From the sequence record MT446410.1: a stretch of DNA of 64,000 nucleotides, one strand, 5' to 3'. A model generated the notes under the pieces. It was not told where the DNA came from and searched no databases. It saw nothing but the letters and a program-made list of their open reading frames with translations. The DNA is from Escherichia virus TH38. Numbering within the stretch: position 1 is the first letter of the stretch; the number at the start of each line of letters is the position of its first letter. Below, in pieces: positions 1 to 64,000 of this stretch. The translations under genes and the position numbers were made by a program.

Positions 1-915
1 ACCGACCTTCTCGGTGAAAGCGATGAGCTTAAGTTCGAAGATGAAGATGGTTGGGAAGATCATGAAGAGGAAGGCGAAGTCGAAGAAGATGAGGAAGAAT
101 TTGATGAATCAGACGAAAGCTCTGAAGCAGATGAGGACGACTCAAGCGATGCAGGATATGAAGATGATTCTGCTGACGGTGAAGGTGAAGTCTTTGATGT
201 AGACTACGAAACCGTTATCACCCTTCCTGATGGACGTGAGATGACTATTGAAGAACTTTCTAATGGCTATCTTACTGGTGCTGATATGACAGAACGAGAA
301 TCAACTCTTCAGCGTCATATGGAAGCATTCGAGGAACGTGTAGTAGGTTTGAAGGATGTATTAGAACTAGCGTCTTTAGAAGCAGACCGAGTAATTGAAG
401 ATTATAACGGTTTTGATTGGGACAAGCTTGCAGTAGAAGATCCTCAAGCGTATGTTGAAAACAAACGTTTCCTAGAGAAGTACACAGCTCGCCGTCAACA
501 GCTTGAACAGGCTCAGATGCGTGTTAAGCAGGAAGCAGCAGCTAAAGAGCAGGAAGCTTTCCAAGCCAAGAGCATTGAATGTGTTAATATTCTGAAACGT
601 GAGATTCCAAATTGGGATGAAAACTTATATCAAAACTTAATGCAATACGCAATTGACTTAGGTGCTACTGAAGAAGAAGTATTGAAGGAAAACCGTCCGT
701 CTATTTTCCTAGCTCTCCATAAAGCATACCAATTTGATAAAGGTAAGCAACAGGTGATGGCTAAGATTAAACGTCCCGGTGCTCCACGCAAGGTTGTGAA
801 GTCTGATGCTGCAAAGTCTCGCACTTCCAATAAGCCCGACAACGCTAAGGTTGCCAAGGCATTCGCAGAGGGTCGCGTTAGTCACGAAGATGCATTCAAA
901 TTCCTCGTAGATTAA
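1..915 (+). CDS. scaffolding protein, 5'-truncated at window edge
   Basis: Frame open from position 1 to stop at 913-915 (listed ORF 241-915 is its in-frame tail); very acidic Asp/Glu-rich N-part, helical A/Q/K-rich C-part; directly upstream of capsid gene. Confidence 0.55.
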   Translation, partial: TDLLGESDELKFEDEDGWEDHEEEGEVEEDEEEFDESDESSEADEDDSSDAGYEDDSADGEGEVFDVDYETVITLPDGREMTIEELSNGYLTGADMTERESTLQRHMEAFEERVVGLKDVLELASLEADRVIEDYNGFDWDKLAVEDPQAYVENKRFLEKYTARRQQLEQAQMRVKQEAAAKEQEAFQAKSIECVNILKREIPNWDENLYQNLMQYAIDLGATEEEVLKENRPSIFLALHKAYQFDKGKQQVMAKIKRPGAPRKVVKSDAAKSRTSNKPDNAKVAKAFAEGRVSHEDAFKFLVD

Positions 916-955
916 TCGACAAATTAATTATTAATAGTATAGGAGCTAACATAAC

Positions 956-2014
956 ATGGCTAATCCAACTTTATTTGTATCGTATGACCAGAATGGTAAA
1001 AAACTTTCTTTTGCTAACTGGATTTCTGTTCTGTCCCCTCAGGATACCCCGTTCGTATCTATGACCGGTAAAGAGTCTATCAACCAGACTATCTTTAGCT
1101 GGCAGACCGATGCACTGGCAAGCGTTGACGGTAATAACGCACACGTCGAAGGCTCTCGTGCTGAAGACGGCGAAATGAAACCGACTGTTATCAAATCTAA
1201 CGTTACTCAGATTCTGCGTAAGGTTGTTCGTGTTTCTGATACTGCTAACACCACCGCTAACTACGGGCGTGGTCGTGAACTGATGTATCAGCTGGAGAAG
1301 AAAGGTAAAGAGATCAAGCGTGACCTCGAGAAAATCCTTCTGTCCGGTCAGGCTCGTACCGATGTTCTGGCTGACCAGTATCTGACTAACTCGGCAACTG
1401 ATCCTGCTGTTGTTGGTCTGAATGACACCCATGCAGCTCGTAAGACTGGTGCATTCCAGTTCCTGTGTGCTCACGGTGGTCTGGCTGGTGGCGTTGTTGA
1501 CAAGACCAAGAATGGTCCTGCTGACCCGGATACTGGTGCAGTAACTGTTAAAGTTGCACAGAATGCTTCTAACCCGACCACTAACATTGGTTTCGACGAA
1601 GCTGATATCTTTGATATGACTCTGCAACTGTATACCGCTGGTTCTGAAGCAGATATCATCATGATTAACCCGGCTCATGCTAAGATCTTCGCTGGTCTGC
1701 AAGAAAATACTCAGGGTTCACGTAAGCGTATCTTTGAGAACACCAAGCAGTTCATCTACGAAGTTAACAGCATCACTGACCCGCTGGGCCAGAGCTACAA
1801 AATCATCGTTAACCGTTGGATGCCTACTGATGCAGTTTACTTCTTCCGTAGCGCTGACTGGACTCAGATGGTTCTGCGTGCTCCGAAACGTACTGAACTG
1901 GCTAAAGACGGTTCTTACGAGAAGTGGATGATTGAAATGGAAGTTGGTCTGCGTCACCGCAACCCGTATGCTTCCGGAGTTCTGTTCACTGCTGCGGGAA
2001 AGGTGGTGGCGTAA
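956..2014 (+). CDS. major capsid protein
   Basis: 352-aa ORF with RBS aggag upstream; position after scaffold; followed by in-phase Ig-like extension and strong terminator. Confidence 0.8.
   Translation: MANPTLFVSYDQNGKKLSFANWISVLSPQDTPFVSMTGKESINQTIFSWQTDALASVDGNNAHVEGSRAEDGEMKPTVIKSNVTQILRKVVRVSDTANTTANYGRGRELMYQLEKKGKEIKRDLEKILLSGQARTDVLADQYLTNSATDPAVVGLNDTHAARKTGAFQFLCAHGGLAGGVVDKTKNGPADPDTGAVTVKVAQNASNPTTNIGFDEADIFDMTLQLYTAGSEADIIMINPAHAKIFAGLQENTQGSRKRIFENTKQFIYEVNSITDPLGQSYKIIVNRWMPTDAVYFFRSADWTQMVLRAPKRTELAKDGSYEKWMIEMEVGLRHRNPYASGVLFTAAGKVVA
1996..2002 (+). promoter_or_regulatory. candidate -1 programmed ribosomal frameshift slippery heptamer G_GGA_AAG
   Basis: X_XXY_YYZ heptamer in capsid zero frame 12 nt before capsid stop; -1 frame is open from 1936 to 2538. 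Confidence 0.55.
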
Positions 2015-2538
2015 CAGTAGACAGTGTGACTGTTAGCCCTGCGTCTTTAGCAAGCCTAGAGACAGGGGCTACTCGGCAGTTCACTGCAAGCGCGGAGAAA
2101 AGTGATGGTTCTACCGAAACAACTGGCTTTACTTGGTCAGTGACAGGAGGTGGTTCTATCACTCAGTCGGGTTTGTATACTGCTCCGAGTGCGTCTCAAT
2201 CCACTGATGTATCCATTACTGCAACTTTAGAAGGTGTTTCTGGTACAGCAACAATTTCAGAAATTGTTGCTCCTGCTCCTACTATTGTAGCTAAGGGTCC
2301 TATTACGGGTAAAACTGGTGGTTCCTCCACTAATTTCACTACCATGTTTACTGTAACTAACTCTGCTGCTGCGGATTACACGTTTGTTGTAACTCCTAAA
2401 GAAGCCGGTACAGTAAGCGCCGCTGGTGCGTTAACCTTAGATGCTGCTGCAAGTGGCGAAGTTACTGTTCAAGCAAGTTTGACAGCTGACCCGTCCATCA
2501 ATGCAACATGCACTTTTACTGGTGTAACACCTGCTTAA
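2002..2538 (+). CDS. capsid C-terminal Ig-like (BIG2-type) extension, expressed as capsid fusion after -1 frameshift
   Basis: -1 frame open through 2538; translation is Thr/Ser/Ala/Val-rich with Ig-like beta-strand pattern; listed ORF 2026-2538 begins at GTG with no RBS at proper spacing. Confidence 0.55.
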   Translation, partial: GGGVTVDSVTVSPASLASLETGATRQFTASAEKSDGSTETTGFTWSVTGGGSITQSGLYTAPSASQSTDVSITATLEGVSGTATISEIVAPAPTIVAKGPITGKTGGSSTNFTTMFTVTNSAAADYTFVVTPKEAGTVSAAGALTLDAAASGEVTVQASLTADPSINATCTFTGVTPA

Positions 2539-2545
2539 AACTAGA

Positions 2546-2569
2546 CCCTGCCTTCGGGCGGGGTTTTTT
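2546..2569 (+). terminator. rho-independent terminator after capsid module
   Basis: Stem CCCTGCC/GGCGGGG with TTCG loop followed by TTTTTT. Confidence 0.75.
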
Positions 2570-2597
2570 CGTTTTAAGACCTATACAAGCCAGTGTG

Positions 2598-2606
2598 TAA
2601 TGTATA
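2598..2606 (+). promoter_or_regulatory. TAATGTATA motif, candidate phage-specific promoter element
   Basis: Exact 9-mer recurs upstream of several operons on both strands; 33 nt before ATG at 2640. Confidence 0.4.
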
Positions 2607-2639
2607 TTCTTTGTCTACATATAACAAGGAGGACAACCT

Positions 2640-3152
2640 ATGGCAATGCCAGATTTCAGAGGAGCTTTTACATATAACCCAAATACAGGGCATCTTTTCT
2701 GGTCTATGAGTAATATATTCAATAAACAGAAAGGGCAACGTGCTGGATGTATTAATAATAAGGGATATCGTGTACTAACCTTCAAGAAGAAATCATACCT
2801 AGAGCACAGGGTCATAGCTGAACTCTTTCTTCCTAAAGTAGAAGGGAAGGACTATGTCAACCATAAGAATGGAATAAAAGATGACAACAGGATTGAGAAT
2901 CTAGAGTGGTGTACTCAACAAGAAAACTGTGTACATGCTTATGAAACAAAACTCTCAACACCAAGGAATCTTGAGGATAACCCTAATTCCAAGCTTACTA
3001 AAGAACAAGTTCTTTTCTGTTTAGAGAACTATAAACCGAGGGACAGACAGTTCGGAGCTAGAGCTTTAGCTAGGAAGTTTGGAGTCTCTTCAAGTACAAT
3101 AAGCCTGATAATCAATGGCACAAACTGGAAGGAGGTATCCTATGTTGCCTGA
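2640..3152 (+). CDS. HNH homing endonuclease (HNH_3-type)
   Basis: Motifs GYRVL, YLEHRVIAE, VNHKNGIKDDNRIENLEW; RBS aaggagg; inserted between capsid and tail genes. Confidence 0.8.
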   Translation: MAMPDFRGAFTYNPNTGHLFWSMSNIFNKQKGQRAGCINNKGYRVLTFKKKSYLEHRVIAELFLPKVEGKDYVNHKNGIKDDNRIENLEWCTQQENCVHAYETKLSTPRNLEDNPNSKLTKEQVLFCLENYKPRDRQFGARALARKFGVSSSTISLIINGTNWKEVSYVA

Positions 3153-3891
3153 CGTTCAATACCCCATCAATACCTATGGGTGGCTAAAGAAGGCCGTGGC
3201 CCTCTGGGCAGATAGGGACGATGACGAATTTGTTAATCAAATTCCAAACTTTATTAACTTTGCAGAGAAAGAGATTTATCGTAACTTACGTATTCCTCCT
3301 CTGGAAAAAGAAGTGTATTTAGATATTAAAGATGGAGTAGCTTACATTCCTCCTGATTACTTAGAAGCTCAATGGATGATGAGAGCCAAAGATGGCACAA
3401 TCTTCCAAGTAACCTCTCCTGAAGAGATTAGCTATCGTAGACAGCATGGAACAATTAACCCATCTCACTGGAATAACCAACCTGTCAACTTTGCTCGTTT
3501 CGGTAGTCGTTTCATTTTCTACCCTAGCATCGAAGCAGATACTCCGTACTACCCTGATGATGGAAGCCCTTTGATTCCAGCAGAAAACTCAGTGATTCTT
3601 AGCTATTATGCAGACCCACCGGAATTCCATGAAGATACAGATACTAGTACTATTCTTACTATAGCACCAGAACTTCTTCTGTACTTCACCCTACGTCATG
3701 CTTGTCTCTTTGTTCAAGATGATAATGGTGTTCAGAAATGGTCAGCATTAGGAAAAGCTATCCTTGATGAAATGGTAGAACAGAATAAGAAACAAGAGTA
3801 CTCAGGTTCACCTATCGCAATTCCGAATAACATGACTCGACTTCAGAGCAGCTTGCCTGATATTTATGGTATTCGTACTTCTCGTGTATAA
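3142..3891 (+). CDS. virion structural protein (possible adaptor/tail tubular protein)
   Basis: Start moved to ATG 3142 with RBS ggaggt; position in structural operon; no recognisable catalytic motif. Confidence 0.45.
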   Translation: MLPDVQYPINTYGWLKKAVALWADRDDDEFVNQIPNFINFAEKEIYRNLRIPPLEKEVYLDIKDGVAYIPPDYLEAQWMMRAKDGTIFQVTSPEEISYRRQHGTINPSHWNNQPVNFARFGSRFIFYPSIEADTPYYPDDGSPLIPAENSVILSYYADPPEFHEDTDTSTILTIAPELLLYFTLRHACLFVQDDNGVQKWSALGKAILDEMVEQNKKQEYSGSPIAIPNNMTRLQSSLPDIYGIRTSRV

Positions 3892-3900
3892 GGAGATAAT

Positions 3901-6681
3901 ATGATCGTTTATAATAACCAAGCACCTGATGCAGTGAATAACGTTGGGCAGTTTGGTGCTACTGAAGGCTCTATTGGAGCTTATAAGCAAGCCGCAGAAT
4001 ATGCAGCTGACTCCAAATATTGGGCACTGTTAGCAGAGTCTAAGTTTGGTACAATTGATGACCTGATCGCTGAAGTAGAACGTTTGTATCAGCAAGGTGT
4101 TCTGATGAAGCAGGATATCGAAGATCTTAAGCAGGACTTTAAAGATCAAGATGCTCGTCTGATGAGTTTGATTGCTCAAACTAACGCAGCGGTATCAGAT
4201 GCGAATAATGCTGTAGCTCTAATTAATCAGAAACTTATTGAAGTCCAGAACCAGCTTGACGTTCTGTTAGGAATGTCCGTTGATGTAACCACACTTCCTC
4301 CGGGAACTCCGGCTACTGGCTCTTTTAATCCGAACACTGGTGTAATCTCTCTAGGTATCCCAGAAGGTGATCCCGGAAAGGATGGTTCTGTTAAGGATTT
4401 GGATACAGCACCTACCGGTGTTCCAGAGTTAGGTGACTTGGGTTTCTATGTTGACAAAGATGATAATACTGTCCACAAGACTACTCTAGAGAACATTGCC
4501 AACTTAATCCCGTCTATTCGTTCTGTTTCTATTAACGGTGGTCCAGCTCTTGATGGAGAGGTTGCCTTAACAATCAACAAAGAGACGGTAGGTTTAGGGA
4601 ATGTTCTGAACGTTGCTCAGTATAGCCGTCAAGAGATTAACGACAAGTTTGACAAAACTACCAAGACATACCAATCAAAAGCAGAAGCTGATGCTGACGC
4701 TCAGTATCGTCAAGTTGGTGAGAAAGTCTTAGTCTGGGAAGCTACTAAGTATGAGTTCTACACTGTTGCTGCTAACAAAACATTAACTCCTGTTAAAACT
4801 GAAGGTAGGATCCTTACTGTTAACTCCCGTTCTCCAGATTCCAGTGGTAACATTGACGTTACTATTCCAACAGGAAACCCTTCTCTGTATCTTGGTGAGA
4901 TGGTGATGTTCCCTTATGACCCAACGAAGAATATCTCCTATCCGGGTGTTCTTCCAGCTGACGGTCGTCTAGTATCTAAAGAATCTGCTTCAGACTTAGG
5001 TCCATCTCTTGTCAGTGGACAACTTCCTGTTGTTTCTGAAACTGAATGGCAATCTGGTGCTCGTCAATATTTCTCTTGGGGTAAGCTGGCTGATGGTATA
5101 ACTGATGCAGATTCTACTAACTTTATAAGTATCCGACTTCCTGACTGGACTGGTGGTGAGGCTATCAGGTCTCCTGATTCAGATAAAGATGCTAATTACA
5201 AAGGTCGTGTTCAATCTCAGATTCCTTACATTGTAACCGTAAACGGAAAAGCCCCTGATGACGCTAATGGTAATGTAGTCCTCACAGCTGCTAATGTTGG
5301 GGCAGCATCTTCAGGCGCTAACTCTGATATCACATCCCTTAGTGGATTGACTACCCCTCTTTCTGTTGCTCAGGGTGGTACAGGTGTTACCGATATTGGC
5401 TCGCTTCGTAGGTCGGCGTTGGTCCAGGGGGTTTTATGTAATGATCAGGCTGATCCTCAATCTTATAACAGTTATAGATCTCCTAACGGGGAGTATGCTT
5501 TCAAAGTGGATAACTCGGGACTTGTTGCTTCTATTAATGCAGGGACGGAAGAAGTTGTACCTTTTGCTATAGAATCAGGTGGTACGGGAGCAACCACATT
5601 AAACGATGCTCGAATTAGCTTAAATTTGGAGAGATTTTTACAGCCTAGCAATGAAACCATAGTTATGGCTCCTAGTAAATCTTCATATTTAACAATTTCA
5701 GACACCTCTTGGGGGGCTTATAGTTCTGCTGACTCAGCATGGAGAGCTTTAGGGGTAGGACAAGGTGGTACAGGAGCGACCTCTGAGGCTGCTGCTCGTG
5801 TCAATCTGAAGGTGGATAAGCTTGTTCAAAGTTCAACAGACACAAAACTGCTGGATGGTTCTGGAGAACATACCTTCTTTATTACAGATGCAGATTGGGG
5901 GTATTTCAATAACTCTGATTCTTCTAGAATAGCCTTGCCAGTAATAAGTGGTGGTACTGGAGGGAAAACACCAGCTGAAGGTTCTGAAAAATTAGGAGCC
6001 ATGCATTGTCAGTATGGTCAATCAACTTTTTATGGCAGTGAAGATTTACCAACAGGTATTGGGTTCTATAGTCAAGACGTTTCCCCTTTCCCCGGAGGTA
6101 ATGGAGCGCCTTATTCTTATGCAGAGATTATGACTATATCAGAAGGAGGTCGCGGTGGTAACTGGTCTCAGATTGGTTTCTCTACTATTACCAACCAAGC
6201 TCCTCGGTATCGTCAAAGAACCAATGACCCAGCTTTGATTACTAACTGGAGAGATTTCTTAGTACGGGACTTGAACACCACTGTAGATGTTAATGGTTTT
6301 GTTAAAATTGCATCCCCTATAGTCAAACTAAAATCTGACGGGTCTTCTGAAGCTAATGACCAAGCCCAAGGAGTGACAACCGAAAGATTAGATGTTGGTG
6401 TCTATAAAATCTCAGGAGTCTTAGGGTTTAACTCAGATGCCTCTTGGGGTGGTAATGACGGTGGTTTTTCTATTCCTCAGAACTCTAACGGATTACCTCT
6501 TCTTTGGGTTGATTATGAAGTTGATGAAGAAGGTGATATTACTCTGAAAACTTACCATCGAACTCACGAGGGAGTTCCTTCTTTTGCAAGTAATGTAATA
6601 GAAGGTGTGGTGGATGGTGAACCAATTGATATCCCTTCTGGAAGATGGATTGACCTTCGTGTTGAGATGCCTTCTAAATGA
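3901..6681 (+). CDS. tail fibre protein
   Basis: 926 aa; N-terminal coiled coil; repeated GGTG(A/V)T fibre-repeat motifs (QGGTGVTD, SGGTGATT, GQGGTGATS, SGGTGGKT). Confidence 0.7.
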   Translation: MIVYNNQAPDAVNNVGQFGATEGSIGAYKQAAEYAADSKYWALLAESKFGTIDDLIAEVERLYQQGVLMKQDIEDLKQDFKDQDARLMSLIAQTNAAVSDANNAVALINQKLIEVQNQLDVLLGMSVDVTTLPPGTPATGSFNPNTGVISLGIPEGDPGKDGSVKDLDTAPTGVPELGDLGFYVDKDDNTVHKTTLENIANLIPSIRSVSINGGPALDGEVALTINKETVGLGNVLNVAQYSRQEINDKFDKTTKTYQSKAEADADAQYRQVGEKVLVWEATKYEFYTVAANKTLTPVKTEGRILTVNSRSPDSSGNIDVTIPTGNPSLYLGEMVMFPYDPTKNISYPGVLPADGRLVSKESASDLGPSLVSGQLPVVSETEWQSGARQYFSWGKLADGITDADSTNFISIRLPDWTGGEAIRSPDSDKDANYKGRVQSQIPYIVTVNGKAPDDANGNVVLTAANVGAASSGANSDITSLSGLTTPLSVAQGGTGVTDIGSLRRSALVQGVLCNDQADPQSYNSYRSPNGEYAFKVDNSGLVASINAGTEEVVPFAIESGGTGATTLNDARISLNLERFLQPSNETIVMAPSKSSYLTISDTSWGAYSSADSAWRALGVGQGGTGATSEAAARVNLKVDKLVQSSTDTKLLDGSGEHTFFITDADWGYFNNSDSSRIALPVISGGTGGKTPAEGSEKLGAMHCQYGQSTFYGSEDLPTGIGFYSQDVSPFPGGNGAPYSYAEIMTISEGGRGGNWSQIGFSTITNQAPRYRQRTNDPALITNWRDFLVRDLNTTVDVNGFVKIASPIVKLKSDGSSEANDQAQGVTTERLDVGVYKISGVLGFNSDASWGGNDGGFSIPQNSNGLPLLWVDYEVDEEGDITLKTYHRTHEGVPSFASNVIEGVVDGEPIDIPSGRWIDLRVEMPSK

Positions 6682-6690
6682 AACAATAAT

Positions 6691-6706
6691 GCTCCCTTCG
6701 GGGAGC
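6691..6706 (+). terminator. intergenic hairpin (weak terminator/attenuator)
   Basis: GCTCCC-TTCG-GGGAGC hairpin, only short T tract. Confidence 0.35.
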
Positions 6707-6721
6707 TTTAAGGAGAAATAA

Positions 6722-8890
6722 ATGTCTAGAGAATTAATGCCCAAATCTGGCATAATGATGCCCCACGTAGTTGTGACCAGAGATGCGGCAGTTGTTGGTG
6801 TTTCTACAGTAGATGGTCAGGCAGGGGCTGTGAATCTGACTGATAAGTACTTACAGAAAACCGATGCAGCTGCTACATACCAAACTAAAACAGAAGGTGC
6901 ATCTAAGGACTACGTGTTAGATTCAATTCAACCTCTTATGTCTGGTGCTTTATTCAGAGCAGACCCTTGGGTTGTGAATGATACACCTTTCCGATCTACT
7001 GGTGCTAATGGTGTAGAGTCTGTGGATATGATGAAGGTTACTCCCGATAACTCAATCAAGATTGGTAGCTATGCCTCTTCAGTTCAAGGTGTAGAGATTC
7101 ATTCTGCTGGTCGTCTTCAAGTAGTAGACCAGAACGACTCTGGAGTAGAAACTAAATATCCGGTCTATTCTAAACGGTATCGTCCAGAGATTGAGGATTT
7201 GCCTTTTGCTGCAATTGGTTCTTATGTCAAAGATTCCAAAGGTCGGACTATTGGTGTTACTCGTACAGGGATTAACTCTGATATCAAACAACTTACCCAG
7301 AAGGTAACCTTCACTCAACCCGTTACTGTTCCTGATGCAGTTGGAGATTATGATGCGGTTACACTGAGACAGCTCCGAAATAGTGGTGGTGGTTCTGGTG
7401 GTCCTACCATGAGTGGTATTTCTAACTTTGGTATTGGTGATTTCCACTTACGTGATAGTCGAGCTTTCATCCCAGCTTTTGAGGTTGTGTCGGATGGGCA
7501 GCTTTTGAATCGTGCTGACTACCCAGATTTATGGGCTTATGCACAACTGCTATCCCCAATTGAAGACTCTCTTTGGTTGTCTAATATCTATCAGAGGGGT
7601 AGGTATTCTACCGGAAACGGTACAACAACTTTCCGTGTTCCTGACCGAAATGGCATCCAAGAGGGGTCACTGAGAGCTTTATATGGCCGTGGTGATGGTG
7701 GTAATTCTGCTGCAAACGGTCAAGTGTTTGATTCTGCTGCACCGAACATCACATATGCGTCCCCTCACACAATGGTAACACTAGCCTCCGCTCCTGGGCA
7801 GGTGGCGACTGACGGGGCAATTCAATCAATCACCTCTACAGACGATGTGGCTCCAGTGGGGACTGGAGGTAAATACATATCCACAAACTTTGACGCATCG
7901 CGTTCCAGTCCTATTTATGGTCGCTCCACTGAGGAGATTCTGACCCGTAACTTTGTAGGTGTTTGGACTATTCGTGCGCATGGTGGTTTTACTGCTGCTA
8001 ACACCTCTTGGTCAGTTATTAACAGTGATGCAAACCGTCCTGCTGGTGGAACTAGGGTAACTAGCGGTTCAGTTGTTTCTGAATATAAAATAGGTTCAGA
8101 AGTAGAAGCCTCTACTACGCTCCAAACTGATGCTTATATCGACGGAGCTTATTATGGGATTATCAATGTTTATAATAAAACCAAAGGAGTTACCAAGCAA
8201 TTAGCTTTTGACGATTCTGGAACCCTGAACTCTGATAGATATGTTGCTCGGTCTAGAACATTGATGTCTTGGAGTGAAACAGGAAGTCGCAGAGGGACGT
8301 TTTCTATAGACAACCAAGGGGTTGGTGCTAACTACTCTTTTAACTCTATACTGAGTGCTTCCCAAGCATCCCGAGGTGGATACAAAACTACTACCCATGT
8401 AGGGATGATTCACAATGATGCTGGATCTTTTGCTGATTCCTGTTGGCATGTTTTGGGAGATGAAGACAACAAATATGGTTGTCGTTTAACTCTCCGACCA
8501 AACAGGAACGAGATTTACTACTACACTTGGCAGCCAAGTTCAACCGGAACTTATACTCTTGCTATGAATCCTGTGTCAGATGAAAGGTTGAAACACAACA
8601 TTCAAGATCTCTCGCCTGATGAAGCAATTCGTGCGATTAAAGGTTTGGACTTCAAATCATTCGTGTACAACAATGACGAACAAGGAAGAACTCGTCGTGG
8701 TATTATCGCACAGCAAGCAGAAAAGGTAGAACCTCTTTATGTTAAGACTCGTAAGTTCCATGACAACGACGGTGTAGAACAAGAACAGAAAGAGCTAGAC
8801 TCAGCTCCAATGCTCCTCGACACCATGCAAGTTGTTCAAGACCTGTTGAAACGTATTGAAGTTCTAGAAGCTAAGTTAGCAGAGAAGTAA
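6722..8890 (+). CDS. tail fibre/spike with C-terminal intramolecular chaperone (peptidase S74-like)
   Basis: C-terminal SDERLKHNIQDL...GLDFKSFVYNNDEQGRTRRGIIAQQ matches autoproteolytic chaperone domain of endosialidase-type fibres. Confidence 0.75.
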   Translation: MSRELMPKSGIMMPHVVVTRDAAVVGVSTVDGQAGAVNLTDKYLQKTDAAATYQTKTEGASKDYVLDSIQPLMSGALFRADPWVVNDTPFRSTGANGVESVDMMKVTPDNSIKIGSYASSVQGVEIHSAGRLQVVDQNDSGVETKYPVYSKRYRPEIEDLPFAAIGSYVKDSKGRTIGVTRTGINSDIKQLTQKVTFTQPVTVPDAVGDYDAVTLRQLRNSGGGSGGPTMSGISNFGIGDFHLRDSRAFIPAFEVVSDGQLLNRADYPDLWAYAQLLSPIEDSLWLSNIYQRGRYSTGNGTTTFRVPDRNGIQEGSLRALYGRGDGGNSAANGQVFDSAAPNITYASPHTMVTLASAPGQVATDGAIQSITSTDDVAPVGTGGKYISTNFDASRSSPIYGRSTEEILTRNFVGVWTIRAHGGFTAANTSWSVINSDANRPAGGTRVTSGSVVSEYKIGSEVEASTTLQTDAYIDGAYYGIINVYNKTKGVTKQLAFDDSGTLNSDRYVARSRTLMSWSETGSRRGTFSIDNQGVGANYSFNSILSASQASRGGYKTTTHVGMIHNDAGSFADSCWHVLGDEDNKYGCRLTLRPNRNEIYYYTWQPSSTGTYTLAMNPVSDERLKHNIQDLSPDEAIRAIKGLDFKSFVYNNDEQGRTRRGIIAQQAEKVEPLYVKTRKFHDNDGVEQEQKELDSAPMLLDTMQVVQDLLKRIEVLEAKLAEK

Positions 8891-8894
8891 GATA

Positions 8895-8910
8895 AGCCCC
8901 TTCGGGGGCT
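8895..8910 (+). terminator. intergenic hairpin (weak terminator)
   Basis: AGCCCC-TTCG-GGGGCT hairpin then short T tract. Confidence 0.35.
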
Positions 8911-8982
8911 TTAGTAGTAAGTACCCTTAGTAAGTAATGAAACTAATATATCCCAAGAGGTTAATTTATAGGAGACACTCAA

Positions 8983-9201
8983 ATGAAAATGATGAAACAA
9001 GCTGTATATGGTTTAGTTTGTTTAGGTGCAGGAGTCGTGGTATCTACTGCAATCCCTGTAAGCGCAGTTCATCCATTAGTTACAGCACCTGCTCCAGTAG
9101 AGAAACTTAGTTCTCAATGTAAGCAGCGAACCATTCAAAATAATCTAGTTGTTATTTGTCCTGATGCTGAATCTAACGCTCTGAGAAAGATACTACCTTA
9201 A
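8983..9201 (+). CDS. small exported/membrane protein (signal-peptide-like N-terminus)
   Basis: 72 aa; hydrophobic N-terminus AVYGLVCLGAGVVVSTAIPVSA; RBS ataggag; immediately upstream of lysozyme. Confidence 0.4.
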   Translation: MKMMKQAVYGLVCLGAGVVVSTAIPVSAVHPLVTAPAPVEKLSSQCKQRTIQNNLVVICPDAESNALRKILP

Positions 9202-9230
9202 TTTAAAGGGACCACAAAAGGAGGTTAGAA

Positions 9231-9722
9231 ATGGATAACGCCGCATTGCCACCTGTACAACTAAACTTAAGCCCAGCTGGAATGGAATTCATCATGAAGC
9301 ATGAGGGTATGAGAACCAAGGCTTATAAAGATTCCGCAGGTATCTGGACTATATGTGTAGGGGCTACGCGCGATATGAATGGTTATCCGGTTAGACAAGG
9401 ATTAACGTATTCTATAGAGGATTGTCTAGCTCTGCTAGATAGAGACACACAAGACTCTGTTCGTGCTACTCAGAAGAACATAAAGGTTCCTTTACTAGTT
9501 CATGAGTTTGATGCACTCACTTCTTTCAACTTCAACGTTGGCAGTGGTGCTTTGAGCACATCTAAGTTAAGGAAAGTAATCAATGGAGATGTTAAGGGGG
9601 ATGTTTATTCCGAATTTCTTCGTTGGGATAAAATAACGGTCAAGGGAGAGAAGCAGAGAAGTCAGGGTCTTCATAATAGAAGAGTTGCAGAAGCTAATCT
9701 TTACACCGAAGGTAAATATTAA
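9231..9722 (+). CDS. lysozyme (GH24, T4/lambda-R-like muramidase)
   Basis: EGMRTKAYKDSAGIWTICVGAT catalytic region typical of phage GH24 lysozymes; RBS aaaggagg. Confidence 0.8.
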   Translation: MDNAALPPVQLNLSPAGMEFIMKHEGMRTKAYKDSAGIWTICVGATRDMNGYPVRQGLTYSIEDCLALLDRDTQDSVRATQKNIKVPLLVHEFDALTSFNFNVGSGALSTSKLRKVINGDVKGDVYSEFLRWDKITVKGEKQRSQGLHNRRVAEANLYTEGKY

Positions 9723-9734
9723 TGGAGGTGCCTT

Positions 9735-10538
9735 TTGGCTATCGAAACTAATGCGGTAGTTATTACCGATTTAAACCCACTCTATCCTAGAGACAGGGAT
9801 TACATCTACGAAGGGGCGGCTCAAATCCGCCTCATTAAACAAACACTACAGAACACATTCCCCAATGTCACAGAGCCAGTTGATATTGATTCTGACACCT
9901 TTAAGATTATGTCAGAGAAGCTCAAGTTTACTGGTGATGCAATGGATGTTGGTGGTCTTATGATCAAGAACGTTACTCCGGGAACTGGTGACAAGGACGT
10001 TGTCACTAAAGGTCAGATGGAAGCGTTCATGAAGAACTGGATGGAGAATAAGCTCTATCGAATTGGCTCTTACTACATCACTGAAGAAGATATTAACCCC
10101 GGTGATTCTATCTCCTTAGGGTTTGGTTCTTGGGCTAAAGTGACTGGTGTCATTATGGGTACTGGTGTAGTAAACCCTGATGGCTCTGTCCCTAATGCTC
10201 AGAGAGTTGAGTTCCAAGCAGGTGGTACTGGTGGTCGTGTCTTCAATACCATTCGAACAGAGAACGTACCTTTGATGACAGTTAATGGCTCCAGCTTCTC
10301 CTTATCCAGTAACACCCACAGTCACAATATGGTATTTGGTCGTGGAGATGCTAGTGGTCATAACAGCTCACCAAACTGGTATAGTCCGGGTGGTGGTTAC
10401 AGTCAGAGAACTGATAACGACACGCATACTCATACAATCTCTGGTAGTGTAAGTCTTGGTCGTGATGATATCTCTCGTCAACCTATTAACACTTTGCCAC
10501 CATTCAGAGCAGCTCACATTTGGAGACGTATTAGCTAA
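9735..10538 (+). CDS. tail fibre-like structural protein
   Basis: 267 aa; Gly/Ser/His-rich C-terminus with HxH motifs (HSHNMVFG, HTHTISG) as in short tail fibres. Confidence 0.45.
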   Translation: MAIETNAVVITDLNPLYPRDRDYIYEGAAQIRLIKQTLQNTFPNVTEPVDIDSDTFKIMSEKLKFTGDAMDVGGLMIKNVTPGTGDKDVVTKGQMEAFMKNWMENKLYRIGSYYITEEDINPGDSISLGFGSWAKVTGVIMGTGVVNPDGSVPNAQRVEFQAGGTGGRVFNTIRTENVPLMTVNGSSFSLSSNTHSHNMVFGRGDASGHNSSPNWYSPGGGYSQRTDNDTHTHTISGSVSLGRDDISRQPINTLPPFRAAHIWRRIS

Positions 10539-10547
10539 GGAGGAATT

Positions 10548-13500
10548 ATGGCGCTGTATCCAATAAAGTCATTAGGTGCTGTAGGCGTTATCGCTGATCA
10601 GGCTCCGACAGACTTAGCTCCTAATGCTTTCTCTAATGCTATAAATGCTCGGTTTGTTGAGCAGAGAGTATTTAAGACGGGGGGCAATGCCCCTCTTTCT
10701 TATGTAGATGAAGATAAGGATTTAACCCCTCTGTCTTTCATTTCTATGCCTTTCGATTATTATAGCGCAGGTAATAGCTTTCTTGTTGTAGGTACGGATA
10801 AGAAGTTATATAAACTGACAGATGAAAGCTTGACTGATATTAGCCGTAAGGTTGCTACAGTCACTAAAAAGGCTTCTGCCTCAATTAAGATTTATCCGGT
10901 TGTTTCTCAGATTGTTCCTAAAGAATCAACCATCTCAATGAACTTCAATCAGACCAAGAATCTAGAGGTTTCTCTTCTTCCTGCTGATGCCAACAATACT
11001 GATCTTGTTTGGGAGGTTAGTAACTCATCTTATGGAAGTATTACAGTAGACCCTAGTGACTCTAAACTTGCTACTCTAACATCTTTTGAGAAAGAGGGTA
11101 ATCTTGTAGTAACTATCTCTACTGCCAATGAATCCGTAGTGGCTCAGATTGCTGTTAATATCATAGATGGTGATTCAGGCATCTTCTTGAGTCAAGATAC
11201 TGTTACAATTCGTAAGGGAGGGACTACTACTCTCACGGCTGTTACTGGCAAGACTCCTGTAACTTGGTCCAGCAGTAACGCTTCTATTGTATCCGTAACC
11301 CCTAACGCCAACTCTTTAACTGCTGTCATTACAGCGAATGGAGAAGGTAATGTAACAATCACTGCTGATAACGGGACTAAGACTGCTTCTTGTGAGATTG
11401 TTTCTATCCCTCAGATTGATAGTATCTCTTTAAGCCAGTCAGATGTTACTGTGAGTAGAGGTTCTCAGTACATCTTAACTGCTACCCTTTCTCCTGCTAA
11501 CGCCCCTAATCAAAATATTACTTGGACCTCTTCTAATCCAAATATTGCAACAGTATCAGGGACTAGTACACAAGGGACGATCAACGCTCTACTTGCTGGT
11601 TTTACTGAGATTACAGCTACCACTGAAGAAGGTAACAGAGTTGCTGTCTGTATTGTACGTGTGGATTTAGCTGGAAGGACAATGAGAACAAGTGCTATGG
11701 CATTTGCCGCTCCTGTGTCAGAGTCAGTAGAAACTCAAGAGGAAGAAGTAGTAACTCCTCCTGAAAGTGAAGAGACGGTTTATTTTGCTGAGCCTACATC
11801 CGGTATTGATACGTCAGGGATGTATGAAGGTAACAACTTCTACGACTACTCTAACGTGAATGACATTGAAGGTTTTGCAAGAGCTTCTTTACTCGCAACT
11901 CCTTTGTCATCTGTCACCTTAGATATTGTCAGCGCTTCTCTTGATGTTGGTGAAGAGATTGTTGTTACAGCCACAGCTTCTCCGGAAGGTGAGTACTCCT
12001 ATCAGTGGTCTGTTGATAAGACTGGTTATGTTTCTACAACCTCAGTTACTGGTAAATCTATCAAACTGGTTGCTCTTCGTAAAGGAGAGATTAACGTAAC
12101 TTGTACTGTTAGTCAGATGACTCAAAAAGATTACGATGCTTTTGATGACTATCCTTGGTATCATGCTGTTATCTCTAACTGTGCAGTTGCTACAACTCAC
12201 TATGAAACTCCTCAGGTAAAAGAATTCGAATCAGAATACTTTGTAGATCTTCCGGGATGGGGTGAGCAAACAGTTGTGGATAATGATGGAAACCCTTCAG
12301 TCAAGAAGTTTAACTGGAAATGTGAGAGAGTGAGATCTTTTAACAACCGTCTTTTTGCTCTGAATATGAGAGAAGCTAATGCTTCTGGTGTTACCACTAA
12401 CTATCCGCTTCGTCTTCGTTGGTCTAACTTTGCCAATGAGAACAAGGCTCCTACACTGTGGGATGACTTTGCCTATGATCGAGTTGTGTCTTCGGACTTA
12501 GCTTCTAACATCGTAGGTCAGACTCAGGCTCTAGAGAATGGGTATGCTGGTTATATTGATCTAGCAGATTCTAATGGTAGCTTGATTGATATCCTACCTC
12601 TTAAAGATTACTTGTTCGTTTATACAGAGTTTGAAACGTATATTGGTTCTCCGACTAATAACACGTACCAACCTCTAATGTTCAAGAAGCTCTTTAACGA
12701 CTCTGGTATCCTTGCTCCTGAGTGCGTGGTTGAAGTAGAAGGTAGTCATTTCGTAGTTACTCAGAATGATGTAATCTTGCATAATGGTGCAACCAAGAAG
12801 TCAATTGCATCTAACCGTGTCAAGAATATGCTGATTAACGAGGTGTGTCTGGTTAACCCTCTAGCAACTCGAGTGCACTTGCATCAGGATAAGAAAGAAG
12901 TTTGGGTTCTCTATGTAGGACCGGGGGAGCCAAAAGAAAGCTTCGCTTGTACTAAAGCTGCTGTATGGAACTACGAGTTTGATACTTGGTCTTTCCGTAC
13001 TATACCATATGCTCAGTGTATTGGTCTGGTTGATCCTCCTGTTTTAGAAAGAGGTCCAATCTGGTCTGACTTCCAAGAAATCACTTGGGATGACCCATCT
13101 ATTAAAGAACTCGTTTGGAGAAAGGATGCAACAAACTTTAGACAGAGGGTTACGATAGTAGGTTCATTCTTGAAGGGATTCTATCAAGTGGATGTAGGTG
13201 CTCTTGATTATTTCTATGACAGGCTAAATGATGTTGTTATAGAGAAGCCTCTGGAAATGAGGTTGGAGAGGACTGGTATAGATTTTGATAATGTGACTAA
13301 TGAGTGGAATCAGAAGCATATTAACAGGTTCCGGCCTCAGACAACCGGTTCAGGTACTTACATATTTGAAGCTGGTGGTAGTCAATTCTCAAATGAATAC
13401 GGACACCCACACACATCGAAGACTTATACAATTGGTGTTGACAGGCATGTCTCGGTGAGACTGAACCATCCATACCTTTTCTATAATGTTATAGATAATG

Positions 13501-13565
13501 ATGTTAACAGTAATGCTGCTATCAATGGTTTAACGATAGAGTTTGCTGTTGGCGGGCGGAGATAA
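10548..13565 (+). CDS. large virion structural protein with Ig-like (BIG2) domains
   Basis: 1005 aa; repeated Ig-like segments (VTIRKGGTTTLTAV, ITADNGTKTASCEIV, TATTEEGNRVAVCIV). Confidence 0.55.
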   Translation: MALYPIKSLGAVGVIADQAPTDLAPNAFSNAINARFVEQRVFKTGGNAPLSYVDEDKDLTPLSFISMPFDYYSAGNSFLVVGTDKKLYKLTDESLTDISRKVATVTKKASASIKIYPVVSQIVPKESTISMNFNQTKNLEVSLLPADANNTDLVWEVSNSSYGSITVDPSDSKLATLTSFEKEGNLVVTISTANESVVAQIAVNIIDGDSGIFLSQDTVTIRKGGTTTLTAVTGKTPVTWSSSNASIVSVTPNANSLTAVITANGEGNVTITADNGTKTASCEIVSIPQIDSISLSQSDVTVSRGSQYILTATLSPANAPNQNITWTSSNPNIATVSGTSTQGTINALLAGFTEITATTEEGNRVAVCIVRVDLAGRTMRTSAMAFAAPVSESVETQEEEVVTPPESEETVYFAEPTSGIDTSGMYEGNNFYDYSNVNDIEGFARASLLATPLSSVTLDIVSASLDVGEEIVVTATASPEGEYSYQWSVDKTGYVSTTSVTGKSIKLVALRKGEINVTCTVSQMTQKDYDAFDDYPWYHAVISNCAVATTHYETPQVKEFESEYFVDLPGWGEQTVVDNDGNPSVKKFNWKCERVRSFNNRLFALNMREANASGVTTNYPLRLRWSNFANENKAPTLWDDFAYDRVVSSDLASNIVGQTQALENGYAGYIDLADSNGSLIDILPLKDYLFVYTEFETYIGSPTNNTYQPLMFKKLFNDSGILAPECVVEVEGSHFVVTQNDVILHNGATKKSIASNRVKNMLINEVCLVNPLATRVHLHQDKKEVWVLYVGPGEPKESFACTKAAVWNYEFDTWSFRTIPYAQCIGLVDPPVLERGPIWSDFQEITWDDPSIKELVWRKDATNFRQRVTIVGSFLKGFYQVDVGALDYFYDRLNDVVIEKPLEMRLERTGIDFDNVTNEWNQKHINRFRPQTTGSGTYIFEAGGSQFSNEYGHPHTSKTYTIGVDRHVSVRLNHPYLFYNVIDNDVNSNAAINGLTIEFAVGGRR

Positions 13566-13570
13566 CAACA

Positions 13571-13590
13571 AGGGGCTTCGTGCCCCTTTT
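13571..13590 (+). terminator. rho-independent terminator
   Basis: AGGGGC-TTCGT-GCCCCT followed by TTTT. Confidence 0.6.
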
Positions 13591-13608
13591 ATTGTTTTGG
13601 AGGAACTT

Positions 13609-14577
13609 ATGGGTGCAGGTGGTTTTCGTAAGAATACTGGTCGCAACAACACCACACTCCCGTACAACGTTGGGTTTCTCAATAATGTACAGGACACAGA
13701 AACATATAACGTAGCCGTGTATGATGAATTACAAAAAGTTAGCACAGCTACTAACCAAATGTTCCAAGCTATAGATGAAATTCACGAAGAGATTGATGTT
13801 CGTATTAAAGCTCTTAATGCAATGAATCTACAATTTGATGAGCTTGAGAATAGAATTACTACAGAGATAGAAACAGCTATTGCAGATATCCAAACCCAGA
13901 TGGGGAACCTGTCCACTGAGGACATTTGGGATAATTCTGTTCAACCCCCTGTGAAGCTAGAAAGCACTGTATCTGGTTTTAAGACCAGCATCGAAGGTAA
14001 CACAACTAAAATTCAGACAGTAGAAGGTATTGTTAACGATCAAGGTCAAGAGATTGCTCTTGTTCAGACAGAACTACAAAATATCAACGGAAGCCTTTCT
14101 CAGTATATGAAACTCTCTGAGTATGAAGCTACGTGGGGTATTAACTCTACAGTCAACGGAAGATATGCTGGGGTCAAGTTAACTAATAATGGTACAAACA
14201 GTCAATTCCAAGTAACAGCTAACAAATTTATTGTTGGTGATGGTAGCTCTGGGAATACTCCCTTCGTGTTTGAGGGTGGGCGAGCTAGGATGGAATTTGC
14301 TGATATAAAGAATGTCAATATCACAACAGCTCAGATTGCTAACGCTAGAATCCAATGGGCACAGATCGATAACGTATCCATCTCCAATGCTCAGATTCAG
14401 AACTTGTCAGCGGATAAGATTACTGCTGGCTCTATGTGGGGTTCTAACTGGAGACTTACTGTTGGTGGGGACTTTGTTATGGGTGGCACAGGTGGGGCAC
14501 AATTGTGGATGAATGGTAACAGAATAGACTTCTACGATGGAAGCGGTGCTCTGAGAATCAGGATAGGGAGTTGGTAA
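13609..14577 (+). CDS. tail fibre / tail tip protein
   Basis: Start at ATG 13609 after terminator with RBS ggagg; coiled-coil N-part; C-part repeats NITTAQIANARIQWAQIDNVSISNAQIQNLSADKITAG. Confidence 0.5.
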   Translation: MGAGGFRKNTGRNNTTLPYNVGFLNNVQDTETYNVAVYDELQKVSTATNQMFQAIDEIHEEIDVRIKALNAMNLQFDELENRITTEIETAIADIQTQMGNLSTEDIWDNSVQPPVKLESTVSGFKTSIEGNTTKIQTVEGIVNDQGQEIALVQTELQNINGSLSQYMKLSEYEATWGINSTVNGRYAGVKLTNNGTNSQFQVTANKFIVGDGSSGNTPFVFEGGRARMEFADIKNVNITTAQIANARIQWAQIDNVSISNAQIQNLSADKITAGSMWGSNWRLTVGGDFVMGGTGGAQLWMNGNRIDFYDGSGALRIRIGSW

Positions 14578-14578
14578 T

Positions 14579-15610
14579 ATGGCATACGGAATATGGACAC
14601 AACCAGTAGGGCCGGGGCCAGCAACCCCCGCTCCCTTATTTATTGATAGCGGAAGCACTTTCCCTCAGTTCAAGAATAGTATAAGAGGGAGTTTTAACTT
14701 TAATGGGGCTGGGAGATCTTTCCCTATTAGTGGATGGGATGGCAGTGGTCAGATAGTTATTGTTCCTACCGGTTCTTTATGTTGGCAATGGGAAGTCCCT
14801 CCTAACCTAGTTCCTGATGTTTATTGTGTGAATAATATCTACGTAGAAAACAGTTCCTCTTTTAGAGTTACTCTGAATCAGAACCCCGGCAGTAACCCCT
14901 TATTTGACTGTGGGTTCAACGTATATCAAATATGGCCTAGAGCGGATAGGAATTACGGAATTACCTTTTCTAATACAGCAGACTACTTCTCGATATCTGA
15001 TAGTGGGGTCGTCGGTCAATGTATTTGGGCTTGGCAGGGGACCATAAACAATGCCCTTCAGATACCAAATATCGGTGGGTTCAATATGACCAATGCTGTT
15101 GTGTTTGCTAATTGGTCTGATGGAGGGATAGGACTATCTTATACCTCTGATGACAGGGTTATTCGTGTTTATCAGAACAGACCTTACATAAACGGCAACA
15201 CTAATGAGGGTGGTTCTGTCTTTGCGAGGGTTGCCGTATTCTGTAACGGAGCTGGTGTTCCTGAGCATAATGGAGGTTTGAATATTTACTCTCCGGGTAC
15301 CACGCAATGTGTCTTCTCTACTAACAGAACACCTTTCACTGTTGATACTTTTATAGGCTCAGGAGGTGGTAACACAGGAATGGCATACCCCATGATACCT
15401 CTTACCTCTGGAATAGGTGCAATAAAAGGACAAGGCAGTGGATGGAGATATCAGCAAATGAGATCTCACACCATGAGTGGTTCTACGATAGGAACTGGCT
15501 ATGGAAGGTATCTGTTTCAGTGGGATCAAAATTACGACCTAGGAGCTGACACTGTAGTTAATTTATCAGTTCCTGTAATAAATGCAGCTAAGGTTTTTGC
15601 TGGACTATAA
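14579..15610 (+). CDS. virion structural protein (Gly/Asn-rich, receptor-binding-like)
   Basis: 343 aa; start overlaps preceding stop (taATGg); beta-rich composition. Confidence 0.45.
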   Translation: MAYGIWTQPVGPGPATPAPLFIDSGSTFPQFKNSIRGSFNFNGAGRSFPISGWDGSGQIVIVPTGSLCWQWEVPPNLVPDVYCVNNIYVENSSSFRVTLNQNPGSNPLFDCGFNVYQIWPRADRNYGITFSNTADYFSISDSGVVGQCIWAWQGTINNALQIPNIGGFNMTNAVVFANWSDGGIGLSYTSDDRVIRVYQNRPYINGNTNEGGSVFARVAVFCNGAGVPEHNGGLNIYSPGTTQCVFSTNRTPFTVDTFIGSGGGNTGMAYPMIPLTSGIGAIKGQGSGWRYQQMRSHTMSGSTIGTGYGRYLFQWDQNYDLGADTVVNLSVPVINAAKVFAGL

Positions 15611-15622
15611 CAAGGAGATATT

Positions 15623-16405
15623 ATGGCAATTAAAATGGGTATTGAAGAACTAGACCCAATGGTTCAACAGGCTTCAAAGAAGTATGGGATTCCTGCTGCT
15701 TTGATTCATGCTGTAATCCAAAGGGAGTCTAGTGGTCGTCCTACAGTGGCTTCTGGAACTGGTCCTGTAGGTTTAATGCAGATCAGTAAAGGGTTGGCTA
15801 AAGACTATGGTTATAAGCTGGAAGATAGACTTGACCCAGCAAAGAATATCGATATGGGTGCTCGTTACATAAGAGATAACCTGAAAGCTTTCAATGGTGA
15901 TGTTAAGAAGGCAATGGTAGGTTACTCAGAAGGAACCGGTGGTGCTAAACAAATGTTCGCTGGTAAGAAAGGGTTTACTCCACAAGCTCTTGACTCCATG
16001 AACAATAAACACTTTCTTCCTTTCTACGGTGATGCAGCTTCTCAGATTGCTAACCCTATTGGAGCTTTGCAAGCTGTTCAACCAGTCAACCAATTTAGTC
16101 CTGATACTCTTGATAGAGAGAAGGCTGCTCAAGCTCCAACTCAGGCAGAAATTGCTGCTTCTAAGACTGGTGCTTTAGGTGGTAATCCAGTAGAGTTTTA
16201 CTCTGATGAAGTGCAGGAAGGGGAAGATCAGAAGCCTCAGCAGAACTTTGGTAATGCAGTATTAGGAGTAGCTGCTATGCTTGCTGGTAAACCTCCTACT
16301 TCTCAAACAGTTCAGAGGGCAAGTGCACCACATGCAGCAGGTTCTCAGTACAGTCCACAAACACAAGCAGTGCTCAGGCGTTTGGCTAGCATTGGTATAA
16401 AGTAA
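15623..16405 (+). CDS. lytic transglycosylase (SLT domain) virion protein
   Basis: IHAVIQRESSGRPTVASGTGPVGLMQI...MGARYI motif set of SLT domain. Confidence 0.8.
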   Translation: MAIKMGIEELDPMVQQASKKYGIPAALIHAVIQRESSGRPTVASGTGPVGLMQISKGLAKDYGYKLEDRLDPAKNIDMGARYIRDNLKAFNGDVKKAMVGYSEGTGGAKQMFAGKKGFTPQALDSMNNKHFLPFYGDAASQIANPIGALQAVQPVNQFSPDTLDREKAAQAPTQAEIAASKTGALGGNPVEFYSDEVQEGEDQKPQQNFGNAVLGVAAMLAGKPPTSQTVQRASAPHAAGSQYSPQTQAVLRRLASIGIK

Positions 16406-16424
16406 TAATCTTTAAGGAGGACTT

Positions 16425-17477
16425 ATGTCTTTATTTGGAAAATCAGCTTCTAGCAAAACCACAGTGGCCCCTTCCTCTCAGGTTGATGCCCTGCTGAAGC
16501 AGATTGTTGCTAATGCTCAGAATATGCAGAACAACGATCCGGGATTCATCTCCCAACAGCTGGCTGGGTTTAATGGCAATCAACAAGGTGCTCTGAACAA
16601 CTTAGCAGCTTCTACTACTCAGAAGCAATTGGCTGATATGTACACGCCTCGTACACAGCAAGGGTTAGACCAATTAAACTCTCTTGCACAGCAGTATCAG
16701 AATATTGTCAACGGTGGTGGTTTAACTGCTGATGGTGTTAATAACTTCAGTAAAGGATTGAATAGCTCGGCTCTTGCTCAAGCGACCAGTAAGGCAGCTT
16801 CCAATGTATCTCTCGGAAATGGTTCTGATTCAGGCTCTCTCCGTAGAGCTGCTGCTCAAGGTGCTGCTCTGAACAGTGCTAATACAAACTTAGCTCGTAC
16901 TATCAGTGGCAAGAATATGGGAATCAGTGCTCTTCAACAAGACCAAAACTTCCAGAGAGGTTTACTTGGTGCTCAGTCAGGATTGGCTGGACAGAATCTC
17001 AACCTAGGTGCTCAAGGTGTTCAGGCAACTCAACAAGCTATCCAGAATCAACTCATGGCTGGTAATCTACAACAGCAACAAGCCCAAGCTCAAGCTGATA
17101 TTAATTGGCAGAACGCTATTGGCTCTCAGCAGTATGGGTGGAATCAGCTTAACAACCAACTTAATGTATTAAATAGTGTAAGCCCAATGGCTGGGTATAC
17201 AATTAAGAATGCTGCTCCGGGTGTTAATACTGGACAACAGCTCCTAGGTGCTGGTATCACTGGTTTAGGTATTGCAGGTCGTATGGGTGCTTTCTCTCCT
17301 AATCAACAGACTCAGAATGCTTGGAGTTCCTATAACAACTCAGGTGGGCAATCTGGAATGGCTGGACCTATGATTGGAGGTTCTAATCTTTCTCAACAGA
17401 GAGGTCAGTCTAACTGGTTATCCACAGCAGGTAGTAATATCTTAGGTGGTGTCTTAGGGGCATTTGGAGCAAACTAA
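16425..17477 (+). CDS. internal virion protein, Q/N-rich, glycine-zipper C-terminus
   Basis: 350 aa low-complexity Gln/Asn-rich; paralogous to next gene (shared GFN.NQ..ALNNLA motif). Confidence 0.45.
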   Translation: MSLFGKSASSKTTVAPSSQVDALLKQIVANAQNMQNNDPGFISQQLAGFNGNQQGALNNLAASTTQKQLADMYTPRTQQGLDQLNSLAQQYQNIVNGGGLTADGVNNFSKGLNSSALAQATSKAASNVSLGNGSDSGSLRRAAAQGAALNSANTNLARTISGKNMGISALQQDQNFQRGLLGAQSGLAGQNLNLGAQGVQATQQAIQNQLMAGNLQQQQAQAQADINWQNAIGSQQYGWNQLNNQLNVLNSVSPMAGYTIKNAAPGVNTGQQLLGAGITGLGIAGRMGAFSPNQQTQNAWSSYNNSGGQSGMAGPMIGGSNLSQQRGQSNWLSTAGSNILGGVLGAFGAN

Positions 17478-17489
17478 AGGAGATTTGAT

Positions 17490-18458
17490 ATGGGACTTTT
17501 CGGAGGCGGGGGTAGTAAAACTACTTCCCAAATGATTCGCCCTGAATACATTCAACAGTATATTGACCAGCTTAACCAGCAGATCGGTAATACTAGTTCA
17601 GGGGATTATGTTTATCGAGATAATGTAGGGTTTAATAATAATCAGACAGAGGCACTTAACAACCTAGCACAATCTGGCGCTTTGGGCACTCTCTCACAGC
17701 AATACATGGATGCAGCAGGTCAAGGCTTGGGTTATCTAGATAATGCCTATAAAGGCTATCAGAGCCTCTCTGGACAAGGTGGGATTACTGGAGAACAGAT
17801 TGGTGCTCTCGCTGGTCAACTGTATGATGATGACGCTGTGCAAGCAGCCATTACAGCTAATAATGAACAGGTTCAACAGAACTTGGCACGTAATGCTCTT
17901 CCTCAGTTAGCTCAACAGTTTGCTGGTCAACAAGGTTCAGGTGCTCGTATGGCTAAATCTTTTGCCCAAGGTGATGCTCTGAATCAGATGCAAGGCCAAG
18001 CAACAGATATTACCAATAGTGCCTATAACTCGGCTATTAGCCAAGCTGAAAGCATCCTCTCTGGTAATCGACAGAATCAGGCAGCTGCTCTCTCTGGTCT
18101 TTCTAATATTGGTTCTAACCTTTCTAACCTAGGTCAGCAGGGTGCTAATTTGTCTCAACAGCAAATAATGAATCAATGGAATGCAGGGTTGCAGCAACAA
18201 CAGCAACAACAGAATGAATATGATAATGCCTACCAGAATGCTCAGAACGCAGCTAATTGGGGATGGCAAGATATCAATAACCAACTCGGTGCAGCAGGTG
18301 TACTTAACGGTGCTCTCGGACAAACTACAACTACTAAAACATCTGGTGGCAAAGGTGGTTTCCTTGGTGGAGCTATGAGTGGTGCAGCAGCTGGCTCTTC
18401 CTTTGGGCCTTGGGGTGCATTAGCTGGGGGTGTAATCGGTGGGTTGGCTAGTACTTAA
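17490..18458 (+). CDS. internal virion protein, Q/N-rich paralog
   Basis: 322 aa; shares N-terminal motif and Gly-rich hydrophobic C-terminus with 16425-17477. Confidence 0.45.
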   Translation: MGLFGGGGSKTTSQMIRPEYIQQYIDQLNQQIGNTSSGDYVYRDNVGFNNNQTEALNNLAQSGALGTLSQQYMDAAGQGLGYLDNAYKGYQSLSGQGGITGEQIGALAGQLYDDDAVQAAITANNEQVQQNLARNALPQLAQQFAGQQGSGARMAKSFAQGDALNQMQGQATDITNSAYNSAISQAESILSGNRQNQAAALSGLSNIGSNLSNLGQQGANLSQQQIMNQWNAGLQQQQQQQNEYDNAYQNAQNAANWGWQDINNQLGAAGVLNGALGQTTTTKTSGGKGGFLGGAMSGAAAGSSFGPWGALAGGVIGGLAST

Positions 18459-18471
18459 TTAGGAGATAAAT

Positions 18472-20121
18472 ATGCAACAGACAACTTACGCTCAGGTCAG
18501 AAGTCGTGACCCGAGAAATACTTTCTATGGTGTTAATCCGGGAGCGGCTTCGGCCTCTCCTTATATGGCTAGACCAACTCAGACAGCAGATATTTCTATG
18601 TATCAACGTCCTGCTATACCTGCTGGGCTTTCCTCTCTTGTAGGTCAAACTTCAGTAGATTATCAGAATATGTTGAATCCTGTTCAGAGTAATGGTCTTC
18701 CTTCTGATATCCCAAATGATGTACAACCTCAAGCACAACAGGATGTAACTCTTCCTGAGTTTGAGAATCAAGAAACCATGCAAGCTGCTGGACTTTCTCC
18801 TTCTTCTATTCCTCCAGAATCAGAACCTCTTCCGGTAACACCTCCTACTAAACCGTTAGAAGCTGGTCCTATGGAGTTTACTCCTTCTCAGGTTGAACAG
18901 GCACAAGGTGTGATTAATACTCTTGCTCAAGGACAAGACGCTGGTGATGGAATGACTGCTGCTACTCGTGCTAAAGATCAGGAACGTGTTAACAACGATA
19001 TCTTGCAAGTTGCGAAAGCTAAAGACCCTTCGGAAGCTTGGAACAAACTACAGAAAGAACCATTCTATCAGAACTCTAGTTTCTACACAGGTTTGATGGG
19101 TGTAGGTCTTTCCATTATGTCAGGTAAGTCTCCTATTGAAGCTTTCCAGATTGGTCAGGGAATGGCTAATCAAGATGAGACTAAGAAGCAACTTGAAGCT
19201 AACCGTGATGCTCTGATTGAACAAGGCTTCTCTCAAGACTCGATCGCAGCTGCTATTGCTAACGGAGACCCATCTCTACTGAAGATGAGAGCTGTAGACC
19301 CTGCTCAGAAAGAAGCACTGTATGCTGCTCGTGAAGAACGACAAAATGCTGAATGGGATAGACGTCAACAGATTCAAGAGCAAACTATGCGTGAGCGTGC
19401 TGATGAAACTCGTCGTGCCGCTGAAGAAAGGGCTAACATGAACTTTGAACGTCAGAAAGAGTTGATTGGTTATCGTGATAAGGTTAAGGCTGAACGTGCT
19501 GAGCAAGCTGCTCAGAGTTTTAACTTTAACCCGAAAGAAGTTCGTCTTGCTCAGAACACAGCTGAAGGTACGGTTGCTAAGCAGTGGGCAGAGAAAGGTG
19601 GCCTGTTTAACCAGTCTAACAAAGACTTGGATTTGGCTGATAAGGCTGTTAAGGATAAAGACTATCAGACAGCTCGTTCTGCTTACATGCAGGCTATCAT
19701 GAACTCCGCAAGGGCTGAAATCGGTGCTACTCGTTCTCTTACCGAAGAAGACTTAGGGCACTTTGCAGAAGACCCATCAATCTTCGTTCGTGTTGGCAAC
19801 AAGTTTGCACTGAAATCTGGATGGCGTCCTACTGACTCTGCTCTTGCTTATGCTCGTAAGCAAGCTAACGTTGGTCACACCTCTGCAATGAAAGGTGTTG
19901 CTGATGCTAAGAGAGCTACGATTGAAGCTTACATCGGTTCTGGTATGGATAAGAAGAGAGCTACTGCATTGGTTAACCGTGCAATCCCTTCTGGTGGTTT
20001 CTATGACCCTCTAGGTGTTTTCTCTGAACAAGCAGAAGAAGCAGTTGGTGGTGCAGCAACCAATCCTAAGCTTAATGGTGCTTTATCAGCTGTCGAAGAC
20101 ACTAGCTGGTTTACTCAATAA
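18472..20121 (+). CDS. internal virion protein (coiled-coil)
   Basis: 549 aa; Pro/Gln-rich N-part, charged helical C-part; structural operon. Confidence 0.45.
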   Translation: MQQTTYAQVRSRDPRNTFYGVNPGAASASPYMARPTQTADISMYQRPAIPAGLSSLVGQTSVDYQNMLNPVQSNGLPSDIPNDVQPQAQQDVTLPEFENQETMQAAGLSPSSIPPESEPLPVTPPTKPLEAGPMEFTPSQVEQAQGVINTLAQGQDAGDGMTAATRAKDQERVNNDILQVAKAKDPSEAWNKLQKEPFYQNSSFYTGLMGVGLSIMSGKSPIEAFQIGQGMANQDETKKQLEANRDALIEQGFSQDSIAAAIANGDPSLLKMRAVDPAQKEALYAAREERQNAEWDRRQQIQEQTMRERADETRRAAEERANMNFERQKELIGYRDKVKAERAEQAAQSFNFNPKEVRLAQNTAEGTVAKQWAEKGGLFNQSNKDLDLADKAVKDKDYQTARSAYMQAIMNSARAEIGATRSLTEEDLGHFAEDPSIFVRVGNKFALKSGWRPTDSALAYARKQANVGHTSAMKGVADAKRATIEAYIGSGMDKKRATALVNRAIPSGGFYDPLGVFSEQAEEAVGGAATNPKLNGALSAVEDTSWFTQ

Positions 20122-20141
20122 GACCTAAGTCCTGCCTTCTA

Positions 20142-20150
20142 TAATGTATA
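20142..20150 (+). promoter_or_regulatory. TAATGTATA promoter motif
   Basis: Exact 9-mer 38 nt upstream of ATG 20189. Confidence 0.4.
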
Positions 20151-20188
20151 TAGGGGGTAGGACATTTTTATTTATAAAAGGAGACGTT

Positions 20189-23100
20189 ATGGCTAACATT
20201 AAACCGTGGGAAGAAGCTTCCAAAGCTCCTGCGTATCTGAATGCCTCTCCGGAGCAACAAGCTCAAATGAGAGAACAATATAAGGCAGCAGGTGGCTCTA
20301 TTCCTGAGGAACAACCAGTAGCACAACCACAACAAGAAGAACGTGGTGCTATAGGTGAGTTTGCTCAAGGTGTGTCAAATGCTCTTCAATCTGGTGGTGC
20401 AAATATTGCAGCTAGTGCTGCTAAAGGTATTGGTGGTTTAGTTGAGATTGGTGAGAATCTAGCTGGAGCACAAACTAGTTATGGTAAGCGTATCCAAGAG
20501 AACTCTCAGAACCTTCTGAAAGAACGTATGGATAAGATTGAGGATGGGATTGGTAAAACTGTCGGTCAGTATGCTGGCGTTGCTGGTGATATCGGTTTGA
20601 CAGTTGCTAACCCATTGGCTGCTGCTGCTATCATCGCAGGTCGTGAGACAGGTCGTGCATATGCAGACCAAACCCCTGAAGAGGGAGAAGATAAGTCTAT
20701 TCTAGATGCAGCCTTAGTTGGTGGTGCTAACTATGCGGCTCAGAGAATCCTTCCAGGTGCTGTCGGTACAGCTGAGTCCACACTTGGACGTATTGGTCAG
20801 AACGTTGCTAGTAACGCAGTGGCTGGTGCTAAAGGTGGTGCTCTTGTGGGTGCTGCTGAAGCTCAGAATAAGCACGGAGATGACACAACCTTTGCCAATG
20901 TATTAGAAGGTGCTATCGAAGAAGGTGCTATGGGTGCTGCATTCGGTGGTGCAGTTGGTGGGGTTCATGGTTTGATTAGCCGTCCGGATTCTGCTGTCTT
21001 CAAGAATACTCCAGAGTATGCGAAGACTGATATTGCTGCTGATGATGAACTAATTCGTAGTGCTAAGAATATTGATGAACTGAAAGAAGCTTACTCTAAA
21101 GCTGAAACTGCTAACGCTGCTTCTGCTCTTAACCTTCTGGATGAGAATGGATTCCGTATTACAGATGCTGTTGCTGTAGATTCTCCTGCTGCTCAGCGTA
21201 TTCTTAATACTGACCAAGTTCGTGCTGAGAAAGCTGCTTCTGTTCAGAAAGAACATTCCAACATTCCGGGCCTTAATCCTTTAGCTTCTCCTGCTAAGAC
21301 TCGTGGTAAAGCATTTGCTGATAATGAGCACAACCAGAAGCAGGCTGTTGCTATGAAGGATGCAATGGCTGACTACACCAAAGACAACACGAAAGCTCTT
21401 ACAGATGTTCTAGATAACCTAGACCGTGAATTAACTTCTCTCCGAGCTTCTGGTGATTTTACTGGTAGTCCGATTGATATTAAGAATCGTACACAAGCTG
21501 ACCGTGATTTCATTGATGCTTACAAGACTTTCTACAATGAAGCAAATCGATTCAAAGCTCGTGAAGGTGAAGATTTTAATAACTTTGTAGAGAAAGCTAC
21601 TGAACTACAGAAGATGGCTGATAATGTTTCTCCAGAGATGAAGAAAGCTATCGGTGGGTTGAAGAAACTGAAAGGTATGCCTGAAGGTTTTAATCCTATT
21701 CAAGATGCTTACACTCTGAACAATACAGCTAAATTCATGAGCAACCAAGATCGTGGTTGGACTTCCTTGACTGATGATGGATTCCGTGAGGCTTCTTCTC
21801 CTAGTCTGGTGATGAACACTCTCGGTGCTGCTAAATATGCTCTGAATCGCTTCTCTTCTCAGCGTGCCCGTTCTCAACGTGTTAAGCAACAAGAGTCTAA
21901 TAGTGAAGCTATCCGCTCTCTGGCTCGTGGTGATTTGGAAGTTGCTCGTGCTAAATCTACTGCTGATGAAGCTCGTGCTAAGATGGAAGAAGAACCAGTT
22001 GTTGATGACATTAAATTTAAGACGCAAAATGACGTGGAAACCGAACCGGTTCGGGAGCCTTCTTCTAGTACTGTGACGGAAGAAAATCTTCCTTCTTCTA
22101 CTCCTCAAGAAACCCCTCTCACAGCTCGTGATTTAGTTGCGCAAAGACGCGCTATCCGTCAGGCTGAACAGCGTCGCGCTGAAGAAGAGGCAGCAGCAGC
22201 TCAAGAAGCTCCGGTCGAACAAGCTCCACAGGCTGAACCTCTCCCTGCTCGTAACCCTCTAGAGGAGCGTCGTGCAATGGAACAGCAACGTGCTCAAGAA
22301 GAGGCCGCACAGGCTCCAGAACCAACCGTAGAGGAACCAACAGTCAAAGCTGAGCCATTACCTGCTCGTGCTCCTAAAGCTCCTAAGGAAGCTGTACAGG
22401 ACGTTAAACCGGCAAGTGGTGTAGAACGTTTAGCTGCTATGTCTAGTGCTGCTCGTCAGGCTACTAAAGATCGTGCAGAACGCTTTGCTCGTTCTCTGTA
22501 CTCTAAGGCTGCTAAAGCTAAAGCTACTGCTGAAAACTTCTTGGCTTATAAAGGCGATCCTAAGGAACTGATGCGTCGTATTCGTCAGGAAGATAATGCT
22601 ATCAACACTGAACGTCATGAAGAAATGGCTCGTAACCAGCTGGCCTCTCAGCAAGGTATTGCTACTGCTAAGAACAACACTGTACGAACTAATTTTGCTG
22701 AATGGGTTAAAGAACGTGGTCTGCCAGAAGACATTGCTACTAAGGCATTACGTGCTGAAGAGAAAGGTTTAGGTGGGAACGTAACTAACTTGGATAGTCT
22801 GAAACGTCGTGCTGAAAGGTTGTATCAGAAGCAGCGTGAGGATGAGTTTGATAGACTGTACCAACAAGCTCTAGAAGAGAACAAAGCTTTCGATAAGAAA
22901 GATGCTCCTAAACTGGTTGATCAGAAGAAAGAGCTTCAGTCTGAGATTGATGCTTTGATTGATTCAGAACCTTTACGTCCTGCTCAGAAAGATGCTATGC
23001 GTAAGCTGATGAATGACTTTGTAGATGGGAAGTTTAAATCTTCAGAGAAGGCTGGTAGGGAAGAGGCTTTGGAAGTTGGTCAGATGAAGGATATTTGGGA

Positions 23101-24610
23101 TGGGTTTATTAACACCTACAACAGAGAAGTGAATGCCTTCAACAAAGCTAACAAGAACTCTCAGTACGAAGCTGCTGCTAAGCACTTACAGGCTCGTGAA
23201 GAACGTCTTGCTACTCTGAAAAACAAAGCTCAGGCTCGTTCAGATGCTAAGGCTGCTGTTGAGAATGAACGTAAAACTCTAGAGGCTATTGCAGCTCAGA
23301 AGAGTGAGATTGAGAAGATGATGGAAGGTTTACCTAAACCTGTTCGTGAGGCTCAGGAATCTCGTACATTGAAACAGTTGGCTGCTCACCATGACAAGAA
23401 CTCTCCAGTTCCTCCAGAGAAGTTCCGTAGTTACATTGAACGTATCCACAACGCCGAGTCAGATTACCTTGATCGTCAGCGTCGTTTAACTGATGCAGAG
23501 GAAGATGCTCGTCAGGCCAAGTGGAACAAGATGTATGAGCAAGCGGAAGAAATGAACCGTAAGTTTGATGTGGACAAGAGAGTTAAGCGCAGTGAAGAGC
23601 TTAAAGCGGCCCAAGAGCGTGAGAATGACCTTATGGCAGTACAACGTCAACGTGATGACATTCATCGCCGCCTGATGCGTACTATGGAAGATAAGGGCAT
23701 ATCTAGAGAGGATGCTGAAGCATTTGCTGGTTCCTATATGGATAACCGTTATGCACTTCTTGAGAAGCCTATGACTCCTACTGAACATCAGAATGCTCGT
23801 TCTCGTATCGAAGCTGATGTTGAGAAGTTTGCTAAGAAGTATGAATCAATGACCCCTATCGAGAAAGAGATTGTTAAGGTTACTGGAGATACTGAAGGTA
23901 AGCTTGATAACTTGGATGCGGATACCAGGAAGGCTATTGAGGAGGCTCAGAAGGTTGACTCTGATATTAAGAAACTGCAAGAGGAAGAGTTGGAGATGGA
24001 GAAGATTCGTTCTGCTCTGCCTGATGATGAAAGATCTCAAGCAAATTCTGATATCTTGGAAAGCATTAAACAACAGGAAGAGGTCTTTGCTGATAAAGTA
24101 GAGAAAGCTTTCTTGAGTGGGAAAAGCTTGGATGAGTTGGTTAGTGTGGCTGAAGTTTTAGACAGGGTTCATGGTGCAGATAAGGCTGGTAACAACCGTC
24201 GCTTTGTACGTGCATTGCAGACTGCTGCTGAAAACAAGAAGAAGTATGGTGATAATCCAGTAGCTTGGTTTAGTGCTGATGATTACTCTGCCATTGCTAA
24301 ACTTGGTGCTTCTTCCGCAGGTGGTAACAAATCCAGAGCACTGGAGAAAATCTTTGGTTCTACAGCTGAACAGGCTAAGAGTAAGTTGCTTGGTAGGGAT
24401 GATGTAGCGAAGATGAGACGTGTAATTGAAGAGAACCCTGATATTAAGATTCCTTCTTACAAGACAACCAATCGTACTGAGTACTTGCAGTTCTTGGAGA
24501 AGTTTAATGACGAAGGGAAGCCGAAGATTAAACGTGGCTCATTGTCAGAGAAGCTTGAACGCAGTAAGCGTCAATCGAGACTCCGTGTAAGAGTTCGACC
24601 TAAGGAGTGA
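20189..24610 (+). CDS. giant internal virion / ejection-type protein
   Basis: Start moved to ATG 20189 with RBS aaaggag; ~1473 aa, E/K/A/R-rich coiled coil with short repeats (AEPLPAR x2); last gene of + block. Confidence 0.55.
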   Translation: MANIKPWEEASKAPAYLNASPEQQAQMREQYKAAGGSIPEEQPVAQPQQEERGAIGEFAQGVSNALQSGGANIAASAAKGIGGLVEIGENLAGAQTSYGKRIQENSQNLLKERMDKIEDGIGKTVGQYAGVAGDIGLTVANPLAAAAIIAGRETGRAYADQTPEEGEDKSILDAALVGGANYAAQRILPGAVGTAESTLGRIGQNVASNAVAGAKGGALVGAAEAQNKHGDDTTFANVLEGAIEEGAMGAAFGGAVGGVHGLISRPDSAVFKNTPEYAKTDIAADDELIRSAKNIDELKEAYSKAETANAASALNLLDENGFRITDAVAVDSPAAQRILNTDQVRAEKAASVQKEHSNIPGLNPLASPAKTRGKAFADNEHNQKQAVAMKDAMADYTKDNTKALTDVLDNLDRELTSLRASGDFTGSPIDIKNRTQADRDFIDAYKTFYNEANRFKAREGEDFNNFVEKATELQKMADNVSPEMKKAIGGLKKLKGMPEGFNPIQDAYTLNNTAKFMSNQDRGWTSLTDDGFREASSPSLVMNTLGAAKYALNRFSSQRARSQRVKQQESNSEAIRSLARGDLEVARAKSTADEARAKMEEEPVVDDIKFKTQNDVETEPVREPSSSTVTEENLPSSTPQETPLTARDLVAQRRAIRQAEQRRAEEEAAAAQEAPVEQAPQAEPLPARNPLEERRAMEQQRAQEEAAQAPEPTVEEPTVKAEPLPARAPKAPKEAVQDVKPASGVERLAAMSSAARQATKDRAERFARSLYSKAAKAKATAENFLAYKGDPKELMRRIRQEDNAINTERHEEMARNQLASQQGIATAKNNTVRTNFAEWVKERGLPEDIATKALRAEEKGLGGNVTNLDSLKRRAERLYQKQREDEFDRLYQQALEENKAFDKKDAPKLVDQKKELQSEIDALIDSEPLRPAQKDAMRKLMNDFVDGKFKSSEKAGREEALEVGQMKDIWDGFINTYNREVNAFNKANKNSQYEAAAKHLQAREERLATLKNKAQARSDAKAAVENERKTLEAIAAQKSEIEKMMEGLPKPVREAQESRTLKQLAAHHDKNSPVPPEKFRSYIERIHNAESDYLDRQRRLTDAEEDARQAKWNKMYEQAEEMNRKFDVDKRVKRSEELKAAQERENDLMAVQRQRDDIHRRLMRTMEDKGISREDAEAFAGSYMDNRYALLEKPMTPTEHQNARSRIEADVEKFAKKYESMTPIEKEIVKVTGDTEGKLDNLDADTRKAIEEAQKVDSDIKKLQEEELEMEKIRSALPDDERSQANSDILESIKQQEEVFADKVEKAFLSGKSLDELVSVAEVLDRVHGADKAGNNRRFVRALQTAAENKKKYGDNPVAWFSADDYSAIAKLGASSAGGNKSRALEKIFGSTAEQAKSKLLGRDDVAKMRRVIEENPDIKIPSYKTTNRTEYLQFLEKFNDEGKPKIKRGSLSEKLERSKRQSRLRVRVRPKE

Positions 24611-24617
24611 TAAAAGA

Positions 24618-24649
24618 AAAGCCCTCAAGGAGAAATCCAAGAGGGCTTT
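24618..24649. terminator. bidirectional terminator at convergent junction
   Basis: Stem AAAGCCCTC/GAGGGCTTT with 14-nt loop, T/A-rich on both flanks; between last + gene and first - gene. Confidence 0.55.
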
Positions 24650-24975
24650 ATTTGTTTCTAAGTTTTAAAAACCATCAAATTCGTCATACATCCCAATTCT
24701 CTTCAGAAGTCTGGATGTTCATCTTCAAAGCATCCTGAGATGCCTCCGTAGAACCAATCTGATTTACTTCCAAGAATAACAACTTCTTCATTCATATAAC
24801 TCCCCCTAGATTGTGTTTATAAAATTAGTAAGTTTCTCTTCACTTTCATCAAAAGCTTTTCCAGCTGCTTCCATCTCCCAAGTATCGGCATTGTCAATAA
24901 AGCTCTGAGCTTCTAGTAGGTCATGGATTAAGTCGAAGAGTTTATTTTTATCTGCTTGTGTGATCATGTCAGTTC

Positions 24976-25203
24976 CTAGATTAAATCATAATACTGAATA
25001 ATGTCAGAGAGTTTGAATTCTCGAATCTCATCTTTCTCTACATCTATTGCTGTCATAATCCAACAAGGTTTGCCACCGTTATGAAAACGGGAGCTAGCAA
25101 CGGAGGTTCGGAGTGGAATAACGGACCGGTCAGAAACCTCGCCTCTCCAATTGCGATAGCGAAAGCGAAGCACTTGTTGCGTAGATTTTTGATCATCACT
25201 CAT
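24976..25203 (-). CDS. hypothetical protein
   Basis: Start taken at internal ATG (MSDDQ...) overlapping upstream stop; 75 aa. Confidence 0.4.
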   Translation of the reverse strand: MSDDQKSTQQVLRFRYRNWRGEVSDRSVIPLRTSVASSRFHNGGKPCWIMTAIDVEKDEIREFKLSDIIQYYDLI

Positions 25204-25597
25204 TTCCTTTTTTGAATTGTTTTCTTGCATCATTCTCTTCTTTTGTTTTAATCTTATGACAAGGGTCTTTACACAGAACCTGAAAACCTTCTTTCTCACA
25301 CAGAGCACGAGAGATGATCTCATCCCAAGTTGCTTCGTGGTCAAGAGGAACTATAGGTTCTATGTGGTCAATAGCCATATCCTTTACAGGGTGGTCAGAA
25401 CCACACATGGCACACTTAAAGTGCATTGCCAGTCTACCTGTCTTTGGATTAATCTTCTGCTCTGTCTTGGCGTCTGCTAGTGCATCGAACATGGGCTTCC
25501 ACTTTCTAGTCAGAGAACGAATCCCTGACTTGATGAAAGAGTTGTAACGAGCTTCAGTCCACATTCCACTACAGCGAGTCTTCTCAGACTTCGCCAT
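25196..25597 (-). CDS. HNH endonuclease
   Basis: CAMCGSDHPVKDMAIDHIEP...CHKIK zinc/HNH motif. Confidence 0.75.
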   Translation of the reverse strand: MAKSEKTRCSGMWTEARYNSFIKSGIRSLTRKWKPMFDALADAKTEQKINPKTGRLAMHFKCAMCGSDHPVKDMAIDHIEPIVPLDHEATWDEIISRALCEKEGFQVLCKDPCHKIKTKEENDARKQFKKGNE

Positions 25598-25763
25598 AAT
25601 CAGCTTCTTCCCAAACTCGTTTGTTTACACGATGGCTCACCTTACCCTCACGAGGAATACGACCAGTTCTCTGATCAAACAGTTGATGTTTAATCTTTTG
25701 GTCTTTACGAGATTCACGGTTGGAGTAGTTTTCATCATATGAACGATAATCAAATTTACCCAT
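25584..25763 (-). CDS. small hypothetical protein (59 aa)
   Basis: ORF below 60-aa cutoff found by eye; overlaps HNH start by 14 nt. Confidence 0.3.
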   Translation of the reverse strand: MGKFDYRSYDENYSNRESRKDQKIKHQLFDQRTGRIPREGKVSHRVNKRVWEEADYGEV

Positions 25764-25776
25764 TATAATATCCTTA

Positions 25777-26619
25777 TTACCAAGATTTATCTAACCATGT
25801 CCAGTCGAACAGGTCTTCAGGAGTCTGACCAACAAAGAGCAGCCGCGCATTCTCAAGCATCTTCTCTTCATCTTCAGTATCGAACTTCTTATAATATTCC
25901 ATTCGTACTATATGATACATGGTCCACTTATCTGTAACACCAGCTAGTAATTTAGCTGCTGCCTTCTTCCCTACTCCTTGACGTCGAAGCTGAAGCTTAC
26001 CACCCCACATGACTTCTTCACGTTCCCCACATCCGGGAATATTATCCGTACCGTCTCCAATCAACATTTGATAGAAGAAGTTTTGCCATGAGACTAAATC
26101 AGATACATAGTGAGGAGGGACTTCTTTCTGCCTTTCTCCACAAGCCCAGCGATAATGCCATCCGGGAGTTATCAACAAATCCTTGTCTCTGGTACAGATG
26201 ATAGTATTCTTATCCCTACGTTGCCTTTCAGCTAGTGCATCATCAGCTTCTCTCCCAAAGACCTCAATGTATTCGTACTTGGCTTTAATGTAATCACCAA
26301 CGTTTTGCCAATGAAAAGGTCTTTCTCCGGGAGGTCTGTTTGCCTTGTAGTCTTGTTGCTTAGCAACATCGAAACGGAAGTTACCACCTTCGCTGAAGTA
26401 GAATACAACCTTACTGCAACCTGAGCGAGATATGATCGTATCAATCTTGTACTGAAGTCGTTCAATCATGAAATTGTAATCAACTGGAACACGTCCTGTG
26501 TCAAGAAAAGGATGCTCCTGAGTAAGAGCACCCACTTCATATCGAAGAACGTCAGCATCCACTAGAGCAACTTCAGGGAGCTTAACTTCTTCCATAAATA
26601 TCATCCCGAGCTTGATCAA
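25777..26619 (-). CDS. 5'-3' exonuclease / flap endonuclease
   Basis: Motifs YKANR, GREADDALA, DKDLLI, IGDGTDNIPG; true start may be internal ATG at 26595. Confidence 0.75.
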   Translation of the reverse strand: MIKLGMIFMEEVKLPEVALVDADVLRYEVGALTQEHPFLDTGRVPVDYNFMIERLQYKIDTIISRSGCSKVVFYFSEGGNFRFDVAKQQDYKANRPPGERPFHWQNVGDYIKAKYEYIEVFGREADDALAERQRRDKNTIICTRDKDLLITPGWHYRWACGERQKEVPPHYVSDLVSWQNFFYQMLIGDGTDNIPGCGEREEVMWGGKLQLRRQGVGKKAAAKLLAGVTDKWTMYHIVRMEYYKKFDTEDEEKMLENARLLFVGQTPEDLFDWTWLDKSW

Positions 26620-27183
26620 TAATCCAATCTAGATCTAACACTGCTGATTCAACAGTTGAGTCATTATACAGTAGATATGTTTTTCTCTGCTCACCTTCAA
26701 TATATGAGCGAGAATCTCCCTCAAAAGAGCAACCATCTCTAAGAACTTGGACAACTTGGACATGGAAATTCTTTTCTAGTTCTCGTACCTCTGCATCAAA
26801 ACCTCCGTCAGTAAACACGACAATATCATCCTGACCTAGCCCTTCTTGTTTGATGCTCTTTACAGCAAGAGTCCCCATATGATTATTGCCAAACATAGGT
26901 TTTAAGAAGTCTTCACTTGTAGAAATCATCAGATCTCTTACAGACTTCCCTCCCCATTCTGATCTAGGTTTTTCTTTCCATTCACGATCTTCATAGCGTG
27001 CTAGAAAGTTTTCTAGAGGTATGCCTAGTGCAGCAGCAGCTACCTTATACATTGGCTCCTTGAAGGATTTGGTTAAATAGCCATGATGGTAAGAGTGTGC
27101 ATTTACCCAAGCACTAGCTATCGTATCTTTACCACAACCCGGAGGTCCATTGAGAATTACTACTAAGGGTTTAGACTCACTAA

Positions 27184-27193
<10 letters not shown>
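26582..27193 (-). CDS. P-loop kinase (dNMP/nucleoside kinase-like)
   Basis: Walker A GPPGCGKDT near N-terminus; size ~200 aa. Confidence 0.55.
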
Positions 27194-28679
<1,486 letters not shown>

Positions 28680-28680
<1 letters not shown>

Positions 28681-28940
28681 TATTTTATTCCACGCTCTTT
28701 CAGAGCTTCTAACAATCCATTGTGATTAGCAGCACATTCTGTGTACTGGTCCTGATACCACTCCAACGTAGTGGCTAGTGCCTTTCCTTGAGCACTCTCT
28801 AAAAGAGGTAGGTCAACCCTACATTCAGCTTTTAGGTTTGTTGGTAAGGGCATTGATTGCCTGCTGTTGTCGCTCATTGAACAAGCTGACATACTCATCA
28901 CTAGCGCAGACATTATAAAAAACTGGTTTAGTTTTCTCAT
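28680..28940 (-). CDS. o-spanin-like lipoprotein
   Basis: Start at internal ATG (MRKLNQFFIMSALVMSMSAC...) with signal peptide and Cys; start lies inside 3' end of the i-spanin-like ORF. Confidence 0.45.
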
Positions 28941-29175
28941 AATGCATCTCTTTATAAACGGTTTCCGTGTTCTTCTTCCAGTTAGATATACCGGTAAGAA
29001 CCCTCTGAGCAACTTCATCAGCTGCCCTACTTCTTTCAATCTCTAACTCTTGCTGGTGCTTCTCTTTGTCCAGATTACTGCTATCTGTTCTGTACTCATT
29101 AAACTTCATACCACCAAAGAATACAAGAGCTGAGAAGATAACAAATCCTAGATTATCACTTAAAGTGCTTTGCAT
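28825..29175 (-). CDS. i-spanin-like protein
   Basis: N-terminal TM (LGFVIFSALVFFGG) plus charged coiled-coil; start set to ATG 29175 after terminator. Confidence 0.45.
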   Translation of the reverse strand: MQSTLSDNLGFVIFSALVFFGGMKFNEYRTDSSNLDKEKHQQELEIERSRAADEVAQRVLTGISNWKKNTETVYKEMHYEKTKPVFYNVCASDEYVSLFNERQQQAINALTNKPKS

Positions 29176-29188
29176 ATTGACTCCAACG

Positions 29189-29211
29189 AAAAAAGCCACC
29201 CGGAGGTGGCT
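29189..29211 (-). terminator. rho-independent terminator (- strand) after SSB gene
   Basis: AGCCACC-TCCG-GGTGGCT followed by TTTTT on - strand. Confidence 0.65.
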
Positions 29212-29232
29212 AAGCTATAACAAGGAGAGTTA

Positions 29233-29979
29233 TTAGAATGGGCTATCGTTGTCGTCTTCGTAAGTAGAAGCAGGCTCTTTATCAATCGTAGGGATTGAAG
29301 GAGTAGCTTCTTTCTGCTCTGTTTCAGAAGCACGAGTAATTTCACGACCAGCCAGAGGCATGTTCTTAGCGTCATTAGCTTGAGTAAGCAGGTTGCGCTG
29401 GAACGGGAACATCAGTTGATAGGATGCTACGTTCTCATCGGTTTCAGCATACGGTTCGAAGAATACCAGAGGACTACGAGCTTCACCAACTGCTGCACGA
29501 TATTTGGTTGGGATTGGAGAAATGGTCTTGATGGAGTTTTTAACTTCACCAGCTTTGTTAGTGTAAGAGTTAACCAGAATGTTAACAGGCTGACCTAACA
29601 GAACATCCTTGAACCAAGACAGATCACCTTTCAGTGCTTGAATACTTGGGTCAATCATCTTGCAAAGATCAAGAATACCAGAGTTCTTAGCTCGTGGGTT
29701 TACATCATAGCTCTTGAACTGGCAAGCCGGACGTGGTTCTAATGCCTTACCATCGGAATCTTTACCAGTAGCATCAACACCAATCAGCTCGAAAGCTAAA
29801 TCCATACGGAAAGCCGGATTCTTAGGAGTTACTGCTTTGGTCTTCGGGTCAATCCAAGGGTCACGATTGTGAACACCCAAACCTACCACACGAACGATAC
29901 GTGCTTCGTATTCACCATCAGGGATTACATCGTAGTTGGATTTACGGGAAGCAGTTGCGATAGTTGGAATCATAGACAT
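29233..29979 (-). CDS. ssDNA-binding protein (T7 gp2.5-like)
   Basis: 248 aa with acidic C-terminal tail ending ...EDDNDSPF (terminal Phe), hallmark of gp2.5-type SSBs. Confidence 0.55.
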   Translation of the reverse strand: MSMIPTIATASRKSNYDVIPDGEYEARIVRVVGLGVHNRDPWIDPKTKAVTPKNPAFRMDLAFELIGVDATGKDSDGKALEPRPACQFKSYDVNPRAKNSGILDLCKMIDPSIQALKGDLSWFKDVLLGQPVNILVNSYTNKAGEVKNSIKTISPIPTKYRAAVGEARSPLVFFEPYAETDENVASYQLMFPFQRNLLTQANDAKNMPLAGREITRASETEQKEATPSIPTIDKEPASTYEDDNDSPF

Positions 29980-30038
29980 ATTTTAATTTCCTTATTTAAT
30001 TTGAAAGATTGTTGCTCTCTTTGAGCGGTTATGTATAG

Positions 30039-30047
30039 TATACATTA
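30039..30047 (-). promoter_or_regulatory. TAATGTATA promoter motif (- strand)
   Basis: Exact motif on - strand upstream of SSB operon. Confidence 0.35.
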
Positions 30048-30110
30048 CGCTTATACCGATAAGAGTACTATATAATATAAGTATCTTTGGTAGTAGATAT
30101 AACACACTAG

Positions 30111-30119
30111 TAATGTATA
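30111..30119 (+). promoter_or_regulatory. TAATGTATA promoter motif (+ strand, divergent)
   Basis: Exact motif on + strand in same intergenic region, pointing away from SSB gene. Confidence 0.35.
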
Positions 30120-30216
30120 TATTGTATAGCTGATAAAGTTATTGCAGGCTTGTATATTGGGCAATTCACAGAATCCCTTGCAAGTACCGAAGGGCAGGAG
30201 CCACCTGCGAGATAAA

Positions 30217-30280
30217 AATAGAGAATTAAGGAATCCTTGATTTAGGTTGTAGGGACTCCTAGGGACTTTGATTCTCTATT
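30217..30280 (+). repeat. 10-bp perfect inverted repeat (AATAGAGAAT / ATTCTCTATT) enclosing two AGGGACT direct repeats
   Basis: Read directly in 415-bp AT-rich intergenic region. Confidence 0.5.
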
Positions 30281-30395
30281 TAAAAGAATATTAATTACTT
30301 ATTACCTAAATAATTAACTAACTTACTTAAACCAAATTCAAGAATAATAGATAAAAAGATTATTCCTAAGAAAGCTAAAAAGTAAAGGATATAAG

Positions 30396-30560
30396 TTACC
30401 ATTCTAGTAAACCTTTAAAGTTAGTTTGTTCTACTATCCTCTGATAACGAAGATTAGAATCAGCTTGTTTCTTTAACATCTCATTATATTGATCTCTGAT
30501 AGAGTCTTTATGTACTACAGGTTCTTTAAATAATGAGATCTTGTTCTTTTCTTCTTTCAT
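30396..30560 (-). CDS. hypothetical protein (54 aa)
   Basis: Internal ATG start after phosphoesterase stop. Confidence 0.35.
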   Translation of the reverse strand: MKEEKNKISLFKEPVVHKDSIRDQYNEMLKKQADSNLRYQRIVEQTNFKGLLEW

Positions 30561-31029
30561 CAAAGACCTTCCTAATCTCTTGCAGAGAAACAGCTTTATA
30601 GTTAATTTGCTCCATTGATGTACAGAAATATCTCCAATCATCAATTACATGGTTATGAGTATGAGCATAAATATTAAACTTCCCTCTCATTTCATCAGTG
30701 TGAATAGGAATATGAGTTACCCAAAACTCTTTATATTTATAATCACCAGAGATTCTACGGAAGACTTTCATCATATCAGGGAGAAGTTCTAACCTGTCAT
30801 GGTTCCCTAAGACTAGATGCTTCTCTCCTTTTACTTCAGCGATGATATCAAGGGCATACTTTTCAAACACCCAATCACCGGTAAAGAAGATTTTGTCTCG
30901 CTTAGTTACATGATCAAATGCAGCTAGAATTGCTTTGTCATGTTCTTCGATGGTTTTAAATTGCTTACGAAAACTACAGATGTTGCGATGACCTAAGTGA
31001 CCATCTCCTGCAAAATAAACTTCAGCCAT
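30526..31029 (-). CDS. metallophosphoesterase (calcineurin-like)
   Basis: GDGHLGH, FTGDWV, LGNHD, HTHNH motifs. Confidence 0.75.
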   Translation of the reverse strand: MAEVYFAGDGHLGHRNICSFRKQFKTIEEHDKAILAAFDHVTKRDKIFFTGDWVFEKYALDIIAEVKGEKHLVLGNHDRLELLPDMMKVFRRISGDYKYKEFWVTHIPIHTDEMRGKFNIYAHTHNHVIDDWRYFCTSMEQINYKAVSLQEIRKVFDERRKEQDLII

Positions 31030-31038
31030 AAAGACCTC

Positions 31039-31254
31039 TTAGATAGTACACCCATCACAAGTTAAGTCACCTAGCAGGGACAGGGAAAGTAATCTGGATT
31101 GCTCATCGCTGTATAGTTGATCAATCTCTTCTTTAAGTTTTGCCAACTCCATAAAGTTAATGAGCTGACCATGTTCGAGGCAGTCTGTTTTTAGTACGAA
31201 CAAAACTTCAGCGTTGGTTGAGTCTTCGCTTGAGTATTTATCGATATATTCCAT
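31039..31254 (-). CDS. hypothetical protein
   Basis: 71-aa acidic ORF in operon. Confidence 0.4.
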   Translation of the reverse strand: MEYIDKYSSEDSTNAEVLFVLKTDCLEHGQLINFMELAKLKEEIDQLYSDEQSRLLSLSLLGDLTCDGCTI

Positions 31255-31270
31255 TTTACACTCCCTATCA

Positions 31271-31414
31271 TTATGACCAAGATTTAGCTTTTACTTCAAC
31301 ATATGTTTTAACTTCACCTTTCAATACTTCCTGAGAGGCATTTGCACTTTCTTCAGAGTGATGTACAACGGTGATCTCTTTCTTTCCAATCTTATAAGTG
31401 TGAATCCAAATCAT
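31271..31414 (-). CDS. small hypothetical protein (47 aa)
   Basis: By-eye ORF with RBS gaggaagagg; ATGA overlap with upstream stop. Confidence 0.3.
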   Translation of the reverse strand: MIWIHTYKIGKKEITVVHHSEESANASQEVLKGEVKTYVEVKAKSWS

Positions 31415-31578
31415 ACCTCTTCCTCATATTCCCAATTTCTTTCATAATACCCAGAGTTGTAGTTTAGGGCGCACTTCTCGGCCTCTTCTATGTCGTCAGT
31501 GTTTAGGATATTTACCCATCCTCCAACTTCATCAAAACCTTCTTCTACTTCGTTAAACCATACACTATACTTTTTCAT
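31411..31578 (-). CDS. hypothetical protein (55 aa)
   Basis: Start at internal ATG (MKKYSVWF...) overlapping upstream stop (ATGA). Confidence 0.35.
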   Translation of the reverse strand: MKKYSVWFNEVEEGFDEVGGWVNILNTDDIEEAEKCALNYNSGYYERNWEYEEEV

Positions 31579-31751
31579 CGAGAAGTTCTTCCCCAATCTT
31601 TTACATAGCATCGACCGTTAACCCACTTTGTCTCTGACTTAAATTCCTGAGACAATCTCACCTCACAGTCTTCTCTACTGGCATCTCCTCCGATATCAAT
31701 CAGATACAGGAATAGAGCTATACCTAAAGCCCAAAGAATTATCTTCTTCAT
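31575..31751 (-). CDS. small membrane/secreted protein (58 aa)
   Basis: By-eye ORF MKKIILWALGIALFLYLIDIGG...; ATGA overlaps at both ends. Confidence 0.35.
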   Translation of the reverse strand: MKKIILWALGIALFLYLIDIGGDASREDCEVRLSQEFKSETKWVNGRCYVKDWGRTSR

Positions 31752-32140
31752 CGAATCACCAAAGGCTCTTCAGAGTACACAGGAGCGGCTATTTCTACAG
31801 GAGGTGCTGCCCTAAGGTCATTAAGTCTTACGCCCTTCAGCATACCGTCTAGGTGGTCCTTTTTGGGGATTCCAACAGGGAAGTCGTCAATCCAAACATC
31901 GACGAAGAAACCTAGCTGTCGACAGACCTCATCCTTCTGTACACCATTACAAAAGATAATAGGAATCTGCAAACACTCTGCATCAATCTTAATGTCGTGG
32001 TTATCGTACCCATTAGGCTCTGCAAAGCGATAAGTTACAAAGCGTACATCGTAGCCCTTTTCTTGCATTAATGCCACCACAGAGCGCCACAGCTTTTTAT
32101 CTGAGGTGTAAGTGTCATCGTAATCTAAACCAATATTCAT
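31748..32140 (-). CDS. HAD-superfamily hydrolase (nucleotidase-like)
   Basis: N-terminal MNIGLDYDDT (DxD motif); start set at ATG 32140 with RBS aaagga. Confidence 0.45.
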   Translation of the reverse strand: MNIGLDYDDTYTSDKKLWRSVVALMQEKGYDVRFVTYRFAEPNGYDNHDIKIDAECLQIPIIFCNGVQKDEVCRQLGFFVDVWIDDFPVGIPKKDHLDGMLKGVRLNDLRAAPPVEIAAPVYSEEPLVIR

Positions 32141-32159
32141 GTCAAATCCTTTAGACAAG

Positions 32160-32185
32160 AAAAGCCGCCCGAAGGCAGCTTCTTA
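32160..32185 (-). terminator. rho-independent terminator (- strand)
   Basis: AGCTGCC-TTCG-GGCGGCT followed by TTTTCTT on - strand. Confidence 0.55.
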
Positions 32186-32186
32186 T

Positions 32187-32363
32187 TTAACTGTTCACTT
32201 TAGCTTCAAGTGTTTCGTTTTCAATACTCAAGTCAATCACTACACCAGTAAGCTCAACGACTGCTTGGCGAAGGGCATCTTTACCCATAGAGTGTACTTG
32301 AGATAAGAAGAAAGCTTTACCTTCTTCAGTGGAGAGGGTTTCTTTTAATTCAGAAGCAGTCAT
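32187..32363 (-). CDS. small hypothetical protein (58 aa)
   Basis: By-eye ORF MTASELKETL... ending just before terminator. Confidence 0.3.
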   Translation of the reverse strand: MTASELKETLSTEEGKAFFLSQVHSMGKDALRQAVVELTGVVIDLSIENETLEAKVNS

Positions 32364-32372
32364 TGATATTCC

Positions 32373-32567
32373 TTATGCTATGTTATAAATTCGCATGATT
32401 GTACCACCATTGGCTTCAATAGCAGCAACCATTTGGTTTCGTTCTTCATCCGTGTAAACTAACACACTTCTAAACTCGCCTGTTGCATCAGTATAAAGGA
32501 TGTTATATTTTGGAGGCGGTTTACGGTAAATACCTTCCATCACTCTTTCTCCTCTCGTTCTTTCCAC
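32373..32567 (-). CDS. hypothetical protein
   Basis: 64-aa ORF in operon. Confidence 0.35.
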   Translation of the reverse strand: MERTRGERVMEGIYRKPPPKYNILYTDATGEFRSVLVYTDEERNQMVAAIEANGGTIMRIYNIA

Positions 32568-32723
32568 AGTTCGGCTAGCTCTAGATAGAACTCAGCCTCA
32601 TCAGGACGACCTTGTTCATTACAGATGGCGCTCTGACGATAACACCAATCCGATGGCATCTCTTCCACTTCAATCTCCTTGTTACGAACCAATCAATAAG
32701 AATAGTTCATTCGTCTTATTTAT

Positions 32724-32918
32724 TCACTCTACCAATGCAGGTACTTCTATCCTTTTAACTGTGAATGTCTTGTTTGGAAACTTTCGAACTAGCTCTGCTG
32801 CTTTGGTTATTGCTAAGTTCTCTGTCTCAAAGATACACAGTTGACCATTTAATGCTACGAGAGTGGAGCCACCGCTGAAGACGGCCCAAGATTCATAATA
32901 ACCACGAACACTCATCAC
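32724..32918 (-). CDS. hypothetical protein
   Basis: 64-aa ORF; stop overlaps next start. Confidence 0.35.
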   Translation of the reverse strand: MMSVRGYYESWAVFSGGSTLVALNGQLCIFETENLAITKAAELVRKFPNKTFTVKRIEVPALVE

Positions 32919-33283
32919 TCAACCTCAATACTGTATAGAGTTTTCAGTGTATCTTTAATCCAAGCCCGTCGTTTTGGATTCTTATGATGTGCCCCGTTTT
33001 CCCTATCTCTAAAATATTGATCACATCCGAATGGGTATGTTGGGTCCAAAAACTTTTCTTGATTAAACATATTCTTCATGTCGTCAATATCTAAATGCTT
33101 TGTGAAATAGTAATACCTCTTATAACAGCGAAAGTTGAAGCATAATCCGTGATCTTCACTAAACCATTTTGGATAAATTCCAGTCTTAGTTATTTCATAA
33201 TATTGGAGGAGGAAATCCTCCATCCCCCTCTCTTTAGCTAAACATCTCAATGTTCTGTAGATGATATTGGTTTCTTTCATCAC
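32915..33283 (-). CDS. hypothetical protein
   Basis: 122-aa ORF immediately downstream of DNA polymerase gene. Confidence 0.4.
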   Translation of the reverse strand: MMKETNIIYRTLRCLAKERGMEDFLLQYYEITKTGIYPKWFSEDHGLCFNFRCYKRYYYFTKHLDIDDMKNMFNQEKFLDPTYPFGCDQYFRDRENGAHHKNPKRRAWIKDTLKTLYSIEVE

Positions 33284-33288
33284 TCACC

Positions 33289-35133
33289 TTAGTGTGTATG
33301 CATCCAGTTAAGTCCAATCTGACAATCAGATGCCAGAGGACATTCCATGTTCAGATACTCGCCAGCTTTCTTAACACAAAGCTCAGTGTGCTCTTTGAGT
33401 TTCTGTACATCATTACGGTTTACTGAGAATTGACCTTCATCGTGCATATCAATTACCTTAGCACAACGAACCTTATCTTTCTCAATCCACTTGTTAAGGA
33501 ACATCATAGCATATTTCATAACAACAGCACCAGCACATTGCAGGAGTGTGTTAAGGGCTTTATGAACCATAACCTTACCAGTGGCATCCCGTCTCATTGT
33601 AATCTTACGACCATCAACTCCAATCAAGTATCCTTGAGCAGCTTTCTCTGTCATACGATCAATGAGGATTGCAATACATGGGTTCTCTGCTAAGAAACGT
33701 GCTCGCATCACTGAACCTTCGTCAGCCCCACCACCTACAATTGAACCAAGCTTAGCATCGCCAGCACCGTAGTTGAATGCATAGATAAATGTCTTAGCGT
33801 TGTCACGAGTAGGAAGACCAGCAAGTTTCTGGTTGTGGGAGTGGATATCACCTTCAAGGAGAATATCACGATACATAATAGCAGAAGCTAAACCACGTTC
33901 TGCCAGAGCTTTCTTAGCTGGGTTGTTCTCTTCAATTGCTTCAGCAAGCATATCCCTACACTCTTTAATGAGGTAGTGAGCGAGCATACGAAGTTCCAGT
34001 CCAGAACCATCATACCCTAAGAATACTTCTTTACCAGCGGGTATGTAATATTTGTAAGCGCCTACAGGTTTGTCTTTCTTCCCCGGCTTACCTTTCTCGT
34101 AAATTACGTTAGTACCTTTTCGTATATAACAACCATCAGGAACAACGTTAGTAATAACGAAAGGACGAGAGTGATCACTGTCTGAGTTATAGTCAGACTC
34201 AAACAAACTGCGACACTCGTGACCAAACAGACCACGGGAGGGAATATTAACCACGATACGATGTTTGAATCGAAAAGTCGGCGTAGCGCAGCTGTTAGCT
34301 TCTGCCGAAAGTTTACCATCTTCGCGTTCCTTTGCTATGAGTCCACTGATAAGACCTAGCCTGTGAGCCGCCACAACGCGTCTCTTAAGCAAACTTCCGA
34401 CACTCCCTAGCTCACCCCCTAACCCTTCTTCAAGAGTCTCCTCGAGGTTTGTAGGAGCTGTAGGCCACTTGTTTGATGTGGCTAGTGCTTTCTTAATCTC
34501 ATCAAACGTTACAGGATTACGGCGATTAGGGTTTAATCCCAAACCAAATACGTAAGCCTTCATATAATTCTTAGTTTTAAACCTGAAATGCTTTTCTAAG
34601 AACTTCTTAATATCAGCGTCAACCATCTCGGCTGTCTGCTTCTGCTTAGCATTGCCTCGCATCCAAGCAGTATACCATGCTTGGTATGTTCCATACTTTC
34701 TCATATCTTTCTTAATTTCGAAAGTATTCCAAGGCTTCTTAGATACGTTAAACTCTGGAGGAAGAAAGCCCTCATCCATAAGAGCTTCTTTAACTCGTGC
34801 ATCTTTCGATGGGTCAAAGTCTACGTATTCGACACAGGTGAAAGCTCCACCAATATCTTCTCTCTTCAGCCCAACCCTATCACAATAGGATTGAGGCCAC
34901 TTCTGTAAAGCTCCAGACTTCTTAAATGGCTTCATATAAGTAGAGCCATCTAATCTCATCTTAGGTAAGAGAGGAATCAGTTCTTTGTCAATATTAACAA
35001 TAATCTCTTTAAGGAGGTGAACATACCACCGAGCATTTCTTCGGTTGAAACTCACTCCGTGCTTCGCTTGCTTAGAGATTATATCAGCGACAGTCATCTC
35101 TGTCAAAAATGGGAGAGCGTCCGGGTTGCTCAC
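33289..35133 (-). CDS. DNA polymerase, family A, polymerase domain only
   Basis: Motif A DGSGLELR, motif B KTFIYAFNYGAG, motif C VIDMHDEGQ; no 3'-5' exonuclease motifs in this ORF. Confidence 0.85.
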   Translation of the reverse strand: MSNPDALPFLTEMTVADIISKQAKHGVSFNRRNARWYVHLLKEIIVNIDKELIPLLPKMRLDGSTYMKPFKKSGALQKWPQSYCDRVGLKREDIGGAFTCVEYVDFDPSKDARVKEALMDEGFLPPEFNVSKKPWNTFEIKKDMRKYGTYQAWYTAWMRGNAKQKQTAEMVDADIKKFLEKHFRFKTKNYMKAYVFGLGLNPNRRNPVTFDEIKKALATSNKWPTAPTNLEETLEEGLGGELGSVGSLLKRRVVAAHRLGLISGLIAKEREDGKLSAEANSCATPTFRFKHRIVVNIPSRGLFGHECRSLFESDYNSDSDHSRPFVITNVVPDGCYIRKGTNVIYEKGKPGKKDKPVGAYKYYIPAGKEVFLGYDGSGLELRMLAHYLIKECRDMLAEAIEENNPAKKALAERGLASAIMYRDILLEGDIHSHNQKLAGLPTRDNAKTFIYAFNYGAGDAKLGSIVGGGADEGSVMRARFLAENPCIAILIDRMTEKAAQGYLIGVDGRKITMRRDATGKVMVHKALNTLLQCAGAVVMKYAMMFLNKWIEKDKVRCAKVIDMHDEGQFSVNRNDVQKLKEHTELCVKKAGEYLNMECPLASDCQIGLNWMHTH

Positions 35134-35149
35134 TTTATACTCCTTTAAA

Positions 35150-35572
35150 TTATTGGTAAAGTAAATCTGTAAATGCTTGGTTATCTTCTATCACATCTAA
35201 CACGGTAGCTTCATAACTGTAAGCCCTAACCGCCCCGTTAACAACTATCCGAGGAGTAGGTGGAGGTGGTGCATGATTAGCCCTAGCTTCACGAGGTTGC
35301 TCTCGTACTAAATGAGCCACAACCCTTTGGTTAGCGACTTCTTCTCTTTCTCGGATAGCTCTCTGGATATAAGCCAACTTCATACCCCAAGCTTCTTCAA
35401 ACTCTTGAGGGTGCTTATCACTGATAACTACATACTGACGTTCAGAGATACCAGATCGAATTTCTGATAAAAGTTCATGGAACAAGTCCAGTTCATGTTC
35501 AGTGAGATTCATTTCAATATCATCCCACTTTAGAACTAGGAAACGGTTTTGGTGTCTAGCTGGTAATGGCAT
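35150..35572 (-). CDS. hypothetical protein
   Basis: 140-aa ORF. Confidence 0.4.
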   Translation of the reverse strand: MPLPARHQNRFLVLKWDDIEMNLTEHELDLFHELLSEIRSGISERQYVVISDKHPQEFEEAWGMKLAYIQRAIREREEVANQRVVAHLVREQPREARANHAPPPPTPRIVVNGAVRAYSYEATVLDVIEDNQAFTDLLYQ

Positions 35573-35575
35573 AAC

Positions 35576-35860
35576 TCAACCTCTTGGGAATGGCATCAAA
35601 AATTCCACAGCAGATTTAATTTCATTATTGATTCTTGAATCACGATAAGAGATAAACTTACCTTTGCTATCACGTAACATCACATTAGTTCTGGCTGTTT
35701 TGTGAGGGAGTAATGTGACACTAGTTGGAATAGTATCAATCCCTACAGCGTATTTGTCAATAGTCTTACTTTCAGCCAACAGATAAGACCAAGTACGCGG
35801 TTTCTGCTCCGGGCGGTTAGGGTATGTGTCCCGAATTTGAACCATAGCTAACTTATTCAT
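35576..35860 (-). CDS. hypothetical protein, tandem paralog A
   Basis: Shares ARTNV.LR...GKFISY...A.E.L.PFP.G with next gene. Confidence 0.45.
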   Translation of the reverse strand: MNKLAMVQIRDTYPNRPEQKPRTWSYLLAESKTIDKYAVGIDTIPTSVTLLPHKTARTNVMLRDSKGKFISYRDSRINNEIKSAVEFLMPFPRG

Positions 35861-35861
35861 A

Positions 35862-36116
35862 TTAAACTCCTTTAGGGAATGGGATGAGATTTTCTACTGC
35901 AACACGGAAAGATTTTTCTACGTTCTTATTCTTATAAGAGATAAATTTTCCATCAGCTCCGCGAAGGAGTACGTTAGTGCGAGCTGTATTTGGGTTTTGT
36001 TGAATCATAGAACGAATGATGTTCTCTGAACCTCTATGCTTATTGGTGAATTTCCAACTGATAGTTTTACCGGTACGAGTTACATCAATAATATTTACAA
36101 TTTTTACAATAGACAT
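35862..36116 (-). CDS. hypothetical protein, tandem paralog B
   Basis: Paralog of 35576-35860. Confidence 0.45.
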   Translation of the reverse strand: MSIVKIVNIIDVTRTGKTISWKFTNKHRGSENIIRSMIQQNPNTARTNVLLRGADGKFISYKNKNVEKSFRVAVENLIPFPKGV

Positions 36117-36150
36117 ATTTATTACCTAAGAAATTTAATTTGGTTTATAT

Positions 36151-36180
36151 AAAAGAAAAGGCCACCCATTTGGGTAGCCT
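36151..36180 (-). terminator. rho-independent terminator (- strand)
   Basis: 9-bp stem (1 mismatch) then TTTTCTTTT on - strand. Confidence 0.6.
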
Positions 36181-36184
36181 CATA

Positions 36185-36502
36185 TTACGATGAGCTTAAA
36201 GCTCCTTTGCGTGCTCCAGCTGCTTTTCCAGCTCGATCACCACTTTTGCCGCCGTTTGAACGGTTTGAGCTGACTGATTCAACACGTAAGTTGCTTGACG
36301 CATTAGAACCTCCAGACTTGACAGCTCGTTTGTGTCCAACGTCTTTACCTCTGACAGCAGCTTTTCCATCGCGCTTTTCAACGATGCGACGTGCACGGTG
36401 GCGCTGAGCATCTCCGCTCTTGCTCCCAACGCCTGTCTCACCACGGGCAATTGCGGTACGTCTTTCTTGTGCATAATCTCTCTTTCCTACATGATCTGCC
36501 AT
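36185..36502 (-). CDS. small basic Gly/Ser/Lys/Arg-rich protein (stress-protein/KGG-like)
   Basis: Strong RBS aaggag 6 nt before ATG; TAATGTATA motif 37 nt upstream; low-complexity basic composition. Confidence 0.45.
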   Translation of the reverse strand: MADHVGKRDYAQERRTAIARGETGVGSKSGDAQRHRARRIVEKRDGKAAVRGKDVGHKRAVKSGGSNASSNLRVESVSSNRSNGGKSGDRAGKAAGARKGALSSS

Positions 36503-36538
36503 TTAAAACTCCTTAATATATCAGTGTACACTAAGGAG

Positions 36539-36547
36539 TATACATTA
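36539..36547 (-). promoter_or_regulatory. TAATGTATA promoter motif (- strand)
   Basis: Exact motif 37 nt upstream of ATG 36502. Confidence 0.4.
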
Positions 36548-36558
36548 TAAGTTACTGT

Positions 36559-37296
36559 TTAAGCTTTCTTTTCCATTGCTTTAACAATCGCCTTACAGAA
36601 ACCAGAACGAACAATATCATCTGATTCACCATCTACAATCTCAGCAAACTCATACAGATCATGTTCATCAATAAAGTTAGTAGCCCAAGTAAGACCACTC
36701 TCACGACCACGCATATCATGCTGGTTAGTATCACCCATGCAGAACAGCTGAGAGGTTTCTCCCAATCGAGTCATGATCGAGAAGGCTTCATCTTTAGTGG
36801 TGTTCTGGAATTCATCAACAATAACAATAGCATCATTGAAAGAACGACCACGGAGATATTCCAGAGGTACGAACTCAATGTTACTATTACCGAGCTGGCA
36901 TTCATAGAACCCCTTACCATATCGCTGAGTAATAACATCAATTATAGGCATCAGGTAAGGTTCAAACTTCTCACGCATTCCTCCCGGAAGTAACCCAAGA
37001 GAATTGCCCATGCCAACTGAAGGGCGACTCAGAATGATCTTCTGAATCTTACCGCTCTTCAGTGCATCAATAACTGTGGAAGTGATTACAAAGGTCTTAC
37101 CACAGCCCGCAGGAGCGTCTGTGAACACAACTTGTTTAGTCTTGATAGCATTGAGTAGCTCAGACTGAAACTGGTTCTGAGGGACTACAGGCTTTGCTAA
37201 AACCACCTCTTCATACTCTCGCTTACCCTTACGAGTAACAAGTGCTTCTCGACGAAGGTCTTTCCGTGATTCTTTCCGTGATTGACGACGACTCAT
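36559..37296 (-). CDS. phoH: PhoH-like ATPase
   Basis: Walker A DAPAGCGKTF plus LGLLPGGMREKFEPYLMP PhoH signature. Confidence 0.8.
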   Translation of the reverse strand: MSRRQSRKESRKDLRREALVTRKGKREYEEVVLAKPVVPQNQFQSELLNAIKTKQVVFTDAPAGCGKTFVITSTVIDALKSGKIQKIILSRPSVGMGNSLGLLPGGMREKFEPYLMPIIDVITQRYGKGFYECQLGNSNIEFVPLEYLRGRSFNDAIVIVDEFQNTTKDEAFSIMTRLGETSQLFCMGDTNQHDMRGRESGLTWATNFIDEHDLYEFAEIVDGESDDIVRSGFCKAIVKAMEKKA

Positions 37297-37478
37297 TTAC
37301 GCTCTCCAATTTCTTCGTAATGACACTCAGTAGTTAAACAGTCTTTACAGATTGCTGTATAAACCCTGACGTTAGTAAATCGTTTGTTCTTCCCTTTGGT
37401 TGGAGAGCCTTTGGCAAGCTCTCTGATAATCTTGTTACTTAAATGAAGGTTTGTTCCTTCACATTTAGAGCACTTCAT
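37293..37478 (-). CDS. small zinc-ribbon protein
   Basis: CSKCEG ... CKDC cysteine pairs. Confidence 0.4.
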   Translation of the reverse strand: MKCSKCEGTNLHLSNKIIRELAKGSPTKGKNKRFTNVRVYTAICKDCLTTECHYEEIGERK

Positions 37479-37794
37479 GGTTCATATCTTTATGAATCCT
37501 GTAAACAGCTGTCGCCATACAAGCAACAGCCTCATTGTGTGGGAGATGCATTCCTGTAGAACCATCCCAATCTTTGAACTCATTGTCAAAGACTCCGGTA
37601 GGCTCTGGATACAGAGCTTGCAGCTCCACTAGATCATTAGCAACTTGTTGCCATTTATCATCAGACCAGATAGGGTCATCCAACCAGTAATACAAATAGG
37701 AATGGATGATCAATTGCCTTCTATGCCGATTGATTACTTCAGCGGGACTTATTTCACTTCCATTTGAAGTCCTAAATGTATTACTGTCAATCAT
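37465..37794 (-). CDS. standalone protein resembling NAD-dependent DNA ligase domain Ia
   Basis: RQLIIHSYLYYWLDDPIWSDDKWQQVANDLVELQALYPE matches LigA N-terminal helix pattern (L..H...YY..D.P.ISD..YD.L..EL..LE..YPE). Confidence 0.4.
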   Translation of the reverse strand: MIDSNTFRTSNGSEISPAEVINRHRRQLIIHSYLYYWLDDPIWSDDKWQQVANDLVELQALYPEPTGVFDNEFKDWDGSTGMHLPHNEAVACMATAVYRIHKDMNHEVL

Positions 37795-37976
37795 TTCACA
37801 ACCTTAAATTTGAATGTTGTTGGGTGATAATAATGCAATCTATTGATAGTGTGTTTTGTTTCAAGATATATCCTGCAAGAGTGGCACATGACATGGGTCA
37901 GACCAGTTACAGGATTAGGTTTAAAGTTGGCGACAGTCTTCTCTTTATTACAGAAGCTACAGACTTTCTTTTCCAT
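37791..37976 (-). CDS. small zinc-ribbon protein
   Basis: Start at internal ATG (MEKKVCSFC...); CSFC ... CHSC. Confidence 0.35.
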   Translation of the reverse strand: MEKKVCSFCNKEKTVANFKPNPVTGLTHVMCHSCRIYLETKHTINRLHYYHPTTFKFKVVK

Positions 37977-38190
37977 CTTTTCTCCAGTGGTCAACGAATT
38001 GCTGAAACACTTTACGATCAAATGTGAAATTACGAGCAATTCCGCATTCTCTAAAAGTGGCAGGCATATAATCTACATCACCTTCAGATGTATGACCATA
38101 GACTTGAATAAGCTTCTTAATCTTATCTTTCTCTCTTCGAGGAAGCATTCTAAATGCCTCCTGAATATCTGTAATATGTTTTATCTTCAT
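37957..38190 (-). CDS. hypothetical protein
   Basis: 77-aa ORF. Confidence 0.35.
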   Translation of the reverse strand: MKIKHITDIQEAFRMLPRREKDKIKKLIQVYGHTSEGDVDYMPATFRECGIARNFTFDRKVFQQFVDHWRKDGKESL

Positions 38191-38202
38191 AAGGAATTCC
38201 TG

Positions 38203-38337
38203 CTAATCCTCTGAGTTGTGGGAACAGCAATATTCACATACTCCGCAACATGGACAAATTTCTACACTTGGGTCATATGCATCATCAACTGTCATCCCAC
38301 ACTTGGTGCAGAACACATCGTCGTCTTCTTCCAACAT
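38203..38337 (-). CDS. small Cys-rich protein (44 aa)
   Basis: By-eye ORF MLEEDDDVFCTKCGMTVDD...CPCCGVCEYCC; start overlaps upstream stop (TAATG). Confidence 0.35.
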   Translation of the reverse strand: MLEEDDDVFCTKCGMTVDDAYDPSVEICPCCGVCEYCCSHNSED

Positions 38338-38585
38338 TAATTCTCCAAACAAGAATCATTCATCAGTAGCTCCAAACTATCAAGTGTGTAGTAATAACCA
38401 AAGAATGGGGCTGTTGACTTGGAAACCTTTTTATCAAAAAGAGATTGAGAAAGATTTATTTCTACTCCAGCATCTTCAAGCTGTTGTTTTGTGGGGTATG
38501 TAATGAAAGAGCAAAGCACTTCTGTGTACTCCCCTCTGTCTGTCTCTTCAACACGACTCAGAATCCAAATACTTTTACTAGCCAT
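38337..38585 (-). CDS. hypothetical protein
   Basis: 82-aa ORF. Confidence 0.35.
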   Translation of the reverse strand: MASKSIWILSRVEETDRGEYTEVLCSFITYPTKQQLEDAGVEINLSQSLFDKKVSKSTAPFFGYYYTLDSLELLMNDSCLEN

Positions 38586-38586
38586 T

Positions 38587-39243
38587 TTAACTCTCCAAAG
38601 TTTTCTTCAGAGCTGCCCACGAGATTGGGTAGAGTTTAGCCATCTCTTCATCTAGAGATTTAGCAAACACTCGAACTTCATATTGAGCGTGAGAGGAGAG
38701 TCGCTGACGGCACAACTCAAACCAGCCATACAAAGAACCAGTCCACACCCACTCAGTGATCATCCCCTGAGGAAGAACAAATCGAGCTTGCTCTGGTGCA
38801 ATAAATTCAATCAACTTGTCATATGCTGCTAGAGAAGCTTCATATGCATCATTAATCAACATTAATGCTTCAGCTCGCTCTCCGTCGAGGAGTTGAATCC
38901 CTGAACCTGCATGGAGGTCCGAAGGTCTCGCAAAAATCTCTTTAGGGATGAAGACTTCAACTGCTCCATCTTTATACCGCCGGGACATTTCGTTCCACGA
39001 GAATCCAACCTGATGCTTGCCCAACTGTCTCGCAATTGCGATAGGTGCTTTGCATCGGAAACTGACTTGCGGGTGTCGGAATGGAGTACAGTGTTTTTCC
39101 CGTGCAAGGAAGTTGATAAGTTTTGTGTCTCTCTCATTTAAGTCGCCTTCTCGAACAACACCGAAAGATACTCTAGCTGCATTGACTACAGATTTGTCAC
39201 TACCCATTGCTTCAATCAGTGTTGCTTGTAGTTGTTCGTTCAA
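38587..39243 (-). CDS. thyX: flavin-dependent thymidylate synthase (ThyX-like)
   Basis: ThyX-like core (HCTPFRHPQVSF...ARQLGKHQVGFSWNEMSRRY); canonical RHR motif appears as KHQ. Confidence 0.65.
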   Translation of the reverse strand: MNEQLQATLIEAMGSDKSVVNAARVSFGVVREGDLNERDTKLINFLAREKHCTPFRHPQVSFRCKAPIAIARQLGKHQVGFSWNEMSRRYKDGAVEVFIPKEIFARPSDLHAGSGIQLLDGERAEALMLINDAYEASLAAYDKLIEFIAPEQARFVLPQGMITEWVWTGSLYGWFELCRQRLSSHAQYEVRVFAKSLDEEMAKLYPISWAALKKTLES

Positions 39244-39682
39244 TTAAAAGTTCCTTTTTTCGATTCATGTAAACTTGATGAGCTTCTTCGGCAGTTCCAT
39301 ACATACCTAGATGTATATCTACTTTATCAATACAAATAACAGCCCTATATCTGATAGTTCCTGATCTGTATTTGACAACCTTAACACCTTGAAGCCCTGT
39401 TTCCTTGTTTGATACTCTAGCCCCGAACTGGTTGTGGCAGTTTGTCGAGGTGTCCACCAATCTCAAGTTCTGTATTGAGTTGTTCTTCTTATTTCTATCG
39501 ATATGATCTATCTGAGAAGAAGGCCATTCTCCATAATAAAAGAACCATGCCACTTTATGAGCTTTGTGTACTTTCCCTTTAAACCGCAGGGTTATGTACT
39601 TACTTCGAGTTCCTCCTAATTTCTTACCTTTTCGAAAGAACTCTCCAGTCTCAGGGATATACTCTAAATCATCGATTACCAT
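39212..39682 (-). CDS. HNH homing endonuclease with AP2-like DNA-binding domain
   Basis: KAHKVAWFFYYGEWP...IDHIDRNKKNNSIQNLRL HNH_3 motif and AP2-like YRAVICID...LGMYGTAEEA; inserted between thyX and thioredoxin. Confidence 0.7.
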   Translation of the reverse strand: MVIDDLEYIPETGEFFRKGKKLGGTRSKYITLRFKGKVHKAHKVAWFFYYGEWPSSQIDHIDRNKKNNSIQNLRLVDTSTNCHNQFGARVSNKETGLQGVKVVKYRSGTIRYRAVICIDKVDIHLGMYGTAEEAHQVYMNRKKELLIERTTTSNTD

Positions 39683-39947
39683 TCAGAGCTGTATCTAAAA
39701 ATGCTTTCAGGTTTGCTTCAGTCTGCATACCAGAGAGGCTGTAGTGTGTACCGCTGTTACGGTCAGGCACAACGAAAGCAGGGATACTTCGTACACCATA
39801 CTTAACAGCTTGTTCACGACCATCACCTTCAAGGATGTTAATCTCTTCCACTTCTACATCAAACTCCTTAACAACCTTCTCAAAGGTAGGAGCCATTGCT
39901 TTACATGGAGCACACTGATCGCTATAAAACTTAATTACTTTAGACAT
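39669..39947 (-). CDS. thioredoxin
   Basis: CAPC active site in thioredoxin-fold context (FYSDQCAPCKAMAP). Confidence 0.85.
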   Translation of the reverse strand: MSKVIKFYSDQCAPCKAMAPTFEKVVKEFDVEVEEINILEGDGREQAVKYGVRSIPAFVVPDRNSGTHYSLSGMQTEANLKAFLDTALNGNR

Positions 39948-39955
39948 GTAAATCC

Positions 39956-40135
39956 TTATGCAGTCAAGAGGTGAAGCAGGAACGGGATAACAACAGCTAC
40001 GATAACCATGATAGTTGATGCTGTTTGAATCTCACCTTTCTTATCAGGAGTTTCTTCAATAAGCTTACCAGAAGCCCAATAAATACCACCACCAATAAAG
40101 ATAGCCCAAATACCCCATACGATTGCTGATAACAT
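39956..40135 (-). CDS. small two-TM membrane protein (59 aa)
   Basis: By-eye ORF MLSAIVWGIWAIFIGGGIYWASGKL...MVIVAVVIPFLLHLL; RBS aagga. Confidence 0.4.
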   Translation of the reverse strand: MLSAIVWGIWAIFIGGGIYWASGKLIEETPDKKGEIQTASTIMVIVAVVIPFLLHLLTA

Positions 40136-40195
40136 ATATCTATATCCTTATAAATAAGTTCTCCCCACCTCGGGTTAGGAGACAGGGCGGAGGTT

Positions 40196-49003: not shown

Positions 49004-51034
49004 TTAACCTCTATTCAATGAACATTTAGGAGAATTACAATAAACTTGATTCATAGAACCAAGCGTACAACTTTCAGCATCGCGCCACGGAATCTGCTTA
49101 AAACACTCTGAGCAGTATCCGAGGGTTGACCACATGGCTTTGGTGAAGTCAGTGCTTCGGTTTCCGTCGAAGCTGACAACAGTTTTGCGGAGAGCTGTTC
49201 GTGATTCAGGAAACACACCTGCTTTCTCAGCAGGTTCCTCCTTTTTTGGCTTAGTTGAGATTGCAAAAATACTGTTGCTACGTTTCTCAACATAAGCATC
49301 AACAACATCCTCCAGAGTGATGCCTGTCTGTTTCGCTGAGGAAGGTAATACAGTCATACGACCGATCATTTCTTCAGTTACACGTAAAGCAAACTCAGGA
49401 CGACGGGCGTTTGTTGTATCTGTTGCTTTAATCCAGACATAACCATCTTTGATTGTAGCATTAGATACTTTCTTCTTTACTTCTACAGCGCAGGTTTTAC
49501 AGATATCTTCACCACGAAGACGACTAAGTTCATCATCGAACTCATTTTCTGTTTTAACTTCACCGCAGATTTCACAAACACCAATAGGAGTTTCCTCCTC
49601 CTCTTCCTCTTTAGGTTTAGTCAAACCTTCCAGACATTCAGGATGCCAATAGCACTGATATGCGAAGACTGCTTTAGGTGCATCCTTCCAATCAATGTGC
49701 TTGTCACAACCACCACAATCACCATGAGAGTGTGCTTCCCAGAATTTACGAGTGATAGTAACGCCATTCTTGTTGACGAAACTATCATTCATATCAAAAG
49801 GGATATCATCATCGAAGTCAGCAGTAGTTGACTCAGGCTCCTTTTTCTCCAGAGATGGGTCAACAAAACGACCTGCTGTGATCACTAAACGGACCATAGC
49901 ATTGACTTCGGAGATGCAGGATACTGTCCCACGGTAAACAATTTTAGGGTCTTTCAGTGCATCCTGATAAGCCTTAATGTCTACGTTATGAACATCACCT
50001 TCGATGTACTCTTGAGACTTCTCATCGTAGATATAGCCAATCATCTTACCACGAGAAGGAACAGCACCAGCAGTTGCATAAGGAACAAACTCATGCGGAG
50101 TGATTTCCACAGTCATATCGCGGCGAATATCAATGTTTCGATCGCTTGCGATTTTGTTTTGACTTACCACTGCGTTTCTTCGACGAACGTCTGCCGCTGT
50201 CACTCCCGGCTTCGTGTCGTAAGGATTGCTTGTACTGCTTTTTGAGGAACTTTGATAATTGCTTTGGCTGTAGTTGTTCGAGTAGTAATTGCCCCAACGA
50301 TTGATTACCGTAAAAACCGGAAGCTCGTGGGCGACCTCTTCAACTAGAGTCATACTGTTGTTTGACATGTCAAAGATATACTCTGTACCAACTTTACATT
50401 CAAAGTGCTCGTCAATTCGGTTTTTGTGAGACTTAGAACGCTTCAGAATCCACATCAACATATCTTCTTCAGAAGCACCAAACCAATCTCTGTTACAACG
50501 TGCGAGATGGAAAGGACGCTCTTCGTTACGGATGATATGAAGACGGTTGTCAGAAGCATCATGCCAGATTAAGGTGAAAGCACCATCCAGCTTTTGAATA
50601 GTCTCTGCTGCACCAATAGTGTTAATAGAGTGGCAGATGTTCTCACTGTCTACCTCGAAGTTTTTGCTGTCAGGTAACAGATCTTGGTCCATCAAGGTTC
50701 CGTTATGAACCAGAGTGATGTTACCATGTTGGAAAGGATGGGCGTTCTTGGCGTTAACTGCACCTTTCGTTGCATGACGGCTGTGACCAACAATCCATGA
50801 AGGCGCTACAGTGTACGCTGTTTCACCAGTGGTATGCTTCTTGTACTCATCTTGTAGGATGAATGCGAAAGAAGGAAGAGCTTCTTTATAAGTGAAGACT
50901 TCCTTAGTGCTTTTACGCTGACCAAAGATACCGGAGGAATGTTGTCCTCGGAATACTCCAGCATAAAAGAGTTGGTTGAATACGTCTAAATCAGTGCTTG
51001 ACAGATTACCGCCAGCTAATACGATGCCACAAAT
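49004..51034 (-). CDS. class-II glutamine amidotransferase (Ntn) fused to Cys-rich C-terminal domain; probable ATT start
   Basis: Frame open 113 codons upstream of listed TTG start to in-frame stop at 51038-40; translation begins (ATT)-CGIVLAGG...RGQHSSGIFG...GHSRHATKG...NAHPF...VHNGTL = GATase-II motif set with Cys directly after initiator; RBS AGGTGG 8 nt upstream of ATT. Confidence 0.6.
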   Translation of the reverse strand: MCGIVLAGGNLSSTDLDVFNQLFYAGVFRGQHSSGIFGQRKSTKEVFTYKEALPSFAFILQDEYKKHTTGETAYTVAPSWIVGHSRHATKGAVNAKNAHPFQHGNITLVHNGTLMDQDLLPDSKNFEVDSENICHSINTIGAAETIQKLDGAFTLIWHDASDNRLHIIRNEERPFHLARCNRDWFGASEEDMLMWILKRSKSHKNRIDEHFECKVGTEYIFDMSNNSMTLVEEVAHELPVFTVINRWGNYYSNNYSQSNYQSSSKSSTSNPYDTKPGVTAADVRRRNAVVSQNKIASDRNIDIRRDMTVEITPHEFVPYATAGAVPSRGKMIGYIYDEKSQEYIEGDVHNVDIKAYQDALKDPKIVYRGTVSCISEVNAMVRLVITAGRFVDPSLEKKEPESTTADFDDDIPFDMNDSFVNKNGVTITRKFWEAHSHGDCGGCDKHIDWKDAPKAVFAYQCYWHPECLEGLTKPKEEEEEETPIGVCEICGEVKTENEFDDELSRLRGEDICKTCAVEVKKKVSNATIKDGYVWIKATDTTNARRPEFALRVTEEMIGRMTVLPSSAKQTGITLEDVVDAYVEKRSNSIFAISTKPKKEEPAEKAGVFPESRTALRKTVVSFDGNRSTDFTKAMWSTLGYCSECFKQIPWRDAESCTLGSMNQVYCNSPKCSLNRG

Positions 51035-51113
51035 TTTCTAATCCACCTGAAGGGTAAACCCTTTCATCTAATTAACCTTTAAATTGTGCCCCTTTATCAG
51101 AGGCACCCATTGA

Positions 51114-52217
51114 TTACAGCGCTTGCTCTAACTGATTTTCCAGATGGTCTGGAATGTACCCTGTGATATTGCTATCACTGTGACCTGACTCACGTAGTAA
51201 GTCAAAAATAGCACGGATACGCTGTTCTGGAGCGTGTCTTACTTGAGATAGGTCTGCTGTACGAAGCATAACCAGAATCTCTTGGTACAAATTGTTAGCG
51301 TTCCCTCGGACATATCCAAGGAATCCGTAGAAGTCTGACATATGACGTAAGTCAACAAGAACATCTCCGTTGGAGTTAGTTCTACGTAAACGAATACGAC
51401 CAGACTGTTCTACTTCATGAGAACGGCAATACAAAACATCACGGGCCATACAATACCCTGAATGCAAATCAGATTCATCCAGATTGTAATCTAGAGGAAG
51501 ATAAGGAAGCATTGGGGCGAATCGTACAGTATTTAAATGCTCAACAAACTGATCGTTGCTCATATCTGCGTTATCTAAAGCCAGCTTCTTCAACATCAAG
51601 AATCGGTTAACCAGATTGAGAAGTTGACCACGTTTCCACTTAGGCTCGCTGATACGGAACTCAATCGAACCGTATTGGGCAAGTGGCAGAAGGTTCAGGG
51701 ATGTATACTTATCCCATGAACGAACCAGACGGTTGAAGAACTCTTCACCATCGTAGTTAAATGCGTCAGAGGCATTCATTACCTGTGCTTGTACCACTGC
51801 AAATGCAGGGCAGAAGTTGCTACGGTAACGATGGTAGCCTGAACACTTGAACAACATCTTTTCATAGAAGGTCCAAGCGAGAATGGTTTTCTTGAGGATA
51901 TTACTATCAGCATCCCTCATATCCATATGAACGTGAGTAGAGCAACGCCAAGTCCCCTCGGCGTGCGATTCAGCTACTGCTTCACTCAGGTTGTTGATAG
52001 CGTCTAACAACTCCTGTCCGTTGTAAGGTCGTGAACATACCATTTCACAACCGTTACGCAGGGAACCATCCTCTGTGCAATCCCACATATCTGCTTCGAT
52101 ATGTTCAGAACCTTCGAGTTCAAGTTCAATACCGACACCGCACTGAAGTGCAATTGAACTATGCGCCTCAGTTAAACGACCTTCTCGATATCCAAAAGTT
52201 TGCGCTACAGTTGTCAT
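51114..52217 (-). CDS. GS-like amidoligase (COOH-NH2 ligase family) candidate
   Basis: GVGIELELEG (GxExExE) and EDGSL motifs; 367 aa. Confidence 0.4.
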   Translation of the reverse strand: MTTVAQTFGYREGRLTEAHSSIALQCGVGIELELEGSEHIEADMWDCTEDGSLRNGCEMVCSRPYNGQELLDAINNLSEAVAESHAEGTWRCSTHVHMDMRDADSNILKKTILAWTFYEKMLFKCSGYHRYRSNFCPAFAVVQAQVMNASDAFNYDGEEFFNRLVRSWDKYTSLNLLPLAQYGSIEFRISEPKWKRGQLLNLVNRFLMLKKLALDNADMSNDQFVEHLNTVRFAPMLPYLPLDYNLDESDLHSGYCMARDVLYCRSHEVEQSGRIRLRRTNSNGDVLVDLRHMSDFYGFLGYVRGNANNLYQEILVMLRTADLSQVRHAPEQRIRAIFDLLRESGHSDSNITGYIPDHLENQLEQAL

Positions 52218-52831
52218 AACGAATCCACCAACGTAATATTATAATTGCTAAGGTTTTCAGAGATGTGATGAAAATGTTCCAGAAGTCGCATCGGTTGTTG
52301 ACCGTAAGAGTCACGAGGCGCTTCCAGATCTACCTGACCTACCAGTGCACCTTTATAATGCACTTTACCATCTGTAGGATTGATGTAAATATAACGAGTA
52401 ACCAATCCATCAAATTCAGGATTGAACAGACTGTAAACCATTTCACCAGAGATCGAACGACCAATCCCCGGAGCGTTTCGAATCTTGTTACCCATCAAAC
52501 CCTTCGCTCTCTGACGAACAGGATTGATATGAGTCCAGCTTACAGTGTTACCGTTATGGAACAGATAACCAACATCAGGTGATTCGAGAATCAAGGTTGG
52601 GTCGAACACTGGAATATTCATCGTAGTGTTTCGGAGATTCCCATGCTCGTTCTTGTACCACTGCTCTACAACAAAGTACAGAGCCTGTTCTGCTTCATGT
52701 GAGAAGTCATCGCTGCGGAAGTTACCGCTCTGCTCAACACCAATCACAAAACACGGAAGGTTGATATTACCTGCTCGTTTAGCAATCCATGTACCATTAT
52801 AGTAATGAGAAAAATCAGCTATTAAGCTCAC
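52214..52831 (-). CDS. hypothetical protein in ligase operon
   Basis: 205-aa ORF, start overlaps upstream stop. Confidence 0.4.
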   Translation of the reverse strand: MSLIADFSHYYNGTWIAKRAGNINLPCFVIGVEQSGNFRSDDFSHEAEQALYFVVEQWYKNEHGNLRNTTMNIPVFDPTLILESPDVGYLFHNGNTVSWTHINPVRQRAKGLMGNKIRNAPGIGRSISGEMVYSLFNPEFDGLVTRYIYINPTDGKVHYKGALVGQVDLEAPRDSYGQQPMRLLEHFHHISENLSNYNITLVDSL

Positions 52832-52840
52832 GATAACCTC

Positions 52841-53647
52841 TTATGCTACCTGAAGGAGTTTGATCTGCTGGTCCGCTTCTTTAACGTTGTTGCCGTTAAT
52901 GATTTCATGAAGCTTCTCAATCGGAAGGCGAGAGTGCAATGCCATCAGAGTGGACATATCACACTGCTGAACAACCTTGTCAACCTGATCGTAAACAAAC
53001 TTACGGTTTTCACGATCACTAATCCAGAAGTTAGACAGTGAACGGTATTCAATACCATAGTCTTTATAACGGATTGCAGAAGCTTTGCCGTACAGTTCTT
53101 TACGGCGAGTATCTTTATCCATAATAACTGCTGGGAGTGACAGGAAGTAGTCACACAGCACACCCAGCATCATCTGAGTTTGCAAAGTGATATCCAAAGC
53201 ACCAACTACGCCAAGATGTACGTGACCACCGGCAGTACGAAGCCCTTTATTCTGAGAAGTCGGGGATGGATTCTTCTGACCAGTGAAAGCGTTAAAATCA
53301 GGAGTGCATCCGAAGATGAACGCTGATTCATTGAAAGTCTTCATCTCTTCTTCAGTGAAGATGTGAGAGCTAACACCCGGAGCTGTTTCCATGTCCAGTT
53401 TGTTCAGGACATTGTTGGTGAGATCGATACCACGTTGCATGTTATCGTTAAACGCTTCAAAACCGCTCTGTGGGTCAATATCAAACTCAGCCAGTACATT
53501 GTCCTCTTGAAGACGAACATCCTTAGCCAGAGTGATCTTATCATCCTTAGAACAACCTAACAGACCAGCTACAGAGGTGATAATACCATTACTGGTACGA
53601 ACAAACATTTCAGGGTCAGAGCCGATAAGGAATTTGCGCTTAGTCAT
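52841..53647 (-). CDS. possible second amidoligase-like protein
   Basis: N-terminal FLIGSDPEMF resembles G-x-E-x-E strand; otherwise unassigned. Confidence 0.3.
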   Translation of the reverse strand: MTKRKFLIGSDPEMFVRTSNGIITSVAGLLGCSKDDKITLAKDVRLQEDNVLAEFDIDPQSGFEAFNDNMQRGIDLTNNVLNKLDMETAPGVSSHIFTEEEMKTFNESAFIFGCTPDFNAFTGQKNPSPTSQNKGLRTAGGHVHLGVVGALDITLQTQMMLGVLCDYFLSLPAVIMDKDTRRKELYGKASAIRYKDYGIEYRSLSNFWISDRENRKFVYDQVDKVVQQCDMSTLMALHSRLPIEKLHEIINGNNVKEADQQIKLLQVA

Positions 53648-54611
53648 TGTAATACTCCACTAGTTCAGAAAAGAGAGATGAGATTGTGTTACCAACTTCT
53701 TCAAGAGTAAGACCGGAATCTGCTCCAGTTCTTTGAATCAGTCGGGCTGTAAAGTTTTGTACTGTAATGTTTCCCAACTTGTCGTCTATTGCTTCACGTT
53801 TGTGACCATAACAGTTGGACCAGAGTCTTAACCACTCTGACATTGTTTCATACTCGTCCGGGTCTTGATCTTTAGCACGAGCAAATCTTCGTAAGGCATC
53901 TTGGTTATGGTTACGAACATAACCGTTCTCGTTGTCGCCAACACCGAAGGGGTTTTGAACCCATACTTGCTTCGTGTATTCATCAGAGTCTACAACCAAA
54001 GGAAGGAATGCTGCTGCTGACATATTGTTGTTAATAACAATAGAGGTGCTCTCACTACTCCCATTGGCTCTTCCTCGTTGAGACCATCCACCGAAGAAGT
54101 CACGACCCAACCCAGCTAACACTAGAGCGATGCCGATGCGTTTACGCTTCAGCCACTCTTCCCTGTCTTCAATTCCTTCTGCTAGGAAATCCATTCCACG
54201 ATATTGCCCTTCCAGAATACTACGAAAGAGCATAAGTCCTGTGAAGATCTGATCTGCTGGATGCTCACGAAGGTTGACAGCAACACTATTCGCTGAAGTG
54301 ATCGTAAATACGTTACGATAGCAAGACATAGAGTTCATAACGTCTGCTGTTTCAACCAACCTCTCTTCAATATCAGATGTATCATAACCGTGAAAAGAGT
54401 GAGTCCAGTAATTCAACATCTCCAGCTGCAAGTTGATATCACGGTTGAAGCGTCTCCAACGCCCATCTTCCGAGATAACTTCACCATTAATGTCATTTAC
54501 ACACTGGCCTTGCATGTAGTTGTGGATACCGAAGCACCCACGACCTAAGAACTTCTGTTCCCCTAAATCCTGTTGAAGATTAAGAGGTACGATCGTTGTG
54601 GAGATTGACAT
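53640..54611 (-). CDS. hypothetical protein in ligase operon
   Basis: 323-aa ORF. Confidence 0.4.
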   Translation of the reverse strand: MSISTTIVPLNLQQDLGEQKFLGRGCFGIHNYMQGQCVNDINGEVISEDGRWRRFNRDINLQLEMLNYWTHSFHGYDTSDIEERLVETADVMNSMSCYRNVFTITSANSVAVNLREHPADQIFTGLMLFRSILEGQYRGMDFLAEGIEDREEWLKRKRIGIALVLAGLGRDFFGGWSQRGRANGSSESTSIVINNNMSAAAFLPLVVDSDEYTKQVWVQNPFGVGDNENGYVRNHNQDALRRFARAKDQDPDEYETMSEWLRLWSNCYGHKREAIDDKLGNITVQNFTARLIQRTGADSGLTLEEVGNTISSLFSELVEYYND

Positions 54612-54621
54612 AACTAACCTT

Positions 54622-55815
54622 TTATTTTCCTAAAAATAATCCGCTCATAACACCATCCCACTCAGAGGATGGAATCACTGAATACTCCGAACTTTGGTCC
54701 AGAGTTCCGCTACTGAATCGCTGAACAATATTATAAATATTGAACATATCTTTAGTCTCAGCGCGATAAGCGTAGACTAATCTGTCAGCTGTTCTTTCAT
54801 CTTTAGATACCCGACGAGCAAAGGTAACCAGAAGGTTGTCACCTTTGAGTATTTCTGACTCATCTTTTACTAGATCAGGGTGCATAACCGGCAAGAACAT
54901 TGAGTTGTTCACTCGTAACTCTGCTGTTTCGTCGTTCTCATAATGAATCCACTTAAAATCTTCATCACGAAAGTGACCGCATCCATCTCTGTATGACTGT
55001 TGACGCCAAGGAACTTGAAATGCTTCAGCGTATTTATCAGCCATGCCGACTGTAAACAGCGACGCTGGGAAGATACAAGCATCCCAATCGTTACCAACCA
55101 GAGTTGCTTTCGTTTCCCCTAAGAGGTTAGTGTAAGTACTAACCATTCGTGAGTAAACGTAAGCCTGAAGAATTGTCCAGCCTTCAACCAACCATTTATG
55201 GAGGAAGGTTTCAACTTGACTCTCTTCATCTTCACAATAGAAGGTTCGGTCTAACATCAAATAGAACAGACAGCGATCAGCAGGGATGTTCTCAGTTGCT
55301 ACCCCCATAAAACCTTTTTCGTGCCAGCGTAAACAGGAGGGACGATCTTTGTCCACAAATGCTTCCATAGCTTCCAGTACAGCACGAGGTGTGGTTCGAT
55401 GTTCAGGGTTTTTGTCGTTCCAATGTTCGATGTTATTTTTAAGCTCGCCTTCGTAATCAATAGCACCCCAACCTAAAGCTGCGGATACAGGTTTTTCGTC
55501 ACGCCAACGTCTAAAACCTAACATCTTCATGTGAGTTCCGGAGTTCCAGATATGCTTGATTTTACACATATCCATCTCTCTGCTTAGCAGGAACTCTTCC
55601 CCATCAGCACTACGAACGTTAGCTTCTTCGTGCCACACTCGAACGTGCATATTCCATCCATGAGTTGCCTCATACATGTTAGGGTCGAAGTATTCATCTT
55701 CGTCATCATCTTCATCAACGCCACCATTATAGTTGCGAAGTTGAAGGAACCCATAACAAGGAGGGTTGACCGTTAAAACATTACCTTCAGTATCTTCTAA
55801 TGTTACTGGAAACAT
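54622..55815 (-). CDS. hypothetical protein in ligase operon
   Basis: 397-aa ORF, first large gene of operon. Confidence 0.4.
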   Translation of the reverse strand: MFPVTLEDTEGNVLTVNPPCYGFLQLRNYNGGVDEDDDEDEYFDPNMYEATHGWNMHVRVWHEEANVRSADGEEFLLSREMDMCKIKHIWNSGTHMKMLGFRRWRDEKPVSAALGWGAIDYEGELKNNIEHWNDKNPEHRTTPRAVLEAMEAFVDKDRPSCLRWHEKGFMGVATENIPADRCLFYLMLDRTFYCEDEESQVETFLHKWLVEGWTILQAYVYSRMVSTYTNLLGETKATLVGNDWDACIFPASLFTVGMADKYAEAFQVPWRQQSYRDGCGHFRDEDFKWIHYENDETAELRVNNSMFLPVMHPDLVKDESEILKGDNLLVTFARRVSKDERTADRLVYAYRAETKDMFNIYNIVQRFSSGTLDQSSEYSVIPSSEWDGVMSGLFLGK

Positions 55816-55826
55816 TATACCAACCT

Positions 55827-56189
55827 CTATTGGTTTTTAATCAACTCGATCGATTTACGGATATAGAGAATATCTCGGAAGTTTCGATAGTTGTTCATAA
55901 ATTGATGCTTCTGGAACTCAGCTTCTTCCAGAGCTTTCTTTGCTTCTGCGTAGTTTTTACGGGCAAGATGTACAACCCGCTCTGGTAACACGTTTGCACG
56001 ATGGATTAGGTACTTATGAGCTTTCATGTTACTTTGCTCACGAGCAATCTTACCTTTAGCAACCTTGATACCATTTGCAATCCAAGCAAGTTCTTGCTCA
56101 AGCTCATCGTTGGACATTCCACCGAGGTTTGATGCAACCTTGTTCAGAGTTTCAATATTAACGTTGCCCTTGATGGGACGTGTATTCAT
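55827..56189 (-). CDS. hypothetical protein
   Basis: 120-aa basic helical ORF with RBS aggag. Confidence 0.4.
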   Translation of the reverse strand: MNTRPIKGNVNIETLNKVASNLGGMSNDELEQELAWIANGIKVAKGKIAREQSNMKAHKYLIHRANVLPERVVHLARKNYAEAKKALEEAEFQKHQFMNNYRNFRDILYIRKSIELIKNQ

Positions 56190-56191
56190 AC

Positions 56192-56344
56192 TTACTCCTG
56201 TTGTTTACACTCGTCAATAACCCACTGATAAGTGGATTGCCCAGAAAAGAAACACTGAATAAATCCAGATGTTCTCTGCGTTACCAGTGCTAGTGCACAA
56301 ATCACTACCGCTGCTGCTAGCAGTTTTAAATCTAATTTAGACAT
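56192..56344 (-). CDS. small membrane/secreted protein (50 aa)
   Basis: By-eye ORF MSKLDLKLLAAAVVICALALV...; RBS gagg. Confidence 0.3.
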   Translation of the reverse strand: MSKLDLKLLAAAVVICALALVTQRTSGFIQCFFSGQSTYQWVIDECKQQE

Positions 56345-56361
56345 ATTTCCTCTCGTTGAAT

Positions 56362-56388
56362 TTAAAAAAGGACTCTCCGAAAAGAGTC
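56362..56388 (-). terminator. rho-independent terminator (- strand)
   Basis: GACTCT-TTTCGG-AGAGTC then TTTTTT on - strand. Confidence 0.7.
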
Positions 56389-56575
56389 AAGCTTTAAATA
56401 CAAAAAGATATTACCCAATATCTGTGGATAACCTGCTCTTAAAATATCTATCCGACGGATGTTCGAGGAATATTCCTCTCCCTAGCATCGGCCCCATACG
56501 GGAAATATATTAAGATTAGGTTAGTTGAGTCAGAATAACTCATATAGCCCTCCGAAGAAGGCTATAGATGTTACT

Positions 56576-56818
56576 CTATTTATTCCCACCAAATGCGAGA
56601 TAAGCATCCTTGATCTCAGTAACCTGTGAATCAGGTTTGAATGCAGATAGGTGTCCTGTGTTCAGGTTAACTGCGTTGGCAGGGATGATGCAACCCTCTA
56701 CTTTAGTGTCAGGGATTTTCATGTAGTAACTTGAAAAGTGCTCTGCTGAGAAAACTTCCCCAATAGAGATATCACTAATCTTCGCTAGAACATCCTTAGT
56801 TGGTTGCCCTATTTTCAT
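56576..56818 (-). CDS. small protein, GDVF-family paralog
   Basis: ISIGEVFSAEH motif shared with paralogs. Confidence 0.4.
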   Translation of the reverse strand: MKIGQPTKDVLAKISDISIGEVFSAEHFSSYYMKIPDTKVEGCIIPANAVNLNTGHLSAFKPDSQVTEIKDAYLAFGGNK

Positions 56819-57051
56819 TACTCACCTTTCTTAGCACGATCTTTGGCAGTTTTGCCAGTTCGGATGCGATGGGAAACGTTAACCAGAGTGCCACCTTCAA
56901 CAATGGTAACGCTCTTGTTCTTGGCAATGTCAAACACAGTTTTCTCTGTACCGCCCAGACGAATCTGTTTAGGTTCGCTGAAGGTTTGGGTTGATTTGGA
57001 TTGGAACTGGAACGGCTGGCGGATTTCATCGATTGCGCTTACTTTAGACAT
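56818..57051 (-). CDS. hypothetical small protein
   Basis: 77-aa ORF. Confidence 0.35.
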   Translation of the reverse strand: MSKVSAIDEIRQPFQFQSKSTQTFSEPKQIRLGGTEKTVFDIAKNKSVTIVEGGTLVNVSHRIRTGKTAKDRAKKGE

Positions 57052-57078
57052 AGGGGAAATTCCTTAAAAAGTTATGGC

Positions 57079-57102
57079 TGCGTAGAGGGAATTCCCTACG
57101 CA
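57079..57102 (-). terminator. palindromic hairpin / terminator
   Basis: TGCGTAGAGGGAATTCCCTACGCA perfect palindrome, T-run on - strand side. Confidence 0.5.
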
Positions 57103-57285
57103 AATTGGGACGCCCACAGAGAGGCGTCATAGTACTAAAAGAGGTACAGAAACAGGGGTTATTTAGCTACCTTTTTCTGTCCGTTTATGAACCAGATAAT
57201 TGAACCGTCAGGCTGTCGTTGACCGAAGCCTTTCTGGTTAATCATATCGTCATAAGAATATGCTTTACGTCTCATTTGTTTTCCC

Positions 57286-57531
57286 TTACATTGGAGTTAA
57301 GATGATCTCTGCTTTGGCAAACTTCTCACCGACTTCGAGAGTATCAGCAACAGGACGAGGTACACCAGTACCCAAACAAACAGCCCTTCGATACCCACCA
57401 GATGCAGTCATCATCAAATAAATGACCTGATTATCATCTTCTTTTAAAGTGAAGATATCAGCGATTGACAGGTCTTTAACAAAGAGTTTCTTTTCTTCTT
57501 TGTGACGAACCTTGATATGTATTGTGCTCAT
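57286..57531 (-). CDS. small protein, GDVF-family paralog
   Basis: LSIADIFTL motif. Confidence 0.4.
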   Translation of the reverse strand: MSTIHIKVRHKEEKKLFVKDLSIADIFTLKEDDNQVIYLMMTASGGYRRAVCLGTGVPRPVADTLEVGEKFAKAEIILTPM

Positions 57532-57533
57532 AC

Positions 57534-57821
57534 CTACTCCTGAACCACAGACATACGAATCATTTCCACCGGAGTGTCACCCTTCATAACACCCAGCACA
57601 CCAGTAAGTAGATTAACTGTAGTAATCCAACCCTCTTCTACAGAGATCTTGTTGGACACGTTATTAACACGCATATAATACTGAGGTGATGCCGTGCCCC
57701 GCTGAACTACGAAAGGGTTTCCGGGGATGATGGTATCTAGTGGATACGTGTTATCTTTAATCTTAGGGATAATTTTCATATTATTTACCCTGAATAATAA
57801 GTTTGGATTCGAATAGCTCAA
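57534..57821 (-). CDS. hypothetical protein
   Basis: 95-aa ORF. Confidence 0.35.
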   Translation of the reverse strand: MSYSNPNLLFRVNNMKIIPKIKDNTYPLDTIIPGNPFVVQRGTASPQYYMRVNNVSNKISVEEGWITTVNLLTGVLGVMKGDTPVEMIRMSVVQE

Positions 57822-58011
57822 CAGTATTGGTCAGAGGAACTGGAAAGAAAATATCTTTAGAGTTCCGAACACCCATTGCAGAGTGATCCCCTGTTTTTAT
57901 CCAGAATTTAGCGATTACGTCGTTACCAGTAAAACGGAAAACATCTCCATTCTCTAGGTCAGAGAAAGTCTTGGAGGGTGCTTTGCTTTTTGGTACTAGC
58001 TCAAAGTTCAT
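57781..58011 (-). CDS. small protein, GDVF-family paralog
   Basis: LENGDVFRF motif. Confidence 0.4.
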   Translation of the reverse strand: MNFELVPKSKAPSKTFSDLENGDVFRFTGNDVIAKFWIKTGDHSAMGVRNSKDIFFPVPLTNTVELFESKLIIQGK

Positions 58012-58019
58012 ATTGATTC

Positions 58020-58331
58020 CTATTTAAGTTTGAGGCTAATGTTAAGGTGCATACATGCCCTGTTCTGTACAGCAGCATAACTTCTACCGAGCATGTCTGC
58101 CATTCTCTGAATAGGCATGAACCCAGCATTACGGATAAGGAACTGGTCTTCTTCTTCAGACCACTTAACTCGGATTGAAGCTCTTGATATTCCGAATTTA
58201 GTGCAAGCTGTGTTAACAGCATTCTCCGTTACATTCATAATCTGAGCAACTTCTTGAACCGAGTACTCTTTGATTAGTCTCCGAAGATTTTCAATCTGCA
58301 TCGGAGTCCATATAGTTCTTCGAGCTTTCAT
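58020..58331 (-). CDS. HTH DNA-binding protein (putative transcriptional regulator)
   Basis: Two HTH-like segments (YSVQEVAQIMNVTENAV; MADMLGRSYAAVQNR). Confidence 0.45.
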   Translation of the reverse strand: MKARRTIWTPMQIENLRRLIKEYSVQEVAQIMNVTENAVNTACTKFGISRASIRVKWSEEEDQFLIRNAGFMPIQRMADMLGRSYAAVQNRACMHLNISLKLK

Positions 58332-58621
58332 ACATCCTCCAATTAAATATTTATGTAAGACTTGCTTAGATAAAGATTCAATAAAATAGGGGGAGGGGAC
58401 GAATCCTCCCTTATCCTATTAGTTAATATTGCATGTAAGATCTAACAATCGGTTGCCTTTGTAGGAATAAGCGTAAAGCCAATCCAGCACTAAACTCCCG
58501 CCCCCTTAGTGGGCTGGGTTATTAAAGGGTAACGCCCTTATGGGCTAGTTACATGAATGTTAGTTTGATAGGAGATCTGAAGTCCTATCTCAAAGGACTC
58601 TCGTAAGAATCCTTCACGATA

Positions 58622-58879
58622 TTACTTAAAGATAAAATGCATAACTGCGTCATATGCTTTAAACAGAAGCCAACCTATTGGATAAAAAACTCCTGCCAGT
58701 ATTGAGATAGGCCACAACACAATTAAGAGCACAACCATCATCTCATCAGGTTCAGAGCTGGTAGACCCTGTTGTAATGACCCCTTTTAGTAGACCTTTCT
58801 TGTATAGCAGTTTCAGCACTAAAACAGAAAGGAATACTCCAATAAAGTAAACTGAGATAAAAATATCAAGTAAACCCAT
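58622..58879 (-). CDS. small membrane protein (2 TM)
   Basis: Hydrophobic segments FISVYFIGVFLSVLVLKLL and VVLLIVLWPISILAGVF. Confidence 0.45.
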   Translation of the reverse strand: MGLLDIFISVYFIGVFLSVLVLKLLYKKGLLKGVITTGSTSSEPDEMMVVLLIVLWPISILAGVFYPIGWLLFKAYDAVMHFIFK

Positions 58880-59031
58880 TTAATCGTCTCTTACTTATTC
58901 ATCTCTCGTCGGCTATCTCTCCAAGCCAACCAAGTGTAGGTTTTCAGTTCTTCAAAGTCTTCTGGAGAGAAGAGATAATCTTTGAAGGTGTCCCCAAACC
59001 ACTCTAAAAATTCTTCAGTCATAAGATTCTC

Positions 59032-59205
59032 TTAACAAGATTGATCACAAGGCTGATCTCCACATGTTTTACAGATCACTGGTGAGTAACTACAGGCAGG
59101 ATATACTGACACCCCATCAAATGTCTCACACCCACAATCAGGGCATGTACCGTTGGATTCCATGTCATCATCGTCATCTACTTCACCGCCACCAAAACAA
59201 CTCAT
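59032..59205 (-). CDS. small Cys-rich zinc-binding protein (57 aa)
   Basis: By-eye ORF with strong RBS aaggag; MSCFGGGEVDDDDD...CPDCGCE...CKTCGDQPCDQSC. Confidence 0.4.
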   Translation of the reverse strand: MSCFGGGEVDDDDDMESNGTCPDCGCETFDGVSVYPACSYSPVICKTCGDQPCDQSC

Positions 59206-59214
59206 ACAGGCTCC

Positions 59215-59505
59215 TTAGTAAACTAAACCTACAACCTTTGCGTTGGATTGAGGAGTGACTTCAGCGGCTGGACGAAATCCGTCAACAACGCCGTTGCAGA
59301 TGTTGATGCAGGTAATATACCCTCCAACCTCTTGGTCGCCCTTAATCCAAAAACCATTATCATGTCTAAAAGCACTCCCACTAAGAAGTGTAGACAAAGG
59401 AACTACTGGTAATGTTTGCTTAGCTTCAAATAACATAATAACCTCAATTATCGTAGCATGTATCCCAATACATGTAGTTAACATATGTTCTCGGTTTGAG
59501 TCCAT
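59215..59505 (-). CDS. hypothetical protein
   Basis: 96-aa ORF; overlaps next ORF so true start may be internal. Confidence 0.3.
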   Translation of the reverse strand: MDSNREHMLTTCIGIHATIIEVIMLFEAKQTLPVVPLSTLLSGSAFRHDNGFWIKGDQEVGGYITCINICNGVVDGFRPAAEVTPQSNAKVVGLVY

Positions 59506-59698
59506 ATATGATGAAGTGAGTCTTCTTAATCCTTTCTTTCAAGGTATAATAAAGTCCATCACTGAAGTTACCAATCTTTACTTGGAAACGTAAAGAGCGG
59601 GCATCCATTCGAAGCATGGAGTTTAACTGGAACTTACTACCCCCAGCCATCTCTTCAAGAAGCTTCTTTGTATTCCAATAATGAGCTGTCATATACAC
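59444..59698 (-). CDS. hypothetical protein
   Basis: 84-aa ORF. Confidence 0.3.
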   Translation of the reverse strand: MYMTAHYWNTKKLLEEMAGGSKFQLNSMLRMDARSLRFQVKIGNFSDGLYYTLKERIKKTHFIIYGLKPRTYVNYMYWDTCYDN

Positions 59699-59862
59699 CT
59701 CAATGTCTTAGGGTTACTGATGAAAGATCTCCTACTGAGTACTCAAGAACCTCTTTCACAGGGTATTCATTCCCTGAAGGTTCTTCGATGTAGACGATAG
59801 CATCTGGACCACAAGTAACAGATAAGTTTTCAAGAGTTCTAATGAGTTCTTCAATAGTCACA

Positions 59863-60162
59863 TTACCACTCCTTACCGGTTGTTGTTACAGAACCGCCAC
59901 ACCACAACGCTGTATCGATCACAACATTGTCTGGCGTAGACTTCTCTTCGTTGATAGAAGGGTTAGCATTAGAGCAGGTTGCCCCGTTGTAGCGCATATC
60001 AATATCACCACTAGGAATCTTGTTTCCTGAATGCCAGCGAGATACACAAATACCATCCACTGCTACTGCACACCACCCATCAGGGCGGCTCTGTACGCAG
60101 CCTGTAAGGGCCACACAGACAAGGAAGATACAGATTAAGGATATTACACCACCCCAACTCAT
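59863..60162 (-). CDS. Cys-rich lipoprotein
   Basis: Signal peptide with lipobox LTGC (ISLICIFLVCVALTGC); 99 aa. Confidence 0.5.
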   Translation of the reverse strand: MSWGGVISLICIFLVCVALTGCVQSRPDGWCAVAVDGICVSRWHSGNKIPSGDIDMRYNGATCSNANPSINEEKSTPDNVVIDTALWCGGSVTTTGKEW

Positions 60163-60182
60163 AATTAACTCCTATTAGATTT

Positions 60183-60260
60183 GGTGGACTATCTGGAATC
60201 GAACCAGAAGCTCACTAAGAAAGTAATTCCCACTGTTATAAAAGCACTTGCCTCAACAGG
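60183..60260 (-). tRNA. tRNA-like element (T-arm plus acceptor 3' strand plus CCA); full cloverleaf not resolved by eye
   Basis: - strand TCTGG-TTCGATT-CCAGA T-arm and ...CCACCA 3' end; no matching 5' acceptor strand found by hand. Confidence 0.25.
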
Positions 60261-60303
60261 GATACACTAACTCTGGTGCCGCACCCATACTAGCCCTAAA
60301 TGT

Positions 60304-60380
60304 GGTGCGCCCTACAGGACTCGAACCTGTAACCAATAGCTTAGAAGTAAAGTTTCTATCCTTGTAATGAAGTTTTCATT
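60304..60380 (-). tRNA. tRNA-like element / possible degenerate tRNA-Arg copy
   Basis: - strand ACAGG-TTCGAGT-CCTGT T-arm, acceptor AGGGCGC-A-CCA, anticodon-loop-like CTTCTAA identical to neighbouring tRNA-Arg; 5' half does not fold. Confidence 0.25.
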
Positions 60381-60381
60381 G

Positions 60382-60456
60382 TGGCGTTCCCTCGTGGAAT
60401 CGAACCACGAATAAGAGCTTAGAAGGCTCCAGTTATATCCGTTTAACTAAGGGAAC
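60382..60456 (-). tRNA. tRNA-Arg (anticodon UCU)
   Basis: Hand-folded cloverleaf: acceptor GTTCCCT/AGGGAAC, D-stem GTTA/TAAC, anticodon stem GGAGC/GCTCT with loop CTTCTAA, T-arm CGTGG-TTCGATT-CCACG, encoded CCA. Confidence 0.7.
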
Positions 60457-60462
60457 ATTACA

Positions 60463-60813
60463 ATGAAAACTTGCACAACCTGTCACACCCAAAAGGAAGA
60501 TTCAGATTTTTACAAGAAAGGAGATCGACTTCATTCTATGTGTAAACAATGCTTCAATGCCTACTGTATTGAACGTTGGAGACAAAGAAAGACTCAAGCG
60601 GTTAAAGATTTCGGAGGTAAGTGTCATGACTGCAACCAAGAGTACCCAGATGCAGTCTTTGATTTCCACCACCTAGATCCCTCTGAAAAAGATTTTGATT
60701 GGAATAAACTTAGACTCCGATCTATTGACTCTATCAGAGAAGAGTTAAGCAAGTGCGTAATGCTCTGTGCTAACTGCCACCGTATTCGTCACATTGATTG
60801 CTCTGTCCATTGA
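60463..60813 (+). CDS. HNH endonuclease
   Basis: CTTCH...CKQC zinc finger and FDFHHLDP...CANCHRIRH HNH motif; only + strand gene within - strand block, next to tRNAs. Confidence 0.7.
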   Translation: MKTCTTCHTQKEDSDFYKKGDRLHSMCKQCFNAYCIERWRQRKTQAVKDFGGKCHDCNQEYPDAVFDFHHLDPSEKDFDWNKLRLRSIDSIREELSKCVMLCANCHRIRHIDCSVH

Positions 60814-60833
60814 GCTAAGGGTGCTAGATTTGT

Positions 60834-61043
60834 TTAACTAAAGATACGAATGGCTACATCGTGACCAATATGACCGGGAACTTTATGCTGTTCTATTTTC
60901 AAACAGTGTTTACAGATACGAGATACACGAGATTCTTTTCTCTCGACCGGAGTGTCTTTAGCGTGGGTGATATGTAGGTTCTCAGTGATCACCCACTCAT
61001 GTTTGCACTCAGAATCTTTGGGCTTTTTCTTACGAAAGAACAT
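60834..61043 (-). CDS. small zinc-ribbon protein, tandem family member
   Basis: Start at internal ATG (MFFRKKKPKDSECKHEW...ICKHC). Confidence 0.4.
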   Translation of the reverse strand: MFFRKKKPKDSECKHEWVITENLHITHAKDTPVERKESRVSRICKHCLKIEQHKVPGHIGHDVAIRIFS

Positions 61044-61051
61044 AACACCCC

Positions 61052-61216
61052 TTAGATCAGATCTGTTTTCTTGTGCAGACCACACACTTTACAGCGAGAG
61101 TAGATACGCAACCCTTGTCGCTCTCTGTCAGTAAGTTTATTTGTGATCGTCAGTTCATAAGTATGAAGATCTTCCCACTCATGGAAATGAAATAGACGTT
61201 TGAACCGTTTAATCAT
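61052..61216 (-). CDS. small zinc-ribbon protein, tandem family member (54 aa)
   Basis: By-eye ORF MIKRFKRLFHFHEW...CKVCG; RBS aagga. Confidence 0.4.
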   Translation of the reverse strand: MIKRFKRLFHFHEWEDLHTYELTITNKLTDRERQGLRIYSRCKVCGLHKKTDLI

Positions 61217-61225
61217 AATGATTCC

Positions 61226-61387
61226 TTAGATTACATCACGATGACTAACATCACCACACACCTTACACTGGATAATGTAACGTGTGCCCTTGTCATTGTT
61301 CCCATCTGAATCTGTATAGACCAGAGGACGGGTGTTAATAATCTTCCAATCATGACAATGGAAGACACGCTTTAGCCACTTGAACAT
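61226..61387 (-). CDS. small zinc-ribbon protein, tandem family member (53 aa)
   Basis: Start at internal ATG (MFKWLKRVFHCHDW...CKVCG). Confidence 0.4.
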   Translation of the reverse strand: MFKWLKRVFHCHDWKIINTRPLVYTDSDGNNDKGTRYIIQCKVCGDVSHRDVI

Positions 61388-61394
61388 ATTAACC

Positions 61395-61646
61395 TCAAGC
61401 ACAAGCAGGGAGAGTGATGATTTTATACTGACCTTCGAACTCTCCAAACAAACCCAAGAATGTAGGACTGTAAGTACCAGTACAAACAAACTCATCAAAC
61501 AGTGCGTTATAACTAGGCTTGATCTTCCAAGCCCATACATAGCCCATCTTGTCAATTGCAATGTAACGAGTGTTCAGAGGAACAGTCATCATTACACCGT
61601 CAACTTCGATCACTTTAGTGATTGGTGCAGCTTGAAAGTTTTTCAT
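61395..61646 (-). CDS. hypothetical protein
   Basis: 83-aa ORF. Confidence 0.4.
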   Translation of the reverse strand: MKNFQAAPITKVIEVDGVMMTVPLNTRYIAIDKMGYVWAWKIKPSYNALFDEFVCTGTYSPTFLGLFGEFEGQYKIITLPACA

Positions 61647-61819
61647 ACTTTACCTTTAATAAAAATATCATTGCCACAGACACAGCATGAACGAACAACA
61701 GTAGCGCCACGCTGAACGATACGAACCTCTTCTTTAACCAGATTAACACGAGCACCGCAGCAAGGGGAGTTGACATAAGAGTAACCAGCTTGCGTATGTT
61801 TGATTGTTTGCTTAGACAT
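61643..61819 (-). CDS. small zinc-ribbon protein (58 aa)
   Basis: By-eye ORF ...SPCCGARV...SCCVCGND; stop overlaps next ATG. Confidence 0.35.
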   Translation of the reverse strand: MSKQTIKHTQAGYSYVNSPCCGARVNLVKEEVRIVQRGATVVRSCCVCGNDIFIKGKV

Positions 61820-61873
61820 TTTAGCTTCCTCTTGTTAGTTTAAGTAAGAGTTGTCCCTTAATTAAAACAACAA

Positions 61874-61893
61874 AGGCCGCCCGAAGGCAGCCT
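61874..61893 (-). terminator. rho-independent terminator (- strand)
   Basis: AGGCTGCC-TTCG-GGCGGCCT then T-rich tract on - strand. Confidence 0.6.
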
Positions 61894-61897
61894 CTCT

Positions 61898-62149
61898 TTA
61901 TTGACTCACACCACGAATCAGATGATTCTGTAGCGTACCGTCTTCTGCATTATACAGGAATGCGAACATCAACTCCTTAGCCACATCTCTTGAGCAATTA
62001 AGACACTTAGAGATTTGAGTTAGTTGCATGTTACGTTCAGTGTGTTCCATCAAGGCAATGCGAATGATCTCTCGCATACCTATTACATGAACTGTTTTAA
62101 CCGGCATAGGTCCAATTACCTTGCTTGTTACGAATGGCTGACATTGCAT
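61898..62149 (-). CDS. hypothetical protein
   Basis: 83-aa ORF. Confidence 0.4.
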   Translation of the reverse strand: MQCQPFVTSKVIGPMPVKTVHVIGMREIIRIALMEHTERNMQLTQISKCLNCSRDVAKELMFAFLYNAEDGTLQNHLIRGVSQ

Positions 62150-62595
62150 GAATCCAGAAGCCTTCCAGTTTCAGAGCACCGTTAGCTACTGCATCCATAC
62201 GTTCAGGGCGGTTCATACGTTTGGTTGATACTTTCATACCTATCTCTCTTTGTTAGTGGAGGCATTATTGCCAGTTGATATAAGGGATAGCCCTAGTCAG
62301 TAGACTAATCCTGACCGCGTACTCATTGCCGACCCTCTCTGCCTAAGAGTTCAGGTTCTAGAGCTATCTCTTATTCCAACTGGTGAAGACTCCCTACCCC
62401 TAGGAAGTCTCCTGAATCCCAAACTAATACGTACCCCTACATATCAGAAAGTCTTTCGAAAATTAACAGGTTTTAGTCTAGCACCGGATGTTCGAGCAAG
62501 CTCTCCCTAGCGGTGTGGCATATGCCTGAATTAATAAGTTAATGAGGAACACCCTCACATAGCCCTCTGATAAACACAAGGGCTATAAGTCGGTG

Positions 62596-62814
62596 TTACT
62601 TTTGGGATAAACACAGATCGGGACGTGGCATAACAGTGGTTGATAGACCGAAGACTTCAACATAACCACTGCTCAAGTTAGCAGCCTTACACAAACCATC
62701 AGGGGTTTTATCTTCTAGCATCAGCCAGAAACGTTTATCGTAAGAGAAAACATCACCACCTTTAACATCTTCTGCATTTGCATATTTAGGATAATCAACT
62801 ACTTTAATTTCCAT
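62596..62814 (-). CDS. small protein, GDVF-family paralog
   Basis: VKGGDVFSY motif. Confidence 0.4.
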   Translation of the reverse strand: MEIKVVDYPKYANAEDVKGGDVFSYDKRFWLMLEDKTPDGLCKAANLSSGYVEVFGLSTTVMPRPDLCLSQK

Positions 62815-62824
62815 CTACTTACCT

Positions 62825-63043
62825 TTATTGATTGATGGTTAGATGAACTAACTTATTAACATGGGCGAAGTTAGGAAGGATTTGCATCTCGTTGTTAAGG
62901 ATATTAAAACAACGAACCCCGCCCTCTACAGCATAGGCAGATTTCTGAAACAAGCTACCTCTCCACACAAATACATCATGTGTTTCAAGAGATCGCAACT
63001 GAACAGCTTCATCATCAATCTTTTTCTCAATGTTCATATTCAC
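62825..63043 (-). CDS. small protein, GDVF-family paralog
   Basis: LETHDVFVW motif. Confidence 0.4.
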   Translation of the reverse strand: MNMNIEKKIDDEAVQLRSLETHDVFVWRGSLFQKSAYAVEGGVRCFNILNNEMQILPNFAHVNKLVHLTINQ

Positions 63044-63294
63044 TTCCGATTAGTAATAACAACGTCATGAAGAAGAACAACCTTGCTTTTCGAGCTAAGT
63101 TTAAGGACTTGCTTATTTGTCAGACTAAGGACGACACAACCCCCATCAGAAGGCTTGGTCTCTTCAATCTGTGAGGTAAATAGCTGAACAACCATGTAGA
63201 AATCTGCTCGTGTTTCCCTGATTTGGAATACATCCCCAAGTTTGAGATCACCAACACACAAAGACGGTTCATTTACTTCAAGATTAATCTTCAT
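63040..63294 (-). CDS. small protein, GDVF-family paralog
   Basis: LKLGDVFQI motif. Confidence 0.4.
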   Translation of the reverse strand: MKINLEVNEPSLCVGDLKLGDVFQIRETRADFYMVVQLFTSQIEETKPSDGGCVVLSLTNKQVLKLSSKSKVVLLHDVVITNRK

Positions 63295-63544
63295 CTTTAG
63301 CCTCTATGTTGGTTATATGGAGATCACTGCGTACTTGGCAAACTTCATCCCGTTTAAAAGGCATGAGCTTTCCAGTTACCACATCAACACAGTTGACATA
63401 ATTGTCTGCGTACAATGTGTCGGTTCTGATGTAAAGGGATTCTTTACGCTCAAACAGAACCCCCGGCTTCATGTTATTTAATCGAAGCATTGTACGATCA
63501 GATTTAATATTAACTTTCACTGTTAATCTCCTGCTGCTTAGCAA
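63284..63544 (-). CDS. small protein, GDVF-family-like paralog
   Basis: MKPGVLFER motif (divergent). Confidence 0.35.
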   Translation of the reverse strand: MLSSRRLTVKVNIKSDRTMLRLNNMKPGVLFERKESLYIRTDTLYADNYVNCVDVVTGKLMPFKRDEVCQVRSDLHITNIEAKDED

Positions 63545-63806
63545 TAGCTACTCGCAAGTCTTCATTAGCACGAGCAAGTCGTAATACTTCATGGTTGAGG
63601 TTCTGAAGACGCTCATTTCTGTCTTCAACTTGCATAATAAGATCATTAAGTGTTACTTTAACTTTCTCATTATACATCTCATCCACTCGGACTAGAGATT
63701 TATACATTCTCTCCCAGCTTGCTGCTTTGTTTCTGAGAACAATAAACCCTATAACGCTGATAGTTAAACAGCTTACAAAAAGGAATTTATATACCTCTAA
63801 AGTCAT
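63510..63806 (-). CDS. small membrane-anchored coiled-coil protein
   Basis: N-terminal TM (FLFVSCLTISVIGFIVL) followed by charged helix. Confidence 0.4.
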   Translation of the reverse strand: MTLEVYKFLFVSCLTISVIGFIVLRNKAASWERMYKSLVRVDEMYNEKVKVTLNDLIMQVEDRNERLQNLNHEVLRLARANEDLRVAIAKQQEINSES

Positions 63807-64000
63807 ATTATTTACCCTTTATCAGAGATTAAAAGTAATATTATTTAAGTAAGTTATATTTAGTAAACTTATTTTCTAAGAAATTTTCAAAGGGTCTATA
63901 TACAGAGCATTACCCATAGTCCCAGAATACTACCATCTTTTTCAATAAATTTACTAAGTGGTTGGTTTATAAAGGAATTTAGTTTGTCAAATCTGGCACT

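Follow-up and report, generated by a model that had tools for sequence, protein, structure and literature searches.

A predicted multi-hairpin RNA with a candidate RNase III helix in an early intergenic gap of phiEco32-like phages

The window analyzed here is a 64,000-nucleotide stretch of Escherichia virus TH38 (sequence record MT446410.1), and matches at 93-99% identity identified it as that of a phiEco32-like phage (Kuravirus, Gordonclarkvirinae). We focused on an intergenic gap in a part of the window where every gene is carried by the minus strand. The 1.3 kb around this gap matched 95 phage records at 93-99% identity, nearly all of them phiEco32-group Escherichia phages. The gap itself is a spacer of 358 nt (62238-62595) flanked by homologues of phi32_113, which belongs to phrog_6570, and of phi32_112. 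The corresponding gap of phiEco32 is flanked by phi32_113 and phi32_112 themselves and is part of a long leftward early gene block.

An earlier, sequence-only reading of the window had described the gap as lacking, on both strands, any ORF that reaches 60 aa. This was confirmed for 62238-62595: an ORF listing of both strands gave 33 aa (TTG start) and 28 aa for the largest ORFs inside it. The upstream edge proposed at that time, 62596, agrees with the stop codon of the upstream gene at 62596-62598. The downstream edge had to be corrected, as the neighboring gene does not start at 62149; the actual neighbor is a 46-aa ORF (62097-62237) with its ATG at 62237. The gap had also been called a GC-rich island. 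Its GC content is indeed above the mean of the window (45.3% compared to 42.4%), but this is a weak distinction that places it merely at the 83rd percentile of 358-nt windows.

On the gene strand of the gap, scanning revealed neither a sigma-70 promoter nor an intrinsic terminator; the first hairpin of the spacer, H1, has no U-tract. For the close relative SU10, the published tables of promoters and terminators show neither element in the corresponding gap and place the early sigma-70 promoters solely at the right end of the genome (PMC4281155). When we scanned the early region of phiEco32, the same strong promoters as in the published set were recovered and none other of comparable quality. 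No Kuravirus transcriptome, transcript ends, cleavage sites or expression data were found in the literature searched, and E. coli genomes contained no sequence resembling the spacer (E up to 1e-3).

Homologues of the spacer occur in 124 phage records. We aligned the 24 distinct versions, which come from Kuravirus, Suseptimavirus, Nieuwekanaalvirus and metagenomic contigs, and used RNAalifold with curation to obtain a model of 74 pairs in eight helices. Across the 24 sequences 97.5% of the helix cells were paired, compared to 36-46% when the 3' partners were slid by 1-3 columns. Two-sided (compensatory) changes were seen at 14 pairs, as compared to 1-3 in the slid controls, and the covariation score was 0.198 (slid controls, 0.064 or less), a value attained by none of 500 shuffles. 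The folding of the single sequence was modest relative to shuffled sequences (z = -2.3 for the minus strand and -3.2 for the plus strand); one sequence alone therefore proves little, and the real evidence is comparative. G-U combinations occupied 193 helix cells and A-C combinations only 12. This asymmetry, in which pairs are kept via G-U on one strand, identifies the strand that folds as the minus one, on which the early genes have their sense sequence, and argues for RNA rather than duplex DNA.

There is no conserved reading frame in the spacer among the 24 versions, which differ by indels of 1-2 nt. In a comparison with the SU7-type phages, identity was 84% over the 5' two-thirds of the spacer and 72% in the downstream genes, while the upstream genes have no detectable nucleotide similarity. 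The spacer is the best-conserved DNA of its neighborhood, under stronger selection than the adjoining genes. A structured non-coding RNA had been one of the suggestions of the sequence-only reading, with covariation analysis as a proposed check and a conserved protein-coding frame in homologues as the observation that would speak against it. The compensatory changes in eight helices, the strand-specific wobbles and the missing frame all bear the suggestion out. Another proposed check, an Rfam scan, matched no family: Rfam 15 gave nothing in the gap at gathering threshold or with E up to 10, and the best match in 62100-62700 was "drum" (13.6 bits compared to a threshold of 43, E = 7.2). The sole Rfam match in the whole window is a tRNA-Arg at 60382-60456, and a paralogous spacer described below had no Rfam match either. 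The element is therefore uncatalogued. These data strongly support the view that the gap encodes a conserved multi-hairpin non-coding RNA, embedded in the early messenger and built of exchangeable modules.

The features of the spacer are listed in Table 1 together with the downstream gene and terminator. Three sub-domains can be distinguished: a 5' two-hairpin motif, central twin hairpins with GGGG loops, and a long helix at the 3' side.

Table 1. Coordinates of the spacer features, in 5' to 3' order on the minus strand, and of associated elements elsewhere in the window
Feature	Coordinates	Strand	Basis or remark
P1/H1, extended hairpin	62549..62596	-	begins at the final base of the upstream stop codon
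A/U-rich linker UCCUCAUUAACUUAUUAAUUCA	62527..62548	-	most variable stretch, site of indels
H3, 3-bp hairpin with AUAU loop, GGCAUAUGCC	62517..62526	-	covariation
H4, closing stem, invariant 7x7 internal loop and small apical hairpin	62481..62516	-	covariation
J4/5, junction with invariant unpaired UAGACUAAAACCUG	62448..62480	-	invariant alignment columns (24 sequences)
H5, 10-bp hairpin, apex UAGGGGUA	62424..62447	-	10 pairs, 97.9% paired
J5/6, invariant UUUGGGAU and short variable stretch	62413..62423	-	alignment
H6, 12-bp hairpin, apex UAGGGGUA as in H5	62385..62412	-	four compensatory pairs
H7, long irregular helix	62271..62383 (arms 62271-62296 and 62358-62383)	-	inverted repeat, covariation
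H7 apical branched module, 65 nt	62295..62359	-	P22-like homology
H8, small hairpin GGCAAUAAUGCC	62261..62272	-	four invariant pairs
Unstructured tail UCCACUAACAAAGAGAGAUAGGU, 23 nt, with RBS of the 46-aa gene	62238..62260	-	nearly invariant
46-aa gene, phi32_112 homologue	62097..62237	-	phrog_13305, E = 7e-37
Strong intrinsic terminator	61872..61895	-	10-bp stem, 6 G-C pairs, UUCG loop
H3-H4, second copy	56445..56506	-	R1, 78.9 bits, E = 3e-18

P1/H1 consists of ACACC...GGUGU around UAUAGCCCUU-loop-GAGGGCUAUG. Its 16 pairs were paired in 100% of the 24 sequences and include one compensatory pair (C-G / U-G / U-A); its loop is variable and is UUCG in the paralogous copy. The AGCCCT...AGGGCT hairpin pointed out by the sequence-only reading proved to be part of a 22-nt inverted repeat (62545-62566 / 62579-62600), and the ATAGCCCT repeat reported with it was found again, with copies at 62287 and 62559 that each belong to a different helix. 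The linker that follows P1/H1 is a possible single-stranded site for an RNase E-type enzyme. It holds -10-like hexamers that end 1-6 nt 5' of H3 and, given this distance, cannot start an RNA that contains H3.

In H3 the stem changes from GGC/GCC to GCC/GGC in the SU7 type, and further versions are found elsewhere: CCC/GGG in the second copy of the motif and in a metagenomic contig (L186), and GCC/GGC in phage 7-11. The invariant internal loop of H4 reads 5'-CUAGGGN / RAACAUC-3'. Its N and R positions, adjacent to the inner stem, co-vary as A-G, C-A and A-A, never as C-G; this pattern suggests that the two form a non-canonical pair. J4/5 yielded no supported pairing. In H5 one pair is changed on both sides and three on one side only, with C-G/U-G/U-A and G-U/A-U/G-C among the replacements. 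The 8-mer TACCCCTA, part of the evidence for H6, occurs twice at a distance of 37 nt. The loop of H8 varies (AUAA, AUCC, AACC, AUAG).

The motif UAGGG occurs five times in the spacer, compared to a mean of 0.25 per 358-nt window on the same strand, a 20-fold enrichment. Nowhere else in the window are there four or more copies, and each of the 24 variants retains 4-5 of them. Most of them sit in loops, namely the internal loop of H4 and the apices of H5 and H6.

Several further candidates were rejected. About one 8-nt complementary match is expected by chance in 358 nt, and the long-range pairings of UAGACUAA with UUAGUCUA and of UUUGGGAU with AUCCCAAA were judged to be due to chance or not conserved, their partners being absent or uncompensated in relatives. 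Hammerhead-like CUGAU...GAAA strings have the wrong order and spacing and are missing from phiEco32 itself. A boxA-like reading of GCUCGAACA was discarded for want of a U-run.

The long helix H7 is formed by an inverted repeat of 26 nt with 85% complementarity, giving 24 bp over 26 positions. It measures 19-24 bp in 24 of 24 variants (19-21 bp in relatives that lack the apical module) and contains six compensatory pairs. In NJ01, LAMP and the SU7-type phages the helix is kept with its sequence largely replaced. The apical module is present in 12 of the 24 variants; in NJ01, LAMP and the SU7-type phages a loop of 5-7 nt takes its place.

The apical module is 79-81% identical over 67 nt to 20-odd P22-like records, whose carriers include BTP1, L, ST64T, ST104 and many prophage contigs. 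In the P22-like loci the segment lies between the nutL boxB and gene 24/N, in the same orientation, along pL transcription. There it likewise sits atop a long helix, so that the supporting stem is shared as well, and a joint alignment with the lambdoid copies gave 28 pairs, 11 of them compensatory. An RNA module has clearly been exchanged between virulent coliphages and P22-like N-gene leaders, and H7 with its module adds a new example to the lambdoid N-leader hairpins, from a phage in which none was expected. A passage in PMC5725501, citing Wilson et al. 2002, describes the lambda N leader, from nutL to the start of N, as highly structured and modulated by RNase III. H7 has two properties of an RNase III signal, a coaxial helix of about 20 bp or more and a position in an intercistronic part of the transcript. 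Its length and the analogy with lambda make it a candidate RNase III substrate, and the P22-like hairpin may itself be an RNase III site.

A covariance model of H3-H4, R1, matched the spacer at 62474-62530 (58.8 bits, E = 7e-13) and also a second copy elsewhere in the window. The second copy sits in a paralogous spacer (56345-56575), where it is accompanied by an H1-like hairpin and by a linker resembling that of the gap, and the gene upstream of it (56576-56818) is a paralogue of the gap's upstream gene, again of phrog_6570. Kuravirus genomes have exactly two copies of H3-H4. Copy 2 is kept in Salmonella phage 7-11 and its relatives, which have just ~40 genes in common with phiEco32. The arrangement H1-linker-H3-H4 is also found in L186, a 48.7-kb phage-like contig binned as a Flavobacterium MAG, where it lies in a run of small ORFs beside a sigma-70 decoy homologue; the spacer of this contig has no relative within the phage collection.

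Across these four contexts (copy 1, copy 2, 7-11-like phages and the MAG contig) five of the seven pairs of the H4 closing stem are compensatory and the H4 loop sequences are invariant. R1, which had been built from these sequences, matched solely the two copies of the window, the 7-11 copies and the MAG copy, and other pattern matches were loop strings without stems. Pattern scans of IMG/VR and metagenomes returned mostly the same phage group, plus chance matches without the closing stem. H3 and H4 together span ~55-60 nt and form a portable motif found in three phage lineages, without a described counterpart. The twin GGGG hairpins H5 and H6 have no described counterpart.

On the downstream side, the 46-aa gene adjoins the spacer in every relative, including those with other genes upstream; the spacer follows a gp116 homologue in LAMP and Bas93. 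The 46-aa protein had no match in Pfam or PDB and its PHROG family has no assigned function. A PDB sequence search with both downstream proteins, of 46 aa and 83 aa, gave nothing. The terminator at 61895-61872 was kept in 10 of 10 relatives checked, and in SDYTW1, EcoN5 and Bas93, where the 83-aa gene is missing, it directly follows the 46-aa gene. The RNA, the 46-aa gene, the optional 83-aa gene and the strong terminator form a conserved unit.

One possibility for the role of the RNA was masking of the RBS of the 46-aa gene by simple sequestration. In partition-function folds of eight variants the pairing of this RBS was inconsistent, with a mean unpaired probability of 0.5-0.76. Simple translational masking is not supported, because the RBS is not consistently paired across the ensembles, and this candidate was rejected. 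A regulatory region had been an alternative in the sequence-only reading, and such a role in cis is plausible.

We tentatively favor an interpretation in which the element acts in cis, as a leader and a processing region whose helix H7 is of the RNase III type, and we give it somewhat less than an even chance. The gap would be transcribed by host RNA polymerase within a long leftward early messenger, and the folded RNA would form the leader of the unit composed of the 46-aa gene, the optional 83-aa gene and the terminator. P1/H1, positioned at the upstream stop codon, may cap the 3' end of the upstream message. The A/U-rich linker would be cut by an RNase E-type enzyme and H7 by an RNase III-type enzyme. 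Such cleavage would detach the downstream cistron from the upstream RNA and yield a defined and hairpin-protected 5' end ~30-50 nt before the start codon of the 46-aa gene. The internal loop of H4 and the two UAGGGGUA apices could then be recognition surfaces for some factor. A role more specific than processing is suggested because a plain processing site needs ~60 nt, not 358, and because the invariant H4 loop, the identical GGGG apices and the 20-fold enrichment of UAGGG would be superfluous for it. The cis-processing interpretation leaves the invariant loops unexplained.

It could be speculated that the RNA acts in trans, the H3-H7 core (~250-300 nt) being excised as a stable RNA that captures a conserved host factor, which could be an RNA-binding protein or else the machinery of transcription or translation, and serves as a protein decoy or sponge like CsrB/RsmZ through its UAGGG loops. 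The abundance and retention of UAGGG, the loops that stay invariant while the stems co-vary, a compact hairpin-bounded build that would favor stability, and conservation better than that of the adjoining genes are all consistent with this proposal. However, we know of no partner protein for UAGGG in enterobacteria. CsrA-type sites were considered and dismissed, as the GGA that CsrA requires is lost in several variants (those with N = C), and the strict adjacency of the 46-aa gene suits a role in cis better. We regard a trans-acting RNA as unlikely. If it were true, a virulent phage would carry a type of decoy or modifier RNA not so far described in coliphages, and H3-H4 would be its portable unit of recognition, employed again at a second site as well as in distant phages.

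Another possibility is a put-like or nut-like function in which H3-H4, with or without the help of a phage protein, binds host RNA polymerase during elongation and causes read-through of intrinsic terminators. Each genome has two similar copies, both followed by a strong terminator that is conserved (61895-61872 after the first and 56388-56371 after the second, here ~60 nt past the copy). As in HK022 put, there are two adjacent stem-loops with non-canonical pairs in an internal loop (PMC9378689). The sharing of the motif by E. coli phages, Salmonella phages and one unrelated contig fits a conserved host target, the adjoining module derives from a nut-N leader context, and the antitermination strategy of phage 7-11 "remains to be defined" according to its authors (PMC8948821). 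On the other hand, ~6 and 12 kb separate the copies from the early promoters upstream of them, and at least three strong terminators (phiEco32 L216 positions 26865, 25537 and 25451) come before the first of them. R1 found no match in the P22-like loci or in HK022 22,000-30,000, a stretch that may not hold both put sites; the boxA consensus is unmatched, and H5-H8 are left unaccounted for. Taken together, this function is distinctly unlikely, and less probable than action in trans.

An independent transcription unit, in which a promoter in the linker starts an RNA at H3 that ends at the conserved terminator, is quite improbable. Every copy does have -10-like hexamers in its linker (TATAAT in SU7; TATATT with CTGACT at 18 nt in copy 2; TTAACG-17-TATCAT in the MAG contig) and the unit closes with a strong terminator. 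However, with hexamers 1-6 nt before H3 the start would fall inside the covarying H3, and the -35 regions are poor and unconserved. Neither our scan of the gap nor the published maps include such a promoter, and selection at the RNA level extends to P1/H1, which lies upstream of it. An element acting as DNA, such as the replication origin proposed by the sequence-only reading or another protein-binding site, is very improbable even though a long non-coding stretch stands out in a compact genome and the paralogous spacer of copy 2 contains a DnaA box that is both perfect and conserved. In the gap itself there is neither a DnaA box nor an AT-rich stretch, iterons are absent, repeat families do not go beyond pairs of 8-10 nt, and keeping helices by G-U pairing on one strand is needless for sites in duplex DNA. 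It is hardly credible that a gene for a small protein was overlooked here. Some records annotate ORFs of 33, 40 and 55 aa, with the 33-aa or other short ORFs marked in CHD5UKE1, Bas93 and UKE3, and the 33-aa TTG ORF is present in most Kuravirus-type copies. Its start, however, lies inside the H1 loop without a ribosome-binding site, it is missing in L197, PE006 and SDYTW1, the SU7 type has another frame, and substitutions in the spacer track base-pairing and not codon positions.

Phages of the phiEco32 type are represented in therapy collections, and sigma-factor replacement is studied in them as a model case. The early region of these phages has been annotated as a series of hypothetical small genes without RNA elements, and one such element is now defined. 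Its exact coordinates are offered for work on processing and read-through of the terminator-interrupted early operon, a question that is open according to the authors of the 7-11 study (PMC8948821). If it is true that the element binds a host factor, it would represent a new type of phage takeover RNA.

Known systems resemble the spacer in part. GOLLD and ROOL of Rfam are likewise phage-borne conserved structures of several hundred nucleotides with a tRNA gene not far away (here tRNA-Arg), but the spacer is much smaller, has no Rfam match and, except for H3-H4, is confined to one phage lineage. Like CsrB/RsmZ, the spacer RNA presents a short purine motif (here UAGGG) four to five times, mostly in the loops of consecutive hairpins. 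In contrast, the CsrA motif is GGA, and CsrB/RsmZ have genes of their own whereas the spacer RNA is messenger-embedded. The early RNase III signals of T7 (R0.3, R0.5, R1, R1.1 and R1.3) sit between the cistrons of a long early transcript made by the host polymerase, and are hairpins that extend over about two helical turns and contain internal mismatches. H7 is of matching size and position, but the T7 signals are single hairpins of ~60 nt and H7, a candidate site only, is one of eight helices in 358 nt with invariant loops. HK022 putL and putR share with H3-H4 the two similar copies per genome, the two adjacent stem-loops, the non-canonical pairs and a position upstream of early-operon terminators (PMC9378689). 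There is no similarity in sequence or model between them, however, and H3-H4 is not promoter-proximal and has terminators upstream as well.

The lambdoid N leader (lambda N; gene 24 of BTP1, L, ST64T and ST104) invites a further comparison. The carrier phages here are virulent and not temperate, the spacer has no preceding boxA/boxB nut site, no similarity to N was detectable in the 46-aa protein encoded downstream, and the module is optional, being missing in half of the phiEco32-group variants. The two leaders nevertheless agree in having a 65-nt branched module on a long irregular helix, placed just upstream of the RBS of a small early gene on the transcribed strand, with cores that are ~80% identical and stems that co-vary.

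The structured RNA of the ORF-free main spacer in the early region has a paralogue of its 5' part in a second spacer, roughly 230 nt long and likewise free of ORFs, which shares an H1-like hairpin, the linker and the hairpins H3 and H4. Past the H3-H4 motif of the second spacer comes an invariant AGGUUAUCCACAG; an A/U-rich stretch leads from it to an intrinsic terminator, behind which lies a membrane-like ORF of 50 aa. This entire arrangement is kept in Salmonella phage 7-11, where the gene downstream is annotated as "putative endolysin". Three small genes (72-80 aa) form a paralogous family, since all of them match phrog_6570. As the RNA 5' domain follows two of the three, one copy behind each, the data suggest that gene and RNA were duplicated together.

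The perfect DnaA-box consensus TTATCCACA occurs three times in the window (0.59 expected; none of 100 shuffles gave three), once inside the second spacer. The latter box showed no variation in any Kuravirus or 7-11-like copy seen, and it may correspond to an origin, to a control point that depends on DnaA, or to an RNA seed sequence.

A strong intrinsic terminator within the early operon was kept in all ten relatives checked, and it is not among the terminators listed for the close relative SU10 (PMC4281155). Early genes 3' of this element must rely on read-through. In phiEco32 (locus L216), several further strong terminator-like hairpins break up the early operon on the stretch from the early promoters to the main-spacer position, which makes the early region look like a series of attenuated units. 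Between the two copies of the RNA motif is another terminator-like hairpin (GGGAGG...CCUCCC, then CCUAUUUUAU), and phiEco32 has a counterpart of it.

The early region also encodes a tRNA-Arg, directly adjoined on the opposite strand by a 116-aa ORF. Judged by its sequence, the predicted product contains Cys-rich and HH...CANCH strings and looks like an HNH endonuclease. Because phiEco32 lacks this ORF at the corresponding place, it may be a mobile insertion.

Features discussed in the text (TH38 positions unless a locus is named)
Feature	Position	Strand	Remark
phrog_6570 gene	62596-62814	minus
phrog_6570 gene	62825-63043	minus
phrog_6570 gene	56576-56818	minus
Second spacer	56345-56575	minus
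Its intrinsic terminator	56388-56371	minus
Membrane-like ORF	56344-56192	minus
DnaA box	56423-56431	minus	in second spacer
DnaA box	12275-12283	minus
DnaA box	17418-17426	plus
Strong intrinsic terminator	61872-61895	minus	10-bp stem, UUCG loop
Strong terminator-like hairpin	L216 25432-25451	minus
Strong terminator-like hairpin	L216 25520-25537	minus
Strong terminator-like hairpin	L216 26838-26865	minus
GGGAGG...CCUCCC hairpin	58391-58410	minus	counterpart L216 19801-19820
tRNA-Arg	60382-60456	minus	anticodon TCT
116-aa ORF	60463-60813	plus
H1-linker-H3-H4	L186 3010-3254	plus
nutL-gene 24/N hairpin	1480-1590 in each of L004 (BTP1), L005, L006		P22-like phages

The H1-linker-H3-H4 arrangement was also found on a 48.7-kb contig (L186) binned as a Flavobacterium MAG, for which a search of the phage collection gave no relative. 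There it sits amid a row of small ORFs, close to a homologue of a "decoy of host sigma70"; a hairpin that has GGGG in its loop and carries a U-rich tail follows about 75 nt downstream.

In P22-like phages, a hairpin lies between nutL and gene 24/N, and the same element is present in about 40 prophage contigs (among L076-L171); no description of it was found in the literature searched. This hairpin is a conserved branched RNA, and its supporting stem co-varies across lambdoid lineages that differ in their nut sites and N genes.
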